Sequence record: PP793740.1
DNA: 64,000 bases
Direction: 5' to 3' (one strand)
Notes under the pieces: generated by a model
The model's database searches: none
The model's input: only the letters and a program-made list of their open reading frames with translations
Told to the model about the DNA's origin: nothing
Made by a program: the position numbers and the translations under genes
Shown here: positions 1 through 64,000 of the stretch, piece by piece
Numbering within the stretch: the first letter of the stretch is position 1
How the letters are laid out: every line of letters starts with the position of its first letter

Positions 1-232
1 CATCTTTGAGTTTAGCAGAGTTGTTGAGCATAAGCACACCAACTTCATCTGCGCTATGACCTTCACTCATTCGAAATACAGCTTGTTTAGTAATGGTTTC
101 AACCATTGCACACGACTGCACAGTGAGTTGAGCATCTTTTTTACCAATCTTGATTTCAGCCATTGCGGTATTGAACATGATACCGGTAATGGCAATGAGA
201 CCAGCGAAAGCTGCTGCAATTACATTTTTCAT
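1..232 (-). CDS. Exported helical protein, signal-peptide/Cys family (partial, runs off the window; not in ORF track)
   Basis: Manual translation MKNVIAAAFAGLIAITGIMFNTAMA-EIKIGKKDAQLTVQSCAMVETITKQAVFRMSEGHS...; Sec-type signal peptide; open to position 1. Confidence 0.8.
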   Translation of the reverse strand, partial: MKNVIAAAFAGLIAITGIMFNTAMAEIKIGKKDAQLTVQSCAMVETITKQAVFRMSEGHSADEVGVLMLNNSAKLKD

Positions 233-249
233 TTTAAATCCTTCTTCAT

Positions 250-633
250 TTATTTAATGGTAAGAATAGTAATTTTTTCAGGATTTACTGGAACTTTAAT
301 TTTAGATTTATGTTGGAGAAACTCAACAACCACCATAGACTTATCCATTTTATACACTTCACATACTTTGACAAGCCTATCTACTACGCAACCAATTTTA
401 CCGGCATTTTGAGAAAAGAAAGATTTTGCTTTTCTAATAGCCTCGCGTTTCTCAAGCATTTCCATACGCATATTTTCAATATGTTTATCGCGTTGAACAC
501 GATTAAACTTACGCATATGTCGTTCGATCTTACTAATTTCAGAAGAGTGTAATGAATAAGCAGCAGCTTCTTTCAGTTTCTCATATACTTCCACTGCCAT
601 TACCACGTGATCATCTTCAAAATTTCTTTTCAT
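250..633 (-). CDS. Hypothetical protein, paralog of 25349..25951
   Basis: ORF with RBS; HMRKFN...IRKAKSFF aligns by eye with HVRKMN...IREARAFF. Confidence 0.75.
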   Translation of the reverse strand: MKRNFEDDHVVMAVEVYEKLKEAAAYSLHSSEISKIERHMRKFNRVQRDKHIENMRMEMLEKREAIRKAKSFFSQNAGKIGCVVDRLVKVCEVYKMDKSMVVVEFLQHKSKIKVPVNPEKITILTIK

Positions 634-646
634 ATCTATGCCTTTT

Positions 647-1441
647 TCACTGTTTGATTAAATTTGACACTGCTTCTTGTTTACATTGAGTATTCATCCA
701 TAATGCAATGTCTTTGGGTTCTTGTCCAGTTTCCACCATATCGATAATGATACGGGTATTACGTTGTGCTTTCTCACGGGCATTTAACATATCAGGATCA
801 TTAATAATGAATTCCCTACCCATAACTGGATCTAATCCAATATAAGCTTTAGATGCAATAGTTCTCACCATTGCTTCATATTGGTCACATCCACGTTCAG
901 TTAATACAAGGTTATCTGCATTGGCACTACCGCCAAATAGCAAACCTAGGAATCCATAGAAAAAAGTGTGACGTATTGTCTTCCAACAAATACGCATCTC
1001 TTCATTTTTTGTATAAAGCTTTTCCCAATCAAACATTAAATAGAAACTTTCTTTTTGGATAGAAGGGTGTAACCAAATAGGTTTAATACTTACTTCAAGA
1101 AGTTTACTATTTGGATTTTTACCAATAAAGATAACTTCAACAATGGCTCGTGCTAAAGCATCTTTTTCTTTACCATTCCATCCAAATTTTATTTCATCAG
1201 CCGTGATATAAAGACGTATTCCGTCACCCACGTATTTGGGTAACCAAACAGCTTTACCTAGTTGCATTGGAACACTATTAGGGATCCCCCCAACCATCCA
1301 GGTAGCATTGGTGAAATGAATAGCGACATCATCATTTAACCACTTTAGAATAGCTGGCCTTACCCAGCTATCTACCAAATTACCACATGTCAATGCAGCT
1401 AGCATAGCCATGAGTATAATGACAATATAAATACTAACCAT
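647..1441 (-). CDS. Membrane-anchored protein apparently fused to an exported helical Cys-family protein (internal start at 997)
   Basis: N-terminal TM segment; internal second signal peptide MRICWKTIRHTFFYGFLGLLFGGSANA preceded by GAAGAG. Confidence 0.7.
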   Translation of the reverse strand: MVSIYIVIILMAMLAALTCGNLVDSWVRPAILKWLNDDVAIHFTNATWMVGGIPNSVPMQLGKAVWLPKYVGDGIRLYITADEIKFGWNGKEKDALARAIVEVIFIGKNPNSKLLEVSIKPIWLHPSIQKESFYLMFDWEKLYTKNEEMRICWKTIRHTFFYGFLGLLFGGSANADNLVLTERGCDQYEAMVRTIASKAYIGLDPVMGREFIINDPDMLNAREKAQRNTRIIIDMVETGQEPKDIALWMNTQCKQEAVSNLIKQ

Positions 1442-1444
1442 ATT

Positions 1445-1804
1445 CTACTCCAAGTTAAATTTAGTACCAATTGCTTCAACACAGTTTTCAGCTAGCCTAT
1501 CTAGAATAGCTCCATTGGTAAATCCTTTTCGTTTATTTACGCGAATATCAACTAAGTTTAATTTAGCATATACGGTACCTGCATAGAACTCTAAGTCATC
1601 CATATCCTTACGAGAGATCATATCTAACTGCATCATTATCTCAAATTGGGATAGGTTCTTATCATAAAGCTCAGTTGCTTTTTGTGAAAGATTTACTGCC
1701 ACATTACATGATTTCTTAGTAATACCCACTTCTACAGCGTGGGCAGGCTGACATGCAATGGACAGGATTGGCAGGAAAAGGAATAATAGCCAATTCTTAA
1801 GCAT
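1445..1804 (-). CDS. Exported helical protein, signal-peptide/two-Cys family
   Basis: Signal peptide ending AHA; Cys near mature N-terminus and near C-terminus. Confidence 0.8.
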   Translation of the reverse strand: MLKNWLLFLFLPILSIACQPAHAVEVGITKKSCNVAVNLSQKATELYDKNLSQFEIMMQLDMISRKDMDDLEFYAGTVYAKLNLVDIRVNKRKGFTNGAILDRLAENCVEAIGTKFNLE

Positions 1805-1816
1805 GTTGTACCTCCA

Positions 1817-2224
1817 TTATTTTAGAGTAAGTGGTTTTGCTTCAAACGCACCTGCCGCTACACAACGCTGGAAATAACCATCAATGATGAATTTCTCAGG
1901 AGTGGTCTTATAGACTTTAGCAGCATTTGTTGCACGTGGCAAACTTGCCTCAATTGCCATTTTATCTACCTTAGACCATAGGTAAAATAGACCAGTGAGT
2001 TCTTCAACTTTAGACTGGTTGGTCTTTAGATCTTTAGTGTTATTAAGGATATAATGAATCCTTTCATAAGTCTTCATTTGCACTTCAGTTACAGATGCAC
2101 CTTTTACAAACAATTCATCTGCCTGTTTTACAAACTCGATGCATGAATCACGATTAGTGTACATGACAGCCGAGTTAGCAGTGATAGTTACAATAGACAA
2201 CATAAATGCAATTACATATTTCAT
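1817..2224 (-). CDS. Exported helical protein, signal-peptide/two-Cys family
   Basis: Signal peptide ending ANS; SC...RC pattern. Confidence 0.8.
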   Translation of the reverse strand: MKYVIAFMLSIVTITANSAVMYTNRDSCIEFVKQADELFVKGASVTEVQMKTYERIHYILNNTKDLKTNQSKVEELTGLFYLWSKVDKMAIEASLPRATNAAKVYKTTPEKFIIDGYFQRCVAAGAFEAKPLTLK

Positions 2225-2250
2225 AATGAATTACCTCAAAATTAATTTTA

Positions 2251-2514
2251 TTAACTATTGGTTTCACCACGAGTATTGAATTCTAAATCCAATACAACTT
2301 TAGTAAATTCTTCCAGTGCACCACCCTCGTAGATGAGTGGGTCACTGTCACCCCGGTACATGCTACCTACCGGTACTTGACCACGAAACACCATCAGCAT
2401 ATCGTTTTTTACTATGACATGATGTTCATCCCCGACAGCAATGTCTTGGATGTGTCTCCAGCGTTCACGCAGTAAGCTGCAAGCGCACCATACGGATTTC
2501 AAACGTTCAGTCAT
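2251..2514 (-). CDS. Hypothetical protein (early)
   Basis: ORF with GAGG RBS directly downstream of a TATATTAC motif. Confidence 0.75.
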   Translation of the reverse strand: MTERLKSVWCACSLLRERWRHIQDIAVGDEHHVIVKNDMLMVFRGQVPVGSMYRGDSDPLIYEGGALEEFTKVVLDLEFNTRGETNS

Positions 2515-2547
2515 TGTATTGCCCTCTTGGTTATTAAATTCATATTT

Positions 2548-2555
2548 GTAATATA
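2548..2555 (-). promoter_or_regulatory. phiKZ-type early promoter motif TATATTAC
   Basis: Exact match on minus strand, between a terminator and the next gene. Confidence 0.75.
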
Positions 2556-2594
2556 GCTTTTTAAATAGTTTAAATACAAAAAAAGATAAATAAA

Positions 2595-2614
2595 ACCCTC
2601 CCCGAAGGGAGGGT
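2595..2614 (-). terminator. Intrinsic terminator, UUCG loop
   Basis: ACCCTCCC-TTCG-GGGAGGGT followed by T-run on minus strand. Confidence 0.85.
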
Positions 2615-2632
2615 GTATATTAAGTAATTATT

Positions 2633-3289
2633 TTAACATACAATTTCATTATCAGAAAATAGTTTATTATATTCTTTTAGTGCATCCCCACCAACCATAG
2701 TACACCTGCCATAGAGAACAGATATAGCCAGATCTTTAATAGCGGGGTGACAATTATTTAACTTACTGATTAGTTGAGCTTTCTCAGTCAGATACAGTTC
2801 AGCAAAATCAGGCTTATCATTAACAATCGACCACATGTTTGAAATGGAATCTAGTAACTTAAGAGATTGACCACTCCATGAAATGCGAGAAAGTCTTTCA
2901 TGTTGTAAACTAATCCTAGTTTTACGATTACCTTCGTAAGTTACATTTGTTAGTTCAGTTACTAAATTAACAACAGGGATTGAGAATAGTTTAGTTAGAT
3001 CAGAAGCAGTTACAGCAGTATCCTCAATTACATCATGTAACCATGCTGCTTTATAAGCAGCGTGAGATAGGTCGAATAATTGCGCCATCTCAGCTACTTG
3101 TAATAAATGATGCCAGTAAGGTTTTCCTGAACCATCTCGCAATTGACCAACAGCAGTATGTGCCGCAATGGCATATGATGCAGCCATTGCATTACCCGCA
3201 TTGGAATATTTGCCATTACCTAGATGGTTAGTTAAGAGAATATTCTCTTTCCCTCCTTCTAGAATATCGATAATTTCATTCATTAGCAT
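2633..3289 (-). CDS. HD-domain RelA/SpoT/Mesh1-like (p)ppGpp hydrolase (stand-alone small alarmone hydrolase)
   Basis: H..Q.R.GSGKPY..H...V, AAWLHDVIEDT, V..LVTELT, LKLLDSISN motifs. Confidence 0.85.
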   Translation of the reverse strand: MLMNEIIDILEGGKENILLTNHLGNGKYSNAGNAMAASYAIAAHTAVGQLRDGSGKPYWHHLLQVAEMAQLFDLSHAAYKAAWLHDVIEDTAVTASDLTKLFSIPVVNLVTELTNVTYEGNRKTRISLQHERLSRISWSGQSLKLLDSISNMWSIVNDKPDFAELYLTEKAQLISKLNNCHPAIKDLAISVLYGRCTMVGGDALKEYNKLFSDNEIVC

Positions 3290-3319
3290 AGCTATATTCC
3301 TATTTAAATTATTGGAAAC

Positions 3320-3754
3320 CTAATATAGGTCTTCACTAAATAAATATTTAGTTACTAATCTATTTTCTAATTCAGCTCGATATAACTGATTATTATTCTT
3401 AGCGATAATTACTGCTTCTTCCCTAGAGTGGAAGTTTTCATACTGATCAATAAAACCTTGTTCATGATCATCTCCTGCATATTCATGCAATACCTTAAGA
3501 CCACCATACATTAGCTGTTGTTGAGTCATTATGATTGATGAATGCCTCGCTGCAATGAAATAAACATCCTTCCATCTATTGCAGGCGGCAACTATCCTTA
3601 ATTTCACATCGGGATGTTGTTCCCACCACCATAGACCAGTTTCCTCATTCCAATACCTTTCTTTCATTTGAGTTTTTCTAAACTCGCCTTGTATGTCTAA
3701 AAGTCTAAATGCCTCTTCTTTAGACATAGCTTGTAGAATAGGATACTTATCCAT
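3320..3754 (-). CDS. Conserved phage hypothetical protein
   Basis: ORF; QGFIDQYENFHSREEA motif recalled from a widespread phage family. Confidence 0.75.
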   Translation of the reverse strand: MDKYPILQAMSKEEAFRLLDIQGEFRKTQMKERYWNEETGLWWWEQHPDVKLRIVAACNRWKDVYFIAARHSSIIMTQQQLMYGGLKVLHEYAGDDHEQGFIDQYENFHSREEAVIIAKNNNQLYRAELENRLVTKYLFSEDLY

Positions 3755-3783
3755 TTAATACAGATACCTAATTGCGAAATAGA

Positions 3784-3803
3784 AAGAGCCCCGAAGGGCT
3801 CTT
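3784..3803 (-). terminator. Intrinsic terminator, UUCG loop
   Basis: AAGAGCCC-TTCG-GGGCTCTT. Confidence 0.85.
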
Positions 3804-3804
3804 A

Positions 3805-4161
3805 TTATACAAGTAGCTTTTCAATAGTGAAGCTTGTCCAGACCATTGCCCTATAACCAACACTCTCTTCAGTATAAGTGATATCATCAAACTTATTAGG
3901 TGGCATGAAACCACGTTGTGTACTAGCATCAGTCACAACAAGATTAGAATCTTTTAAAGTTTCATTTAGAGCCTTAAGTTTATCCTTACTAATTGATCCC
4001 TTAACATGGAACTTAAAATAAGCATAGCCTTTATGATTGATACGACAACTGTCAAGAACAGTTTGTTTATCATTCATTTGACTCATCAGATCACTAATAA
4101 CTGCATCATCTACAGGAGTATCATCATTGACAATATTGATTAATTCAATATAAGTTGGCAT
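3805..4161 (-). CDS. Hypothetical protein
   Basis: ORF with AAGGA RBS. Confidence 0.75.
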   Translation of the reverse strand: MPTYIELINIVNDDTPVDDAVISDLMSQMNDKQTVLDSCRINHKGYAYFKFHVKGSISKDKLKALNETLKDSNLVVTDASTQRGFMPPNKFDDITYTEESVGYRAMVWTSFTIEKLLV

Positions 4162-4218
4162 TCTTTTTGTTTCCTTAATTAGATAAACTACATAAGATAA
4201 TTTTTAATTGATATTCTA

Positions 4219-5118
4219 TTAAATTTTTAATAGGAGTCCACTGTGATTAAATGAGATAATACAGTTATGTCCCATCATGGCAATATGATAAGATATTATA
4301 TTATCACGTGTATCATTTGAAATCTTGTTCACCTTAAATTCATTCATGATCGCATTATGAATGGCTAAGTCTTTTTCTCGATACTGCTTTGAGAAAAACA
4401 TAATATCATTATGATTAATATTGATAGTATCCATTGTATTAAGAAAATCTTCAACATCAAACTTTTTAATAGTTTCAGATTTTCCAACACAACGCTCGGT
4501 TTTATCAATTAATGAAAAACCAATAGTCCTAATTGGTTCATCCTTATTATGGAAGCTATAATTGGTAATACTCATACCTACCAATAGTCCATTTTTATCT
4601 ACATTAACTACTTTAGAATCAGTGTACTTATAAATATCATTGATTGCATAACCAGCTGAATATAATACATCTTTAAAATGACTAGTTACTTTATCAATAA
4701 TAAAGTTTTGATAATCTGATTGATATAGTTTATCACTATATTCAAGCTTTTTGATAATATCACTTAGTTCATGATACACATTAGTAAAACTATTCGAAAA
4801 ATAATTATCTTTTATTCCTAACCTAGTTAACAGATCTAGCTGGATTTCTTTTTTAGATAGTTTCGTAGAATTACTAAGTTTTTCAATGACGGATGTAATT
4901 GTACGTAGATCAATTGCTAGTGAAAGTGATTTAAAGATATTATTAATTGGTGTATCAGATAGCTTTGAAATAGCTATTAGTAGATTATCTAATTCATCAT
5001 TAGTAATTTTCAGTTCTTTCACAATGTCATTATATTCAATTAGTTTACCATCAATAATATTACAGATTAGAAGTTTATGTAATTCTTTAATAGTGGTATT
5101 AACTTGTAGATTATTCAT
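4219..5118 (-). CDS. Hypothetical protein
   Basis: 299-codon ORF, very AT-rich. Confidence 0.8.
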
Positions 5119-5138
5119 TTTTTTACCTTTTAGTTAAT

Positions 5139-5576
5139 TTAAAATTTATTTACAGTTCTAAGAAAATATTCAGATGGATCGTCGAAGAAGACAATACTAT
5201 CAACAACACTATTTTGTCGAGTACACCTTACTTTGATAAGATTATATTCTCTGAATTTATTAAGACCCCAAGCTTCTTTAGCACGATGGCGTAATCCACT
5301 ACCAACAATAGCCCCATACCTAGTTTGTTCAACAAATAAATAAACATCCCAGCCATGATGATTATCATGGTATTTTGCGTAGTATTTATTGTCTTTAGTT
5401 TTGTTTAAACTAAGACTATACCTTTCTGTCTGTAGTTGATTAATATTCGATTTAATCATTTCATTTAATTTGGGTTCCACTATATGAATGACATCGCCAG
5501 CAGTAGTGGCCATTACCTTTAGTTTGTGATGCACGTTCGTAAGAACGTCCTCCCAAATGTTAGTAACTACGTCCAT
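5139..5576 (-). CDS. Hypothetical protein (early)
   Basis: ORF with GAGG RBS downstream of early promoter. Confidence 0.75.
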   Translation of the reverse strand: MDVVTNIWEDVLTNVHHKLKVMATTAGDVIHIVEPKLNEMIKSNINQLQTERYSLSLNKTKDNKYYAKYHDNHHGWDVYLFVEQTRYGAIVGSGLRHRAKEAWGLNKFREYNLIKVRCTRQNSVVDSIVFFDDPSEYFLRTVNKF

Positions 5577-5621
5577 CTATTAAAACCTCGACACATTAAT
5601 TTGATTTTGTAATACACACAT

Positions 5622-5629
5622 GTAATATA
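5622..5629 (-). promoter_or_regulatory. Early promoter motif TATATTAC
   Basis: Context TTTGAGATA-TATATTAC downstream of a terminator. Confidence 0.8.
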
Positions 5630-5630
5630 T

Positions 5631-5681
5631 ATCTCAAATAAAATTTAGTGCAATAGCCCTCCCCGAAGGGAGGGCTTTATG
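5631..5681. repeat. 51-bp exact direct repeat, copy 1 (terminator plus promoter-upstream cassette)
   Basis: atctcaaataaaatttagtgcaatagccctccccgaagggagggctttatg is identical to 21103..21153. Confidence 0.9.
5656..5675 (-). terminator. Intrinsic terminator, UUCG loop
   Basis: GCCCTCCC-TTCG-GGGAGGGC. Confidence 0.85.
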
Positions 5682-5687
5682 CTCTTA

Positions 5688-6017
5688 TTATCTGTTAACT
5701 ACACGGTAATTATCAATAATAAAATCGATATGTTGTTCAACCTCAGCTAGGAAACACCCATAGGTGAATCGATCTAGTTTATTAAGGGCCTCAGTTAGTA
5801 GAGGTTCGATATAAATATTTACTTCAGCTGTTGAGGGTACTTCTACATATTTGTTTTCATATTCGGTGAGTTTCTCTTTTACTTTTGTCAATTGCTTTTT
5901 ATAATAGATTTCCATAGCCAGTTCTTTATAAACTGAATGCACACCATTGCAAATGCTATAACCAAATGCCAGTCCGCCCAGCACCAGAATACCAGTAGAA
6001 ATAGTGGACATATTCAT
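5688..6017 (-). CDS. Early membrane-anchored protein with helical C-terminus (possible phiKZ gp241 counterpart)
   Basis: N-terminal hydrophobic segment, own promoter and terminator; gp number is a synteny inference only. Confidence 0.75.
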   Translation of the reverse strand: MNMSTISTGILVLGGLAFGYSICNGVHSVYKELAMEIYYKKQLTKVKEKLTEYENKYVEVPSTAEVNIYIEPLLTEALNKLDRFTYGCFLAEVEQHIDFIIDNYRVVNR

Positions 6018-6053
6018 GGTATATCTCCTTTTTTCAAGATTGAATTCACTGTT

Positions 6054-6061
6054 GTAATATA
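6054..6061 (-). promoter_or_regulatory. Early promoter motif TATATTAC
   Basis: TTTAAACAG-TATATTAC upstream of 6017. Confidence 0.8.
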
Positions 6062-6101
6062 CTGTTTAAATATGTTTGAATACAAAAAAACACAATATAA
6101 A

Positions 6102-6119
6102 ACCTCCCCGAAGGGAGGT
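6102..6119 (-). terminator. Intrinsic terminator, UUCG loop
   Basis: ACCTCCC-TTCG-GGGAGGT. Confidence 0.85.
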
Positions 6120-6146
6120 ATTTATGGTAACTTTGTAAAATACTTA

Positions 6147-6632
6147 TTATAGTTGAAAGTCTTTATCTTCTTCAATGATTTTATAACCTGGTGAATTAAC
6201 TATATTTTTATTTAAACGAACTCGTTCATCTACTAAGTATTTAACTACTTTAAGTAATTGACTTATCGACAGGTCATTATTTCCATCAGTATCTGATTTA
6301 AAGATACGACCACTGGTAGGTGAAGAATTTGTAAAACAAATACTACTTTCATCATCTACATAAATATCGTAATACCATACTGCATGTGGCTTTTCAGTAT
6401 TACTTATGACGAATACTAAAAATAGATCTTCATCATCACCTTGACCACACAGGATCCCGATATTTTTTCGATGCGTTATACCACCTGTAATTACCAGGCC
6501 ATTAACATCATCACTGAATTTAAATATACTATAACCACCTTCAAGTTTACCATTTTCAAAATACTGTAATAGTGCACCACCTACTACAGCACCCCATGAA
6601 AAGAAGTTATCTTTATTTAAAATATCAGTCAT
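6147..6632 (-). CDS. Hypothetical protein
   Basis: ORF; start moved to the ATG (MTDIL) behind a GAGGA RBS. Confidence 0.75.
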   Translation of the reverse strand: MTDILNKDNFFSWGAVVGGALLQYFENGKLEGGYSIFKFSDDVNGLVITGGITHRKNIGILCGQGDDEDLFLVFVISNTEKPHAVWYYDIYVDDESSICFTNSSPTSGRIFKSDTDGNNDLSISQLLKVVKYLVDERVRLNKNIVNSPGYKIIEEDKDFQL

Positions 6633-6753
6633 TTTAAAAATCCTCTTTGGGTTCAATAAGTCAAGAATAAAGAACAAACATATCAGTTAGGATATTTTTT
6701 GTTTATTCCATAATTATCTTTTAGACTAAATATAAGTTATAAAACAACATAAA

Positions 6754-6780
6754 AAGAGAGAGGAATTTATCCTCTCTCTT
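6754..6780 (-). terminator. Intrinsic terminator
   Basis: AAGAGAGAGGA/TCCTCTCTCTT inverted repeat. Confidence 0.75.
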
Positions 6781-6797
6781 TATGCAATCAAATAGTT

Positions 6798-6920
6798 TTA
6801 TTCTTTTTGCTTTTCTTTAGCTTCCCGCTTAGCTTTAAGCTCTGCGTTATTTAAACGCCATGCGGCTTGCATAGTAGCTAGATTGACAAATTTAGGCTGT
6901 TGCTTATTTTTAACTTTCAT
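6798..6920 (-). CDS. Small basic protein (40 aa, not in ORF track)
   Basis: MKVKNKQQPKFVNLATMQAAWRLNNAELKAKREAKEKQKE; GGA RBS; followed by a terminator. Confidence 0.6.
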   Translation of the reverse strand: MKVKNKQQPKFVNLATMQAAWRLNNAELKAKREAKEKQKE

Positions 6921-6991
6921 TTAATTATTCCAAATTTATTTCGAATGGTTAATCTAAACTATTAAATTGCTTCGTACTCTTCATACATTGT

Positions 6992-7285
6992 TCAATCCTC
7001 ATTTAGCTCAGCAATGTCTCTACTAATTTCAGTTAATTGTTCTTTTAATGAAATATTAATTTTAATCTCATTAAGAGTAAGTCTATTCCAACGCTTACGG
7101 GGATTACCACATAGCATACAACGAGACCTACCACAATTAAATGGATTATGTTTACGCCATTTACCTTTAGCTTTTGCTGAAGGATTGGTGTCGCCATAAC
7201 GACTTGCGGCTAGTGAGACATAATAATTAACTATACGAGTATTGTGATGATGATTGAGTTGTGCAGATAGTTTGTTGCTTGACAT
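6992..7285 (-). CDS. Small basic Cys-motif protein (CxxxxCxxC), possibly Zn-binding
   Basis: HNPFNCGRSRCMLCGNPRK motif. Confidence 0.75.
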   Translation of the reverse strand: MSSNKLSAQLNHHHNTRIVNYYVSLAASRYGDTNPSAKAKGKWRKHNPFNCGRSRCMLCGNPRKRWNRLTLNEIKINISLKEQLTEISRDIAELNED

Positions 7286-7374
7286 ATTTATACCCCACCT
7301 TAATACCCCTACCCCAATATGGAGTAGGGTAACGTATGTAATGGAGTATATTAGATGAATATGTTTTTAACATA

Positions 7375-7869
7375 TTAACTTTCCATGATATCAAGAATAT
7401 CTAGTAAACGGCCATGCACCGTCTTTAAGAAATTATAATCTTGATTATTTGTCCATCTAAAATGTTTTAATGCTTTGGTAGTATTTTCTAGGCAGTCGAC
7501 ATACTTATAAAGATTGATGGTATATGATCGATTATTAAGATTAGGATGAGTAGTAACTGGAATAATATAATTCAAGATAGTGTATTCATTAACAATACGA
7601 CTATTATCGTGTTCTACAATAATAGGCATTTTATCAATGTATTCTTGAGCTTCTTTTTCTTTTAGAATATAATCTTCCCGTTCAACAATCTCATGTAATA
7701 ATGGACCTAAGAAGTCCATTGGAATTTTACCATAGGTTTTGGTAAATTTCTTAATATCTTCATAAGTTACCTCTGGATTAGGATAGATATTATCCTTACG
7801 ATTAGTAACCATGTATAGTTTTTCTAGTACTAGGATATTCTCAATACATACTTCTTTTTTAAATAACAT
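7375..7869 (-). CDS. Hypothetical protein
   Basis: ORF with GGA RBS. Confidence 0.7.
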   Translation of the reverse strand: MLFKKEVCIENILVLEKLYMVTNRKDNIYPNPEVTYEDIKKFTKTYGKIPMDFLGPLLHEIVEREDYILKEKEAQEYIDKMPIIVEHDNSRIVNEYTILNYIIPVTTHPNLNNRSYTINLYKYVDCLENTTKALKHFRWTNNQDYNFLKTVHGRLLDILDIMES

Positions 7870-7929
7870 AGTATATTTCCTTTTAATAAGATGGTATTAG
7901 ACTTTTTTCTTTATTGACTAATATTTTCT

Positions 7930-8652
7930 TCATTCGGTACCAGGTAGTTTTACGAATGTGTCGAGCTTGTACTGGTCAACAAAATGCCAGGCTAGGTCGG
8001 TAAGTGCATAGATGTCCGGACGTTTATATTTACCGAAGTTGGGTTTCTCTTTAGCCAGATGGAAGTCAATGAACCGATCCAGAACTGGGCAACGATCAAT
8101 CAGATCCTATTCAGTAGCTCCAACCTTAGCGTTAACCAATTCTTGGATACGTTTATACAAGATAGGATCTGACAGGATAGGTAACAGTTCATGGAAAACC
8201 ATGGGCGGATGTTCATGGCTAGTCTCAACCCACAATGCTGCAAGGAGAGGACGCAATGAATAGAAGTATTTCTTCATCCGAACCTTCTCATCTGACAACC
8301 AACGCATTTTGTTTTGTTTGGCCATCGAGATATAATGCATGTAACTCGATACAATGGATCACCGAGTTCTGCCAAGCGCTCGTTGACCTTATCGAGGAAG
8401 TAAGGTGAGATCGGGTTGATAGCCTTACCAGCAGTATCCATCAGTAGATTGTCGATAAGGAATGCCGTGGTATATTTCCTGACAGCTGCTTCAAAATCAG
8501 CCATTGATTGATGGTAACCGAGAGCTGGAAGATCATCCAAATAGAGCTTCTTCATCTCAGTATAATTGGGTAAAGCGAACCATTGGGAGATAACTTTCTC
8601 ACCAACTTTGATATTTTCAATATTACTGGGTAGATCACTTTTTTACAAACAT
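7930..8652 (-). pseudogene. Disrupted gene with RlaP/YcgL (PF10127-like) nucleotidyltransferase C-terminal half
   Basis: HYISMAKQN...KKYFYSLRPLLAALW...PPMVFHELL...GATE*DLIDRCPVLDRFI matches the family C-terminus; two frame breaks plus an in-frame TAG. Confidence 0.7.
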
Positions 8653-8680
8653 TTGGACCTCACATGTTTACGATATAAAA

Positions 8681-8700
8681 GGGAGTCCAAATGGACTCCC
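8681..8700 (-). terminator. Intrinsic terminator
   Basis: GGGAGTCC/GGACTCCC with T-tail on minus strand. Confidence 0.8.
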
Positions 8701-8710
8701 GATATACTGT

Positions 8711-9223
8711 TTAACGACTCTGGTTTTCCGTAGTGGTGTGAACAATATAACCAGATCCCGTCTTGACAACAATGTCACCTGGATAAAGAGTAATATACTT
8801 TCCATCAGTATCTGGATCATTGATCTGGAATACAGCATAATCGTGCTCGCTGGTCAGATCAGAGATCTTGAAGCCCGCAGTTTGAATCAGATCACGAACA
8901 AAGACGATGTTGTCATCATGGTCACTCAGTACCCGAATAGGTTTACCGTCAAGTTCACCATTACCACAACGTTCAGCGAAGTCAATCTTGAAACCGATCA
9001 GTTCTTTATGGTTGACAATGTGATCACCAACAACAGAACCCAATAGAGTCAACTCAATGCCGGAACCATCCGGGAAGTAATCAATCAGTCGAAGCTGTTC
9101 AAGATCGACGGCGCCAGCTTTAGATGGGATCTCACCTGGTTCACGGAAACCATGACGAACTAGTTGATATAGCGTGTCCAGAGCACCGCCATTTAAATCC
9201 CAACCAAGAGTAGACATAGTCAT
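8711..9223 (-). CDS. Hypothetical protein
   Basis: ORF with AAGGA RBS. Confidence 0.8.
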   Translation of the reverse strand: MTMSTLGWDLNGGALDTLYQLVRHGFREPGEIPSKAGAVDLEQLRLIDYFPDGSGIELTLLGSVVGDHIVNHKELIGFKIDFAERCGNGELDGKPIRVLSDHDDNIVFVRDLIQTAGFKISDLTSEHDYAVFQINDPDTDGKYITLYPGDIVVKTGSGYIVHTTTENQSR

Positions 9224-9234
9224 TTCATTTTTCC

Positions 9235-9624
9235 TTATTTAAGTTTTTCTGTTTTACCAGCATCAAGCCACATGAATATCGGTGTCCTGAGAATATTGTA
9301 GACCAACCATCCTTCCGAGATCAGTTCTTCCTCGAATTCAAGAGAAGTAGGCATGTCGTAGATAGCTTTGTATGGGATGACAATAGGCTCTTTCTCGGGC
9401 TTATTGAGAATCAATGCATCGTCAGTGTGTTCAAGCAATTGCTTTCGGCTAACAATTCCAAGACTGATACTGAATTCCCTACCTGGATCTTTCCCATTGA
9501 AAATACTGCATCGAGTTGCAGTATCAACTCGATCACCAGCGATACCGATTTTAAGTGGAGCAGGGTCTATACCCATCAGTTCCTCGGCGAGTTAAAGTTG
9601 ACGTTTAAGTTCGATAATGTTCAT
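9235..9624 (-). pseudogene. Hypothetical protein gene with in-frame TAA at codon 11 (track ORF 9235..9576 is the remnant)
   Basis: GGAGG RBS then ATG: MNIIELKRQL*LAEELMGIDPAPLK; TAA at 9592-9594. Confidence 0.65.
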
Positions 9625-9652
9625 AAGAAGTATACCTCCAAAGGAAAATAAA

Positions 9653-9670
9653 GCCTCCCCGAAGGGAGGC
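9653..9670 (-). terminator. Intrinsic terminator, UUCG loop
   Basis: GCCTCCC-TTCG-GGGAGGC. Confidence 0.85.
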
Positions 9671-9678
9671 GTTTTATG

Positions 9679-11145
9679 TTAAACAGCAACTTTACCAGCA
9701 ATGTGTGGATGATATTCATAGTTCTCGATAACAAAATCATCTACACCAATTTCCCGAATATCTTTACCAATAGCTTCTTCTTTAAAACGGATGGTAGGTA
9801 GAACCTTCGGTTCACGAGTTAATTGAAGATCAGTTTGTTCTTGGTGGTTAGAGTAAATATGTACATCACCACCAGTCCAGATAAACTCTTCAGCAATCAT
9901 ATTCATTTGGTTAGCTAACATATGGGTCAGCAGACTGTAGAACGTGATATTAAAGGGTTTTCCTAAGAAAGTATCACAAGATCTTTGATAGAGTTGGCAA
10001 CTCAATGCACGTTTAGGAACACCATGTTGATCCAGCCATTCTACTACTGCTTCATCTGTAGCCTTTTCATAACCACGACAGACACGCAGAAGTGCTTTAA
10101 CCTGCTCAGCACTATCGAATGGAGGTTGACCACGAGTAATCTCACCACTAATCTTATCATGATAAGCATCAGCTTCGAACTGGGTTTGGTCTAGAGCTTG
10201 CACTCGTTCATCTACGGTCAGTTCACGGGTCCAGAACTGAATAAATGCGTGGCAAGGTGGGAGTGCCTGCTCATCAATAAGATGTGGCGCCCATGCACAA
10301 ACAATGATCCGACGAGAATCCGGGTTGGTGCGAAGTTGATCGATGATGTCTTGGATTTGGTCGATACGTCGAGTAACCACGCATCGATCGGTTTCCATGG
10401 TTGTACCTGGGATATCCGCCACGAAGTCAAAACCACGCTTCTCATAATCAAACCACTCATATTTAGGGATTACACGAGTGTCTTCAAGATTACGCCATGT
10501 CTTACCGTAAACAGCACCTAGATCGCCGCCGACCAGACGCTCTGGTTCTTTATGCATCAAAGCACGATACAGTCGCTTGTTATATTCAGCACGAATACCT
10601 TCAGGATTTTTGGCTTCATCGAACCCTTCAGTAGCGAACCTATTCCACGACGTTACGCTAACTCCAATGATGTATTGGATTTCCTCACGGTTAACTGGAT
10701 ATTCATCCCAGAAGGCCTGAATAGTCTCTGGAGTCATACCCGACTCGAATTCCGCTACAGTCTCAATGAATGGAGTAGAGTCATCGTTCATACAATGTAA
10801 GTACATTACGAATGGGGCACCAATGAGGGCAGTTACTGCTTTAAGAACGGCCTCATCGGTCATCGGCTCATATACTGCGGTTTCAGGTTTAACCCACTCG
10901 TTCCAGATGCGTACACCATTAGCGATCAGGTAATCCACCTTAGTATCACCTGACAGCATCCAGAACAATTCATGAATTACAGAAGCTAGATGAATCTTCT
11001 TGGTGGTTACAACTGGTAGCCGATTATTACGCAGACTATAACGTTCTTGTTGACCAAACATGCTCTGAGTACCAGTACCAGTACGGTCACCTTTATGTAC
11101 ACCGTGTTCTTTAACTAAACGGATTGAATTAAGATATTGTTCCAT
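9679..11145 (-). CDS. thyA: Thymidylate synthase with large insertions
   Basis: DRTGTGT, PVVTTKK, NPDSRRIIVCAW, LPPCH, YQRSCD, PFNI, GDVHIYSNH motifs. Confidence 0.97.
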   Translation of the reverse strand: MEQYLNSIRLVKEHGVHKGDRTGTGTQSMFGQQERYSLRNNRLPVVTTKKIHLASVIHELFWMLSGDTKVDYLIANGVRIWNEWVKPETAVYEPMTDEAVLKAVTALIGAPFVMYLHCMNDDSTPFIETVAEFESGMTPETIQAFWDEYPVNREEIQYIIGVSVTSWNRFATEGFDEAKNPEGIRAEYNKRLYRALMHKEPERLVGGDLGAVYGKTWRNLEDTRVIPKYEWFDYEKRGFDFVADIPGTTMETDRCVVTRRIDQIQDIIDQLRTNPDSRRIIVCAWAPHLIDEQALPPCHAFIQFWTRELTVDERVQALDQTQFEADAYHDKISGEITRGQPPFDSAEQVKALLRVCRGYEKATDEAVVEWLDQHGVPKRALSCQLYQRSCDTFLGKPFNITFYSLLTHMLANQMNMIAEEFIWTGGDVHIYSNHQEQTDLQLTREPKVLPTIRFKEEAIGKDIREIGVDDFVIENYEYHPHIAGKVAV

Positions 11146-11345
11146 TACTTGATCCTCGGATTGTCTACTAGTCCACAGTTGAACCAGAGATGTTTATCAT
11201 GGCGGCGATCATCACTAATAGATACGATCGTACCCTTACCATCTTTAAAGTTAATAATCAATGCCCGAACTCGGCCATGGGAGAGAGCATTGAAAATTTT
11301 GTACGACTTTACACTGAATGCGATTCTTTCATCAAGACGATCCAT
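11145..11345 (-). CDS. Hypothetical protein
   Basis: GAGG RBS; stop overlaps thyA start. Confidence 0.7.
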   Translation of the reverse strand: MDRLDERIAFSVKSYKIFNALSHGRVRALIINFKDGKGTIVSISDDRRHDKHLWFNCGLVDNPRIK

Positions 11346-11372
11346 ACTTCATTCCTCTAACCTTACTGGTAA

Positions 11373-11666
11373 TCATAGATCAACCTCTATCCGTTTGTAT
11401 TTGATATTAACTGGAATACCTAATTCATTTTTTACAAGATTAAATGAGTTTTTCGATGGAGTGTATGTAGCGACTATAACTGCTTGACTATCAGCTACAA
11501 CTACATCTCGCCATTCCATGTGCATGTTATCGAAATCATCTTTACCCATAATCAAGTAATAAGACGTATCATTATGCGTAATGGTATTTTCAAACGGTCT
11601 AATTACAAAAGCACTTAAACTAGACTGTATACGGTGTCCTACTTGTTCAAGTGTAACTGTATACAT
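11373..11666 (-). CDS. Hypothetical protein
   Basis: GGAGG RBS. Confidence 0.75.
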   Translation of the reverse strand: MYTVTLEQVGHRIQSSLSAFVIRPFENTITHNDTSYYLIMGKDDFDNMHMEWRDVVVADSQAVIVATYTPSKNSFNLVKNELGIPVNIKYKRIEVDL

Positions 11667-11687
11667 AAAACCTCCTAGACGGCATAC

Positions 11688-11706
11688 GGGAGTCCCGAAG
11701 GACCCC
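11688..11706 (-). terminator. Hairpin/terminator, UUCG loop
   Basis: GGGGTCC-TTCG-GGACTCCC with a G-U pair on minus strand. Confidence 0.65.
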
Positions 11707-11771
11707 CTAAGCGCAACTAACCAATCGGCCAGTATTTTGCCTATAATATTAGTCTATTAAAAGTATTTTTA

Positions 11772-12479
11772 TTACAGACCAATACGAGTCAAAATTTCAG
11801 CCCAACCTTTCTCTTTAGCATATCGCAATAGGCTATTTTCAATATGGGTTTCACTATAGACAATAGGCTCATGACCACCTTGTACATGATACATTGTTAA
11901 TGGTTCCACCACATGTTGACTAGACCAAGCATCGTATAAACGATCATTGATTTTAATCACCACATATACCATCAATTTATCGTCGATGTCAAGATCAATA
12001 CCTGCTACAAATGCATTAACATTGGAACGCACTTGGTCAGCAGTTAGTTGCACTTGCAGCCCGCCATGTACTTCAAATTCGATATCACAGATATTCTTAT
12101 TTAACCAAGTATACACTGCCTGATTAGCATATGTCTCAATTGGATCACTACTACGTAAATCTATTAATGGACCATATGTTTCTAATGATGAGACACTGGT
12201 ATCAACTAAGTCATTCAATGAGTATTCGGTACTAGAACAACTATCTAAAACACAGATAGTGTTATCCTCGATATGGATAGGTAATACCTTGAATACCACA
12301 TTAGCAACATTAGGTAATGACGTATCTGGTTCAGAACTATTGAATGGAGTATAAAATAATCGATCAGCCACTTCAGTATCAATAGTTGATACATCCATTG
12401 GAATGAATCCATTAAGATCTTGTTTGATTACGTCATTGTGTCCAATTCCAGAAAAAGATAAATACATTTTCTCAGACAT
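11772..12479 (-). CDS. Hypothetical protein
   Basis: 235-codon ORF. Confidence 0.8.
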   Translation of the reverse strand: MSEKMYLSFSGIGHNDVIKQDLNGFIPMDVSTIDTEVADRLFYTPFNSSEPDTSLPNVANVVFKVLPIHIEDNTICVLDSCSSTEYSLNDLVDTSVSSLETYGPLIDLRSSDPIETYANQAVYTWLNKNICDIEFEVHGGLQVQLTADQVRSNVNAFVAGIDLDIDDKLMVYVVIKINDRLYDAWSSQHVVEPLTMYHVQGGHEPIVYSETHIENSLLRYAKEKGWAEILTRIGL

Positions 12480-12487
12480 ATCCGTAC

Positions 12488-12745
12488 CTATTTATTTACA
12501 CAGATTAGAGTATGTTCTACTTTACTGGTACTAGAAGAAAAATAACGTAATAGAACACCATCGCTGATTTTTACAGTCTCTACATTATTACGAATAGCAC
12601 TTGCTTTAGCTAGTTTTTGAATACGCTCAATCGCGCTAAAACAAGTAGTCATGTCAGAGAACTCAGTGGTTGACTGCGATGCACCATTGGCTTGATAACC
12701 AGCGATACTGATACTACTAAAAAGAATTGCTAAAGTTGCATTCAT
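12488..12745 (-). CDS. Small exported protein with two Cys
   Basis: Hydrophobic N-terminus; FSDMTTC...C pattern. Confidence 0.7.
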   Translation of the reverse strand: MNATLAILFSSISIAGYQANGASQSTTEFSDMTTCFSAIERIQKLAKASAIRNNVETVKISDGVLLRYFSSSTSKVEHTLICVNK

Positions 12746-13650
12746 TTCTTACCACCTTTAATAACAGTGAGTTTTGGTGGACCAGTAGGACGAGAAGGTT
12801 TATTAATAATAATCTGCGAATTGGAAGAATTATTGAAATCCTCAACCATCTTATTTACATCATTGTCAAATGAATTAGATGTATTATCACCCGAGTCCAC
12901 AGTTGATTCACTAACCACATTTGAAATAGGGTAACTGAGGAGTTCCATCATAAGTACATTGATGTTATCCTGATAGTTTTCATTACGTGTACAATTAATA
13001 ACCCGCTCACACCAATCCATAATTAATTCTGGTGCATTCTGTTTAATTGCAGTTACCGCTACTCTAATATGTGCATCTAATTCTGGATTACTAAATTCAG
13101 TTACTCTGTTAATGGCGCTTTCAATCATCTGATCATGCTCATTCTCAGATGTATTCCTTACAACTAACTTACCATTAGTGGTATCGGCTTTATTTTTAAA
13201 ATTAACCTCAGTGACATTACCTACGGTAGTTAATACTGGGTTTTTGTCAACTACATTATTAACAGTTCCTTCTAATGTTGCACGAATAGTATCTGCATTG
13301 AGATATCTATCCACTAGCGGCATTTCAAAGAATGCGTTAGAATTATCATCAATAGGTGTAACTACACCCAATACTGCATAAAGAGGAAGTTTAATACTGA
13401 CCCCAACTCCATTTACTGTTACATTGAAAGAGATATATTCGTCACTGATATAAAAATTCTTTGCACAGCGTGGATGGATATTGAAAGTGATAGTGTGATC
13501 TTCTTTCGCATGCTTTAGAGCTACCTCAGATAAATCAGGTACTAATTGAGTATGTGCTACAATTAGAATATCTCTGAAGTTATTCTCAAGAAACCAATCA
13601 TAGGTAGCTCGAAGAATATGGCCAGTAAGTAATGATTTTACCTTTAGCAT
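12742..13650 (-). CDS. sspB: SspB-like ClpXP adaptor (stringent starvation protein B) with long C-terminal extension
   Basis: LRATYDWFLEN, ITFNI, ISFNVTVNGV, LPLYAVLGV; C-terminal PKLTVIK resembles the ClpX-binding LRVVK. Confidence 0.85.
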   Translation of the reverse strand: MLKVKSLLTGHILRATYDWFLENNFRDILIVAHTQLVPDLSEVALKHAKEDHTITFNIHPRCAKNFYISDEYISFNVTVNGVGVSIKLPLYAVLGVVTPIDDNSNAFFEMPLVDRYLNADTIRATLEGTVNNVVDKNPVLTTVGNVTEVNFKNKADTTNGKLVVRNTSENEHDQMIESAINRVTEFSNPELDAHIRVAVTAIKQNAPELIMDWCERVINCTRNENYQDNINVLMMELLSYPISNVVSESTVDSGDNTSNSFDNDVNKMVEDFNNSSNSQIIINKPSRPTGPPKLTVIKGGKK

Positions 13651-13672
13651 ATTTGTATTACCTTTAAATAAA

Positions 13673-14140
13673 TTATAGGAAGATATCTTCTACTGAGGGC
13701 ACTATATTCTTTTCTTTTACAAGTTCAGTAGATTTGGTATAATGTGCATTAAATAGTTTCTTTAAATCTGCTTTTTCATATTTTACAGTATCTGCTAATT
13801 TCCAAATAGTAAGACCTAGATGAATACTAACTGAATTAACATGTTTTACGCATAGATCAATTAATTTGTTAAACTCTTCTAATTCATTTTTAATCAACGT
13901 TGCATCTAAAGCTTGGTGCAAACGATTAGATAATTTAACTTTATCTTTGTCAATTGTAAAGTTATTTTCAATATCCTTAGCACTCATCGGTGGTTCAACT
14001 TTATACCACACATTGGTTAGTTTACCGTCCACACGCGTCGTGATGGGATGTTTATAATCAGTCCAACTTCTATGTAGATTATGTTTATCATCAAGAACAT
14101 CTACAGTAACTTTCTCATTACCTGTAAAGAATGGATACAT
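13673..14140 (-). CDS. Hypothetical protein
   Basis: ORF coupled by TAATG to upstream small ORF. Confidence 0.75.
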   Translation of the reverse strand: MYPFFTGNEKVTVDVLDDKHNLHRSWTDYKHPITTRVDGKLTNVWYKVEPPMSAKDIENNFTIDKDKVKLSNRLHQALDATLIKNELEEFNKLIDLCVKHVNSVSIHLGLTIWKLADTVKYEKADLKKLFNAHYTKSTELVKEKNIVPSVEDIFL

Positions 14141-14313
14141 TAGGTTGCCTTTATTTTATCAATGAGTAATTTTAATAGTTCATCATTAGTTAAATTGTCT
14201 TTATTTTTAATAATGTCTTTTAGTTTAAACATATTGAAAGTATACCACAACCACTTATGAATTATATAACAAATCACTATAACTAATAATAGTAGTGAAT
14301 GTAATGCTAGCAT
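14140..14313 (-). CDS. Small early membrane protein (57 aa, not in ORF track)
   Basis: MLALHSLLLLVIVICYIIHKWLWYTFNMFKLKDIIK...; downstream of early promoter; TAATG overlap. Confidence 0.7.
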   Translation of the reverse strand: MLALHSLLLLVIVICYIIHKWLWYTFNMFKLKDIIKNKDNLTNDELLKLLIDKIKAT

Positions 14314-14349
14314 TATAACTACCTATTTTGATATGACTTGACCAAATAT

Positions 14350-14357
14350 GTAATATA
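14350..14357 (-). promoter_or_regulatory. Early promoter motif TATATTAC
   Basis: TTTGAAATC-TATATTAC. Confidence 0.8.
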
Positions 14358-14385
14358 GATTTCAAAAAAAATTTAATGTAATAAA

Positions 14386-14405
14386 GGAGAGCTAAATAGC
14401 TCTCC
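14386..14405 (-). terminator. Intrinsic terminator
   Basis: GGAGAGCT/AGCTCTCC. Confidence 0.8.
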
Positions 14406-14414
14406 TATTTATGC

Positions 14415-14705
14415 TTATTTATTTTTCTTTCTTGACTTATCTTTAATAACTAAGTCTAATGCTTCAAACATTTTAACAGCAGTTAAATGGTCGATAGAGT
14501 ATGCCTTTTTACGTAAACGTCCAATAGCTACTGTATACTGGTATTCAGATAAACCATCACTCATATTGTCAATAATTGATAGTGCTTCTTTATAAAGCCT
14601 GTTACACTTTATCGTGTGTTTGATGGCATAATAACCCCAGTTAATTAAAGCCATCATTATAATCAGAAACAAAATACCTATAATTACTGTCATGATATCA
14701 TTCAT
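14415..14705 (-). CDS. Membrane-anchored hypothetical protein
   Basis: N-terminal TM segment. Confidence 0.75.
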   Translation of the reverse strand: MNDIMTVIIGILFLIIMMALINWGYYAIKHTIKCNRLYKEALSIIDNMSDGLSEYQYTVAIGRLRKKAYSIDHLTAVKMFEALDLVIKDKSRKKNK

Positions 14706-15015
14706 TTGCTGTTTCCCTATTATTACATTTTAATATAATCAATGAGTTGATATCGTAAATAAAAGATGTAAAAATATGTTGATTTGTTATTTTAGATGAT
14801 TCTTTATCTATAATGTCTTGGACAGCATTTTGATAGAAAAAATAACTTATGCCATTGGGCATTTTATCTAATACATATCTAACCTTATAAACACCCATCC
14901 AGTGAATATAATGATTTTTTATATTAATAATGAAAGTTACACATGTTGATATAGCCGTTAGTGTTATCATTGATATAACAAATACTTTATACATTTGCAA
15001 CCCACAGATTCTCAT
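14698..15015 (-). CDS. Membrane-anchored hypothetical protein
   Basis: N-terminal TM segment; overlaps next start. Confidence 0.7.
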   Translation of the reverse strand: MRICGLQMYKVFVISMITLTAISTCVTFIINIKNHYIHWMGVYKVRYVLDKMPNGISYFFYQNAVQDIIDKESSKITNQHIFTSFIYDINSLIILKCNNRETANE

Positions 15016-15028
15016 CTAGATGAAATAA

Positions 15029-15048
15029 ACCAGCCCCGAAGGGCTGGT
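15029..15048 (-). terminator. Intrinsic terminator, UUCG loop
   Basis: ACCAGCCC-TTCG-GGGCTGGT. Confidence 0.85.
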
Positions 15049-15050
15049 AT

Positions 15051-15419
15051 TTATTTTACAACCACAGCTTTACCGTAGTTGTTATCCATACAGGTTTTAA
15101 ATGATGTAACGTATGCATCACGTGGGCTTTGTCTACGTGAATACACAACGTGCACCTCTTTAATTGCTGCTGGGAGAACATTGTAAAGAACGTTATCTTT
15201 GTTCTTCACGCCGTACCCTTTTAGGGATCGTAGGTTTTCTTCCCATTGTAAAATGGGTGTTTTACGCTGACGTGCTTCTGCTGTGGCATGTGCTATAAGT
15301 GCAACACCATTACAGTAATTCTCGTCAACTACCAACGATGCAGCTAGTGGGTTTGATACGTATAACAACGTACTTAATACGGCCACTAACTTCATTACGT
15401 GTGTTAAACATTGCATCAC
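15051..15419 (-). CDS. Exported helical protein, signal-peptide/two-Cys family
   Basis: Signal peptide ending PLAA; ENYCNGVA...FKTCMD. Confidence 0.8.
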   Translation of the reverse strand: MMQCLTHVMKLVAVLSTLLYVSNPLAASLVVDENYCNGVALIAHATAEARQRKTPILQWEENLRSLKGYGVKNKDNVLYNVLPAAIKEVHVVYSRRQSPRDAYVTSFKTCMDNNYGKAVVVK

Positions 15420-15472
15420 GTTGTACCTAGGTTGCTAAGATCAGAATATAAAGCTACTAAAATAGCCTTAAA

Positions 15473-16072
15473 TCATTCTACAACCTTAACGTTACCATCT
15501 TCAATAACTAGATCTTTACCTACAACATCGGCAAGATCTAACTTATCCTTTACTTCCAGTTTCTTGATACTGTGTACAAAACGGAATACAGATAGACGAA
15601 GAATTAGTTCTTCTGGTACATCAACAACATCAATAAAGTATTCTGATGGGTTGATATCACAATTGACATATTCCCAACTTTGTCTTAGTTCAGTTTCATT
15701 CTCAGTTACTTGTGCATCAAGAACTTCTTCAAAGTTAATATTGGCAATATTAGTATCATTATCATTCAGATAAGTAAATTGAAGACTAGCATTATTAATG
15801 AATTCTTCTTCAACTACAGTTAGTGCACGTTGAGCGTGAATGGGTAGATGATATCGAATACACCCATTAATAATAACCTCATTTGCCTTTTCAATATAAC
15901 GTTCTTCTTTGAATTTTACATTAGATACGACGTAATCTAGGATTGCCTTGTAATATTCTTTATGATCTGGGTGGCTCTTTTCAATCCACTGTCGGCTACT
16001 TACGCTAATTTTTTTCTCGGCTAGAAAATCTCGGAATTTAGCACGATCGATATAAGCGGTACGTTTTTTCAT
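15473..16072 (-). CDS. Hypothetical protein
   Basis: ORF with AGGA RBS. Confidence 0.8.
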   Translation of the reverse strand: MKKRTAYIDRAKFRDFLAEKKISVSSRQWIEKSHPDHKEYYKAILDYVVSNVKFKEERYIEKANEVIINGCIRYHLPIHAQRALTVVEEEFINNASLQFTYLNDNDTNIANINFEEVLDAQVTENETELRQSWEYVNCDINPSEYFIDVVDVPEELILRLSVFRFVHSIKKLEVKDKLDLADVVGKDLVIEDGNVKVVE

Positions 16073-16084
16073 CAGTAGTTCCTA

Positions 16085-16600
16085 TTATTTAACATTTCTA
16101 GGTGTTAGTTCGATATGTGAACAGATCACATAAGATGCACATGCCAGTACATCTAAACCATAATACTCATCATAATGGAAATATCCTCTGAGATTACCTT
16201 GTTTAGTAAAGGTGTATTCATCAGCTAAATCTAACTCGTTACTTGTCTCTAGCACATTGATTAATTTATCATATTCAACTTTTAGTGCTATATCAGTACA
16301 GATTATTTGCTTGATATATTTATCAGAGTTTGGATCATTTTTATAATCTAAAGTATCAGTTAATACAGTGGTTAATGCTAGAATAACATAGTCATGGTAA
16401 CTTTCCGGTTGTTTAATCTCACCTTCAGGTATTTCAATCCATTCCCAACCATGTCGTAATATATTTAGCATTACATGCCACTTACTGGTTTCATTACTAA
16501 CCACAGCTATTGGTGAATCATTATAAGGTTTATACAAACCTGTTGTTTTTAAAAGATCTTTTTTAATAGCAGCTATATATAACGGGCGGTTTTCTGACAT
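16085..16600 (-). CDS. Hypothetical protein
   Basis: ORF in tightly packed operon. Confidence 0.8.
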   Translation of the reverse strand: MSENRPLYIAAIKKDLLKTTGLYKPYNDSPIAVVSNETSKWHVMLNILRHGWEWIEIPEGEIKQPESYHDYVILALTTVLTDTLDYKNDPNSDKYIKQIICTDIALKVEYDKLINVLETSNELDLADEYTFTKQGNLRGYFHYDEYYGLDVLACASYVICSHIELTPRNVK

Positions 16601-16609
16601 TTTTATAAC

Positions 16610-16939
16610 TCACATATATTTCAAATGTTTGCCAATTGGTCTGTTAGGGTTATACATATAACCACGACCTGCTGCTGCCCTAATTACTAATTTCTGCATA
16701 TCTGTTAATTTTCTATAATTATCACCAATTAATTTAAGTATAATACTTTCTATAGAATCATTAGTTAATTCAGAAGGATCTGTTACTTTGAAATAATTAT
16801 ATACTAATTCTCTTTTAACTAGAAAATCAACTCTTCGTTTTTCTTTAATTCGTTTATAACGTTGCGATACATGGATAAATGAAAATAAAACAACTATCCA
16901 GAATAAGGTCAAAAGTAGGTACTCATCAACTACATTCAT
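16610..16939 (-). CDS. Membrane-anchored hypothetical protein
   Basis: N-terminal TM then basic stretch. Confidence 0.75.
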   Translation of the reverse strand: MNVVDEYLLLTLFWIVVLFSFIHVSQRYKRIKEKRRVDFLVKRELVYNYFKVTDPSELTNDSIESIILKLIGDNYRKLTDMQKLVIRAAAGRGYMYNPNRPIGKHLKYM

Positions 16940-16941
16940 TT

Positions 16942-17265
16942 TTAATCCCTATCTTTTTTTTTCAAATTATCTTGTAACTCAACTAGTGTTCTGTTTAATA
17001 AACTAATTTGTTTCTGTTGTTCACATACAAGTTCACTTAACGTATTAATCTGTGCCTGTAGTTCTTTAGTATTAGTATCAATAACATCAAGAATATATTC
17101 TTTATTTTTCTTAGGCATTCTTTGCTTCCTCAACGTTAATTCACCAAACGGCAGAAAAGATGACTGGGCAGCCAACACTCTTTTAGAATGTCTTTTGCCC
17201 AGTCTTTTAAATGTCTTACGAAGTTTAATTGGTATAAGCATTAAATAATATCTCTTGATGCCCAT
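16942..17265 (-). CDS. Hypothetical protein with C-terminal coiled coil
   Basis: Heptad pattern in C-terminal half; true start may be MLIPI. Confidence 0.7.
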   Translation of the reverse strand: MGIKRYYLMLIPIKLRKTFKRLGKRHSKRVLAAQSSFLPFGELTLRKQRMPKKNKEYILDVIDTNTKELQAQINTLSELVCEQQKQISLLNRTLVELQDNLKKKDRD

Positions 17266-17675
17266 GTACCATCTACAGAGTCATTTACAAATGGTGCACG
17301 GTCACCAGGTATTACTTGAGCCCATAAATCCACTTCAAGTAATATCCGACGACATGCATAAAAAGGCTCTACTTCTACCCTGTATGAATTATCTTTAGGA
17401 TCAATATACACAGTAGCAACTAGCTTAGGCTGGGCTCTTCGCCATTTATCCCATACTTTAAGAATTACTTCGCCTTCCATTCTGGCTATACGTGGAGTTA
17501 TCTTTACCTCACTAATGATTAGCCCATCTGGACCTACCACTCGTTTAGGGGATAGCCATTTATGATAACCAATATCATTAATCCCATTCTTTGAAAATAC
17601 CGAGTCTTCAAGATATCCTCTCACACCAGGGTATAACGGAACCATTGTAAGCATATGACACCTATAGTGATCCAT
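17241..17675 (-). CDS. Hypothetical protein
   Basis: ORF overlapping both neighbours. Confidence 0.75.
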   Translation of the reverse strand: MDHYRCHMLTMVPLYPGVRGYLEDSVFSKNGINDIGYHKWLSPKRVVGPDGLIISEVKITPRIARMEGEVILKVWDKWRRAQPKLVATVYIDPKDNSYRVEVEPFYACRRILLEVDLWAQVIPGDRAPFVNDSVDGTWASRDII

Positions 17676-18060
17676 TGGATGCCCATAAAACTGAATAAGG
17701 ATTTTGAGTTAATTGGAATCTAATTGCAAAGTTTTCGATTTCCCAAAAACGATCAGTCTTATTCCACTCTAATTCCTTTTTCGCCAGATCAACATTAATT
17801 GTTGATATAATACGATTACGCTCTTCTTCAAATACAGTAAACCTGACGATTGCTGGAAATAAGCAATCTCTTTCTTTATAAAAGTTTAGAGTATTCTTAT
17901 CGATATAACCTGGTCCTGGAATAATTTCAAGGATATTAAAATCAGTCCATCCTAAGTCTGGTGTACCTAGATCAGGTAAATGTTTTAAAACCCCATTGCG
18001 TATAAAGGGTTTTCCATATTCTAGTGTGACCTCATGAAAAGAAGAACCATAGATTTTCAT
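17662..18060 (-). CDS. Hypothetical protein
   Basis: ORF with GGTGG RBS. Confidence 0.75.
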   Translation of the reverse strand: MKIYGSSFHEVTLEYGKPFIRNGVLKHLPDLGTPDLGWTDFNILEIIPGPGYIDKNTLNFYKERDCLFPAIVRFTVFEEERNRIISTINVDLAKKELEWNKTDRFWEIENFAIRFQLTQNPYSVLWASNGSL

Positions 18061-18220
18061 ACAACCACCGTGCGTTTTAATTCATAGGGTTAGTATGTTT
18101 AGTACCGTTTGAATTTTATTTCATTACAGATGATCGCTTTGTTATATTTGGTGTTTGAATATTTTAGACTAGTTTCAATAAATGCTTTCTTTTTCATATA
18201 TACACTTACGCAAAATAAAT

Positions 18221-18243
18221 AGGGACTCTCATTAAGAGTCCCT
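18221..18243 (-). terminator. Intrinsic terminator
   Basis: AGGGACTCT/AGAGTCCCT. Confidence 0.8.
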
Positions 18244-18248
18244 TAATA

Positions 18249-18581
18249 TTAAACGAATAATAACTCCAGTACTAATACTGGAAATTTATGCCGATATTGT
18301 GGATGTACATACGTATGAAATTTATGTGTGCCTAAATGGAATTCAACGTACAGTACAATAAAATCTTTAGCTACATTTCGATCATGTACGTAAATAGTGA
18401 GTATTTCACCATCATCATCTTTCTTACGTCCATAATCAAAATAGTAATTTTTGTTATCAGCTATCCCTTCAGCATTTAATTGAATGCCCCTTACATCAAC
18501 AACATTTAAACTAGAATCTTCATTAAATAAAGATCTAGTGCTACCATGGTAAACCATTAATGGATCTAATTGAATCTGCAT
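18249..18581 (-). CDS. Hypothetical protein
   Basis: GAGGA RBS. Confidence 0.75.
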   Translation of the reverse strand: MQIQLDPLMVYHGSTRSLFNEDSSLNVVDVRGIQLNAEGIADNKNYYFDYGRKKDDDGEILTIYVHDRNVAKDFIVLYVEFHLGTHKFHTYVHPQYRHKFPVLVLELLFV

Positions 18582-18649
18582 GTGTTAGTCCTCTACTATG
18601 TAGTGAGGCACATGCCTCACTTATATTGTTTTAATTTTCATATTAATGA

Positions 18650-18997
18650 TCAATTAAAGTTAACAGTGCTATAAGCTTTGCCTAAAGCTGTAAATAGTTC
18701 TTCATTAAGTTCATCAAATTCTAACCAACCATTCATTTCACCTAAGATAGTTTTAACAATCGTAAGATTAACAATCTCAGAGCTAGGAATGATATCTCGA
18801 ATTCGCTCATGGAAATTAACTACTTGTTGAATACTTACTTTAGTATCATTGACTGAGATATCATCATCAGTTAACTTATTAATAGCCATCATCGCTATAC
18901 GTGAGAATAGATCAGTATGTTCTTCCTTAACAATTTCCCATGCTGCATTAAAGGAGTCAAGAACATCTAGATCATCAGAATTTAGTTGCTTTTGCAT
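18650..18997 (-). CDS. Hypothetical helical protein
   Basis: GAGG RBS. Confidence 0.75.
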   Translation of the reverse strand: MQKQLNSDDLDVLDSFNAAWEIVKEEHTDLFSRIAMMAINKLTDDDISVNDTKVSIQQVVNFHERIRDIIPSSEIVNLTIVKTILGEMNGWLEFDELNEELFTALGKAYSTVNFN

Positions 18998-19099
18998 TTT
19001 AACCTCTTAAACATTATAACACATATACCCCACAACATAAGTCATGGAGTATATGCCTCGAAAGGTACGTAATAGAAATACTACTACATAGTATTGTAT

Positions 19100-19570
19100 T
19101 TACTCATTAATAACAGATACTTTGTTATTCTCAGCTTTACTTTTAGCCGATAGCGCTAAATAGAGACAACTATACCAAGTGAAGTAGTCTCTTGGGAAAT
19201 AGCCCTTTAAAAAAGTAGCCATATTTTTAGCACACGCTTTATTAATATTCTTATTAATGATTTTCCTCTCATTCATTATTTTACAAGCTAACAATGAATA
19301 ATGTAGTTGATTATTAGTACTTAGGTCTTCAAGGAATAGTTCTTTCACTGCTTGTGGCTTAGAACTTAGACACATTATAATTTCTTGAACAATATAGTCA
19401 TTCGTCACTGAATGAATAAGTTCAAGATAGAGTGAAAGATTAATCGAATACAGATCTTGTTTATTATTGAAAATGTATCCATTTCTATCTAATGTAACTA
19501 ATTTCTTATATGTGGGTGACATCTTTTCATTAACTATTTTATAAAAAAGACTAATCACTAATTTAATCAT
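19100..19570 (-). CDS. Hypothetical protein
   Basis: ATGA overlap with upstream stop. Confidence 0.7.
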   Translation of the reverse strand: MIKLVISLFYKIVNEKMSPTYKKLVTLDRNGYIFNNKQDLYSINLSLYLELIHSVTNDYIVQEIIMCLSSKPQAVKELFLEDLSTNNQLHYSLLACKIMNERKIINKNINKACAKNMATFLKGYFPRDYFTWYSCLYLALSAKSKAENNKVSVINE

Positions 19571-20700
19571 TTTAATAAACTTCCATCTACTCTATAAAAA
19601 CCATGGACATCACGTTTACCATTTAGACTAGGTATCTCATATGGATCAGTTGATGGATTTATCAGTTTGATTTTGCATTTATCTAAACGATCACGCAAGC
19701 TGATATTACCAGATAATGTTAAACCACGATACTGAATATCGACATTATCTAAATCAACAATGAGCGTACTAAGCTCCCCATTTGTTAAGTATGGTACCAC
19801 AACCGAGTCAATTACTTTTGCAATTGTTTTAGCTTCAATATGTATCCAGTTTCCAATATGATTAACAATCTCTGGAAACTTATCTAGATCTAATATGATA
19901 CTATAGTCACACCTAATTTTGATAATTCCATTACTTGACCAATAATGCATTGCACTATTTATACCACCTAAATGATTCTCCATAGGTGTGAACTTTAGCC
20001 GTCCATTGAAATCTATAAGCACTTTTGAGTTATTACATGTATCAACTATTCTTGACTGATACATAAACATATTAAGTAGTTTTCTATTGATGGCCACAGT
20101 TGTACCATTAGTTAATTCAACTACGACGATATCACCATCTGCTTCATAAGACTCTACAATTAGAGTTATTGGGTTACTATCAAATTTGGAATTATTAGAT
20201 AACCCACCCATCACAATCTTGTAATTACTATTAACTGATTTAACTTGATCTATTAAAGATGGATCAATGAAATCCTTAGTGAGTGGTTTTGATGTGAAAA
20301 TTACAGCCACATTTAGATCACTATTGATTGGTGTATTTACAGGTATGTATTGTTCATTAGAGAAATAGAATAATTTAAGATCTTCTATATCAGTTAGATT
20401 AATAATATCTAATGAATTATTAGTTACTTTATACATGAATGAATCAAAATTTTGTTCAACAAAATAAATCATCCATGTCTTAGTTTCTTTGGTATAATAA
20501 CCCCATACTAAACTTCGATCATGTAATTTCCCAGATAGCATTCCTGTGAAATAACCTGACAGAATATCAATTTGATCAACATCTACATTTTCTCTGATGT
20601 ATTTATCATTTAGATTAGCTATCTTTTGTTCTAATGTATCTACCTTTTTTGGTTTGTTAAAAATATCAATAACATTTTTTAAGTACTTAAACATAATCAT
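19567..20700 (-). CDS. Hypothetical protein
   Basis: 377-codon ORF. Confidence 0.8.
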   Translation of the reverse strand: MIMFKYLKNVIDIFNKPKKVDTLEQKIANLNDKYIRENVDVDQIDILSGYFTGMLSGKLHDRSLVWGYYTKETKTWMIYFVEQNFDSFMYKVTNNSLDIINLTDIEDLKLFYFSNEQYIPVNTPINSDLNVAVIFTSKPLTKDFIDPSLIDQVKSVNSNYKIVMGGLSNNSKFDSNPITLIVESYEADGDIVVVELTNGTTVAINRKLLNMFMYQSRIVDTCNNSKVLIDFNGRLKFTPMENHLGGINSAMHYWSSNGIIKIRCDYSIILDLDKFPEIVNHIGNWIHIEAKTIAKVIDSVVVPYLTNGELSTLIVDLDNVDIQYRGLTLSGNISLRDRLDKCKIKLINPSTDPYEIPSLNGKRDVHGFYRVDGSLLK

Positions 20701-20731
20701 AAATTACCTTTTGAGTATAAACACGGAATAA

Positions 20732-20751
20732 AAGCGGTGTACACACCGCTT
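20732..20751 (-). terminator. Intrinsic terminator
   Basis: AAGCGGTG/CACCGCTT. Confidence 0.75.
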
Positions 20752-21049
20752 ATTGTTCAAATTTGATTTTGATATATCCACCACCAACATTAGGCTGCTT
20801 AGGTCTTAGCCATCCTAGATTAAGATCCATATTCAAAACAAACGTATATGCTGTTACTCCATTTTCATCATCAACACTAATGGAGTGCCATCCATCATGA
20901 TTTTGATCTTTAAGAGAATGGATTTTGGGATATAGTTGATTATGATTCAAATCAAATACTGTAACATCTCCAATTGATCTAATTGGATAACCGCGAGATC
21001 CTAAATGATGGGCTCCTCTGCGGTCCAGTGAAATAATAGCTTCGTTCAC
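20750..21049 (-). CDS. Hypothetical protein (GTG start)
   Basis: GAGG RBS, downstream of variant early promoter. Confidence 0.7.
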   Translation of the reverse strand: MNEAIISLDRRGAHHLGSRGYPIRSIGDVTVFDLNHNQLYPKIHSLKDQNHDGWHSISVDDENGVTAYTFVLNMDLNLGWLRPKQPNVGGGYIKIKFEQ

Positions 21050-21102
21050 GATAATTACCTCATGTAGATGTTTCCATTAGTATATGCTAATCTATAATGT
21101 AG

Positions 21103-21153
21103 ATCTCAAATAAAATTTAGTGCAATAGCCCTCCCCGAAGGGAGGGCTTTATG
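21103..21153. repeat. 51-bp exact direct repeat, copy 2 (includes UUCG terminator at 21128..21147)
   Basis: Identical to 5631..5681; adjacent motif reads TACATTAT instead of TATATTAC. Confidence 0.9.
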
Positions 21154-21159
21154 ACAACA

Positions 21160-21390
21160 TTACCGCTTACTCATTATCGCAGCTAGTTCAACTTTAAATA
21201 ATGCTTCTTCGACTTTACGAGAAATAGCATTTATTTGAACACGTTTATTATTTTCACGATCTAATGCAATTGTATTTTTTCGTGTACAATAATCGTGTAA
21301 ACCCAGTTGTCGCCTAACATAGAAAATAACAATTAATTTCAAAACACGAATATATCTCATAACGCGCTTGAACATTTTATAAATCCTCAA
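21160..21390 (-). CDS. Small basic hypothetical protein
   Basis: ORF in operon. Confidence 0.65.
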   Translation of the reverse strand: MRIYKMFKRVMRYIRVLKLIVIFYVRRQLGLHDYCTRKNTIALDRENNKRVQINAISRKVEEALFKVELAAIMSKR

Positions 21391-21394
21391 TAAT

Positions 21395-21586
21395 TTAAGG
21401 AATTGCTTTTAAAGCTTCTTCGCGTTCAGCTAAAAGCTTATCATATTGTATTTGTAATCGGTTAATTTCCGCACGAGTTAATTTTGTCTTAGCATTAGGT
21501 TTCAACTTATGGTTAATATCAACGGTAATACCATGGTACCTAAATAGAGCTTCCATTTTGGCTATTTTCTTTTCAATATCATCCAT
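21395..21586 (-). CDS. Small hypothetical protein
   Basis: ORF with GGA RBS. Confidence 0.7.
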   Translation of the reverse strand: MDDIEKKIAKMEALFRYHGITVDINHKLKPNAKTKLTRAEINRLQIQYDKLLAEREEALKAIP

Positions 21587-21617
21587 AGCTAAAATCCAAA
21601 AAAAATAATAATGACTA

Positions 21618-21637
21618 AGGGGACCAGAAGGTCCCCT
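21618..21637 (-). terminator. Intrinsic terminator
   Basis: AGGGGACC/GGTCCCCT. Confidence 0.8.
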
Positions 21638-21643
21638 ATATCG

Positions 21644-22120
21644 TTAGGCAGTAATAGCGCGGCGGAAGACTGAATCAAACTCTTCCTGGTATGCTTTAAT
21701 CAGCTTTGCAGTTTCTTCACAAATGGTATTATTACCATAAAATGCATCTGCAAAAGATTCTTGCTTACGTACTTCACAACCGAATAGCTCAAGACCATTT
21801 TTTGCTAGCTCAACTTTGAACTTAGCTAATTCGGTCATACCAATTGGTTTGGCCCGCCCTTCTTCGATACCATTTTCTTTTAGTTTAATATTATCACATA
21901 CACTGCAATGACGAACATCTTTTTGTTTGTTCTTACGGAAGTTAGGACTTGATTTAGTTTGTTTTGCAGCAATGTCCATAAAGGTTTCCCTAGAATTTTT
22001 ACGAACCGCAGCTTCATGATTCTTTTTAGCTCGATTTTTCTGTTTCTTCTGAACCGGCTTCGGCTGTACACCCAGCATTGAACCAAGTTCGCTCCAGGAA
22101 GAAATAGTATTGCGTGACAT
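21644..22120 (-). CDS. Lys-rich hypothetical protein (likely early)
   Basis: GGAG RBS; own promoter variant and terminator; CxxC motif. Confidence 0.8.
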   Translation of the reverse strand: MSRNTISSWSELGSMLGVQPKPVQKKQKNRAKKNHEAAVRKNSRETFMDIAAKQTKSSPNFRKNKQKDVRHCSVCDNIKLKENGIEEGRAKPIGMTELAKFKVELAKNGLELFGCEVRKQESFADAFYGNNTICEETAKLIKAYQEEFDSVFRRAITA

Positions 22121-22159
22121 GTATTAGAATCTCCTATATATGTTGATTATATCACATTT

Positions 22160-22167
22160 GTGATATA
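22160..22167 (-). promoter_or_regulatory. Variant early promoter TATATCAC overlapped by an 8-bp inverted repeat
   Basis: TTTAAACAG-TATATCAC shares its upstream context with the 6054 promoter. Confidence 0.6.
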
Positions 22168-22210
22168 CTGTTTAAAATGCTTTGAATGTATAAACCACTA
22201 TGTTGGTCAA

Positions 22211-22447
22211 TCATAGATAGAATGGTTCATGAATAACAACCCGATAACGAGTGTTATATTGGTTAATTGGAAACATATGAACAATCTTAAAATGCAGTTC
22301 AGCAACCAAATTAAAGAATTCAGCATGCATGTTATCAGTTGAAATATCAAATGAGATTGTATCATTAACTGCACAAAGTTCTGAATCAGATGCCTTTGTA
22401 ATTTCAGTTAGCCGACTGACAAACTTTTCTTGGTTAGGACTAAGCAT
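22211..22447 (-). CDS. Hypothetical protein
   Basis: Coupled to the dcd stop. Confidence 0.7.
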   Translation of the reverse strand: MLSPNQEKFVSRLTEITKASDSELCAVNDTISFDISTDNMHAEFFNLVAELHFKIVHMFPINQYNTRYRVVIHEPFYL

Positions 22448-22449
22448 TA

Positions 22450-23019
22450 TTAAAGTCTCGCTGTTGTGATACCAATTTGATTTTGATATTTACCATTACG
22501 TTTTGCATAACTAACTTCACATGGGGCATCACCTCTAAAGAACATAAACTGAGCAATACCCATATCAGCATAAATTTTTAGAGGTAGTGTAGTGCAGTTT
22601 GCAATCTCAATAACGACTTGTCCTTTGAAACCTGGTTCAATAGGAGTGACATTAACAATTGCACCTAGTCGTGCATAGGTTGATTTACCTGTGCAAATAG
22701 CTAGGACATCATCTGGAATATTAAACGATTCTACAGTATGACCAAGAATATAACTGTTAGGTGGAATAATACAATAATCACCAGTCCAATCTACTAAGAA
22801 TCCATCACTAGGGTCTAATGGGTCAATAACTGCACTTGTTACATTAGAAAAGATCTTAAAATTACGGGCTAGCCTTACATCGTACCCATATGAACTAAGC
22901 CCATAACTAATAATCTTTTTACCATCTTTTTCACGGACCTGGTGACCAATGAAATCCGTAATCATTGGTTCACGACCTTTAGATAAGTCAGTGATTGTTT
23001 TATCAGATAGAATAGCCAT
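22450..23019 (-). CDS. dcd: dCTP deaminase
   Basis: GLSSYGYDVRL, GKSTYARLG, TPIEPGFKGQVVIEI, GIAQFMFF, Y..RNGKYQNQ. Confidence 0.97.
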   Translation of the reverse strand: MAILSDKTITDLSKGREPMITDFIGHQVREKDGKKIISYGLSSYGYDVRLARNFKIFSNVTSAVIDPLDPSDGFLVDWTGDYCIIPPNSYILGHTVESFNIPDDVLAICTGKSTYARLGAIVNVTPIEPGFKGQVVIEIANCTTLPLKIYADMGIAQFMFFRGDAPCEVSYAKRNGKYQNQIGITTARL

Positions 23020-23042
23020 TTTTAACTTTTCCTGTTAAGTAA

Positions 23043-23627
23043 TCATCCCCAGAATCGGGCGATGAAGTGAACACACTCCATCTTTTTAGTTTCTTCCAGG
23101 AACTTGAAATAACCATCATCCACACCATTGCTCAAAAATAGCTGGCGATAGGTTTTTTCCGAAATGACTTCACCATTAACATCTTGATCGAACATCGTTG
23201 GCTTCTGATCATAATCGAAGTTCCAGAGGTCTTCCATATTGAAGATCATTGTAAGTGGGTACCAACCATCTTCACTATAATAGGCGTACGGTGTTAGATT
23301 GTCCTGTTTGGAATTGACAATTTGTGAAAGGCGACCTTCAAAGTTGTTCCATACTGGATGCGAGTCATCACTGACGAGTGTACCAAATCCACAGCCTTTA
23401 AGAGTCGGTCGACAGAATCGGTTGGTATACTCATTATTATCGGTTAACCAATCCCAAAGATAATAGCAACGGCTAAAGTTAAGAGCCTCGCATGTATGCA
23501 TGTCAATGAATTTAAGTACACGTGCACCATCTGAAGAACGTGTGGAACGTTTGGTAACTACAGGGAAAACATCAATACCCATTTTAATCATCCATTTAAC
23601 AGAATTTTTCTTGACCAGGGATTTCAC
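23043..23627 (-). CDS. Hypothetical protein
   Basis: Long ORF; true start probably MGIDVFPV. Confidence 0.75.
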   Translation of the reverse strand: MKSLVKKNSVKWMIKMGIDVFPVVTKRSTRSSDGARVLKFIDMHTCEALNFSRCYYLWDWLTDNNEYTNRFCRPTLKGCGFGTLVSDDSHPVWNNFEGRLSQIVNSKQDNLTPYAYYSEDGWYPLTMIFNMEDLWNFDYDQKPTMFDQDVNGEVISEKTYRQLFLSNGVDDGYFKFLEETKKMECVHFIARFWG

Positions 23628-23940
23628 CGTCCATAACCTCTAGTACCCAACGGCCAGTCATCAACTCACGTGCAACATCACATGCCGCCCCGCCAATCTT
23701 CTCAGCTACTTTGTCCAGCAGAATTGGATGATAGTTGTGATCACCCATTACTGCGAACTTGCTTTCCCGTTCTATTTCAGCAAGTAAATCAGTGTCAACC
23801 CATTCAACACGCCCATCTGGATAGACAATATTAAGACCATACCACTTACAATAGTTTTCGATGGTTACAACTGGAATGTCATAAACACCTTTAAAACACA
23901 GCGGTAACTTACGATCTGAGTAATGAATACGTTCAGTCAT
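23596..23940 (-). CDS. Hypothetical protein
   Basis: ATGA overlap with upstream stop. Confidence 0.75.
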   Translation of the reverse strand: MTERIHYSDRKLPLCFKGVYDIPVVTIENYCKWYGLNIVYPDGRVEWVDTDLLAEIERESKFAVMGDHNYHPILLDKVAEKIGGAACDVARELMTGRWVLEVMDGEIPGQEKFC

Positions 23941-24356
23941 TTGCCATTCACCAATTCAAAATAATTTTTTAGTAGATCTTCAGTTATTGGACGAGTATGT
24001 TCTTTAATCGATAATTCCTTACTGTCCATTTCAATTTCATATTCAGAAATTTGAAATTGCTTATGTGGCACTGAACCATCTAACATAATGATCACATCTG
24101 CTAAGACTTGATCCACTGCACATTGCAACAAATTATTAACTTGTTGATTATCAGTAAGTGAGTAATCATTGATGGCTTTATTACGAATGTCATATAGCCT
24201 TTTACTTAAAGGAGTATTACGTTCAATATGTTCTGTTCGCCACTCTTCTAAAATCTGTTCTGTACTTAGTTTGGATAATGACGATCCGCCAAGTTTCTTC
24301 CTAACTTCATTTTCTGAAAATGGTTTATCATGCCAGAATTGATGATCTTGTTTCAT
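23937..24356 (-). CDS. Hypothetical protein
   Basis: AAGGA RBS. Confidence 0.75.
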   Translation of the reverse strand: MKQDHQFWHDKPFSENEVRKKLGGSSLSKLSTEQILEEWRTEHIERNTPLSKRLYDIRNKAINDYSLTDNQQVNNLLQCAVDQVLADVIIMLDGSVPHKQFQISEYEIEMDSKELSIKEHTRPITEDLLKNYFELVNGK

Positions 24357-24368
24357 AGTAAATCCTTT

Positions 24369-24536
24369 TTATAATTTAGAAATAGGTTTTAATACCGTAT
24401 CTTTTTCATTGAATGGATTATAAACTTTATGCGGATTAATCATCTTTAGTTGCTCATTCTTTCTTTCTAAATAAGCATCTGATGGTTTAATTGTTTTAGT
24501 TTTCCAAAAGTCATCGATTGGTTTTAACTTATCCAT
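24369..24536 (-). CDS. Small hypothetical protein (start revised to MDKLKP)
   Basis: The upstream part of the track ORF overlaps 24553..24717. Confidence 0.55.
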   Translation of the reverse strand: MDKLKPIDDFWKTKTIKPSDAYLERKNEQLKMINPHKVYNPFNEKDTVLKPISKL

Positions 24537-24552
24537 TTCTGACTGTTCGTTA

Positions 24553-24717
24553 TCAAAAGGAGTTTCCCGATTTCTTAGTCGGGTCGAATTGAATAGGAGT
24601 CGTAAACTCCCGTCGTAATTCCTCATCTAAATTCTTCTCTTGAATTAATTTAGGAAAATGTTTTCTAACTGTTTTAATTGAAGCTATTAAATTGGAATAG
24701 GCTTTTTCTATGGACAT
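24553..24717 (-). CDS. Small hypothetical protein (54 aa, not in ORF track)
   Basis: MSIEKAYSNLIASIKTVRKHFPKLIQEKNLDEELRREFTTPIQFDPTKKSGNSF. Confidence 0.55.
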   Translation of the reverse strand: MSIEKAYSNLIASIKTVRKHFPKLIQEKNLDEELRREFTTPIQFDPTKKSGNSF

Positions 24718-24742
24718 TTTTATAACTCAAAATACATTATAA

Positions 24743-24766
24743 AGACAGTGGCTAAAACCACTGTCT
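24743..24766 (-). terminator. Intrinsic terminator
   Basis: AGACAGTGG/CCACTGTCT. Confidence 0.7.
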
Positions 24767-24877
24767 AATTATTTCCCATAATGATCCACCTATAACTGCA
24801 CTTAGAAAAAGCATTTTGAATATGGGTGGTTCTTCTTGTTCATGTTGCATGTCTGATTTATTATTTTCGCTAGCCAT
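24752..24877 (-). CDS. Small membrane peptide (41 aa, not in ORF track)
   Basis: MASENNKSDMQHEQEEPPIFKMLFLSAVIGGSLWEIIRQWF; C-terminal TM segment. Confidence 0.55.
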   Translation of the reverse strand: MASENNKSDMQHEQEEPPIFKMLFLSAVIGGSLWEIIRQWF

Positions 24878-24888
24878 TTTCTTTTACT

Positions 24889-25221
24889 CTAATGCCCACC
24901 ATATTCTCTAATTTTCTCACCATCCCAAAACTCATAACCAGTCATATTGTGATTAAATGGCTTTATTTTAGTAAACCCACTACGATAGATCCAGAAATGA
25001 CCAGTGCCTCTTTTTAAGCGGCACTTATACATTGCTTTTTTCTCATATTCCGTGGGAGGGCTAATTTCTAGAACTTCAAGTTCATCACCCCGTATACAGA
25101 ATAGCGCTGGTGGATGCTCACAAGATGCTTTCATACCGAGAACACCTGTTGACCAAACTGTATCACCTGGCTTAATAACAGTGATGTCATTTGATACAGG
25201 TATTACAGGAATTGCACACAT
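24889..25221 (-). CDS. Hypothetical protein
   Basis: Start revised to the ATG (MCAIP) behind GGAG. Confidence 0.7.
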   Translation of the reverse strand: MCAIPVIPVSNDITVIKPGDTVWSTGVLGMKASCEHPPALFCIRGDELEVLEISPPTEYEKKAMYKCRLKRGTGHFWIYRSGFTKIKPFNHNMTGYEFWDGEKIREYGGH

Positions 25222-25348
25222 ATTAGATGCTCCAGAGTAATTACCTCCAAAGAGCAAACACTGATATATTCATAGTCTGCTCTTTAGTAATATTTAAGAA
25301 GTTGGAATATTCATACTGGAGATAAACTAATGTCCATTTATACTAATC

Positions 25349-25951
25349 TCATTGTGTATAATAATTCTTTTTGAGATTATCCATATCGTAAGAATCATGT
25401 TTGAACTCAAACTTCTTAGCTATCTCACTCGAAAAAGCTTGTTTACGTTTTTCTTCTTGTTCACGGATATCGTAAGGACCATTCTCTTTAACAAGATATT
25501 TTTTATACGGCCCAGTTCCTTGGATATATCCATCAGGAATAATGGTTGTGAGATATTTAGCCTCTACCAACCGGATGCACCGTCCATAACCAACTTCATT
25601 GGCATGACGAACTTGGATTAGTTGTCTATTCTTGGCAATACGTTCAGATATGCATGGGAAGTAAACCGGATCATCTCCTTTTTTACAGTTACCCATATCA
25701 ACCTTTGCGTACAGAATTTTTCTATGATTGGCTTCGAAGAAAGCCCGAGCTTCACGAATACGTTGGGACCGAATAGCTTCCTTAGTTCTGACATTCTTTA
25801 GATGTGCAGGTTGTAAAAAAGGATTCATCTTTCGCACGTGACGTTGGATAAGTTTTGTCGTGTAATGAGGTGAATCATTAGCCATAGCCAGTAGGCTATT
25901 GTACATCTCAATCGACATGATTACTTGCTGCGGGTCATTATTGCGCTGCAT
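25349..25951 (-). CDS. Hypothetical protein, paralog of 250..633
   Basis: GGAG RBS; shared N-terminal ~85 aa pattern. Confidence 0.8.
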   Translation of the reverse strand: MQRNNDPQQVIMSIEMYNSLLAMANDSPHYTTKLIQRHVRKMNPFLQPAHLKNVRTKEAIRSQRIREARAFFEANHRKILYAKVDMGNCKKGDDPVYFPCISERIAKNRQLIQVRHANEVGYGRCIRLVEAKYLTTIIPDGYIQGTGPYKKYLVKENGPYDIREQEEKRKQAFSSEIAKKFEFKHDSYDMDNLKKNYYTQ

Positions 25952-26058
25952 GCTGATCTCCGTATGTGAAATAATGCTTTACTTTAAGGTCATCAGGATT
26001 ATAAATAACACGTTGGAATTCATGTTTCTTCGCTAGTTTAAAAGCAGCTTACTTTTCC

Positions 26059-27159
26059 TTAGAAACCTACACGACTTGCTTTGCGTGGGCTACTGCAAGA
26101 ACTAGTATTCAATGCTTCAGCTAAAGTAAGATTATTACCGACAAACTCAACTGGATCTAGACCATTAGCTAAACGAGCTGCATTCGCTTGTTCAGCAGTA
26201 AGTGTTTTGAAGGTAAGAATATCGAAAGCACGGCCAGGTCGAACTAAAGCTTCATCAACATCACGAAGAGTCGGAAGATTAGTAGAAATGATAATCTTGG
26301 TCTTAGTAGATACTAGACCAGCTGTAGCATTTAATAGCCCTGACATATTACTATTACCATCTACACGTTTAGCCACCATTTTATCAGAGTCTTCTGTAAT
26401 AATGAGTGAATTATCCTCAACACCACGAATAAAATTAGTCAAACCGGCGTGGCCAAGTACATCATCTTGATCAGCTAGATACACATTACGATCATTATAA
26501 CCACGAGCCCGAATAATCTCATTGATATAATTAGACTTACCAGTACCAGGAGGACCAATCAATAGTAGAACATTAGATTCAGATGCAGCGAATTCAGTCC
26601 AGATTTCAGCTGGAGATCGATCTAGGAATGGATACATTTCCATCATATTTGGATTGTAGTTACGAACAGAAATAACTTCACTAAAGCTATATAGTTCATT
26701 ATTTTGATAGTTAACCCGAATTCTTTTAATACTAGGTGGACGAGTCTGATCAAATACTTCTTCAAAACGTAATTTAAATACTTTGATCAGTTCTTCATTG
26801 GAGTATAATCTAAAGTTCTGACTAGTGGTACCTTCCATTCCATTCATTAGGAAACCAATGATTCCTTCATCATCTAGTAATGCAAAACCACCACTAATTC
26901 TGAATGCTTTCAGATTTAAAGGGCTTATAACTTCATCACATAGTTTGTAAATTTGTTCTTTGATGAATTCTTTTCTATCAACTCCAAAAGGATAGTGAAT
27001 ACGTAGATCTTCACTATCTGAACTAATTCCCTGTTCATTAAGAGTATAGCGATATGCATTGGAAATTGCACGGCCATTATCAACCTCCATAGCAATGGAG
27101 ATAAAACGATCAATCCACTTCTGCTGGACTAACGTAAGTTTGCTATTACGATAATTCAT
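26059..27159 (-). CDS. AAA+ ATPase (BCS1-like single AAA module)
   Basis: Walker A GPPGTGKS, Walker B-like IITED, sensor STN, DEALVRPGR arginine finger. Confidence 0.93.
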   Translation of the reverse strand: MNYRNSKLTLVQQKWIDRFISIAMEVDNGRAISNAYRYTLNEQGISSDSEDLRIHYPFGVDRKEFIKEQIYKLCDEVISPLNLKAFRISGGFALLDDEGIIGFLMNGMEGTTSQNFRLYSNEELIKVFKLRFEEVFDQTRPPSIKRIRVNYQNNELYSFSEVISVRNYNPNMMEMYPFLDRSPAEIWTEFAASESNVLLLIGPPGTGKSNYINEIIRARGYNDRNVYLADQDDVLGHAGLTNFIRGVEDNSLIITEDSDKMVAKRVDGNSNMSGLLNATAGLVSTKTKIIISTNLPTLRDVDEALVRPGRAFDILTFKTLTAEQANAARLANGLDPVEFVGNNLTLAEALNTSSCSSPRKASRVGF

Positions 27160-27204
27160 TTGATGTTCCTTTTCTAATTGATAATCTAATTTGAGACGAT
27201 ATAA

Positions 27205-27226
27205 ACCCTCCTACTAAGAGGAGGGT
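27205..27226 (-). terminator. Intrinsic terminator
   Basis: ACCCTCCT/AGGAGGGT. Confidence 0.8.
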
Positions 27227-27262
27227 TTATTTTGGCTATTATAACTAATTCATTTGAGAAAA

Positions 27263-27916
27263 TTAATTATTATATTCATCCATCAATTCAGGTAGACGGC
27301 TATCTCTAGGATCTAAGATTTCAGACCAATCAATTGGCATATATGGCTCATCAGATTCATTTTTATTTAACCATTCTTCTAGTCTCTTTACATCATCGGA
27401 CCAGTATAGGTTATACATAGTTGGCACATTTGCATCTAATGCCAACTGCCACGCTGTATTAGTACCACCACTAATTACAGAGGTTGGTGTCTTTTGTTCA
27501 CCGTATGCAATAATAGTTGAAACAGGTTCACGTAAAGTATGGCCATGAATTTGAAATACATTACGAGTATGTAGTTCAATACCTGTTCTACCTAAACCAT
27601 TGAAACTTCCCCGAGCTGCACAGGCCATTGCCATAGCTGTGGGAATGGTATCAGTATATACGGAGGCATCATGAAACCACGCTAGATTCTCAATTCGTCT
27701 TCCAAGAAATCCATTTCGAATAATGTAAATACGACTTTCTACTGTATCCCATTTATCAGACTGAATTGCACCATACCAACCAGCTCTATCTGATCCATAT
27801 GCATCGCCTGATGAAATACCTATACCTAGATCAACAAATGTTCTTCCTGCGCGTATCATCAATTCTAGGGCCCATGTAGGGGCATAGCGACTACCGACAA
27901 TAGCTGTCATTGCCAT
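27263..27916 (-). CDS. Stand-alone SLOG-superfamily (DprA/Smf-like) nucleotide-binding protein
   Basis: AIVGSR, ISSGDAYGSDRAG, GGTNTAWQLA...VP motifs. Confidence 0.8.
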   Translation of the reverse strand: MAMTAIVGSRYAPTWALELMIRAGRTFVDLGIGISSGDAYGSDRAGWYGAIQSDKWDTVESRIYIIRNGFLGRRIENLAWFHDASVYTDTIPTAMAMACAARGSFNGLGRTGIELHTRNVFQIHGHTLREPVSTIIAYGEQKTPTSVISGGTNTAWQLALDANVPTMYNLYWSDDVKRLEEWLNKNESDEPYMPIDWSEILDPRDSRLPELMDEYNN

Positions 27917-28626
27917 TATCTAACCCTCATTAGAAGACGGATATCACCGTACTTAAGAACGGCATTTCGGACTTGATAAATAAAAGGTTTAAATTCTTTT
28001 CGCTGTTGATCAGCCGTGAGTGTATAAGTTACTTTGATAGGTTCATTAGGAACATTGCAGAAAGATAGATAACGCGATACTCGACGTAGATTACGTAGGT
28101 GATTCTTACCACATTTAGGCCCGACTCGTTGTAACCGACCGTCGATAACCTTCCAATCATAATTAGCTTTAAGGTTTAGAGAATAAAAACTTTCAGTTAA
28201 ATTCTTATAATACTGTAATTGTTTTTGAGAGATTTTATTAATTTTTGGTTCATCTGTTACAAGACGTGGGCTATACCGTGAATAGCAATCTGGTTCTGAC
28301 ATACGATCCCAGGACATATAAGTATATAGACTCATATATACTGTTTTAGTAACTGGTTTAAGCTCACTCATACCTTTTAGAATAGCTTCACCACTAATCC
28401 ATGCATCACAGCGTGGATCATCATCATAACTACTCCACCATTCTGGTTTCTTTTTCAGATCATCAGGAACACCATTATGGTAAGCAAATGGTTTTACATC
28501 CCAATAATTGCGAATATCAAGTAGATATGCATAAAGATCATAATTCTGTGTTAGTTCAATATCTTCGATACCAATCCATTCATTATTTACTTTAGCTTGA
28601 GTTTCTAAATATACATAATCACCCAT
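27916..28626 (-). CDS. Conserved phage hypothetical protein
   Basis: NYDLYAYLLDIRN...GVPDD motif; coupled to SLOG gene. Confidence 0.8.
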   Translation of the reverse strand: MGDYVYLETQAKVNNEWIGIEDIELTQNYDLYAYLLDIRNYWDVKPFAYHNGVPDDLKKKPEWWSSYDDDPRCDAWISGEAILKGMSELKPVTKTVYMSLYTYMSWDRMSEPDCYSRYSPRLVTDEPKINKISQKQLQYYKNLTESFYSLNLKANYDWKVIDGRLQRVGPKCGKNHLRNLRRVSRYLSFCNVPNEPIKVTYTLTADQQRKEFKPFIYQVRNAVLKYGDIRLLMRVR

Positions 28627-28830
28627 TTTCTTTATTTCCTGTATTAGATTAATATAAATGTTTTATAACAACTATTTCAATATTGAATAACGTATTATTG
28701 GTTGTTTTAATTTACTACTCAACCTGATAATGTGTAATACGTCTATCTATATATCTCTTTTCTCTGGTGAAGAGCATTAGCATTATTCCAAGGTAGAGTC
28801 CTTATTCTATTAAACATATAAGTAAATAAT

Positions 28831-28852
28831 CCCTCCCCAATAAAGGGGAGGG
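28831..28852 (-). terminator. Intrinsic terminator
   Basis: CCCTCCCC/GGGGAGGG. Confidence 0.8.
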
Positions 28853-28868
28853 TATATGTTATCTTAAT

Positions 28869-29270
28869 TCATGCTTTTGAAAGATCATATTTAATAGCTT
28901 CATCTTTCATAGGAGTTAATACAATAGTCACTTTTTCAAAACCATGTATATCCCTACCATTATAAGAAATATCAATACTCTCCCAATCCTGGTTAACTAC
29001 TTCAGCATGAAGAATATTTTTAATATTGATAGCATCTGTTTTATCAAACCATTTAAAAACCTTTGGGTTAAATACAAGTTCGAAAGTAGTTTGATATGGA
29101 TAGCTTTTCTGTTTAACAAGCCTACTAGATGCTAGTGATGTATTCTCAATATTTCGAATAACATCAATCATTGCTTTACGGATAGTAAGTAATTTACTTT
29201 TCAGAACCAAATCAATAAATGCTGGATCAGTTGTCATTACTTCTTTTACAGATGGAAATGTGATTTCCAT
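28869..29270 (-). CDS. Hypothetical protein
   Basis: GAGGA RBS. Confidence 0.75.
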   Translation of the reverse strand: MEITFPSVKEVMTTDPAFIDLVLKSKLLTIRKAMIDVIRNIENTSLASSRLVKQKSYPYQTTFELVFNPKVFKWFDKTDAINIKNILHAEVVNQDWESIDISYNGRDIHGFEKVTIVLTPMKDEAIKYDLSKA

Positions 29271-29286
29271 AGCATCCTCTTATAGG

Positions 29287-29463
29287 TTAATTATTAAAAG
29301 ATAAATCATAATCACTTTGTCTGCGATTCGGATTAACAGGATCAGGATATTTTCCAGTTTTGATAACTTCTTTTATAGCTCTAAAATCACGTTCTAGAAA
29401 ATCTAGTTTTTTAACTAACTCTTTTTCTAATTCTTTATTGAGTAGTCTTCTTAATTTGCTCAT
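29287..29463 (-). CDS. Small hypothetical protein (58 aa, not in ORF track)
   Basis: MSKLRRLLNKELEKELVKKLDFLERDFRAIKEVIKTGKYPDPVNPNRRQSDYDLSFNN fills the gap. Confidence 0.65.
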   Translation of the reverse strand: MSKLRRLLNKELEKELVKKLDFLERDFRAIKEVIKTGKYPDPVNPNRRQSDYDLSFNN

Positions 29464-29830
29464 CTACGTATACTCTCACAATGAACCAATTGATTAGGCC
29501 AAAACCTTTTGGTGTGATGGTAATGTCATCTTTATATCCATTTTTAGTGATTACATTACGTAATATTTTAATTGCTTCAGGTGGAATAAGATTAGCATTA
29601 CCGGTAACACTATACTCGAAATAATAACCTACACCTGGTAAATAACCTGATGCAATCTGGTTAGTACCTGTGATATTACTAACGTGTTGGAAGTCACTAA
29701 AAGCATTCTTGTAGAATAACAAAATATTAGGAATTACTTCATCCCTAATAGTAGAACTAGTAATGGCATCCGCCGATGGAAAATAAGGTACTAATTCATC
29801 TGTTACATTGGTGCTATTAATATCGGACAT
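29435..29830 (-). CDS. Hypothetical protein (early)
   Basis: GAGGA RBS, downstream of TATATTAC. Confidence 0.75.
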   Translation of the reverse strand: MSDINSTNVTDELVPYFPSADAITSSTIRDEVIPNILLFYKNAFSDFQHVSNITGTNQIASGYLPGVGYYFEYSVTGNANLIPPEAIKILRNVITKNGYKDDITITPKGFGLINWFIVRVYVDEQIKKTTQ

Positions 29831-29876
29831 AATCTTTTCCTCATTATAAAAGGATAAATATCTTTATGGTAATCCT

Positions 29877-29884
29877 GTAATATA
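29877..29884 (-). promoter_or_regulatory. Early promoter motif TATATTAC
   Basis: TTTAAATC-TATATTAC. Confidence 0.75.
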
Positions 29885-29916
29885 GATTTAAATTAATTTA
29901 TAATGAATGGCATAAA

Positions 29917-29935
29917 GGAGCCCACCAGGGGCTCC
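29917..29935. terminator. GC hairpin, probable (bidirectional) terminator
   Basis: GGAGCCC/GGGCTCC flanked by A/T runs on both sides. Confidence 0.7.
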
Positions 29936-29950
29936 TTTAATGTAATAGGT

Positions 29951-30108
29951 CCGACCCCTATCTAGAGGTCGGTGAGTAGCAAGGCACCGTAGTTGGGGTT
30001 CGTGTCGTTCCTGACGATACTTTAGTACCCCGGTTTATTTACGACTGGATCACCCCCTTAAAGTGCAGTGCGTTTTACGCAAACTGCCTTGCTCTATATC
30101 ATTGCACT
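29951..30108 (+). ncRNA. Candidate structured RNA or 5' leader of the helicase gene
   Basis: Several complementary segments found by eye in a GC-rich ORF-free stretch; G-U pairs favour the plus strand. Confidence 0.4.
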
Positions 30109-30180
30109 GTGCGTATTTTTATTCGTTAGCTAATCTTATGACTTAGAGTTATATTTACATACCCCTTAAGGAAAAATGCA

Positions 30181-32292
30181 ATGATAGACTCATTTAGGAA
30201 GCTAATGGGCTCGCTATCAATTACTGAAACTGATCAAGAAATTATCATCAGTGGTTTTGATGGTGCTGCATTCATTAGAGATATTAACAAGTATTGGCGA
30301 ACCACTAAATTAGCTACGCAGTTATTTAACACGGTTAGTCGTCGTAGTATTTCATTTTATAAATTCTTTGCTCCTGAAATATATTACATGCTAGAAGCAG
30401 TAAAGAATTATAGAAGTAGATACATCTCTATTAAAACTGTTAATGCCATCCGTGAAGCAATGCTTCAATATACCTGGTTAAAAAATACTCGTCCTGTAGA
30501 TACCAACTCTGTACCAGGTAGACTCAATTTCAAGATGTTAGACAAATTGACATTTACACCAGATGAGTCTCAAAAAGCTTATTTTGAAAATTATAATTAT
30601 CGAATTGACCAGTATGGTTTACGTGGTGATATTGTTGCAGGTAAACCTGGTACTGGTAAGACATTCATGACGATGGCTATTGCTGAAATGGTTGAGTCGG
30701 ATATCATTATAGTTGTTTGTGAAAAGAAGTCTATTGATCTAATATGGAAGCCATCTATTATTGAGATGTATAAGGAAAGACAAAAAGTATGGTCGACCAT
30801 TGATGATAAAGCCTACAACGGTCAAAGAATACTTATATCCCATTACCAGGCGCAAGATAAAATAATTGATCTATTAAGAAGCGGTATATTCAAAGGTAAG
30901 AACATTACGGTGATTCTGGATGAATCACACAATATGAACGATCCTAATTCTGCACAATCTCTTAAGTTCCAGCAAATATGTTTTATGTCTAACTCTAATA
31001 ACAGATTATTAGCGTCAGGTACCCCTGTTAAAGCACTTGGTTCTGAATTAGTAAGTGCATTAAGAGTATTAGACGATCTCTTCACCAATGAGGTTGAAGA
31101 ACGTTTTAAGAAAGCATTTGGAAAAGAGACACAGAAAGGATTAGATATTGTCCAACATCGCTTTGGGTTAATTGCGTACGTCATTGAAAAGAAAGATACT
31201 GAGGTTTTACCACCGAGGATAAAAGCGTATCGTATCAAGATACCAAATGGATCACAGTATACTCTTAATGCCATTAAACGTGATTGTGAAGCTTTTATTA
31301 GAGAACGTGTAAAGTTCTATGCTGCGCGCCGACCAGAAGATGAGAAGTATTGGGCTAAACTAATGGCGATACACGAGAACTCTCTTAAGACCCAGGCGCA
31401 GAAAGATGGTTTCGCTCGCTATAAGAATTTGATTAAAATAATTCAGAAGAATCAAGACCCGCGATACATTGGTGAAGAAATTAAAGAATCTAACCAATAT
31501 GAAAAAATGTTTATAGAGCCAACTTTACCTCGTAATGAAATAGCTGCTTTTAGAGATATTAAATCAGTTATAAAATACGTTATGCTAAAGATACAAGGTG
31601 AATGTTTGGGAAGGGTTTTAGGTGCTAAACGCATTCAGTGCCATGTGGACATGGTACCGTATATTGACTGGGTTGGTATCACTGAATCAACTATGAAGAA
31701 AACGATTGCATTTACATCGTTTGTTGAGGTTGTTGATACTGTTGATAAGTACACCAATAAATTAGGTATGCATCCGGCGGTGGTGTATGGTAAAACCAAT
31801 GACAATTTACCTCAAATAATCAGTAGATTTGAGAAAGACCCTAAATTAAATCCATTGGTAGCTACATATGCTTCCCTTTCAACAGCGGTCCGTATGACGA
31901 TGGCTGATACTATGGTGACAATTAATTCACCGTTTAGGCATTACATTCTAGAACAAGCTATTGCTCGAATTTACCGTAAAGGTCAGGATTCACAAACAGT
32001 CGTATATCAATGTACTCTCGATACAGAAGATGAACCGAATATCTCAACAAGGTCAGATGACATTCTAAAATGGAGTCAGGCAATGGTTGAAGCTATTATG
32101 GGTATTAAATCTCCATTTGAGATCACAGAGTCATTAGAAAGTTATGTTGATAAAAATAATAATTTTGATGAAAATAAAATCATTTATCAGATGCTAAAAG
32201 AATCATTTGAGAAGTATGATATCGCAATTGATTTTAATGACTTTGATACACGTATGTATAAACCATATCAGCCCGCATATATGCGGTTTTAA
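30181..32292 (+). CDS. SF2 (SNF2/DEAD-like) helicase, phiKZ gp203-like
   Basis: GKPGTGKT, ILDESH, ASGTP, QAIARIYRKGQ. Confidence 0.92.
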   Translation: MIDSFRKLMGSLSITETDQEIIISGFDGAAFIRDINKYWRTTKLATQLFNTVSRRSISFYKFFAPEIYYMLEAVKNYRSRYISIKTVNAIREAMLQYTWLKNTRPVDTNSVPGRLNFKMLDKLTFTPDESQKAYFENYNYRIDQYGLRGDIVAGKPGTGKTFMTMAIAEMVESDIIIVVCEKKSIDLIWKPSIIEMYKERQKVWSTIDDKAYNGQRILISHYQAQDKIIDLLRSGIFKGKNITVILDESHNMNDPNSAQSLKFQQICFMSNSNNRLLASGTPVKALGSELVSALRVLDDLFTNEVEERFKKAFGKETQKGLDIVQHRFGLIAYVIEKKDTEVLPPRIKAYRIKIPNGSQYTLNAIKRDCEAFIRERVKFYAARRPEDEKYWAKLMAIHENSLKTQAQKDGFARYKNLIKIIQKNQDPRYIGEEIKESNQYEKMFIEPTLPRNEIAAFRDIKSVIKYVMLKIQGECLGRVLGAKRIQCHVDMVPYIDWVGITESTMKKTIAFTSFVEVVDTVDKYTNKLGMHPAVVYGKTNDNLPQIISRFEKDPKLNPLVATYASLSTAVRMTMADTMVTINSPFRHYILEQAIARIYRKGQDSQTVVYQCTLDTEDEPNISTRSDDILKWSQAMVEAIMGIKSPFEITESLESYVDKNNNFDENKIIYQMLKESFEKYDIAIDFNDFDTRMYKPYQPAYMRF

Positions 32293-32303
32293 AGGAGACA
32301 GAA

Positions 32304-32774
32304 ATGTCTGATCCACATTCATCTAATACTGGTGAAGATCTTATTCTTGGGCCTGAAGCCACCAGTGAAGAAATGTATAATGCGATTTTAAGGTGGGTTG
32401 ACAAAGTAACAACCATCCTAGAATCTGGTGGTGGCCCTGGTCCAGGTCCTAGTACTGGTTTAAAACCAATTCTATTTCAAACTGGTACATTAAACCCAGG
32501 AGATGTAGTTACTTATGATCTTTCCAAAGTTATTACTTCTATGGGTGATTATACTCTGGCTACAGCCATCGTTGATCTCAAGATTATCGACCCTGAAACT
32601 ACTAGTCCTACTAGTGGTAAGCTTATTAGCGCTTCTGCTAGTATTGGTTGGGATCTCGATTCATCTACAGGGATTTTAAATATCCGTGGGTATAGCCTGT
32701 CTGTACCAATCACTTATTATATTCGAGTTGACTCACCTATTAAGACGGCTGATATTCCCGTGTATACCCCGTAA
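32304..32774 (+). CDS. Putative virion structural protein (gp202-like)
   Basis: GGAG RBS; GGGPGPGP linker; synteny. Confidence 0.7.
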   Translation: MSDPHSSNTGEDLILGPEATSEEMYNAILRWVDKVTTILESGGGPGPGPSTGLKPILFQTGTLNPGDVVTYDLSKVITSMGDYTLATAIVDLKIIDPETTSPTSGKLISASASIGWDLDSSTGILNIRGYSLSVPITYYIRVDSPIKTADIPVYTP

Positions 32775-32784
32775 GGAGTGAGAA

Positions 32785-34734
32785 ATGCCTTCTATTGTCC
32801 CGTCGCAAGTGCCGGGTCCTGTGGCACTAAACTCTAAAGTTAAATTTAACTTTAGTTCAGATATTCAGAAGGTGTATTATACAGTGAGCCCGGAGTTACC
32901 TCCGGTGCTCTCTGAATACATTGCTTATGATGGTGACCCTGCAACAGGTGGTAGTCCATTTATTGCTGTTGTGCAAGATGGCACTGGTAATGTTCTTTAT
33001 GATTGTAGTTTTCCAAAATTCTATAATTTAAACTATGATACTTACCAAATTCCGGCTAATACAACAAACCCTCAAGATCTATGGGGATGGGTAAGATATT
33101 TTTATAATGCTATTGGGTTTATTAGGAATGGTAGTAAGTACGAATCAACTGGAAAGAAATTCTTAGTAATCACAGATAGTAATCCTAGTGAACCTTATTC
33201 AGTCCTCAATACGTCAGGTAATGGTTTTAAAAAGATACTAGATACGGCTGCTCGTGTACAAGATTCTACCTATGATGTTTATTACCCAGAAATGATGGGT
33301 GGCACAGTAGACCTTACTTTAACAGATCTTAATAAGTATTATGCATGTATTCTATTCTCTACTAAAGATCATAATACTGGTGCATTAACTCCTGAAAGAG
33401 TGAGTCAGGCGACTATTGATAATCTAGCTACTTGGCGTAAATCGGGTAATGGTATCTTTGTTATAACTGATTCTGCTTCAAGAGATTACACTAATATTGA
33501 AGATGCTAAAGAAAATAATGGTAGTTTTGCATTTACCGCTAATAGACTAGCCTTTAATTTTGGTTCTTATTTCTCTGGTGTTGTTGATAGGTCAGATGTT
33601 CAATATACTGTAAATCAGATGCTAAGCTGGTCACCAAAAGCTGCATCATCTGGTTTGTTTACAGGTATGAATAAATCTATTGGTAATGGTCAAGTAACTG
33701 ACTTTGTTATCAAAGGTGATTCAAGTGAAAGTGAGATTAAGCTTGTTACTTTCCCAGCGTATAACAAAGAAGATATTCCTGAATTTACCTTCGATCATAC
33801 TGGCGAGTACATTTACAATTTTCTTTGTACGACATCTGAAAATCCTAATAAACCGTATGCTATTTCATTTAGATTCCAAGTTGGTGTAGATGATGGTATC
33901 TTTGTTGCACGTGATAATGGCCAAGCTATTGATACTACTCAGATACTAACAGCTAAGCGTTATTTTGATCTTAATCTAGGTTACTCAAATGGTACTGACC
34001 ATCAGGATTATCTAGGCGATATTCAAATAAATGGCTATTTAGTTGGATCATTCTTATTTAGTCAGGGCATTACTCAGTGGGATCTGATAACTCATGGATC
34101 AACTCTTTTAATCCATGATAATGATCAGATACGTATTAACGTACGTGTACCTTATACTTACACAATGCAGCATCAGGTGGTACTTAGTTCAAAACCTGCT
34201 TCTCTTTATAATGAAGCATCCCTTATAGGTACAATGGCATGGGATGATTATAAAGGGATAAGTAAAGCTAAAATTTATGAATATATTAATCTTAGCATGA
34301 CCAAGTATATGTATCGTGTAGAGAATGCATATAAGAATAACATTAATATAAAACCAATAGTATTGACTGCATTACGCCGTACATTCCTTGGTGAGACATT
34401 AAATACAGCTAATGTATATGTTTATGATAATAACTCCACATGGGGTAAACTATCACAACGTGTCCAGAACGGACGACATGGTGATATTGTTATCTTTGCA
34501 GATACTTCTAAAGTTGTCCAGTATGATGAACTGGCTTCAACACCTGGCTGGTATGTAATGAAAGATCCAGGATTAGCTGATGTAACAGTAGCTAAACTAG
34601 TTCCATTCTTTGGAAATAACCGAGCTATTAAAAATAGGTTAAAGACTGGTGACATTCTTGATGAGACCACTGGTCAACCAATTTCTTTCCATGCTAATTG
34701 GAAAATAGAAAATGATAAACTTGTAAAAGTTTAA
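32785..34734 (+). CDS. Putative virion structural/tail-associated protein (gp201-like)
   Basis: 649 aa, beta-rich; synteny. Confidence 0.7.
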   Translation: MPSIVPSQVPGPVALNSKVKFNFSSDIQKVYYTVSPELPPVLSEYIAYDGDPATGGSPFIAVVQDGTGNVLYDCSFPKFYNLNYDTYQIPANTTNPQDLWGWVRYFYNAIGFIRNGSKYESTGKKFLVITDSNPSEPYSVLNTSGNGFKKILDTAARVQDSTYDVYYPEMMGGTVDLTLTDLNKYYACILFSTKDHNTGALTPERVSQATIDNLATWRKSGNGIFVITDSASRDYTNIEDAKENNGSFAFTANRLAFNFGSYFSGVVDRSDVQYTVNQMLSWSPKAASSGLFTGMNKSIGNGQVTDFVIKGDSSESEIKLVTFPAYNKEDIPEFTFDHTGEYIYNFLCTTSENPNKPYAISFRFQVGVDDGIFVARDNGQAIDTTQILTAKRYFDLNLGYSNGTDHQDYLGDIQINGYLVGSFLFSQGITQWDLITHGSTLLIHDNDQIRINVRVPYTYTMQHQVVLSSKPASLYNEASLIGTMAWDDYKGISKAKIYEYINLSMTKYMYRVENAYKNNINIKPIVLTALRRTFLGETLNTANVYVYDNNSTWGKLSQRVQNGRHGDIVIFADTSKVVQYDELASTPGWYVMKDPGLADVTVAKLVPFFGNNRAIKNRLKTGDILDETTGQPISFHANWKIENDKLVKV

Positions 34735-34742
34735 CGGCATAA

Positions 34743-34763
34743 GCCCTCCCGCAATGGGAGGGC
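34743..34763. terminator. Bidirectional terminator between convergent genes
   Basis: GCCCTCCC/GGGAGGGC; near-identical inverted copy at 63116. Confidence 0.85.
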
Positions 34764-34774
34764 ATTATGTTGTT

Positions 34775-35434
34775 TTAACCACGCGTTATATTAAATAACC
34801 GTCTTTTCTGATCAAGTAATAAAATAGCGCTTGTGGTAATTTTAATGTTAAACCTACGTTTAGCTAAACTCTGAGCTACTAGTTCAATAGCATCAACTAG
34901 ATCGATTGATTCTATATCACCTGTATTTTTAGATTTACTAATTGGTTTACTAAGAATTTTCCATCCCTTAGTAAAATTACTAGCTGATGGCTTTTGACCT
35001 ATCTTGCTACGAAAAAATAGTCCAACTAATTTACTAGCCAGTTCACGTGGATCATTAAAATCTGCTTCTGGTGAATGTAAGGTAATATTACTGTTTGCCA
35101 GGAATTCATGGTTCTCCGCACGATCCTCGATAGTTTTAGCACGTGGATCAAAATCCCAACAATTAACAGTTATATTTACGTCATTACCATTACGACGTAG
35201 ATCAATACATCTAACGAAATCAGTCATGTCAAACTTACGTTCAACATCACGCATGTCATTAGCAATCTTCTCTAATTCATCGTTATCAGTAATACCAACT
35301 TGCTTAGTAATATCAAAAGTCAAATCGGCTAAAACGGATTGAGGAAAACTGGTTGCGATCAGCAAACGCAGTACGATTTCTGGACGACTTTTTCTATATT
35401 TGTCGCCTGACATCTTCTCAAAGGTGTTAGTCAT
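34775..35434 (-). CDS. Hypothetical, possibly virion-associated protein
   Basis: 219-codon ORF. Confidence 0.75.
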   Translation of the reverse strand: MTNTFEKMSGDKYRKSRPEIVLRLLIATSFPQSVLADLTFDITKQVGITDNDELEKIANDMRDVERKFDMTDFVRCIDLRRNGNDVNITVNCWDFDPRAKTIEDRAENHEFLANSNITLHSPEADFNDPRELASKLVGLFFRSKIGQKPSASNFTKGWKILSKPISKSKNTGDIESIDLVDAIELVAQSLAKRRFNIKITTSAILLLDQKRRLFNITRG

Positions 35435-35453
35435 GATGGCTATCCCAAAAAGG

Positions 35454-35885
35454 TTAGTTCACACCATTTAAACGCTCCCAGTCATCTAGAGTTGCACGAG
35501 CATCAAATAGTGCGTTGTGAAGCATTTTAGAACCTTTTCCACTTAGCTCATGATTTAATTCAAATATAGTTGGTAACTCAACAACTTGTTTACCTTTACC
35601 CATATCCATAGCTTTACCAGTGTAAACCATATCGTTAACATGATTAGCTATAAAATGTAATCGAGCAAACTGACCAAGAAACTTGGCTAGTCTATCATGG
35701 AATTCTTCTAAAGAGATTGGTTCTTTTTGAAGAATAGGAATAACGTTTTCTTTAACCCATTCATCTTCAATATTGTCATATGGTAGAACTTCGTAGAATT
35801 CACAACGTCGATCTTCACTAACAATACCAAGTGAAATAAGAGTACCAGTAGGCGTATCAAATTCTGTATCAACAAAAAGTAACAT
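35454..35885 (-). CDS. DEDDh 3'-5' exo(ribo)nuclease, Rv2179c-like
   Basis: FVDTEF...LISLGIV...FYEV...HNALFDARA. Confidence 0.85.
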   Translation of the reverse strand: MLLFVDTEFDTPTGTLISLGIVSEDRRCEFYEVLPYDNIEDEWVKENVIPILQKEPISLEEFHDRLAKFLGQFARLHFIANHVNDMVYTGKAMDMGKGKQVVELPTIFELNHELSGKGSKMLHNALFDARATLDDWERLNGVN

Positions 35886-35941
35886 AGTAGTTTTCCTTGT
35901 ACGAAAGTCTTATCATAACAATAATGCACTTACGTCAAAAA

Positions 35942-35964
35942 GAGAGAACCATGGCGGTTCTCTC
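35942..35964 (-). terminator. Intrinsic terminator
   Basis: GAGAGAACC/GGTTCTCTC. Confidence 0.75.
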
Positions 35965-35975
35965 CTATAAAAGTA

Positions 35976-36464
35976 TTAGACTTTTAGTCCACGAATATTG
36001 AAGATTATTTGACAAGCTGCAATTATTCTATTTCTAGAAATCTTTACAGGAATTTTGTAGTGGTTGAGTACAGCTTTAGGATTCTCAACACTCATCAATT
36101 CTTTAAGTAATTCGTCGCTAATTTTATTATGTGTCAGGACAAAGGTTGCGACATCGTGGTCCCAGCATCGTTTTATTGCACTACAAGCACGAATATACTT
36201 CTCGGCTAATTCGGGGCTAAAATCTAATGCTTCTAGCCATCTTTTGCGACCAGCAGTGTAAATCACTCGTGTACGAGTATTCGATGGGACAGCTACAATG
36301 TAGCCTGTACCTGGTGTCCTACGCTCTTCAATAGGTCTGATATTCCAATCACCAATCGTCCTAATTAGTGTAGATAAATCATCATTAGCACCATAGTAGC
36401 CAATAGGTAAACCTAAACTTACTTGTGTATCTATTTGGTCTACAGTTTGATGTGTAATAACCAT
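35976..36464 (-). CDS. Hypothetical protein
   Basis: ORF with GGAAG RBS. Confidence 0.75.
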   Translation of the reverse strand: MVITHQTVDQIDTQVSLGLPIGYYGANDDLSTLIRTIGDWNIRPIEERRTPGTGYIVAVPSNTRTRVIYTAGRKRWLEALDFSPELAEKYIRACSAIKRCWDHDVATFVLTHNKISDELLKELMSVENPKAVLNHYKIPVKISRNRIIAACQIIFNIRGLKV

Positions 36465-36573
36465 TGTAGTTCTCTTCCCAATAGGGTTTTATAAACTTCC
36501 ACAAGACTAAACTCCATTATAGCCCTATCAGATTGGGTAATAAAACTTAATAAAAAAAAATATTAAACATAAA

Positions 36574-36595
36574 ACCCTCTCCCGAAGGAGAGGGT
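36574..36595 (-). terminator. Intrinsic terminator, UUCG loop
   Basis: ACCCTCTCC-TTCG-GGAGAGGGT. Confidence 0.85.
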
Positions 36596-36606
36596 AATAT
36601 ATAACT

Positions 36607-36969
36607 TTATCCATACATTACGAAAGGTACTTCGTAAACAATTAGATAAGTATACATCAGTTTAAAACCAATGTGTAACCACTGATCTTGATTAAATGTA
36701 ATTTTATTATCACATTTTAAATAATCAATAATGCAATGAGCAATTGCTTCAATAAGTCCTAAAACTAATGAACCAGTGATGAAATAAACTGCACCGCCAT
36801 GCATAAAACTATGCGCGGGTAATACCCATTTCCAGTATAGCGAACCTAGTTCAGTAGTATGATTTTTAGCCTTTGCAATGAAATCATTTTGCAATGAAAA
36901 ATCAAAGATGAAGTGTGCCACAATTAAACCAAAGAATAATGCCATTGAGCTGACACTGATTAATTCCAT
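36607..36969 (-). CDS. DUF3307-family membrane protein
   Basis: AHFIFDFSLQ...H..H...H..ID..K...DQWLH pattern; multiple TM segments. Confidence 0.85.
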   Translation of the reverse strand: MELISVSSMALFFGLIVAHFIFDFSLQNDFIAKAKNHTTELGSLYWKWVLPAHSFMHGGAVYFITGSLVLGLIEAIAHCIIDYLKCDNKITFNQDQWLHIGFKLMYTYLIVYEVPFVMYG

Positions 36970-36980
36970 TTTATTTCCGC

Positions 36981-37343
36981 CTAGAAAGGTATCTCATCTT
37001 CAACAATGTGTGAATAGTCGATATTATGTTTTTCACATAATTCTTTAAATTTATCTATTTTGGTTATAGCCTCTAATAGATCAGAATGTAATTTATTTTT
37101 ATAATTCTTACCAAAATCAGCAGGGTCAAATACAGATTTATAGTAGGTATATATTTCAGAATATTCTTTCTTTAAAAGATCGATAACTACTGGATCATTG
37201 CCATCACCAAGATAACTAATCAGATGACATAAATCATAGTTTTGACGGCGAGCTGCTTTTAAGATAAGTTCATTAATTTCAATTAATTCAGACTTATTAC
37301 ATCGCCTTCTTTTTATATATCAAATGATTTTATTAAATATCAT
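36981..37343 (-). pseudogene. 120-codon gene interrupted by in-frame TGA at codon 8 (absent from ORF track)
   Basis: MIFNKII*YIKRRRCNKSELIEINELILKAARRQNYDLCHL...HIVEDEIPF; ATG sits 1 nt after the upstream TAA. Confidence 0.7.
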
Positions 37344-37344
37344 A

Positions 37345-37719
37345 TTAAGTGATTCCCAACCATTGTAGATAACCACTATCACTTAATCCACGATAATAAT
37401 CATCTTTATTTTTACGTAAATAACAATAAACTATTTTACCCATTAATTGATAGTTAGCTTCATTATCAAAGGTAAATTCTTTTTCTAATCTATTATTACT
37501 ATCCACTAATGAGATTACTACATTACCGTAACGTACTGTTAATTTAACTGTACGAGTAGAGTCGGTATCATGAAAGATATAAGTCAACCCATAATTCAAC
37601 TCATTATTTAATACTTGAATACTAGTAGATCTATTAGATTTAATCTGAAGTGGATGCTCAACAATCGCCTTGAATGCTTTATTGCATAAGAGAATATTTT
37701 GTATTTTTAATGAATCCAT
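37345..37719 (-). CDS. Hypothetical protein
   Basis: ORF with AGGT RBS. Confidence 0.75.
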   Translation of the reverse strand: MDSLKIQNILLCNKAFKAIVEHPLQIKSNRSTSIQVLNNELNYGLTYIFHDTDSTRTVKLTVRYGNVVISLVDSNNRLEKEFTFDNEANYQLMGKIVYCYLRKNKDDYYRGLSDSGYLQWLGIT

Positions 37720-37795
37720 GACATTACCTGACTTTGTATTTATAATTTACCTATATCAAATTAGAAGTAGGCAATAATGAGCTGACCCAGTAGTC

Positions 37796-37839
37796 TTCAA
37801 TCTCAGCCTAATTGGATCAGTGTTTAGACTGAGATTGAA
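37796..37839 (-). other. 16-bp intergenic RNA hairpin without U-tail
   Basis: TTCAATCTCAGTCTAA/TTAGGCTGAGATTGAA continuous on minus strand with one U-G pair; 12-nt loop. Confidence 0.6.
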
Positions 37840-37874
37840 TATTAAGCTGTAGTGGTACTTTAATCAATGATGTA

Positions 37875-38231
37875 TTATGGATTTCCGGCAAGCCAGCTTA
37901 CTGCACATATTGCTGCCTCATCAAATTGATTCAATGAGAATTTGGTTATCCGAACAGCCTGTGCCATATTAAGAACTTTAAATTCACTATCACCAGACTC
38001 AATATGAGATATCATGCCAAGATGATCATTGCTGGTATCATAAACTGCAATGCGGATATCCTTGCCTCTCTCAACCACATATGCAATAGATCGTTTTGTT
38101 ACAGGGTTATCGATGACATTAACTGTTTCACGCAATGTAGCGTCAATCCGGGATGCATTAATATGAATGCTAATTGCATTCAGCAAATGATGCTCAATCT
38201 GTCGCCCTGTTTCAAGAGTTAGAGAACCCAT
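37875..38231 (-). CDS. Hypothetical protein
   Basis: AGGAG RBS. Confidence 0.8.
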   Translation of the reverse strand: MGSLTLETGRQIEHHLLNAISIHINASRIDATLRETVNVIDNPVTKRSIAYVVERGKDIRIAVYDTSNDHLGMISHIESGDSEFKVLNMAQAVRITKFSLNQFDEAAICAVSWLAGNP

Positions 38232-38243
38232 TATAATCTCCTT

Positions 38244-38606
38244 TTAGAATCCAAGATAATCAAAGAATCCATGGTAATCGAATGTGCGTGTTGGGATACT
38301 TGTATCCGAAAAGAACGTATTTATTTGTTTGGCTAATTCAGTGTAGTAATGTGAATTATATTTGTTGATCTTAGTAACCATCTTCTCATCAAAGAGATAG
38401 GTTACACGCATATTCAGTGGTTTAACTACATTGATCTCAATAACTACCTTACGAACCATATCCTCAGATAAGAGTATACACTTAGCGTCACATGGTGAAA
38501 CCTCTATTTTAATACCTACACAAGGCTTGAGGTTATCGTGATATTTCGTGAGTTCCTCTAATACAGCATCCATAGTTTGGATGAGCTTTATATTGGTGAT
38601 GTTCAT
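38244..38606 (-). CDS. Hypothetical protein
   Basis: TAATG coupling. Confidence 0.75.
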   Translation of the reverse strand: MNITNIKLIQTMDAVLEELTKYHDNLKPCVGIKIEVSPCDAKCILLSEDMVRKVVIEINVVKPLNMRVTYLFDEKMVTKINKYNSHYYTELAKQINTFFSDTSIPTRTFDYHGFFDYLGF

Positions 38607-39343
38607 TACAGCCCCTCGTAAATATCCTTTCGTTTTGGATTGATGCCTGCAACCTTACCTTTATCATTATTGATGTAACAAAGGAATTCATCGCAAGTGG
38701 TGGTCTTTACAAATGGGATAATTTGAATGAGTTCTAGTAAAGTATATTCTTTACCAAAGTATTTACACATTTGTGTAAGTTGACTACACACTACATTATA
38801 AAAGCCCCTAGTATTTTGTAGTGTAAGATACTCACCATCAATCACTCTATCATTATTTACCATGTATACATCACGAATAGGATAAGTGTCTTTTAAGGGA
38901 CCATTGCCAAATTTGACACCATGTACCCCATTAGGTCCATTTAGTAAATAGTATCCAGTTGGTACTGACCAATAAGTAGTTCCTTTAAATCCCAATAGAT
39001 GTCCATATGGTTCATGATAATCGGATGTATAGCACTGATCATCCTCACAGATAACCTCCTGGTACATCGAGTATTCAACAGGTAGTTGTTTAGTTGGATC
39101 ACTAGGGTGAACCACCAATATTATTGAATTTTCTGGATAACTGGTCCAACCGCAACTACCCAGTTTGGATTGCTTATTGAAATTACATGGAGCAATTCGC
39201 GGAGTATGATTAGAGTAGAATAATGGTACTCCATAAAAAGCAAGTGGTTCGTAATTAACACTAGCTTTAGTATACATGCCAATACTAATCAGAAATACTG
39301 CACAGAATATACGCATCGATAATTTAAACATCAGTGCATCCAC
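38606..39343 (-). CDS. Exported Cys-rich protein
   Basis: Signal-like N-terminus; about 8 Cys in the mature part, in apparent pairs. Confidence 0.75.
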   Translation of the reverse strand: MDALMFKLSMRIFCAVFLISIGMYTKASVNYEPLAFYGVPLFYSNHTPRIAPCNFNKQSKLGSCGWTSYPENSIILVVHPSDPTKQLPVEYSMYQEVICEDDQCYTSDYHEPYGHLLGFKGTTYWSVPTGYYLLNGPNGVHGVKFGNGPLKDTYPIRDVYMVNNDRVIDGEYLTLQNTRGFYNVVCSQLTQMCKYFGKEYTLLELIQIIPFVKTTTCDEFLCYINNDKGKVAGINPKRKDIYEGL

Positions 39344-40115
39344 CCTCGGTTTCCTTAATTGCTAATTTTACTAATACACTTACCCATGCGCCTTCATCGA
39401 GTAGCCAACCAGCTGCACCCGTGCCATGCTCGGCAAATCCAAGACTATCTAAATAATGTAGCATGAATGTAGTCGGACCAAATCCATATTTCTTATCACA
39501 TTCATTACGTTTAGAAATATTCCACCCTTGGCGATATATATCCAATACATCATCAATATACTGCAATTCTGCTTCTGGATGGCCACAACCACACAGGTTT
39601 AATAATTTGCGTGTAATGGTATTGCATGTATCACTATATTCTTTTTCATTATAATCAATGAAAGTGCCTTCCCGTTTGAATAGTTGCTTATCGGATGTTA
39701 AATCATTAAAATGACCAGGATAATCTTGAGATGGAAGTGCACCTAGTGCCATTAGTATAATAACACGCGGATCTTTACGCTCAACTGATTCAATGAGTAC
39801 TTTAAAGTTGAGTTCTCGTTGTACCACATTGTTATCAATGTTGATATTATTCAGAAGAATGTCCATAGCTTCTTGACCATGCCAACTACGGAGGTTAGGT
39901 TGATTATTAGTATAACCAGTGATGGTCAATTGGTTAGCTGTGTTTGATTTACCAACAGTAACATGTAAGTAATAAGGGCATTGTTCTAATTTATCAGCAA
40001 TACCAGTTGAAGATTTGTTACCCTCAAGTAGTCCAACATCGCCATGACCGATATACAAACAGATACCTTCTGTAGAAGGTTGAGTAGTATAGTTAAAGTT
40101 CAAGGATTTAAACAT
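39324..40115 (-). CDS. Hypothetical protein with CGCG motif
   Basis: C-terminal LCGCGHPE...HYLDSLGFAEHG...WL..G pattern recalled from other phage proteins. Confidence 0.75.
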   Translation of the reverse strand: MFKSLNFNYTTQPSTEGICLYIGHGDVGLLEGNKSSTGIADKLEQCPYYLHVTVGKSNTANQLTITGYTNNQPNLRSWHGQEAMDILLNNINIDNNVVQRELNFKVLIESVERKDPRVIILMALGALPSQDYPGHFNDLTSDKQLFKREGTFIDYNEKEYSDTCNTITRKLLNLCGCGHPEAELQYIDDVLDIYRQGWNISKRNECDKKYGFGPTTFMLHYLDSLGFAEHGTGAAGWLLDEGAWVSVLVKLAIKETEGGCTDV

Positions 40116-40142
40116 ACTCTTTCCTCTATTATAAATGATTAG

Positions 40143-40583
40143 TTATTTACCGTTTATATAAAGATTAAATGGACATTGACACATGAATTCCGCATTTAGA
40201 ATACTTTCAATATTGTAACTAATTGATTTATCAGTGATGATGTTGATATCTAAATACCACGTTTTAGTATTTTGAGTAACTAGTCTGTATTCAATGTCAA
40301 TACTAAAGCCAGGTGCATCGACTGGGTCATTATCACCTTCATGCTGATAAATAAAGTGTGAAGATAATGTATATCTGGCTTTAATATATTCATCTGGTTT
40401 TATAACTTTTAAAGGGGCACTAATATGTGAAATAAAACCATGATAATTAAATTCTTTATCCCTAATGTCGATAACTTTAGGAGTAACCGATATATAGGCT
40501 GGCCATTGTGGTAAATCTAGTTCACCATGTTTAGATTGGTCTTTATCAACAATATGGAAAGCTCTAACAATCCTATTAAACAT
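40143..40583 (-). CDS. Hypothetical protein
   Basis: AAGG RBS. Confidence 0.75.
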   Translation of the reverse strand: MFNRIVRAFHIVDKDQSKHGELDLPQWPAYISVTPKVIDIRDKEFNYHGFISHISAPLKVIKPDEYIKARYTLSSHFIYQHEGDNDPVDAPGFSIDIEYRLVTQNTKTWYLDINIITDKSISYNIESILNAEFMCQCPFNLYINGK

Positions 40584-40617
40584 TTGATATACCTTTTAAC
40601 AAAAAAATTATAAAGAA

Positions 40618-40638
40618 GAGTCCCCATAATGGGGACTC
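40618..40638 (-). terminator. Intrinsic terminator
   Basis: GAGTCCCCA/TGGGGACTC. Confidence 0.8.
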
Positions 40639-40652
40639 TATTATATCGTGCT

Positions 40653-40904
40653 TTATTTTTTATCGCGACTAGATGGAGCTAGCTTATAGAACTTCCGGAA
40701 CTTATTAATAGACAATGTAAATGAATCTTCCCTACCATCTGGATAACCGAGATAAACATCACGTCGAGATAGTTTAATTAGCTTATGTGCAGTTGATACA
40801 CCATTGCGCTCAACTAGAAAAGTTCGACCAATATAAGCTTCTAGATTATCAAGCTCAGTTGCAGGAATATATTTAGATTCTTTCAGAGTCAGGGTAGTGC
40901 TCAT
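40653..40904 (-). CDS. Hypothetical protein
   Basis: ORF between tmk and terminator. Confidence 0.7.
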   Translation of the reverse strand: MSTTLTLKESKYIPATELDNLEAYIGRTFLVERNGVSTAHKLIKLSRRDVYLGYPDGREDSFTLSINKFRKFYKLAPSSRDKK

Positions 40905-40940
40905 TTAATTTCGTCACCAGTTACGAAGTAATAAATTGAT

Positions 40941-42002
40941 TTATTTCCAGAGTGTTTTACCAATTAGATCATTTTCTGTGATGAAACTATCTAATTGATG
41001 TCCATAGTAAAGTAGACTATGAATTTGTTGATTTAGACGTTCTTTATTTGACCCTAGGAACATCTTATGCTTTTCTTCATCCGGTAATTTATCATAGACA
41101 AGTTGGCAATACTTTTTAGCTACTACCTTACCTGATGCAAGAAAACGTTCATCCCCTGTAAATAGTTGAGGAACGATATTTTCATCTAGATATTTATTAA
41201 TCTCAGCATCCAGATCAAAATGTAAATCGCTGTCAGATACTTCTACAGGATTTTCCTGCTGCGTATCATTCCATGGAATGTCCGAACTTTCACTTTCACT
41301 ATCAAATTCGCTATTACTTGAGGATGTGTTAGATAGCTGCTCATCAAAAGATGACTGTTTATTCTTTTGTTTTTCACGCAAGAAGATAATCGATTCAACA
41401 ATTTCATTAACAATGACATCTAGACCACGATTAGCATCGACCGTAATAGAACTAGGTTGATTGATAAGTCGTTCAAAACCTTTATCAACCTTATCGAAGT
41501 AATCGGATCCTTTAGATTCATAATAATCAAGGCGCCTATTACTTTTCTTAATTCGTTCTTCACGTACTTCTTTAGGTGCAGTCAGGAAGAAGGTAGCTGG
41601 CTCTGGGATAGAGTGTAAGGTTCCTTGAAGGATATCCATAAACAATTTTGATAGATATGGATTAGTTTCTTCGAAAGGATACACATTTAGAGCATATGTC
41701 GATGCAATGAATCGCTCGGTAATAACAATCTTATCTTCTTTAAGAGCAGGTAAGATGATATTCTCTACATTCATCACTCTATATGCACTATGCATCAGTA
41801 CATCAAATTCCGGTGGTCGAACATCATTGTGTTTAGGCCAAATCAGCATTTGTCGGATTTCTTCTGATGTATTTGTACCGCCAGGTTCACGTAGTGTTAC
41901 GACATCATATCCACGTTTAAGAAGCTCCGCAACAACCATTTTTGTAACGGTCGTTTTACCGACACCTTCATTCCCTTCAATACTTACAAATAAACCATTC
42001 AT
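40941..42002 (-). CDS. tmk: Thymidylate kinase with acidic linker and C-terminal extension
   Basis: SIEGNEGVGKTT, TLREPGGT, IVITERFIAST..Y. Confidence 0.95.
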   Translation of the reverse strand: MNGLFVSIEGNEGVGKTTVTKMVVAELLKRGYDVVTLREPGGTNTSEEIRQMLIWPKHNDVRPPEFDVLMHSAYRVMNVENIILPALKEDKIVITERFIASTYALNVYPFEETNPYLSKLFMDILQGTLHSIPEPATFFLTAPKEVREERIKKSNRRLDYYESKGSDYFDKVDKGFERLINQPSSITVDANRGLDVIVNEIVESIIFLREKQKNKQSSFDEQLSNTSSSNSEFDSESESSDIPWNDTQQENPVEVSDSDLHFDLDAEINKYLDENIVPQLFTGDERFLASGKVVAKKYCQLVYDKLPDEEKHKMFLGSNKERLNQQIHSLLYYGHQLDSFITENDLIGKTLWK

Positions 42003-42334
42003 TACTGATCCTTCATCTTAAATTCAATTACTGCTTCAACGTTATCTTTTAAATCTTGTTGCGATAATTTTAATGAAGCCCTATAACCTAAGCTATATAG
42101 AACGTCAACTAATGCATCAATGCTTAGAGCTGGTAAATTACACATTTTAATATTTTCACTAAGTTCATCAGAGATACCTAGTTTAGTGAAAACATCGTCA
42201 ATCAATACTTTTTGAGAAATGGCTTTTTGTCGAACAGTTTGTACAATTACAATAACTAGATTAGATTTGATATCGTTAGAATGTGATTTTTTATTATCAC
42301 CATAAACTTCTTTAAATAAATTCTGATCCGCCAT
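42002..42334 (-). CDS. Degenerate XRE/HTH_37-like protein
   Basis: NLPALSIDALVDVLYSLGYRASLKL resembles the HTH_37 C-terminal pattern. Confidence 0.5.
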   Translation of the reverse strand: MADQNLFKEVYGDNKKSHSNDIKSNLVIVIVQTVRQKAISQKVLIDDVFTKLGISDELSENIKMCNLPALSIDALVDVLYSLGYRASLKLSQQDLKDNVEAVIEFKMKDQ

Positions 42335-42399
42335 GATACCTAATTCCTTAAATTATTAAAATGTATTATTTAACCATTAAACTTTTTAATATAAAATGA

Positions 42400-42423
42400 C
42401 CAGTGGGTACATTACCCACTGAT
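42400..42423 (-). terminator. Intrinsic terminator
   Basis: CAGTGGGTA/TACCCACTG. Confidence 0.75.
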
Positions 42424-42451
42424 CTTATTATATTGACATAGCTAGTATATA

Positions 42452-42856
42452 TTAGCTATTGACATCTTCAAAGAAGCTGGCTACACTTTCAACAACATCA
42501 TTCATAGCGCTGCTCTTATATTTGGTATCTACCACCGTAACAAGCTCGCCTTTACGATCGATAATACCAGAAACAGTTGCACCACCTGCATTATAGGAAT
42601 AACCCAGTTCAGCAATGTTTTCATTTTCTTTCATGTACGGTGCAGCTTTTTCAGCAAATACATAACTTACAGCTGCTGCCAGTTGCCCTGCACCTTCATG
42701 TACCTGAGCATACTGCTCGGTGGTCACGCCTGCCGGTTGTAGAACAACTTCTTCAAATAGGCCATCCGGGATTTCGAATACCCCGGCATCGGACATGCTT
42801 ACTTTTTCATTTAGGTTGTGAGTTTCGATAAACTTCTTGGTGGTTTCGATGGACAT
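42452..42856 (-). CDS. Acidic hypothetical protein
   Basis: GAGAG RBS; visibly higher GC than neighbours. Confidence 0.8.
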   Translation of the reverse strand: MSIETTKKFIETHNLNEKVSMSDAGVFEIPDGLFEEVVLQPAGVTTEQYAQVHEGAGQLAAAVSYVFAEKAAPYMKENENIAELGYSYNAGGATVSGIIDRKGELVTVVDTKYKSSAMNDVVESVASFFEDVNS

Positions 42857-42886
42857 TTTAGTACTCTCTCTATTTAGGGTGGTGGT

Positions 42887-43183
42887 TTAATTTACATCTT
42901 TCATTACAAAGCAACTACCATCATTAAAGACAATCTTAATTGGATTGTCAGTTAATGGTCGTTTATATACAACACATTTTACATCGGGGAGTTTAACTAC
43001 TTCTTTTAAAGCATCTGGCATACCAATTAGATTAATGGTGGCTGCTACTTTATTTAGTGTGTCAAGATGTGAAATCAGCTCATGTGCTGACTTAACCAAA
43101 TCTACCATTGTTTTGTCTTTATCTACCATGCTAGTTACTCGATTTGATATATGATGCACATACATCGCCAAAGTCTTCGCCAC
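42887..43183 (-). CDS. Hypothetical protein
   Basis: ORF overlapping upstream gene. Confidence 0.65.
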   Translation of the reverse strand: MAKTLAMYVHHISNRVTSMVDKDKTMVDLVKSAHELISHLDTLNKVAATINLIGMPDALKEVVKLPDVKCVVYKRPLTDNPIKIVFNDGSCFVMKDVN

Positions 43184-43625
43184 TAGTATCAGCTACAATT
43201 GCAACTGGTGACCATCGAGCGGCAACAGCCTCACATACACCGATCGAATTCACTCGACGAATCGCATGAGCACCAGTATCAATTACACTGAAACTGAGTT
43301 CACTAATGATTTCCACTCCTTTTAGTTCAGCGCTACTATCAATAACCTGGGTACTAATTAGATAGTTAGCTGTATCATTATTATACGCAAGTACTAGTCT
43401 AAAAACCATGAGGGAGTTATCATTATCGGTGATGCCAGCGACTAGCTCATGATTCGAAGTGAGTGTATAGATACAACTACTTTCTTGAGTGGTAATTGGT
43501 AATCCTGGTGAAGAACTATATACACTAGGTGCATTAGCTGTATGTAGTTCAAACTTATTTACAGCGGAGTTAGGACCAGGAACTTTATAACCAATAGGTC
43601 GGGCAGTGAAGATTACAACGTTCAT
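43131..43625 (-). CDS. Hypothetical protein (early)
   Basis: GAGGA RBS downstream of TATATTAC. Confidence 0.75.
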   Translation of the reverse strand: MNVVIFTARPIGYKVPGPNSAVNKFELHTANAPSVYSSSPGLPITTQESSCIYTLTSNHELVAGITDNDNSLMVFRLVLAYNNDTANYLISTQVIDSSAELKGVEIISELSFSVIDTGAHAIRRVNSIGVCEAVAARWSPVAIVADTSGEDFGDVCASYIKSSN

Positions 43626-43670
43626 TATGATTCCTCTTTACTAGATAGTTATTTTCCTAATTACACATTA

Positions 43671-43678
43671 GTAATATA
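43671..43678 (-). promoter_or_regulatory. Early promoter motif TATATTAC
   Basis: TTTGAGATT-TATATTAC. Confidence 0.8.
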
Positions 43679-43708
43679 AATCTCAAATTTTTTTTAATAC
43701 GATATAAA

Positions 43709-43726
43709 GCCTCCCCGAAGGGAGGC
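43709..43726 (-). terminator. Intrinsic terminator, UUCG loop
   Basis: GCCTCCC-TTCG-GGGAGGC. Confidence 0.85.
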
Positions 43727-43732
43727 AATATG

Positions 43733-44425
43733 TTAATTACCACTATAGGTACCTTCAGTACCTTGTTCTTTACGCCGTACTAAGCGTTGATGAATTGCAC
43801 TAAGAGCACGATCCATTGAATTAATCACTACCTGATTCTCTTCACATGCAAATGGGCCTGTTTGGTAACCTTCAAATAAATCTTTAACGATTTTAATTAG
43901 ACAGTCAGCAGTTAGGCCATTTACACCAACTTCTGGAACAAGTCCATTCTGCATTAGGATAACACATTCAGTCAGGTTATCACCAGGCATAGCAGCTGGG
44001 TTAGTCTGAGCATTATAACCAGTTACCACATAACGTTTAGTTGCACCTGATTTCTGGTCAATGCCACTTGCTTCAATATTTAGACCATTTTCATCAAAAT
44101 GTTCATGGCCATAAATACCTTGCATAGTTACCCATCCACCATCTTCTTGATAAATCCAATCTACCCCATTTACATGATAAGTATCGCCTGGTTCAGGGTC
44201 AGCTGGAAGATCTTTAGTAGTGGTTAATGCACGGATACGCGCATATTCTTCAATTGCAATTTGTATATCAGTTGCAGTTATATTCTTCTCAGTTTCAGAA
44301 GCTTCGTCATGTTGTGATTTATCACTACCTTCCTTTTGGTCATTATCCATATCAGAAGCATCTACTGTACTTTTAGCTTCTTTACTTTCTAAGGAAGCTA
44401 ACCACTCAAGATTAGGTTTAGACAT
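43733..44425 (-). CDS. tad1: Tad1-family (Thoeris/CBASS signal sponge) domain with long acidic N-terminal extension (gp184-like)
   Basis: C-terminal QNG...GVNG...DCLIKIV.D....YQTGPFACEEN.......AL..I..R...R...GTEGT matches recalled Tad1 FQAGPFSSREN...[22 protein letters not shown]; start revised to MSKPN behind GAGG. Confidence 0.8.
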   Translation of the reverse strand: MSKPNLEWLASLESKEAKSTVDASDMDNDQKEGSDKSQHDEASETEKNITATDIQIAIEEYARIRALTTTKDLPADPEPGDTYHVNGVDWIYQEDGGWVTMQGIYGHEHFDENGLNIEASGIDQKSGATKRYVVTGYNAQTNPAAMPGDNLTECVILMQNGLVPEVGVNGLTADCLIKIVKDLFEGYQTGPFACEENQVVINSMDRALSAIHQRLVRRKEQGTEGTYSGN

Positions 44426-44432
44426 ACTTACC

Positions 44433-44738
44433 TCAATAAATGAAACCACCAATGTAAAGTGACACTACAACATCGGCAACCCGAGGGTCTTGTGAATATT
44501 TAGATTTGACTAGTTTAATAAGTTCGGCTCGATTTTTAATGAAGCCTAGTTTCTTATTATCAATTTCTTCAGCTTCAATTAGGAAGTCATTTAACTTCTT
44601 CTTACTACCCAGTACATTAATCACCATTTGATCAATAACTGCATTAGTATTTGATAGTTTAGTTAACTCTTGTTCAAAAACTTCCTTACGTCCTTCTGAT
44701 CCAATTAGAGCTAGACCGATCTTTTTAAGTAGAGACAT
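44433..44738 (-). CDS. Hypothetical protein
   Basis: AGGT RBS. Confidence 0.75.
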   Translation of the reverse strand: MSLLKKIGLALIGSEGRKEVFEQELTKLSNTNAVIDQMVINVLGSKKKLNDFLIEAEEIDNKKLGFIKNRAELIKLVKSKYSQDPRVADVVVSLYIGGFIY

Positions 44739-44796
44739 GTTAATTACCTATTACATTGGTTTAAGAATGGTTACAATAAATAACTATTCCAAGTAT

Positions 44797-53569
<8,773 letters not shown>

Positions 53570-53632
53570 TGACGATTAGTAAAGTATCATATCGTTGTTT
53601 AACTTAGTATTACCAAAATAGGAAAATAGAAA

Positions 53633-55285
53633 ATGAAGAAGGCATTAGTTCCTTTTAATATTTCTTTACTTATTCCCACTAAAGAACAATTAAAGTTCTT
53701 AGGTCAAGTAAAGAGTCATGAGATATTTGAAGGTTTAGGTGGTAACTTTCATGAAGATGGTTTGTTCTCTGTTTCCATTTTTGGAAGAGTTGGATCAACT
53801 GATCGTGAGAGTTTATTTGGATATATTCATTTAGGTTTAGAACTTATCCATCCAGCTGTATATCGAAACTTAATTAAATTAAAAGCTTTCTATGAAGAAA
53901 TTATTCTTGGTAAGGCATTTGCAGTATTTGACGAATCTATTAAAGATTTTATCCGCGCCGATGAACTAACTGGTAAAACTGGTTATACATTCTTTTTTGA
54001 TAACTGGAAACGAATTGACTTTGGGTCCACTAAGTCAGGGGTTCGGCTATCAAGGTTACAATTAATCGAAAAATATAAAGATAACTGTATTTTTAAAGAC
54101 ATGCTTGTAACACCAGCCGCTTATCGTGATGCAGAGATTGATGAGAATAATCGTGTTGAGATGGATGAGATCAATGAACACTATAGGTATCTATTAAATC
54201 AGTCGTTTGGTGTACCTGATAGCTTTGGACCAAATGATGACTTGAGTATCTATGATCGCAAACGAGTAGCAATGCAAAACACCGTATTAGCTATTTATGA
54301 ACATTATGAACGACTGCTATCCGGTAAACGTGGATACATTCAATCTAAATGGGCATCCCGTCGTATTGCCAATGGTACACGTAACGTCATTAGTTCGCTA
54401 GATACTAATGCTGCTGATCTTGATTCACCTAATCGACCAACATTCAAAGATGCCGTAGTTGGCTTACATCAAGCAGCTCGTTCAGTTGCACCGCGTACAA
54501 TCTTTGCACTAAGGCAAGGTGTAGTTGGTGAAGTGTTTGATACAGTTACTAACACTGTACAGCTCATCAATAAGAAAACACTACGTTTAGAATGGGTCGA
54601 TATCTCTAACGAAGATATGGATTTATGGGGAACTCCTGAAGGGCAAGAACAAATCATCAATGAGTTAGATGTCATTGAAAAACGTTCACGTGCAATTGAA
54701 ATTGCTGATCATTATCTAGCCCTTATTTACGTTGATGATAAACAGAATTTTAAAATATTCCGCAACATCGATGAGTTACCTACTAATCTAAATAAGAAAT
54801 TTGTTAGACCTATTACTTATGCCGAATTAGTTTACCTTAGTGGATTAAGTATGTGGCGAACAAACTCAGCGTTTGTTACACGATATCCTGTAGAAAACTA
54901 CAATAGCTCTATCCCCTGTAAGATATATGTTAAAACAACCGTAGTGGGTGAATTACGTTATCCGTTAAATGATCAATGGGAACGTGATGATACGTTGGAA
55001 CCAGCCTTAGAATTCCCTGTGTTTGAATTAAATAAACCAGCCCAGTGGCATGACTCAGTATCCATCTCTCCTTCTATTCTCGCGCCATTGGGGGCGGATT
55101 TCGACGGGGACACTGTATCATTTAACGCAGTTTATTCAGAGGAAGCTATCGCTGAAACAGATGCTTTCTTTAAGAAACGTATTGCATATATACATGCCGA
55201 TGGTCGACTGGCATTTAGTGTTGGTATCCATACACTCAATTTAACTCTTCGGTACATGACTGGGGAACCCAAACAAAGGGATTAA
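53633..55285 (+). CDS. rpoC: Virion RNA polymerase beta' N-terminal subunit (gp180-like)
   Basis: GLFSVSIFG, GKRGYIQ, catalytic GADFDGD motif. Confidence 0.93.
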   Translation: MKKALVPFNISLLIPTKEQLKFLGQVKSHEIFEGLGGNFHEDGLFSVSIFGRVGSTDRESLFGYIHLGLELIHPAVYRNLIKLKAFYEEIILGKAFAVFDESIKDFIRADELTGKTGYTFFFDNWKRIDFGSTKSGVRLSRLQLIEKYKDNCIFKDMLVTPAAYRDAEIDENNRVEMDEINEHYRYLLNQSFGVPDSFGPNDDLSIYDRKRVAMQNTVLAIYEHYERLLSGKRGYIQSKWASRRIANGTRNVISSLDTNAADLDSPNRPTFKDAVVGLHQAARSVAPRTIFALRQGVVGEVFDTVTNTVQLINKKTLRLEWVDISNEDMDLWGTPEGQEQIINELDVIEKRSRAIEIADHYLALIYVDDKQNFKIFRNIDELPTNLNKKFVRPITYAELVYLSGLSMWRTNSAFVTRYPVENYNSSIPCKIYVKTTVVGELRYPLNDQWERDDTLEPALEFPVFELNKPAQWHDSVSISPSILAPLGADFDGDTVSFNAVYSEEAIAETDAFFKKRIAYIHADGRLAFSVGIHTLNLTLRYMTGEPKQRD

Positions 55286-55287
55286 TC

Positions 55288-58200
55288 ATGCGCTTAAATA
55301 TTACACAGTTTCTGAAAAATTATAGTGTACGCGAATATGCTAAACTTCAGTCACCTAAGTTGCATGCTCTAAATAAACTTGATCTACCTTTCGAATCCAT
55401 TTATCAGTTCTTCGATGGTAATAATGCAGTAATGGGTCCTAGTCAAACAGACCCATTATTCTCCAAACATCAAGGTAAAGTATATATTGAGCATGTTACT
55501 GATATGCTTACATTTGAAGGTAATCCACGTAGGACTTCAAATATCCCAGCAACAATGATTCAAGAGTTTCGCCGCCAGAACCGTTTCTTTAAACCTTTAC
55601 GCAGTGATACCGGTTTTAAATTATCAAACCAGAACATTCTGGTAATGAATTATAATTTAATTAACCCTCAATGGAATTATATGGCTTCTTATAAAGCTAC
55701 ATGGTTCCGTTGGTCAAATGACATGCGTACATTCTGGAGTGGCGTAGCGGCTGCATGTGAACGTTTTCCTGGTTGGAACCAGTTCATTGATGTACACTTA
55801 CCTGAGTTAGTTCCACCTCCTTCTTCTTTTAATAAACTACGAGGGGGTTTAACTCAAGATCTAGCTAATCAATTCAATACACCTGATATTCTAAATATAT
55901 TTGATTTAGTTCGCTGGGTTTCTGATGATCGTGAAAGTTCTTTCATGAATGTCATCGATGCTAAGTATTACGGTAACATTAATCTTTTATTCCGTGTACA
56001 AAGTTCATTCTTTGTTATTAACTTAGGGATGCTTGATCAATGGCGTCGTGATCCAGAAATTAAAGATGATAAAGGTTATGATACCCAGCAAATAGCTAGG
56101 CGCCTTATTTCACTAGTATCAGCGATGGTTGAATATAACCAAGGTAATACTTCATTAATTAAAGAAGATACGCCTATCTTTAATGAAGATATTATTGTTG
56201 ATGAAGAAACTCCGGTTAGTTATGAAGAAGGTGAAGCAGAAGAGGTTGAGGATGTTGAGTCTAATAACGTTGAAGAAGAAGTAACTGAAGTTGATGTTAT
56301 TGATGATGTTCAATTTGACCCAACCAACTTAACTAACTTAATTGATATTGGCGTAATTGAGGTAACATATACCCCACCACCAGAAAGTGATCTTGAGGTA
56401 ACAAAGCTTATCATTGAAAAAGATCCACTGGAATCTTCACCTTCTCGCCAAATTAAAGAAGAGAAGGAACTCATTGTAACAGATGTACCAGAAGATGAGT
56501 TATTCATCAATACTGAAGTTGATGAAGAAGATAAACTAATCGATGCCATTAGAGCTAAAGCATACGACATGTATCGCGTGAATATGATTTCTGCGAATAC
56601 ATTCGAGCAAGCTCAAGAAGATTCGATTATGTATCGTCGTCTACCTGATCCATTTACCGATCCTAATGATGAATCAGTAGAACCTATGACGATCGCTGAG
56701 GCGATGGAATATCATCCAGATGATCTTAAGATTCCAGAAGACACCACTTTTGAAGATAAGCCAACCATTGTTGATAAATCAATGTTGGGTAGTAAGTTAA
56801 AAGCCATCCAACGCAAATACAACAAGGTCTTATTAAAGAAAGATATTTTAAACAGTGTGTTATCTGTTCAGAAACAAGGCGTATCAGTAACTAATTACAA
56901 AATTGAAACTGTACGCGATTCTAGTAACCATTACCAAATCCACAAAGTTACATTAAAGCCTATTCGTGGTAGAAGTTCACAAGTAATGTTCCGTATCCCT
57001 GTCATTGATAATGACGGTAGGTTCATGTCTAATGGGGTAACATATCGCCAACGTTTACAACGTGCTGATATTCCAATTCGTAAAGTTAATCCACGTAAAG
57101 TTGCATTGACCTCTTATTATAATAAGACCTTTGTGACCAGATCTGAACGTGCTGAAAACAACTTTGATAATTGGTTAATCAGAGCGATTACCAACCGTGC
57201 ATTAGATGGAAGTGATATGTCTGTACATTCAGTTACCTATGCTGAATTAGATCAATCCAACTATGTTCTACCAAGGGTGTACACTACTTTAGGAACAGCT
57301 TTTAAAGGCTTCCATAATCACCGTAATGTGTTCTATTTTAATTTCAAAGATCGTAATGAATTCTTTGCAAAACAAGGATTACATATCGAAGATTATGAAA
57401 CTGATGATTTGATAATGGTGGGGTTCAATGGCACTGATGCTATCTTGTTAGATAAGAATTCCATCTTTTACATGAAAACAGGTAATGAGCTAGAACCTAT
57501 TGGTACCATTACAGATATACTTGGCTTAGATCTAACCAAAGCGCCGTTAGAAGCTATTCTAATGTCAATTGGTGGTAAAGAGCTACCATTAGGTTTCATT
57601 TTAGCATATCACCATGGCTTAAACAATCTACTTAAGAAGTTGAATGTTAATTATCAGCGTCATCAGCGTGGTACCAGGATTGTTGTCAATAGTACGGATT
57701 ATACATTAGCGTTCGCTGATGAGATCCTAGTATTTGATCGAGCTGATTATAAAGCAATGCTTGTATTAAGTGGACTCAAACGTTATCATAAATCACTGCG
57801 GCGTTATTCTGTTTATGATTTCAATAAACGAGATGTTTACTTCAGGGTTCTTGAAGAAGCTGGATTAAGTAATAGATTTACACGTGATATTGATACACTC
57901 TTCTCAGCATGGGTCGATCCAATCACTGAGGGTCTACTCAAGGAGATGGGTGAACCAACTACTTTTGAAGGATTGCTTTATCGGTCTGTCGAGTTATTAA
58001 CGAACGACTGGAGTCCAGCAGAAGTAGATGGTGCATATATGCGCTATCGTGGTTATGAGCGCATGGCAGGGGCTATTTTTAATGAACTCAATAGAGCGGT
58101 ACGTGTATTTAATATGCGTAATGGTGGGTCAGTGCAAACTGTCGAGTTAGATCCACACGTGATCTGGCGCAAGATTGTACAAGATCCGACAGTAGCCACT

Positions 58201-59643
58201 ATTGAAGATTCTAACCCCATTGCAAATATCCGTGAACAAGAAGCGATGACTTATCGTGGAGATGGTGGACGCGGTCCAACTTCAATGGTTGCACGTACAC
58301 GTATTTACGGTGAAGCGGATGTTGGTGTGGTCAGTGAATCAACTGTGGACTCAGGTGACGTTGGTGTTATTGCTTACTTAGTACCTGATGCTAACTTTGT
58401 AAACATGCGTGGTGTTACGCGTATGTTTGATCCAAAGACAGATGGGCCAGCTAGACTACTCTCAACTAGTGCACTGCTTGGTGTTGCAACCGAACATGAT
58501 GACCCTAAGCGAATTAACTTTATCTCAATTCAGCAGCAGCAAGGTATTTATGCTGATGGGTATACAGTTACACCAGTTCGTACAGGCTATGAACAAATCA
58601 TAGCCCAAAGGACTAGTTCTATCTTTGCTGTAGCAGCAGAACAAGATGGTGAAGTTGTAGCTATTGATGAATATGGTATCCAAGTTAAATATGCTGATGG
58701 TAATGTATTTGGATATCAATTAGGTACAGTTCATGGCACAGCAGCTGGTGTTAACTACCCACACATTCTTGTTACCTCATTAAAGAAAGGTGATAAGTTT
58801 AAACGTGGAGATACTATCACATATAACAAACGTTATTTCTCTGAAGATAGGTATACGCCTGGGCAAGTATTATGGAAAGCCGGTTGTATGGCTGTTGTAG
58901 CATTTGATGATAACCTTGACACTTTAGAAGACGGTTCAGTTATTTCTGAAGACCTAGCTAAAAGGTTAAATACTCAAACAACTGCAATCAAGAATATCGA
59001 TGTTAGGTTTGATCAGACTATTCGAGATATGGTGAAAGTTGGGGATCATGTCGACTTAAATTCAATTCTATGTATAATTGAAGATCCTGAAACAGCTGCT
59101 CACTCACTATATGACGAGGCATCTATTGAGACATTACGCAAACTATCAGCATATTCGCCACGTGCTAAGCTCGTAGGTACAGTATCAAAGATTGAATGCT
59201 TCTATCATGGTGAAATAGACGATATGACACCAAGTTTACAAGCATTAGCTAATACGTCAGATAAACAACGCGCTGAACGAGCTAAATCATTGAAAGAACC
59301 TACTTTCACTGGACAAGTAGATGCTAACTATCGAGTGAAAGGACGAGCCTTAGAATATGACCACATGATTATTCGAGTGTATATCGATCATGATATCCCA
59401 TGTGGTGTTGGAGATAAAGGCGTAGTAGCTAACCAGATGAAAACGGTATTCTCCCGTGTAATGACTGGACGTAATGAAACTGAAGATGGCCGTAATATTG
59501 ATCTACTATTCGGTAATACATCGGTAGAAGAACGAATGGTTCTATCTCCTAAAATCATTGCTACAACAACTGGTATCTTGTGGGCAGCTGGAAAACATCT
59601 TGTAGCTGTATATAGAGGAAACACTAATGCAAAAGCTAAGTAA
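55288..59643 (+). CDS. rpoB: Virion RNA polymerase beta subunit (gp178-like)
   Basis: 1451 aa; EDGSVISEDLA, GDKGVVANQMKTV; adjacent to beta' fragment. Confidence 0.9.
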   Translation: MRLNITQFLKNYSVREYAKLQSPKLHALNKLDLPFESIYQFFDGNNAVMGPSQTDPLFSKHQGKVYIEHVTDMLTFEGNPRRTSNIPATMIQEFRRQNRFFKPLRSDTGFKLSNQNILVMNYNLINPQWNYMASYKATWFRWSNDMRTFWSGVAAACERFPGWNQFIDVHLPELVPPPSSFNKLRGGLTQDLANQFNTPDILNIFDLVRWVSDDRESSFMNVIDAKYYGNINLLFRVQSSFFVINLGMLDQWRRDPEIKDDKGYDTQQIARRLISLVSAMVEYNQGNTSLIKEDTPIFNEDIIVDEETPVSYEEGEAEEVEDVESNNVEEEVTEVDVIDDVQFDPTNLTNLIDIGVIEVTYTPPPESDLEVTKLIIEKDPLESSPSRQIKEEKELIVTDVPEDELFINTEVDEEDKLIDAIRAKAYDMYRVNMISANTFEQAQEDSIMYRRLPDPFTDPNDESVEPMTIAEAMEYHPDDLKIPEDTTFEDKPTIVDKSMLGSKLKAIQRKYNKVLLKKDILNSVLSVQKQGVSVTNYKIETVRDSSNHYQIHKVTLKPIRGRSSQVMFRIPVIDNDGRFMSNGVTYRQRLQRADIPIRKVNPRKVALTSYYNKTFVTRSERAENNFDNWLIRAITNRALDGSDMSVHSVTYAELDQSNYVLPRVYTTLGTAFKGFHNHRNVFYFNFKDRNEFFAKQGLHIEDYETDDLIMVGFNGTDAILLDKNSIFYMKTGNELEPIGTITDILGLDLTKAPLEAILMSIGGKELPLGFILAYHHGLNNLLKKLNVNYQRHQRGTRIVVNSTDYTLAFADEILVFDRADYKAMLVLSGLKRYHKSLRRYSVYDFNKRDVYFRVLEEAGLSNRFTRDIDTLFSAWVDPITEGLLKEMGEPTTFEGLLYRSVELLTNDWSPAEVDGAYMRYRGYERMAGAIFNELNRAVRVFNMRNGGSVQTVELDPHVIWRKIVQDPTVATIEDSNPIANIREQEAMTYRGDGGRGPTSMVARTRIYGEADVGVVSESTVDSGDVGVIAYLVPDANFVNMRGVTRMFDPKTDGPARLLSTSALLGVATEHDDPKRINFISIQQQQGIYADGYTVTPVRTGYEQIIAQRTSSIFAVAAEQDGEVVAIDEYGIQVKYADGNVFGYQLGTVHGTAAGVNYPHILVTSLKKGDKFKRGDTITYNKRYFSEDRYTPGQVLWKAGCMAVVAFDDNLDTLEDGSVISEDLAKRLNTQTTAIKNIDVRFDQTIRDMVKVGDHVDLNSILCIIEDPETAAHSLYDEASIETLRKLSAYSPRAKLVGTVSKIECFYHGEIDDMTPSLQALANTSDKQRAERAKSLKEPTFTGQVDANYRVKGRALEYDHMIIRVYIDHDIPCGVGDKGVVANQMKTVFSRVMTGRNETEDGRNIDLLFGNTSVEERMVLSPKIIATTTGILWAAGKHLVAVYRGNTNAKAK

Positions 59644-59824
59644 TAATGTAGCACATGGTCAGAACATTGCTGTTCTTCATGCTGCTGTTAAACTAGGTAC
59701 TCAAGCAATTCTACAATCGCTTGGTGGCACCACCAGCTCCCCATCTCTGAATGGGGAGTTTTTAACTGAGGCTGATATTGCAGCAGCTTTAAACGCTCGC
59801 TTAATGAAGAACCTCAATATCTAA
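59627..59824 (+). CDS. Small hypothetical protein in the vRNAP operon
   Basis: GAGGA RBS; fills the gap between two large genes. Confidence 0.65.
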   Translation: MQKLSNNVAHGQNIAVLHAAVKLGTQAILQSLGGTTSSPSLNGEFLTEADIAAALNARLMKNLNI

Positions 59825-59835
59825 GGAGTGTTAAA

Positions 59836-61395
59836 ATGTTCTGTAAAGAAACCCAAGCTGCGATTGTTGGCTCAGCACGTAGTCTAACTGAGGATAACCT
59901 TGTTCTAGTTATCCCTAATGAAACATATCCCCTTGCGGTCTTTGCAGATGGTTTCAGTGTAGATGGCAACTCTAATAAAGTTGCCCTCTCTGAAGAGCTG
60001 GAAGCATCTGTAGAAGAGTTCTTCGAGGAAGCTAACCAAGAGCAACCTGTTAGTGTAGAAGAAGAGCAAGAAGCTCTGATTGCACATGTCTGCTCATCAT
60101 TACAAAAGATCCAATTCAATACGCAGAATGTTATTTGCCCTGCAATTGAATATATGGTACGTGTTTTTAATGAGCGTCAAAGCATTAGTTGTCAACCAGA
60201 TGTAAGCGCTACATTCTACCACTATAATGCAGTTCATAGTGATCCACGCTTAACTGCACACGTTAGTACACGATACAATAATTTACAGCCGCTACCTGAG
60301 TATCGTACCTTTATTCTAGAATCAATTGATGCTAATGAAATTATTCGGTTAGTGTCAATGGGTAATCCGCATCTAGATCAAACTGAAGTTGAAGAATGGC
60401 TACTATCTATTCCTAATAGTGCCGCTGTTATTGAAGGTGTGTGGAATTCTATCTTCAATGATGGTCGTCTTCTCATTCCAGGTGAACTTGAATATGTTGT
60501 GGGTAGGTCCTTCCCATTCACTGTTGATTCACTAGCTCTGGCTTACATGATTTGCGGTCACTACATCGATAACCCGGTTGAAGTTATTGGCGAGAGTGAT
60601 GTTGACCTAGAAACATGGTCACTAACTATTCGTAAACTACATGAGATGTTTGGATTCTATCTCAAGCGTGCTTATGAACGTCGTCAAGCTGATCGTGATG
60701 CAGGTCTACTCATCCTAGCCTCAGAAGCTAATAATGTAGTTGCTAATTCTCGTTGCAAAGTAATCATTAATGGTGATGTTGCACCTCAATTTGAATTAGC
60801 CGGTGGTGACATCCAAGCTATCCTTGGTGCAGCTGTAGCAGGTAGTAATAACATTTACCTAGAACAGATTCTTAATAACTCAGAACAGTTTATTCAACGT
60901 TGGCTATCAGTATATCCGCTGATTAAACAATCGGCTATGGATAAAGGTTTACGTAAACTACGCAATGACATTCATGAATCATTTATGGATGGTGTCATTA
61001 ATACTGAACTTAAAGATCGCCATGTTAATGAACTCGAATATCGTATTAAAGAAGCAATGAGTACGATGACGACTGAAGATCTTAAGAATCCTTATATCAC
61101 CTTTGGTAAACTTATCTGTAAAACATTCTTTACAGAAAATGTTTACTGGCAATATCTGCTAGCAGTTGATGAATTTAGTCAAATGTATCCTGAGGCCACT
61201 CTACGTGAACTCAATACACAATCACTAATTTCACTAATGGCAGCATGGCTGTCTCAACAGATTAAAGTTGAGCGGTTCACTGGTGTTGTTGATCCTTATG
61301 CAAAACTACCAGTAAAAGAAGTTATTGAAACTGTAGAAGATGATAGCACTGAAACTTTAGATGATGTTGAAATCGAAGAAGAAGTTTCTAATTAA
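59836..61395 (+). CDS. Head/ejection protein (gp177-like)
   Basis: AAGGAG RBS; acidic N- and C-terminal regions with x-x-E sites; synteny. Confidence 0.75.
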   Translation: MFCKETQAAIVGSARSLTEDNLVLVIPNETYPLAVFADGFSVDGNSNKVALSEELEASVEEFFEEANQEQPVSVEEEQEALIAHVCSSLQKIQFNTQNVICPAIEYMVRVFNERQSISCQPDVSATFYHYNAVHSDPRLTAHVSTRYNNLQPLPEYRTFILESIDANEIIRLVSMGNPHLDQTEVEEWLLSIPNSAAVIEGVWNSIFNDGRLLIPGELEYVVGRSFPFTVDSLALAYMICGHYIDNPVEVIGESDVDLETWSLTIRKLHEMFGFYLKRAYERRQADRDAGLLILASEANNVVANSRCKVIINGDVAPQFELAGGDIQAILGAAVAGSNNIYLEQILNNSEQFIQRWLSVYPLIKQSAMDKGLRKLRNDIHESFMDGVINTELKDRHVNELEYRIKEAMSTMTTEDLKNPYITFGKLICKTFFTENVYWQYLLAVDEFSQMYPEATLRELNTQSLISLMAAWLSQQIKVERFTGVVDPYAKLPVKEVIETVEDDSTETLDDVEIEEEVSN

Positions 61396-61441
61396 ATTAT
61401 CTTAATGGTTAATAATCATTAAAACATGCAATCGATGATAA

Positions 61442-61470
61442 ACTCCGGTATTTGGAAGGATACCGGAGTA
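61442..61470. terminator. Hairpin, probable terminator
   Basis: ACTCCGGTAT/ATACCGGAGT 10-bp stem. Confidence 0.65.
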
Positions 61471-61542
61471 ATACAGCGAATATTTAAAGGTGCATGATTT
61501 TGATTAAGTATTTTAATCTTTACATAAATGAACAATTAGGAC

Positions 61543-62271
61543 ATGATAATGGACGTACGTTCTCTTCGACGGGATCCAGAACGGGTCCACAGTCATCTAA
61601 CTGATTTAGAAGATAATTCAGTAGTAACTAATGCCCCATGTAAAATACAGATTCCAGAAAGATTTACAGGAAGACATCTAGCTGTTATTGGTAGTGAAGT
61701 ATTCACTATTGGTATATTTCCTATTATTTTTAATGATGAATATTACGCAGTAAATAATACCATTGCAATGATGCGGATAAATCCAATCTCTACTGAACGC
61801 GTCCACATCAATGGTGAAGTTTATCTAGAATTTCATTTTGATAAAGGTAGTAAGATTTTCCAGAATACTTACTTAGTTGTTAATGATACATTAACTTACT
61901 ATGTCTATGATGAGTTAATTAACAAAGGAAACTTCCCTTGGTATATTAACTATTATGACAAAGCCAAATTATTTGAGACAGCTAATTTACACGCTGGTGT
62001 TAACCTTGGTGGATGGCCTACATTACAACTTATTATTTCAACCACTCAGCGTGCCTCGGATGATATATCACAACTATATCGACATGTGTTAACTAGACAC
62101 AGTGATATCGTGGATAATCCACCAGTCGACGTACCATTCCGTTCAGTTATCTGGAATACTTCAGACACAACATCAAAACTCAATGGGGCTTATTTTGATC
62201 AAGGTATCACATCAGCACTTGTTAACCCATCTGAGTCAGTAGAGCTTATTGAAGAACTCCTCAGGACCTAA
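61543..62271 (+). CDS. gp176-like protein; putative small beta' C-terminal subunit of the virion RNAP
   Basis: Synteny (immediately before protease); C-terminal SKLNGAYF..GI.SA resembles the beta' C-terminal region. Confidence 0.6.
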   Translation: MIMDVRSLRRDPERVHSHLTDLEDNSVVTNAPCKIQIPERFTGRHLAVIGSEVFTIGIFPIIFNDEYYAVNNTIAMMRINPISTERVHINGEVYLEFHFDKGSKIFQNTYLVVNDTLTYYVYDELINKGNFPWYINYYDKAKLFETANLHAGVNLGGWPTLQLIISTTQRASDDISQLYRHVLTRHSDIVDNPPVDVPFRSVIWNTSDTTSKLNGAYFDQGITSALVNPSESVELIEELLRT

Positions 62272-62282
62272 GGAGTTGCGTT

Positions 62283-63095
62283 ATGCAACCATATTCTAAT
62301 TTTTCTGGTTTGCAACAGCGTACTAATAACCAAGTAGTTATCGGCAGTGATATGTTAGCCGGTACTAATAAAAAAGGTGTATTAGTACCTGATGCGGATG
62401 GTTACTATCTAACTCCACTAGGAGCTTATGGTACCCGAAATTCAGCTGGTATGTTCTATGAAATGGCATCCGGCGTATCTATGTTTAATCCAGACTCACC
62501 TTTAATGCGCCGTGTTAAAAAGGGTGTTCTATTCATGGAATACAAACACCCTGAACCCTATCGTAAAGATGGCACACGGATGAATGAACATGAGTACCTA
62601 ATGCGAATTCGTCAAATCGATGATGATCGTGTGTGTGCGCATATTAAGGAACTTATTCTGGTTGATTCTACAGATGAGAAAGGTCTTCCTATTAAACTAG
62701 TACTTGGCAAATGCAAACCATACGGTCCTTTTGGTAAGTACTTCGAAGCATCTATTACCAATCCTTCTCAGAATACTTATTGCTCGGTAAGGTCAATAAC
62801 TCAAGATGATCCTATGCGCGGTATCAAATATACCCGTGAGATTTCAACTTGGGATATGGTTGGGGAAGGTGGTATTTACGGTGCTAATAAATGGAATTCC
62901 CCTGCATTAGAGAACTATGAAGATCAATTAATGGTTATCACGCCTGATACTCTATATCAGGTACAGCGTGAACGTGAACGTCAAATTAACATGGGTTTTG
63001 AATGTTCTGATATCACCAATGTGACAGATCTAGCGAAAAGTCTTGGCTGGGATATATCACCAGTTAAACATAGGCGCCCTGGCTTCATGCGTTAA
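62283..63095 (+). CDS. Prohead maturation protease (phiKZ gp175-like)
   Basis: 270 aa; CAHI and STWDMV motifs; C-terminal PALE self-cleavage-type site; synteny. Confidence 0.85.
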   Translation: MQPYSNFSGLQQRTNNQVVIGSDMLAGTNKKGVLVPDADGYYLTPLGAYGTRNSAGMFYEMASGVSMFNPDSPLMRRVKKGVLFMEYKHPEPYRKDGTRMNEHEYLMRIRQIDDDRVCAHIKELILVDSTDEKGLPIKLVLGKCKPYGPFGKYFEASITNPSQNTYCSVRSITQDDPMRGIKYTREISTWDMVGEGGIYGANKWNSPALENYEDQLMVITPDTLYQVQRERERQINMGFECSDITNVTDLAKSLGWDISPVKHRRPGFMR

Positions 63096-63115
63096 AAATA
63101 AAAAAAAGACATAAT

Positions 63116-63136
63116 GCCCTCCCGTAATGGGAGGGC
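63116..63136. terminator. Bidirectional terminator between convergent genes
   Basis: GCCCTCCC/GGGAGGGC, inverted near-copy of the 34743 element. Confidence 0.85.
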
Positions 63137-63144
63137 TTATGCTG

Positions 63145-64000
<856 letters not shown>

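Follow-up and report, generated by a model that had tools for sequence, protein, structure and literature searches.

The internal proteins of bacteriophage T4, among them the injected anti-restriction protein IPI*, are made with a short N-terminal capsid-targeting leader that the head protease removes after a glutamate. They are enclosed in the head and enter the cell along with the DNA as a ready-made counter-defence, and in this they resemble gp184 of phage phiKZ. The two are nevertheless unrelated: the T4 proteins are processed by a different member of the protease family, they have no anchor in the shell, and they inhibit a nuclease, as opposed to binding a small molecule. When a counter-defence protein comes preformed with the DNA, it can work before host alarm molecules accumulate; a nucleus-forming jumbo phage is thereby guarded during the first minutes of infection, in which it is otherwise unprotected.

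gp184 of phiKZ is a virion protein of the inner capsid surface, where it occupies the space left between gp86 and one subunit of the major capsid protein (MCP) in the vertex-adjacent hexamer (PMC11297242). It belongs to the vertex-binding complex, of which there are five per vertex with one gp184 in each; it is described as consisting mainly of beta-strands with large parts unresolved, and the same paper states that it carries earlier verified cleavage sites of the protease gp175 (PMC11297242). The S/A/G-x-E cleavage rule, with its LSxE refinement, was given in a study in which C-terminally 3xFLAG-tagged gp184 was packaged in virions and was detected after infection in translation-blocked cells (blot, n=1), and in which gp184 was scored as an inner-body interactor (PMC10449902). 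Peptides of PHIKZ184 are not in the supplements of that study, which give only constructs and blots. A TnSeq preprint on phiKZ names gp184 Tad1 (Thoeris anti-defence 1), finds it non-essential, and describes an N-terminus that is wedged in the capsid and a C-terminus that is liberated by the protease and injected (PMC12676376); a 2026 review likewise states that phiKZ injects Tad1, blocking CBASS and Thoeris (PMC13282480). Both credit the Tad1 activity of phiKZ gp184 to Li et al. 2024 (Nature 635:719), and phiKZ is absent from the text of their 2023 preprint. The "gp184" of Psa21 and the "gp280" of phiKZ that appear in papers are other proteins.

Two further groups of proteins serve for comparison. 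The plan of gp184 recurs in phiKZ gp93 and other inner-body proteins (PF12699, phiKZ_IP), with an N-terminal segment interwoven with the capsid and a C-terminal segment that is injected after cleavage by the head protease; their cargo, however, is a helical internal-head-protein domain and not a nucleotide sponge, and their anchor is fibre-like instead of a small beta module. The solo Tad1 proteins, such as the Tad1 of a Clostridium botulinum prophage (PDB 7UAV/7UAW/8SMD) and CmTad1 (PDB 8KBB), are about 125 aa long, lack an N-terminal extension and are not known as virion-borne.

Here we describe the orthologue of gp184 that is encoded in a stretch of 64,000 nucleotides from sequence record PP793740.1, called the window in the following. 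We put at roughly 85% the probability that this protein is the precursor of a Tad1 sponge with a built-in capsid-delivery device, which is processed by the head protease and whose released domain is injected. An earlier note, made from the same DNA, had proposed a sponge that is loaded into the capsid, processed by the protease and delivered by injection, with the caveat that the phiKZ counterpart might already have been noted. The idea is supported by the tests described below together with the published work on phiKZ gp184 (PMC11297242, PMC10449902, PMC12676376), and the caveat was equally to the point, since gp184 has been published as an injected Tad1: the idea is right, yet already known for the phiKZ protein. 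What is added here is the portability of the capsid module, which is linked to other cargo in related phages and occurs by itself in Psa21, and the frequency of N-terminally extended Tad1 proteins. The window itself contributes one more member to an arrangement that is fixed across the 47 phiKZ-like genomes of the phage collection, and the modular anchor, the predicted cut at the domain boundary and the missing trinucleotide-contact residues can serve as guides in reading jumbo-phage genomes.

The gene lies on the minus strand at 43733..44425, as seen from the open reading frame and its translation; it starts with the ATG at 44425 and comprises 230 codons plus a stop codon, which is counted within these coordinates (43733..43735). 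A ribosome-binding site, GAGG, can be read from the sequence at 44431..44434 (minus strand), five bases upstream of the ATG, where it shares bases with the TGA stop codon of the preceding gene, a gp183 homologue of 101 aa (44433..44738, minus strand). Directly 3' of the stop codon of the gp184 orthologue there is a terminator-like hairpin on the same strand (43709..43726; in reading direction 43726..43709) with seven pairs, six of them G-C, followed by a T-rich tail. A second hairpin at 46839..46812 is located upstream of the gp182 homologue, so that the homologues of gp182, gp183 and gp184 sit between two hairpins. With its ribosome-binding site and terminator-like hairpin, 43733..44425 is a real gene.

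The window derives from a phiKZ-like Pseudomonas jumbo phage. The 2-kb region around the gene is 100% identical to Pseudomonas phage vB_PaM_W10-2 and at least 90% identical to 47 phiKZ-like genomes, and the gene by itself matches 47 phiKZ-like genomes at 95% identity or more; at the DNA level it is 100% identical to its counterpart in vB_PaM_W10-2 and 96.1% identical to PHIKZ184, which is annotated as "structural protein". It is syntenic with PHIKZ181-188, and the order of the neighbours is that of phiKZ from gp175 to gp188. In a phmmer search against the PDB the protein matched, along its full length (residues 1-230), chain 8y6v_I, which is "gp184" in the capsid structure of phiKZ (E 1.7e-150). 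Both proteins are 230 aa long and about 96% identical; they share the three-part N-terminal half, the Tad1 domain and the neighbours gp181-gp188, and their nine amino-acid differences are distributed as six in residues 1-63, one in residues 64-108 and two in residues 109-230. In the same three parts the non-synonymous and synonymous codon differences number 6/8, 1/1 and 2/7, respectively. No functional difference between the window protein and phiKZ gp184 is expected, and the experimental support for the window protein is all carried over from the phiKZ counterpart at this level of identity. Its presence in the virion, for instance, is indicated by orthology only, through the ~96% identity to the gp184 chain of 8Y6V.

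The C-terminal part of the protein is a Tad1 domain (residues 109-230; 43736..44101, minus strand) by three independent tests: sequence, profile and fold. It is similar in sequence to experimentally defined Tad1 proteins, whose PDB chains 8KBB, 8KBE, 8KBG, 8KBH and 7UAV matched residues 117-226 at E 9e-7 to 3e-5 (phmmer against the PDB). A profile built from 80 relatives found Tad1 chains at E 5e-23 to 4e-21, with residues 9-124 of the 125-aa chain aligned, and gave no matches in the PDB at E <=0.01 other than gp184 and Tad1. The fold was predicted with AlphaFold2 on an 80-sequence alignment, a single-sequence model being too poor to use (mean pLDDT 41.6). The model has pLDDT >90 for residues 112-230 and shows the N-terminal antiparallel beta-sheet followed by two long helices that is the fold of the solo Tad1 proteins, with strands at 110-112, 115-122, 129-135 and 154-158 and helices at 173-189 and 195-220; in a Foldseek search against the PDB, the top 20 hits are all Tad1 (E 2e-8 to 2e-6, TM 0.70-0.76). 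Relatives carry a precomputed match to PF24729 (Acb2_Tad1_hairpin); scans of the window protein against Pfam and NCBIfam yielded nothing useful, the local Pfam copy giving no PF24729 match. The earlier note had called this part Tad1 from a set of motifs, all of which are in the translation (G190-P-F192, E196-N197, A207-L208, R214/R218 and G225-T226), and the profile and structure searches bear the assignment out; only the length it gave, some 110 aa, has to be corrected to about 120 (109/112-230).

The residues that line the pocket for gcADPR and cyclic dinucleotides have been named by Li et al. (bioRxiv 10.1101/2023.11.15.567273) and could be transferred to the window protein via a HMMER alignment. 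F82, N92, R109 and R113 of CbTad1 correspond to Y187, N197, R214 and R218, and the C-terminal lid corresponds to G222-T226 (G-T-E-G-T), so that all four pocket residues and the lid are kept, as they are in the solo proteins. The same columns are nearly invariant in an alignment of 272 family members, with N in 271/271, R in 270/271, R in 265/267 and F or Y in 263/270. The window Tad1 is therefore predicted to bind gcADPR and cyclic dinucleotides. The cyclic-trinucleotide contacts are different: R90 and T97 of CbTad1 (R88 and T95 of CmTad1) are replaced by E195 and N202, and in the first of these columns only 27 of 272 relatives have Arg while 105 have Glu; the trinucleotide site is a feature of the Tad1 members that have been studied and not of the whole family. 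Because both of these contact residues are replaced, the window Tad1 probably does not bind cA3-type signals. This prediction fits the report that a phiKZ mutant can be rescued on a NucC CBASS host by supplying Acb2, a protein that sequesters cAAA (PMC12676376). Most of the residues named for CmTad1 in the preprint of Li et al. as forming the interface of its hexamer, a trimer of dimers, are replaced as well.

These replacements, at the hexamer interface and the trinucleotide site of CmTad1/CbTad1, together with the place of gp184 in the vertex-binding complex (PMC11297242), could also be taken to mean that gp184 is purely a minor capsid or cement protein, in which the Tad1-like domain persists as a structural relic with no sponge activity. 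We hold this to be very improbable: the four pocket residues and the lid are conserved, there are few non-synonymous changes in the Tad1 domain, and the part of the protein that is visible in the shell is not the Tad1 domain. The gene is moreover dispensable for growth (PMC12676376), unlike a core structural part, and two later papers credit phiKZ gp184 with Tad1 activity (PMC12676376, PMC13282480).

The N-terminal half of the protein consists of three parts. A leader of 13 residues (44387..44425, minus strand), recognised by its conservation, ends in S11-L12-E13, which is a candidate for the first protease cut, and possibly acts as a targeting peptide. It is followed by an acidic and, according to the model and the composition, mostly disordered pro-region (residues 14-63; 44237..44386, minus strand), and this in turn by a beta-strand module delimited by the model and by homologues (residues 64-108; 44102..44236, minus strand), a putative capsid anchor, which ends in G106-H107-E108. 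In the AlphaFold2 model residues 1-46 have pLDDT <50, with a weak, low-confidence helix at 7-13, and a further helix spans 51-62. The strands of the module (65-67, 82-85, 88-92 and 98-100) are predicted at pLDDT of about 77-80, and confidence is low again at 103-107. The whole half is acidic, with 25 D+E against 9 K+R in residues 1-111 and 16 against 6 in residues 1-60. The features read by the earlier note, an acidic N-terminus with S11-L-E13, A42-S-E44 and A57-I-E59 and a module PADPEPGD...GGW (74-98), are all present.

Which piece of this half is seen in the capsid can be narrowed down from the structural match. The modelled part of 8y6v_I comprises only 34 residues, which are 97% identical to the window protein at an rmsd of 1.4 A (Foldseek), and one mismatch in 34 residues permits only a few placements, given where the window protein and phiKZ gp184 differ. 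We infer that the capsid-resident piece of gp184 lies within residues 55-108, that is, in the beta module, because this is the sole beta-rich placement with one mismatch and gp184 is described as "mainly beta-strands" (PMC11297242); the residue range of 8y6v_I is thus deduced and not read from coordinates. A placement of the capsid-resident fragment inside the Tad1 domain was considered and rejected, as it conflicts both with the description as mainly beta-strands (PMC11297242) and with the one-mismatch constraint. The N-terminal half would be more than a disposable propeptide, with its beta module staying behind in the capsid, where it belongs to the vertex-binding complex.

A protease that could process the precursor is encoded in the window, as the earlier note had held. 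The product of 62283..63095 (plus strand) gave a hit at E 3e-90 to phrog_3014, "head maturation protease", and is identical to phiKZ gp175 at 231/231 positions over the part compared, gp175 itself being annotated as "head maturation protease" in NC_004629; a search of the PDB for sequence relatives of the window head protease found none. Within residues 1-108 there are five S/A/G-x-E sites in an acidic and accessible region, namely S11-L-E13, S14-K-E16, A42-S-E44, A57-I-E59 and G106-H-E108. The sites that the earlier note listed are thus in place, although the one at the domain boundary, G106-H-E108, had escaped it. The number of sites was rejected as evidence in itself, since it is not above chance: shuffles of the same residues give 2.6 +/- 1.35 sites, and 8% of them reach five. 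The information lies instead in the positional conservation of the sites, which does exceed chance. Among 38 long homologues, the column of E13 has E in 36, preceded by L at -1 in 31, by G or S at -2 in 31 and by W at -5 in 30, and the full site is found in this column in 12 of 16 clusters formed at 70% identity. An S/A/G-x-E site is likewise present 0-12 residues ahead of the Tad1 domain in most of the long homologues; in the window protein it is G106-H-E108.

The beta module is also found outside gp184. It shares 68% identity with residues 51-96 of an internal head protein of phage HHBS36_1 (896 aa), the rest of which is a PF12699 domain, and 54% with residues 181-235 of PhiPA3 gp096, a structural protein of the virion whose gene lies in the inner-body gene cluster. 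In both, the terminal G-x-E of the module is kept ahead of a cargo that is unrelated to Tad1. In Psa21 the syntenic locus encodes gp249, a protein of 91 aa that has the N-terminal stretch and the module and ends at the position aligning with H107; the product of a neighbouring Psa21 gene is 66% identical to the gp182 homologue of the window. Because the module with its G-x-E precedes other cargo, and because the anchor-only protein of Psa21 ends there, the cut between anchor and cargo, which would free the sponge, is most likely located after E108.

We thus picture the following course of events for the precursor with its built-in delivery device. It would enter the procapsid, where the beta module would dock between gp86 and the centre of the vertex-adjacent hexamer. 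The head protease would trim the leader after E13 and would cut after E108, at the disordered hinge, so that the module would stay in the shell and a Tad1 domain of 13.2 kDa would be set free inside the head. The freed domain would then leave with the DNA and soak up the first signal molecules ahead of phage gene expression. With one gp184 in each vertex-binding complex there would be ~55-60 anchored copies per virion and a similar number of ligand sites, a small early buffer and not a bulk sink; this estimate refers to anchored copies only, and there may be further, unanchored ones.

What is modelled of gp184 falls short of the full product of proteolysis (PMC11297242), which would also fit a single cut at E13 or E59 that leaves the Tad1 domain tethered. 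The protein would then be packaged and not released at E108, the anchored copies would be a structural filler of the vertex complex, and the injected copies would belong to a separate, unanchored inner-body pool, or else the sponge would act mainly after new synthesis. The scoring of gp184 as an inner-body interactor (PMC10449902) would suit such a pool, and so would Tad1 homologues of ~200 aa in PhiPA3 and 201phi2-1, which lack the module and are virion-associated all the same, implying that packaging needs no anchoring. These homologues (PhiPA3 gp215/"217" and 201phi2-1 gp280; phrog_23843) have a Tad1 domain that is 54-58% identical to that of the window protein, the same synteny, the same W-x-x-G/S-L-E leader, an acidic linker and an S/A/G-x-E site ~10 residues ahead of the domain; for the 201phi2-1 homologue the annotation reads "identified using mass spectrometry". 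The module that they are missing is instead present in PhiPA3 gp096 and in the PA1C-like 896-aa internal head protein. Nevertheless we regard a permanently tethered Tad1 as unlikely. Disorder is predicted for the hinge at 103-107, with a G-x-E placed exactly at the boundary of the module; this G-x-E persists in HHBS36_1 and PhiPA3 in spite of the different cargo, and the anchor-only protein of Psa21 stops at it; and the TnSeq preprint has the C-termini freed by the head protease and then injected (PMC12676376). Release after E108 therefore remains the reading that we prefer.

Extensions ahead of the Tad1 domain are common. Searched exhaustively with HMMER, the Tad1 domain gave 2060 clusters at E <=0.001, and 77 of the 272 sequences retrieved have at least 60 residues ahead of the domain, most of these extensions being acidic, in a set that is biased towards the query. 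We speculate, tentatively and at somewhat less than even odds, that the beta module with its terminal G-x-E is a portable cassette, "dock in capsid, then release", and that the delivery of sponges in virions has arisen several times. The first part of this proposal comes from the occurrence of the module alone in Psa21, joined to Tad1 at a protease site in the phiKZ-like phages, and joined to other cargo in PhiPA3 and the PA1C-like phages; the second comes from the several N-terminal devices that precede Tad1, which are the module, the leader with acidic linker, and, in uncultivated jumbo phages, an MCP insertion domain. If this is true, the other cargo carried on such anchors would be a place to seek new injected counter-defence proteins.

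The last of these devices is seen in three long Tad1 proteins (346-484 aa), which begin with a homologue of the insertion domain of the phiKZ major capsid protein. The possibility that this MCP-like N-terminus is the propeptide of the MCP was rejected, as it aligns with the insertion domain. One of the three is encoded on a metagenomic contig of 252 kb.

The beta anchor module that precedes the Tad1 domain in the window protein, the 230-aa orthologue of phiKZ gp184 (residues 64-108 of the protein), is not peculiar to it: further virion proteins of related jumbo phages also carry the module together with its terminal G-x-E. These include an 896-aa protein of HHBS36_1 (L003, 1099..3789), the 321-aa gp096 of PhiPA3 (L004, 4443..5408) and a protein of PA1C (L013, 3387..4382), and in one such virion protein the module is followed downstream by the internal-head-protein domain PF12699. 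The module also occurs on its own in Psa21, where the locus syntenic with gp184 encodes gp249 (L012, 2357..2632), a 91-aa protein consisting of an N-terminal stretch and the beta anchor module and nothing more, the C-terminal end of which falls at the position of the candidate protease cut G106-H107-E108 in the window protein.

Tad1 is found behind a different kind of head-protein sequence in the long family members P0244, P0167 and P0208 (see also L006, 10001..11455). In these fusions, which match Pfam PF25620, the part in front of the Tad1 domain is homologous to the insertion domain of phiKZ-type major capsid proteins; residues 16-191 of P0208 align with residues 263-471 of gp120. P0244 comes from a 252-kb metagenomic contig, on which a nearby 206-aa gene also gives a faint major-capsid-protein match.

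The Tad1 homologues of several Bacillus Herelleviridae phages (H186, H187, H194, H195, H197-H199 and H202 in the phage collection) are annotated as “structural protein”, as is a 145-aa Tad1-like protein of Klebsiella phage Eowyn (BFVD A0A7R8MJE9). Going by these annotations, therefore, the virion association of Tad1 may not be confined to phiKZ relatives.

In the solved solo proteins CbTad1 and CmTad1, cyclic trinucleotides are contacted by an Arg and a Thr; the Tad1 domain of the window protein has E195 and N202 at these positions instead. Arginine is the minority state in the E195 column, with 27 occurrences against 105 for Glu among the 272 relatives.

Terminator-like hairpins on the minus strand (43709..43726 and 46812..46839) flank the gp182, gp183 and gp184 homologues on both sides, and this bracketing suggests that the three genes form a single transcription unit. 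Elsewhere in the window, the virion RNA-polymerase beta-subunit gene (53633..55285, plus strand) is an uninterrupted ORF of 550 aa directly adjoining the gp178 homologue (55288..59643, plus strand). In the phiKZ counterpart region (L001, 29902..37358), gp180 is annotated as ending after 490 aa, and next comes gp179, which encodes an HNH endonuclease (Pfam HNH_3, E 7e-9). This insertion is thus absent from the window phage.
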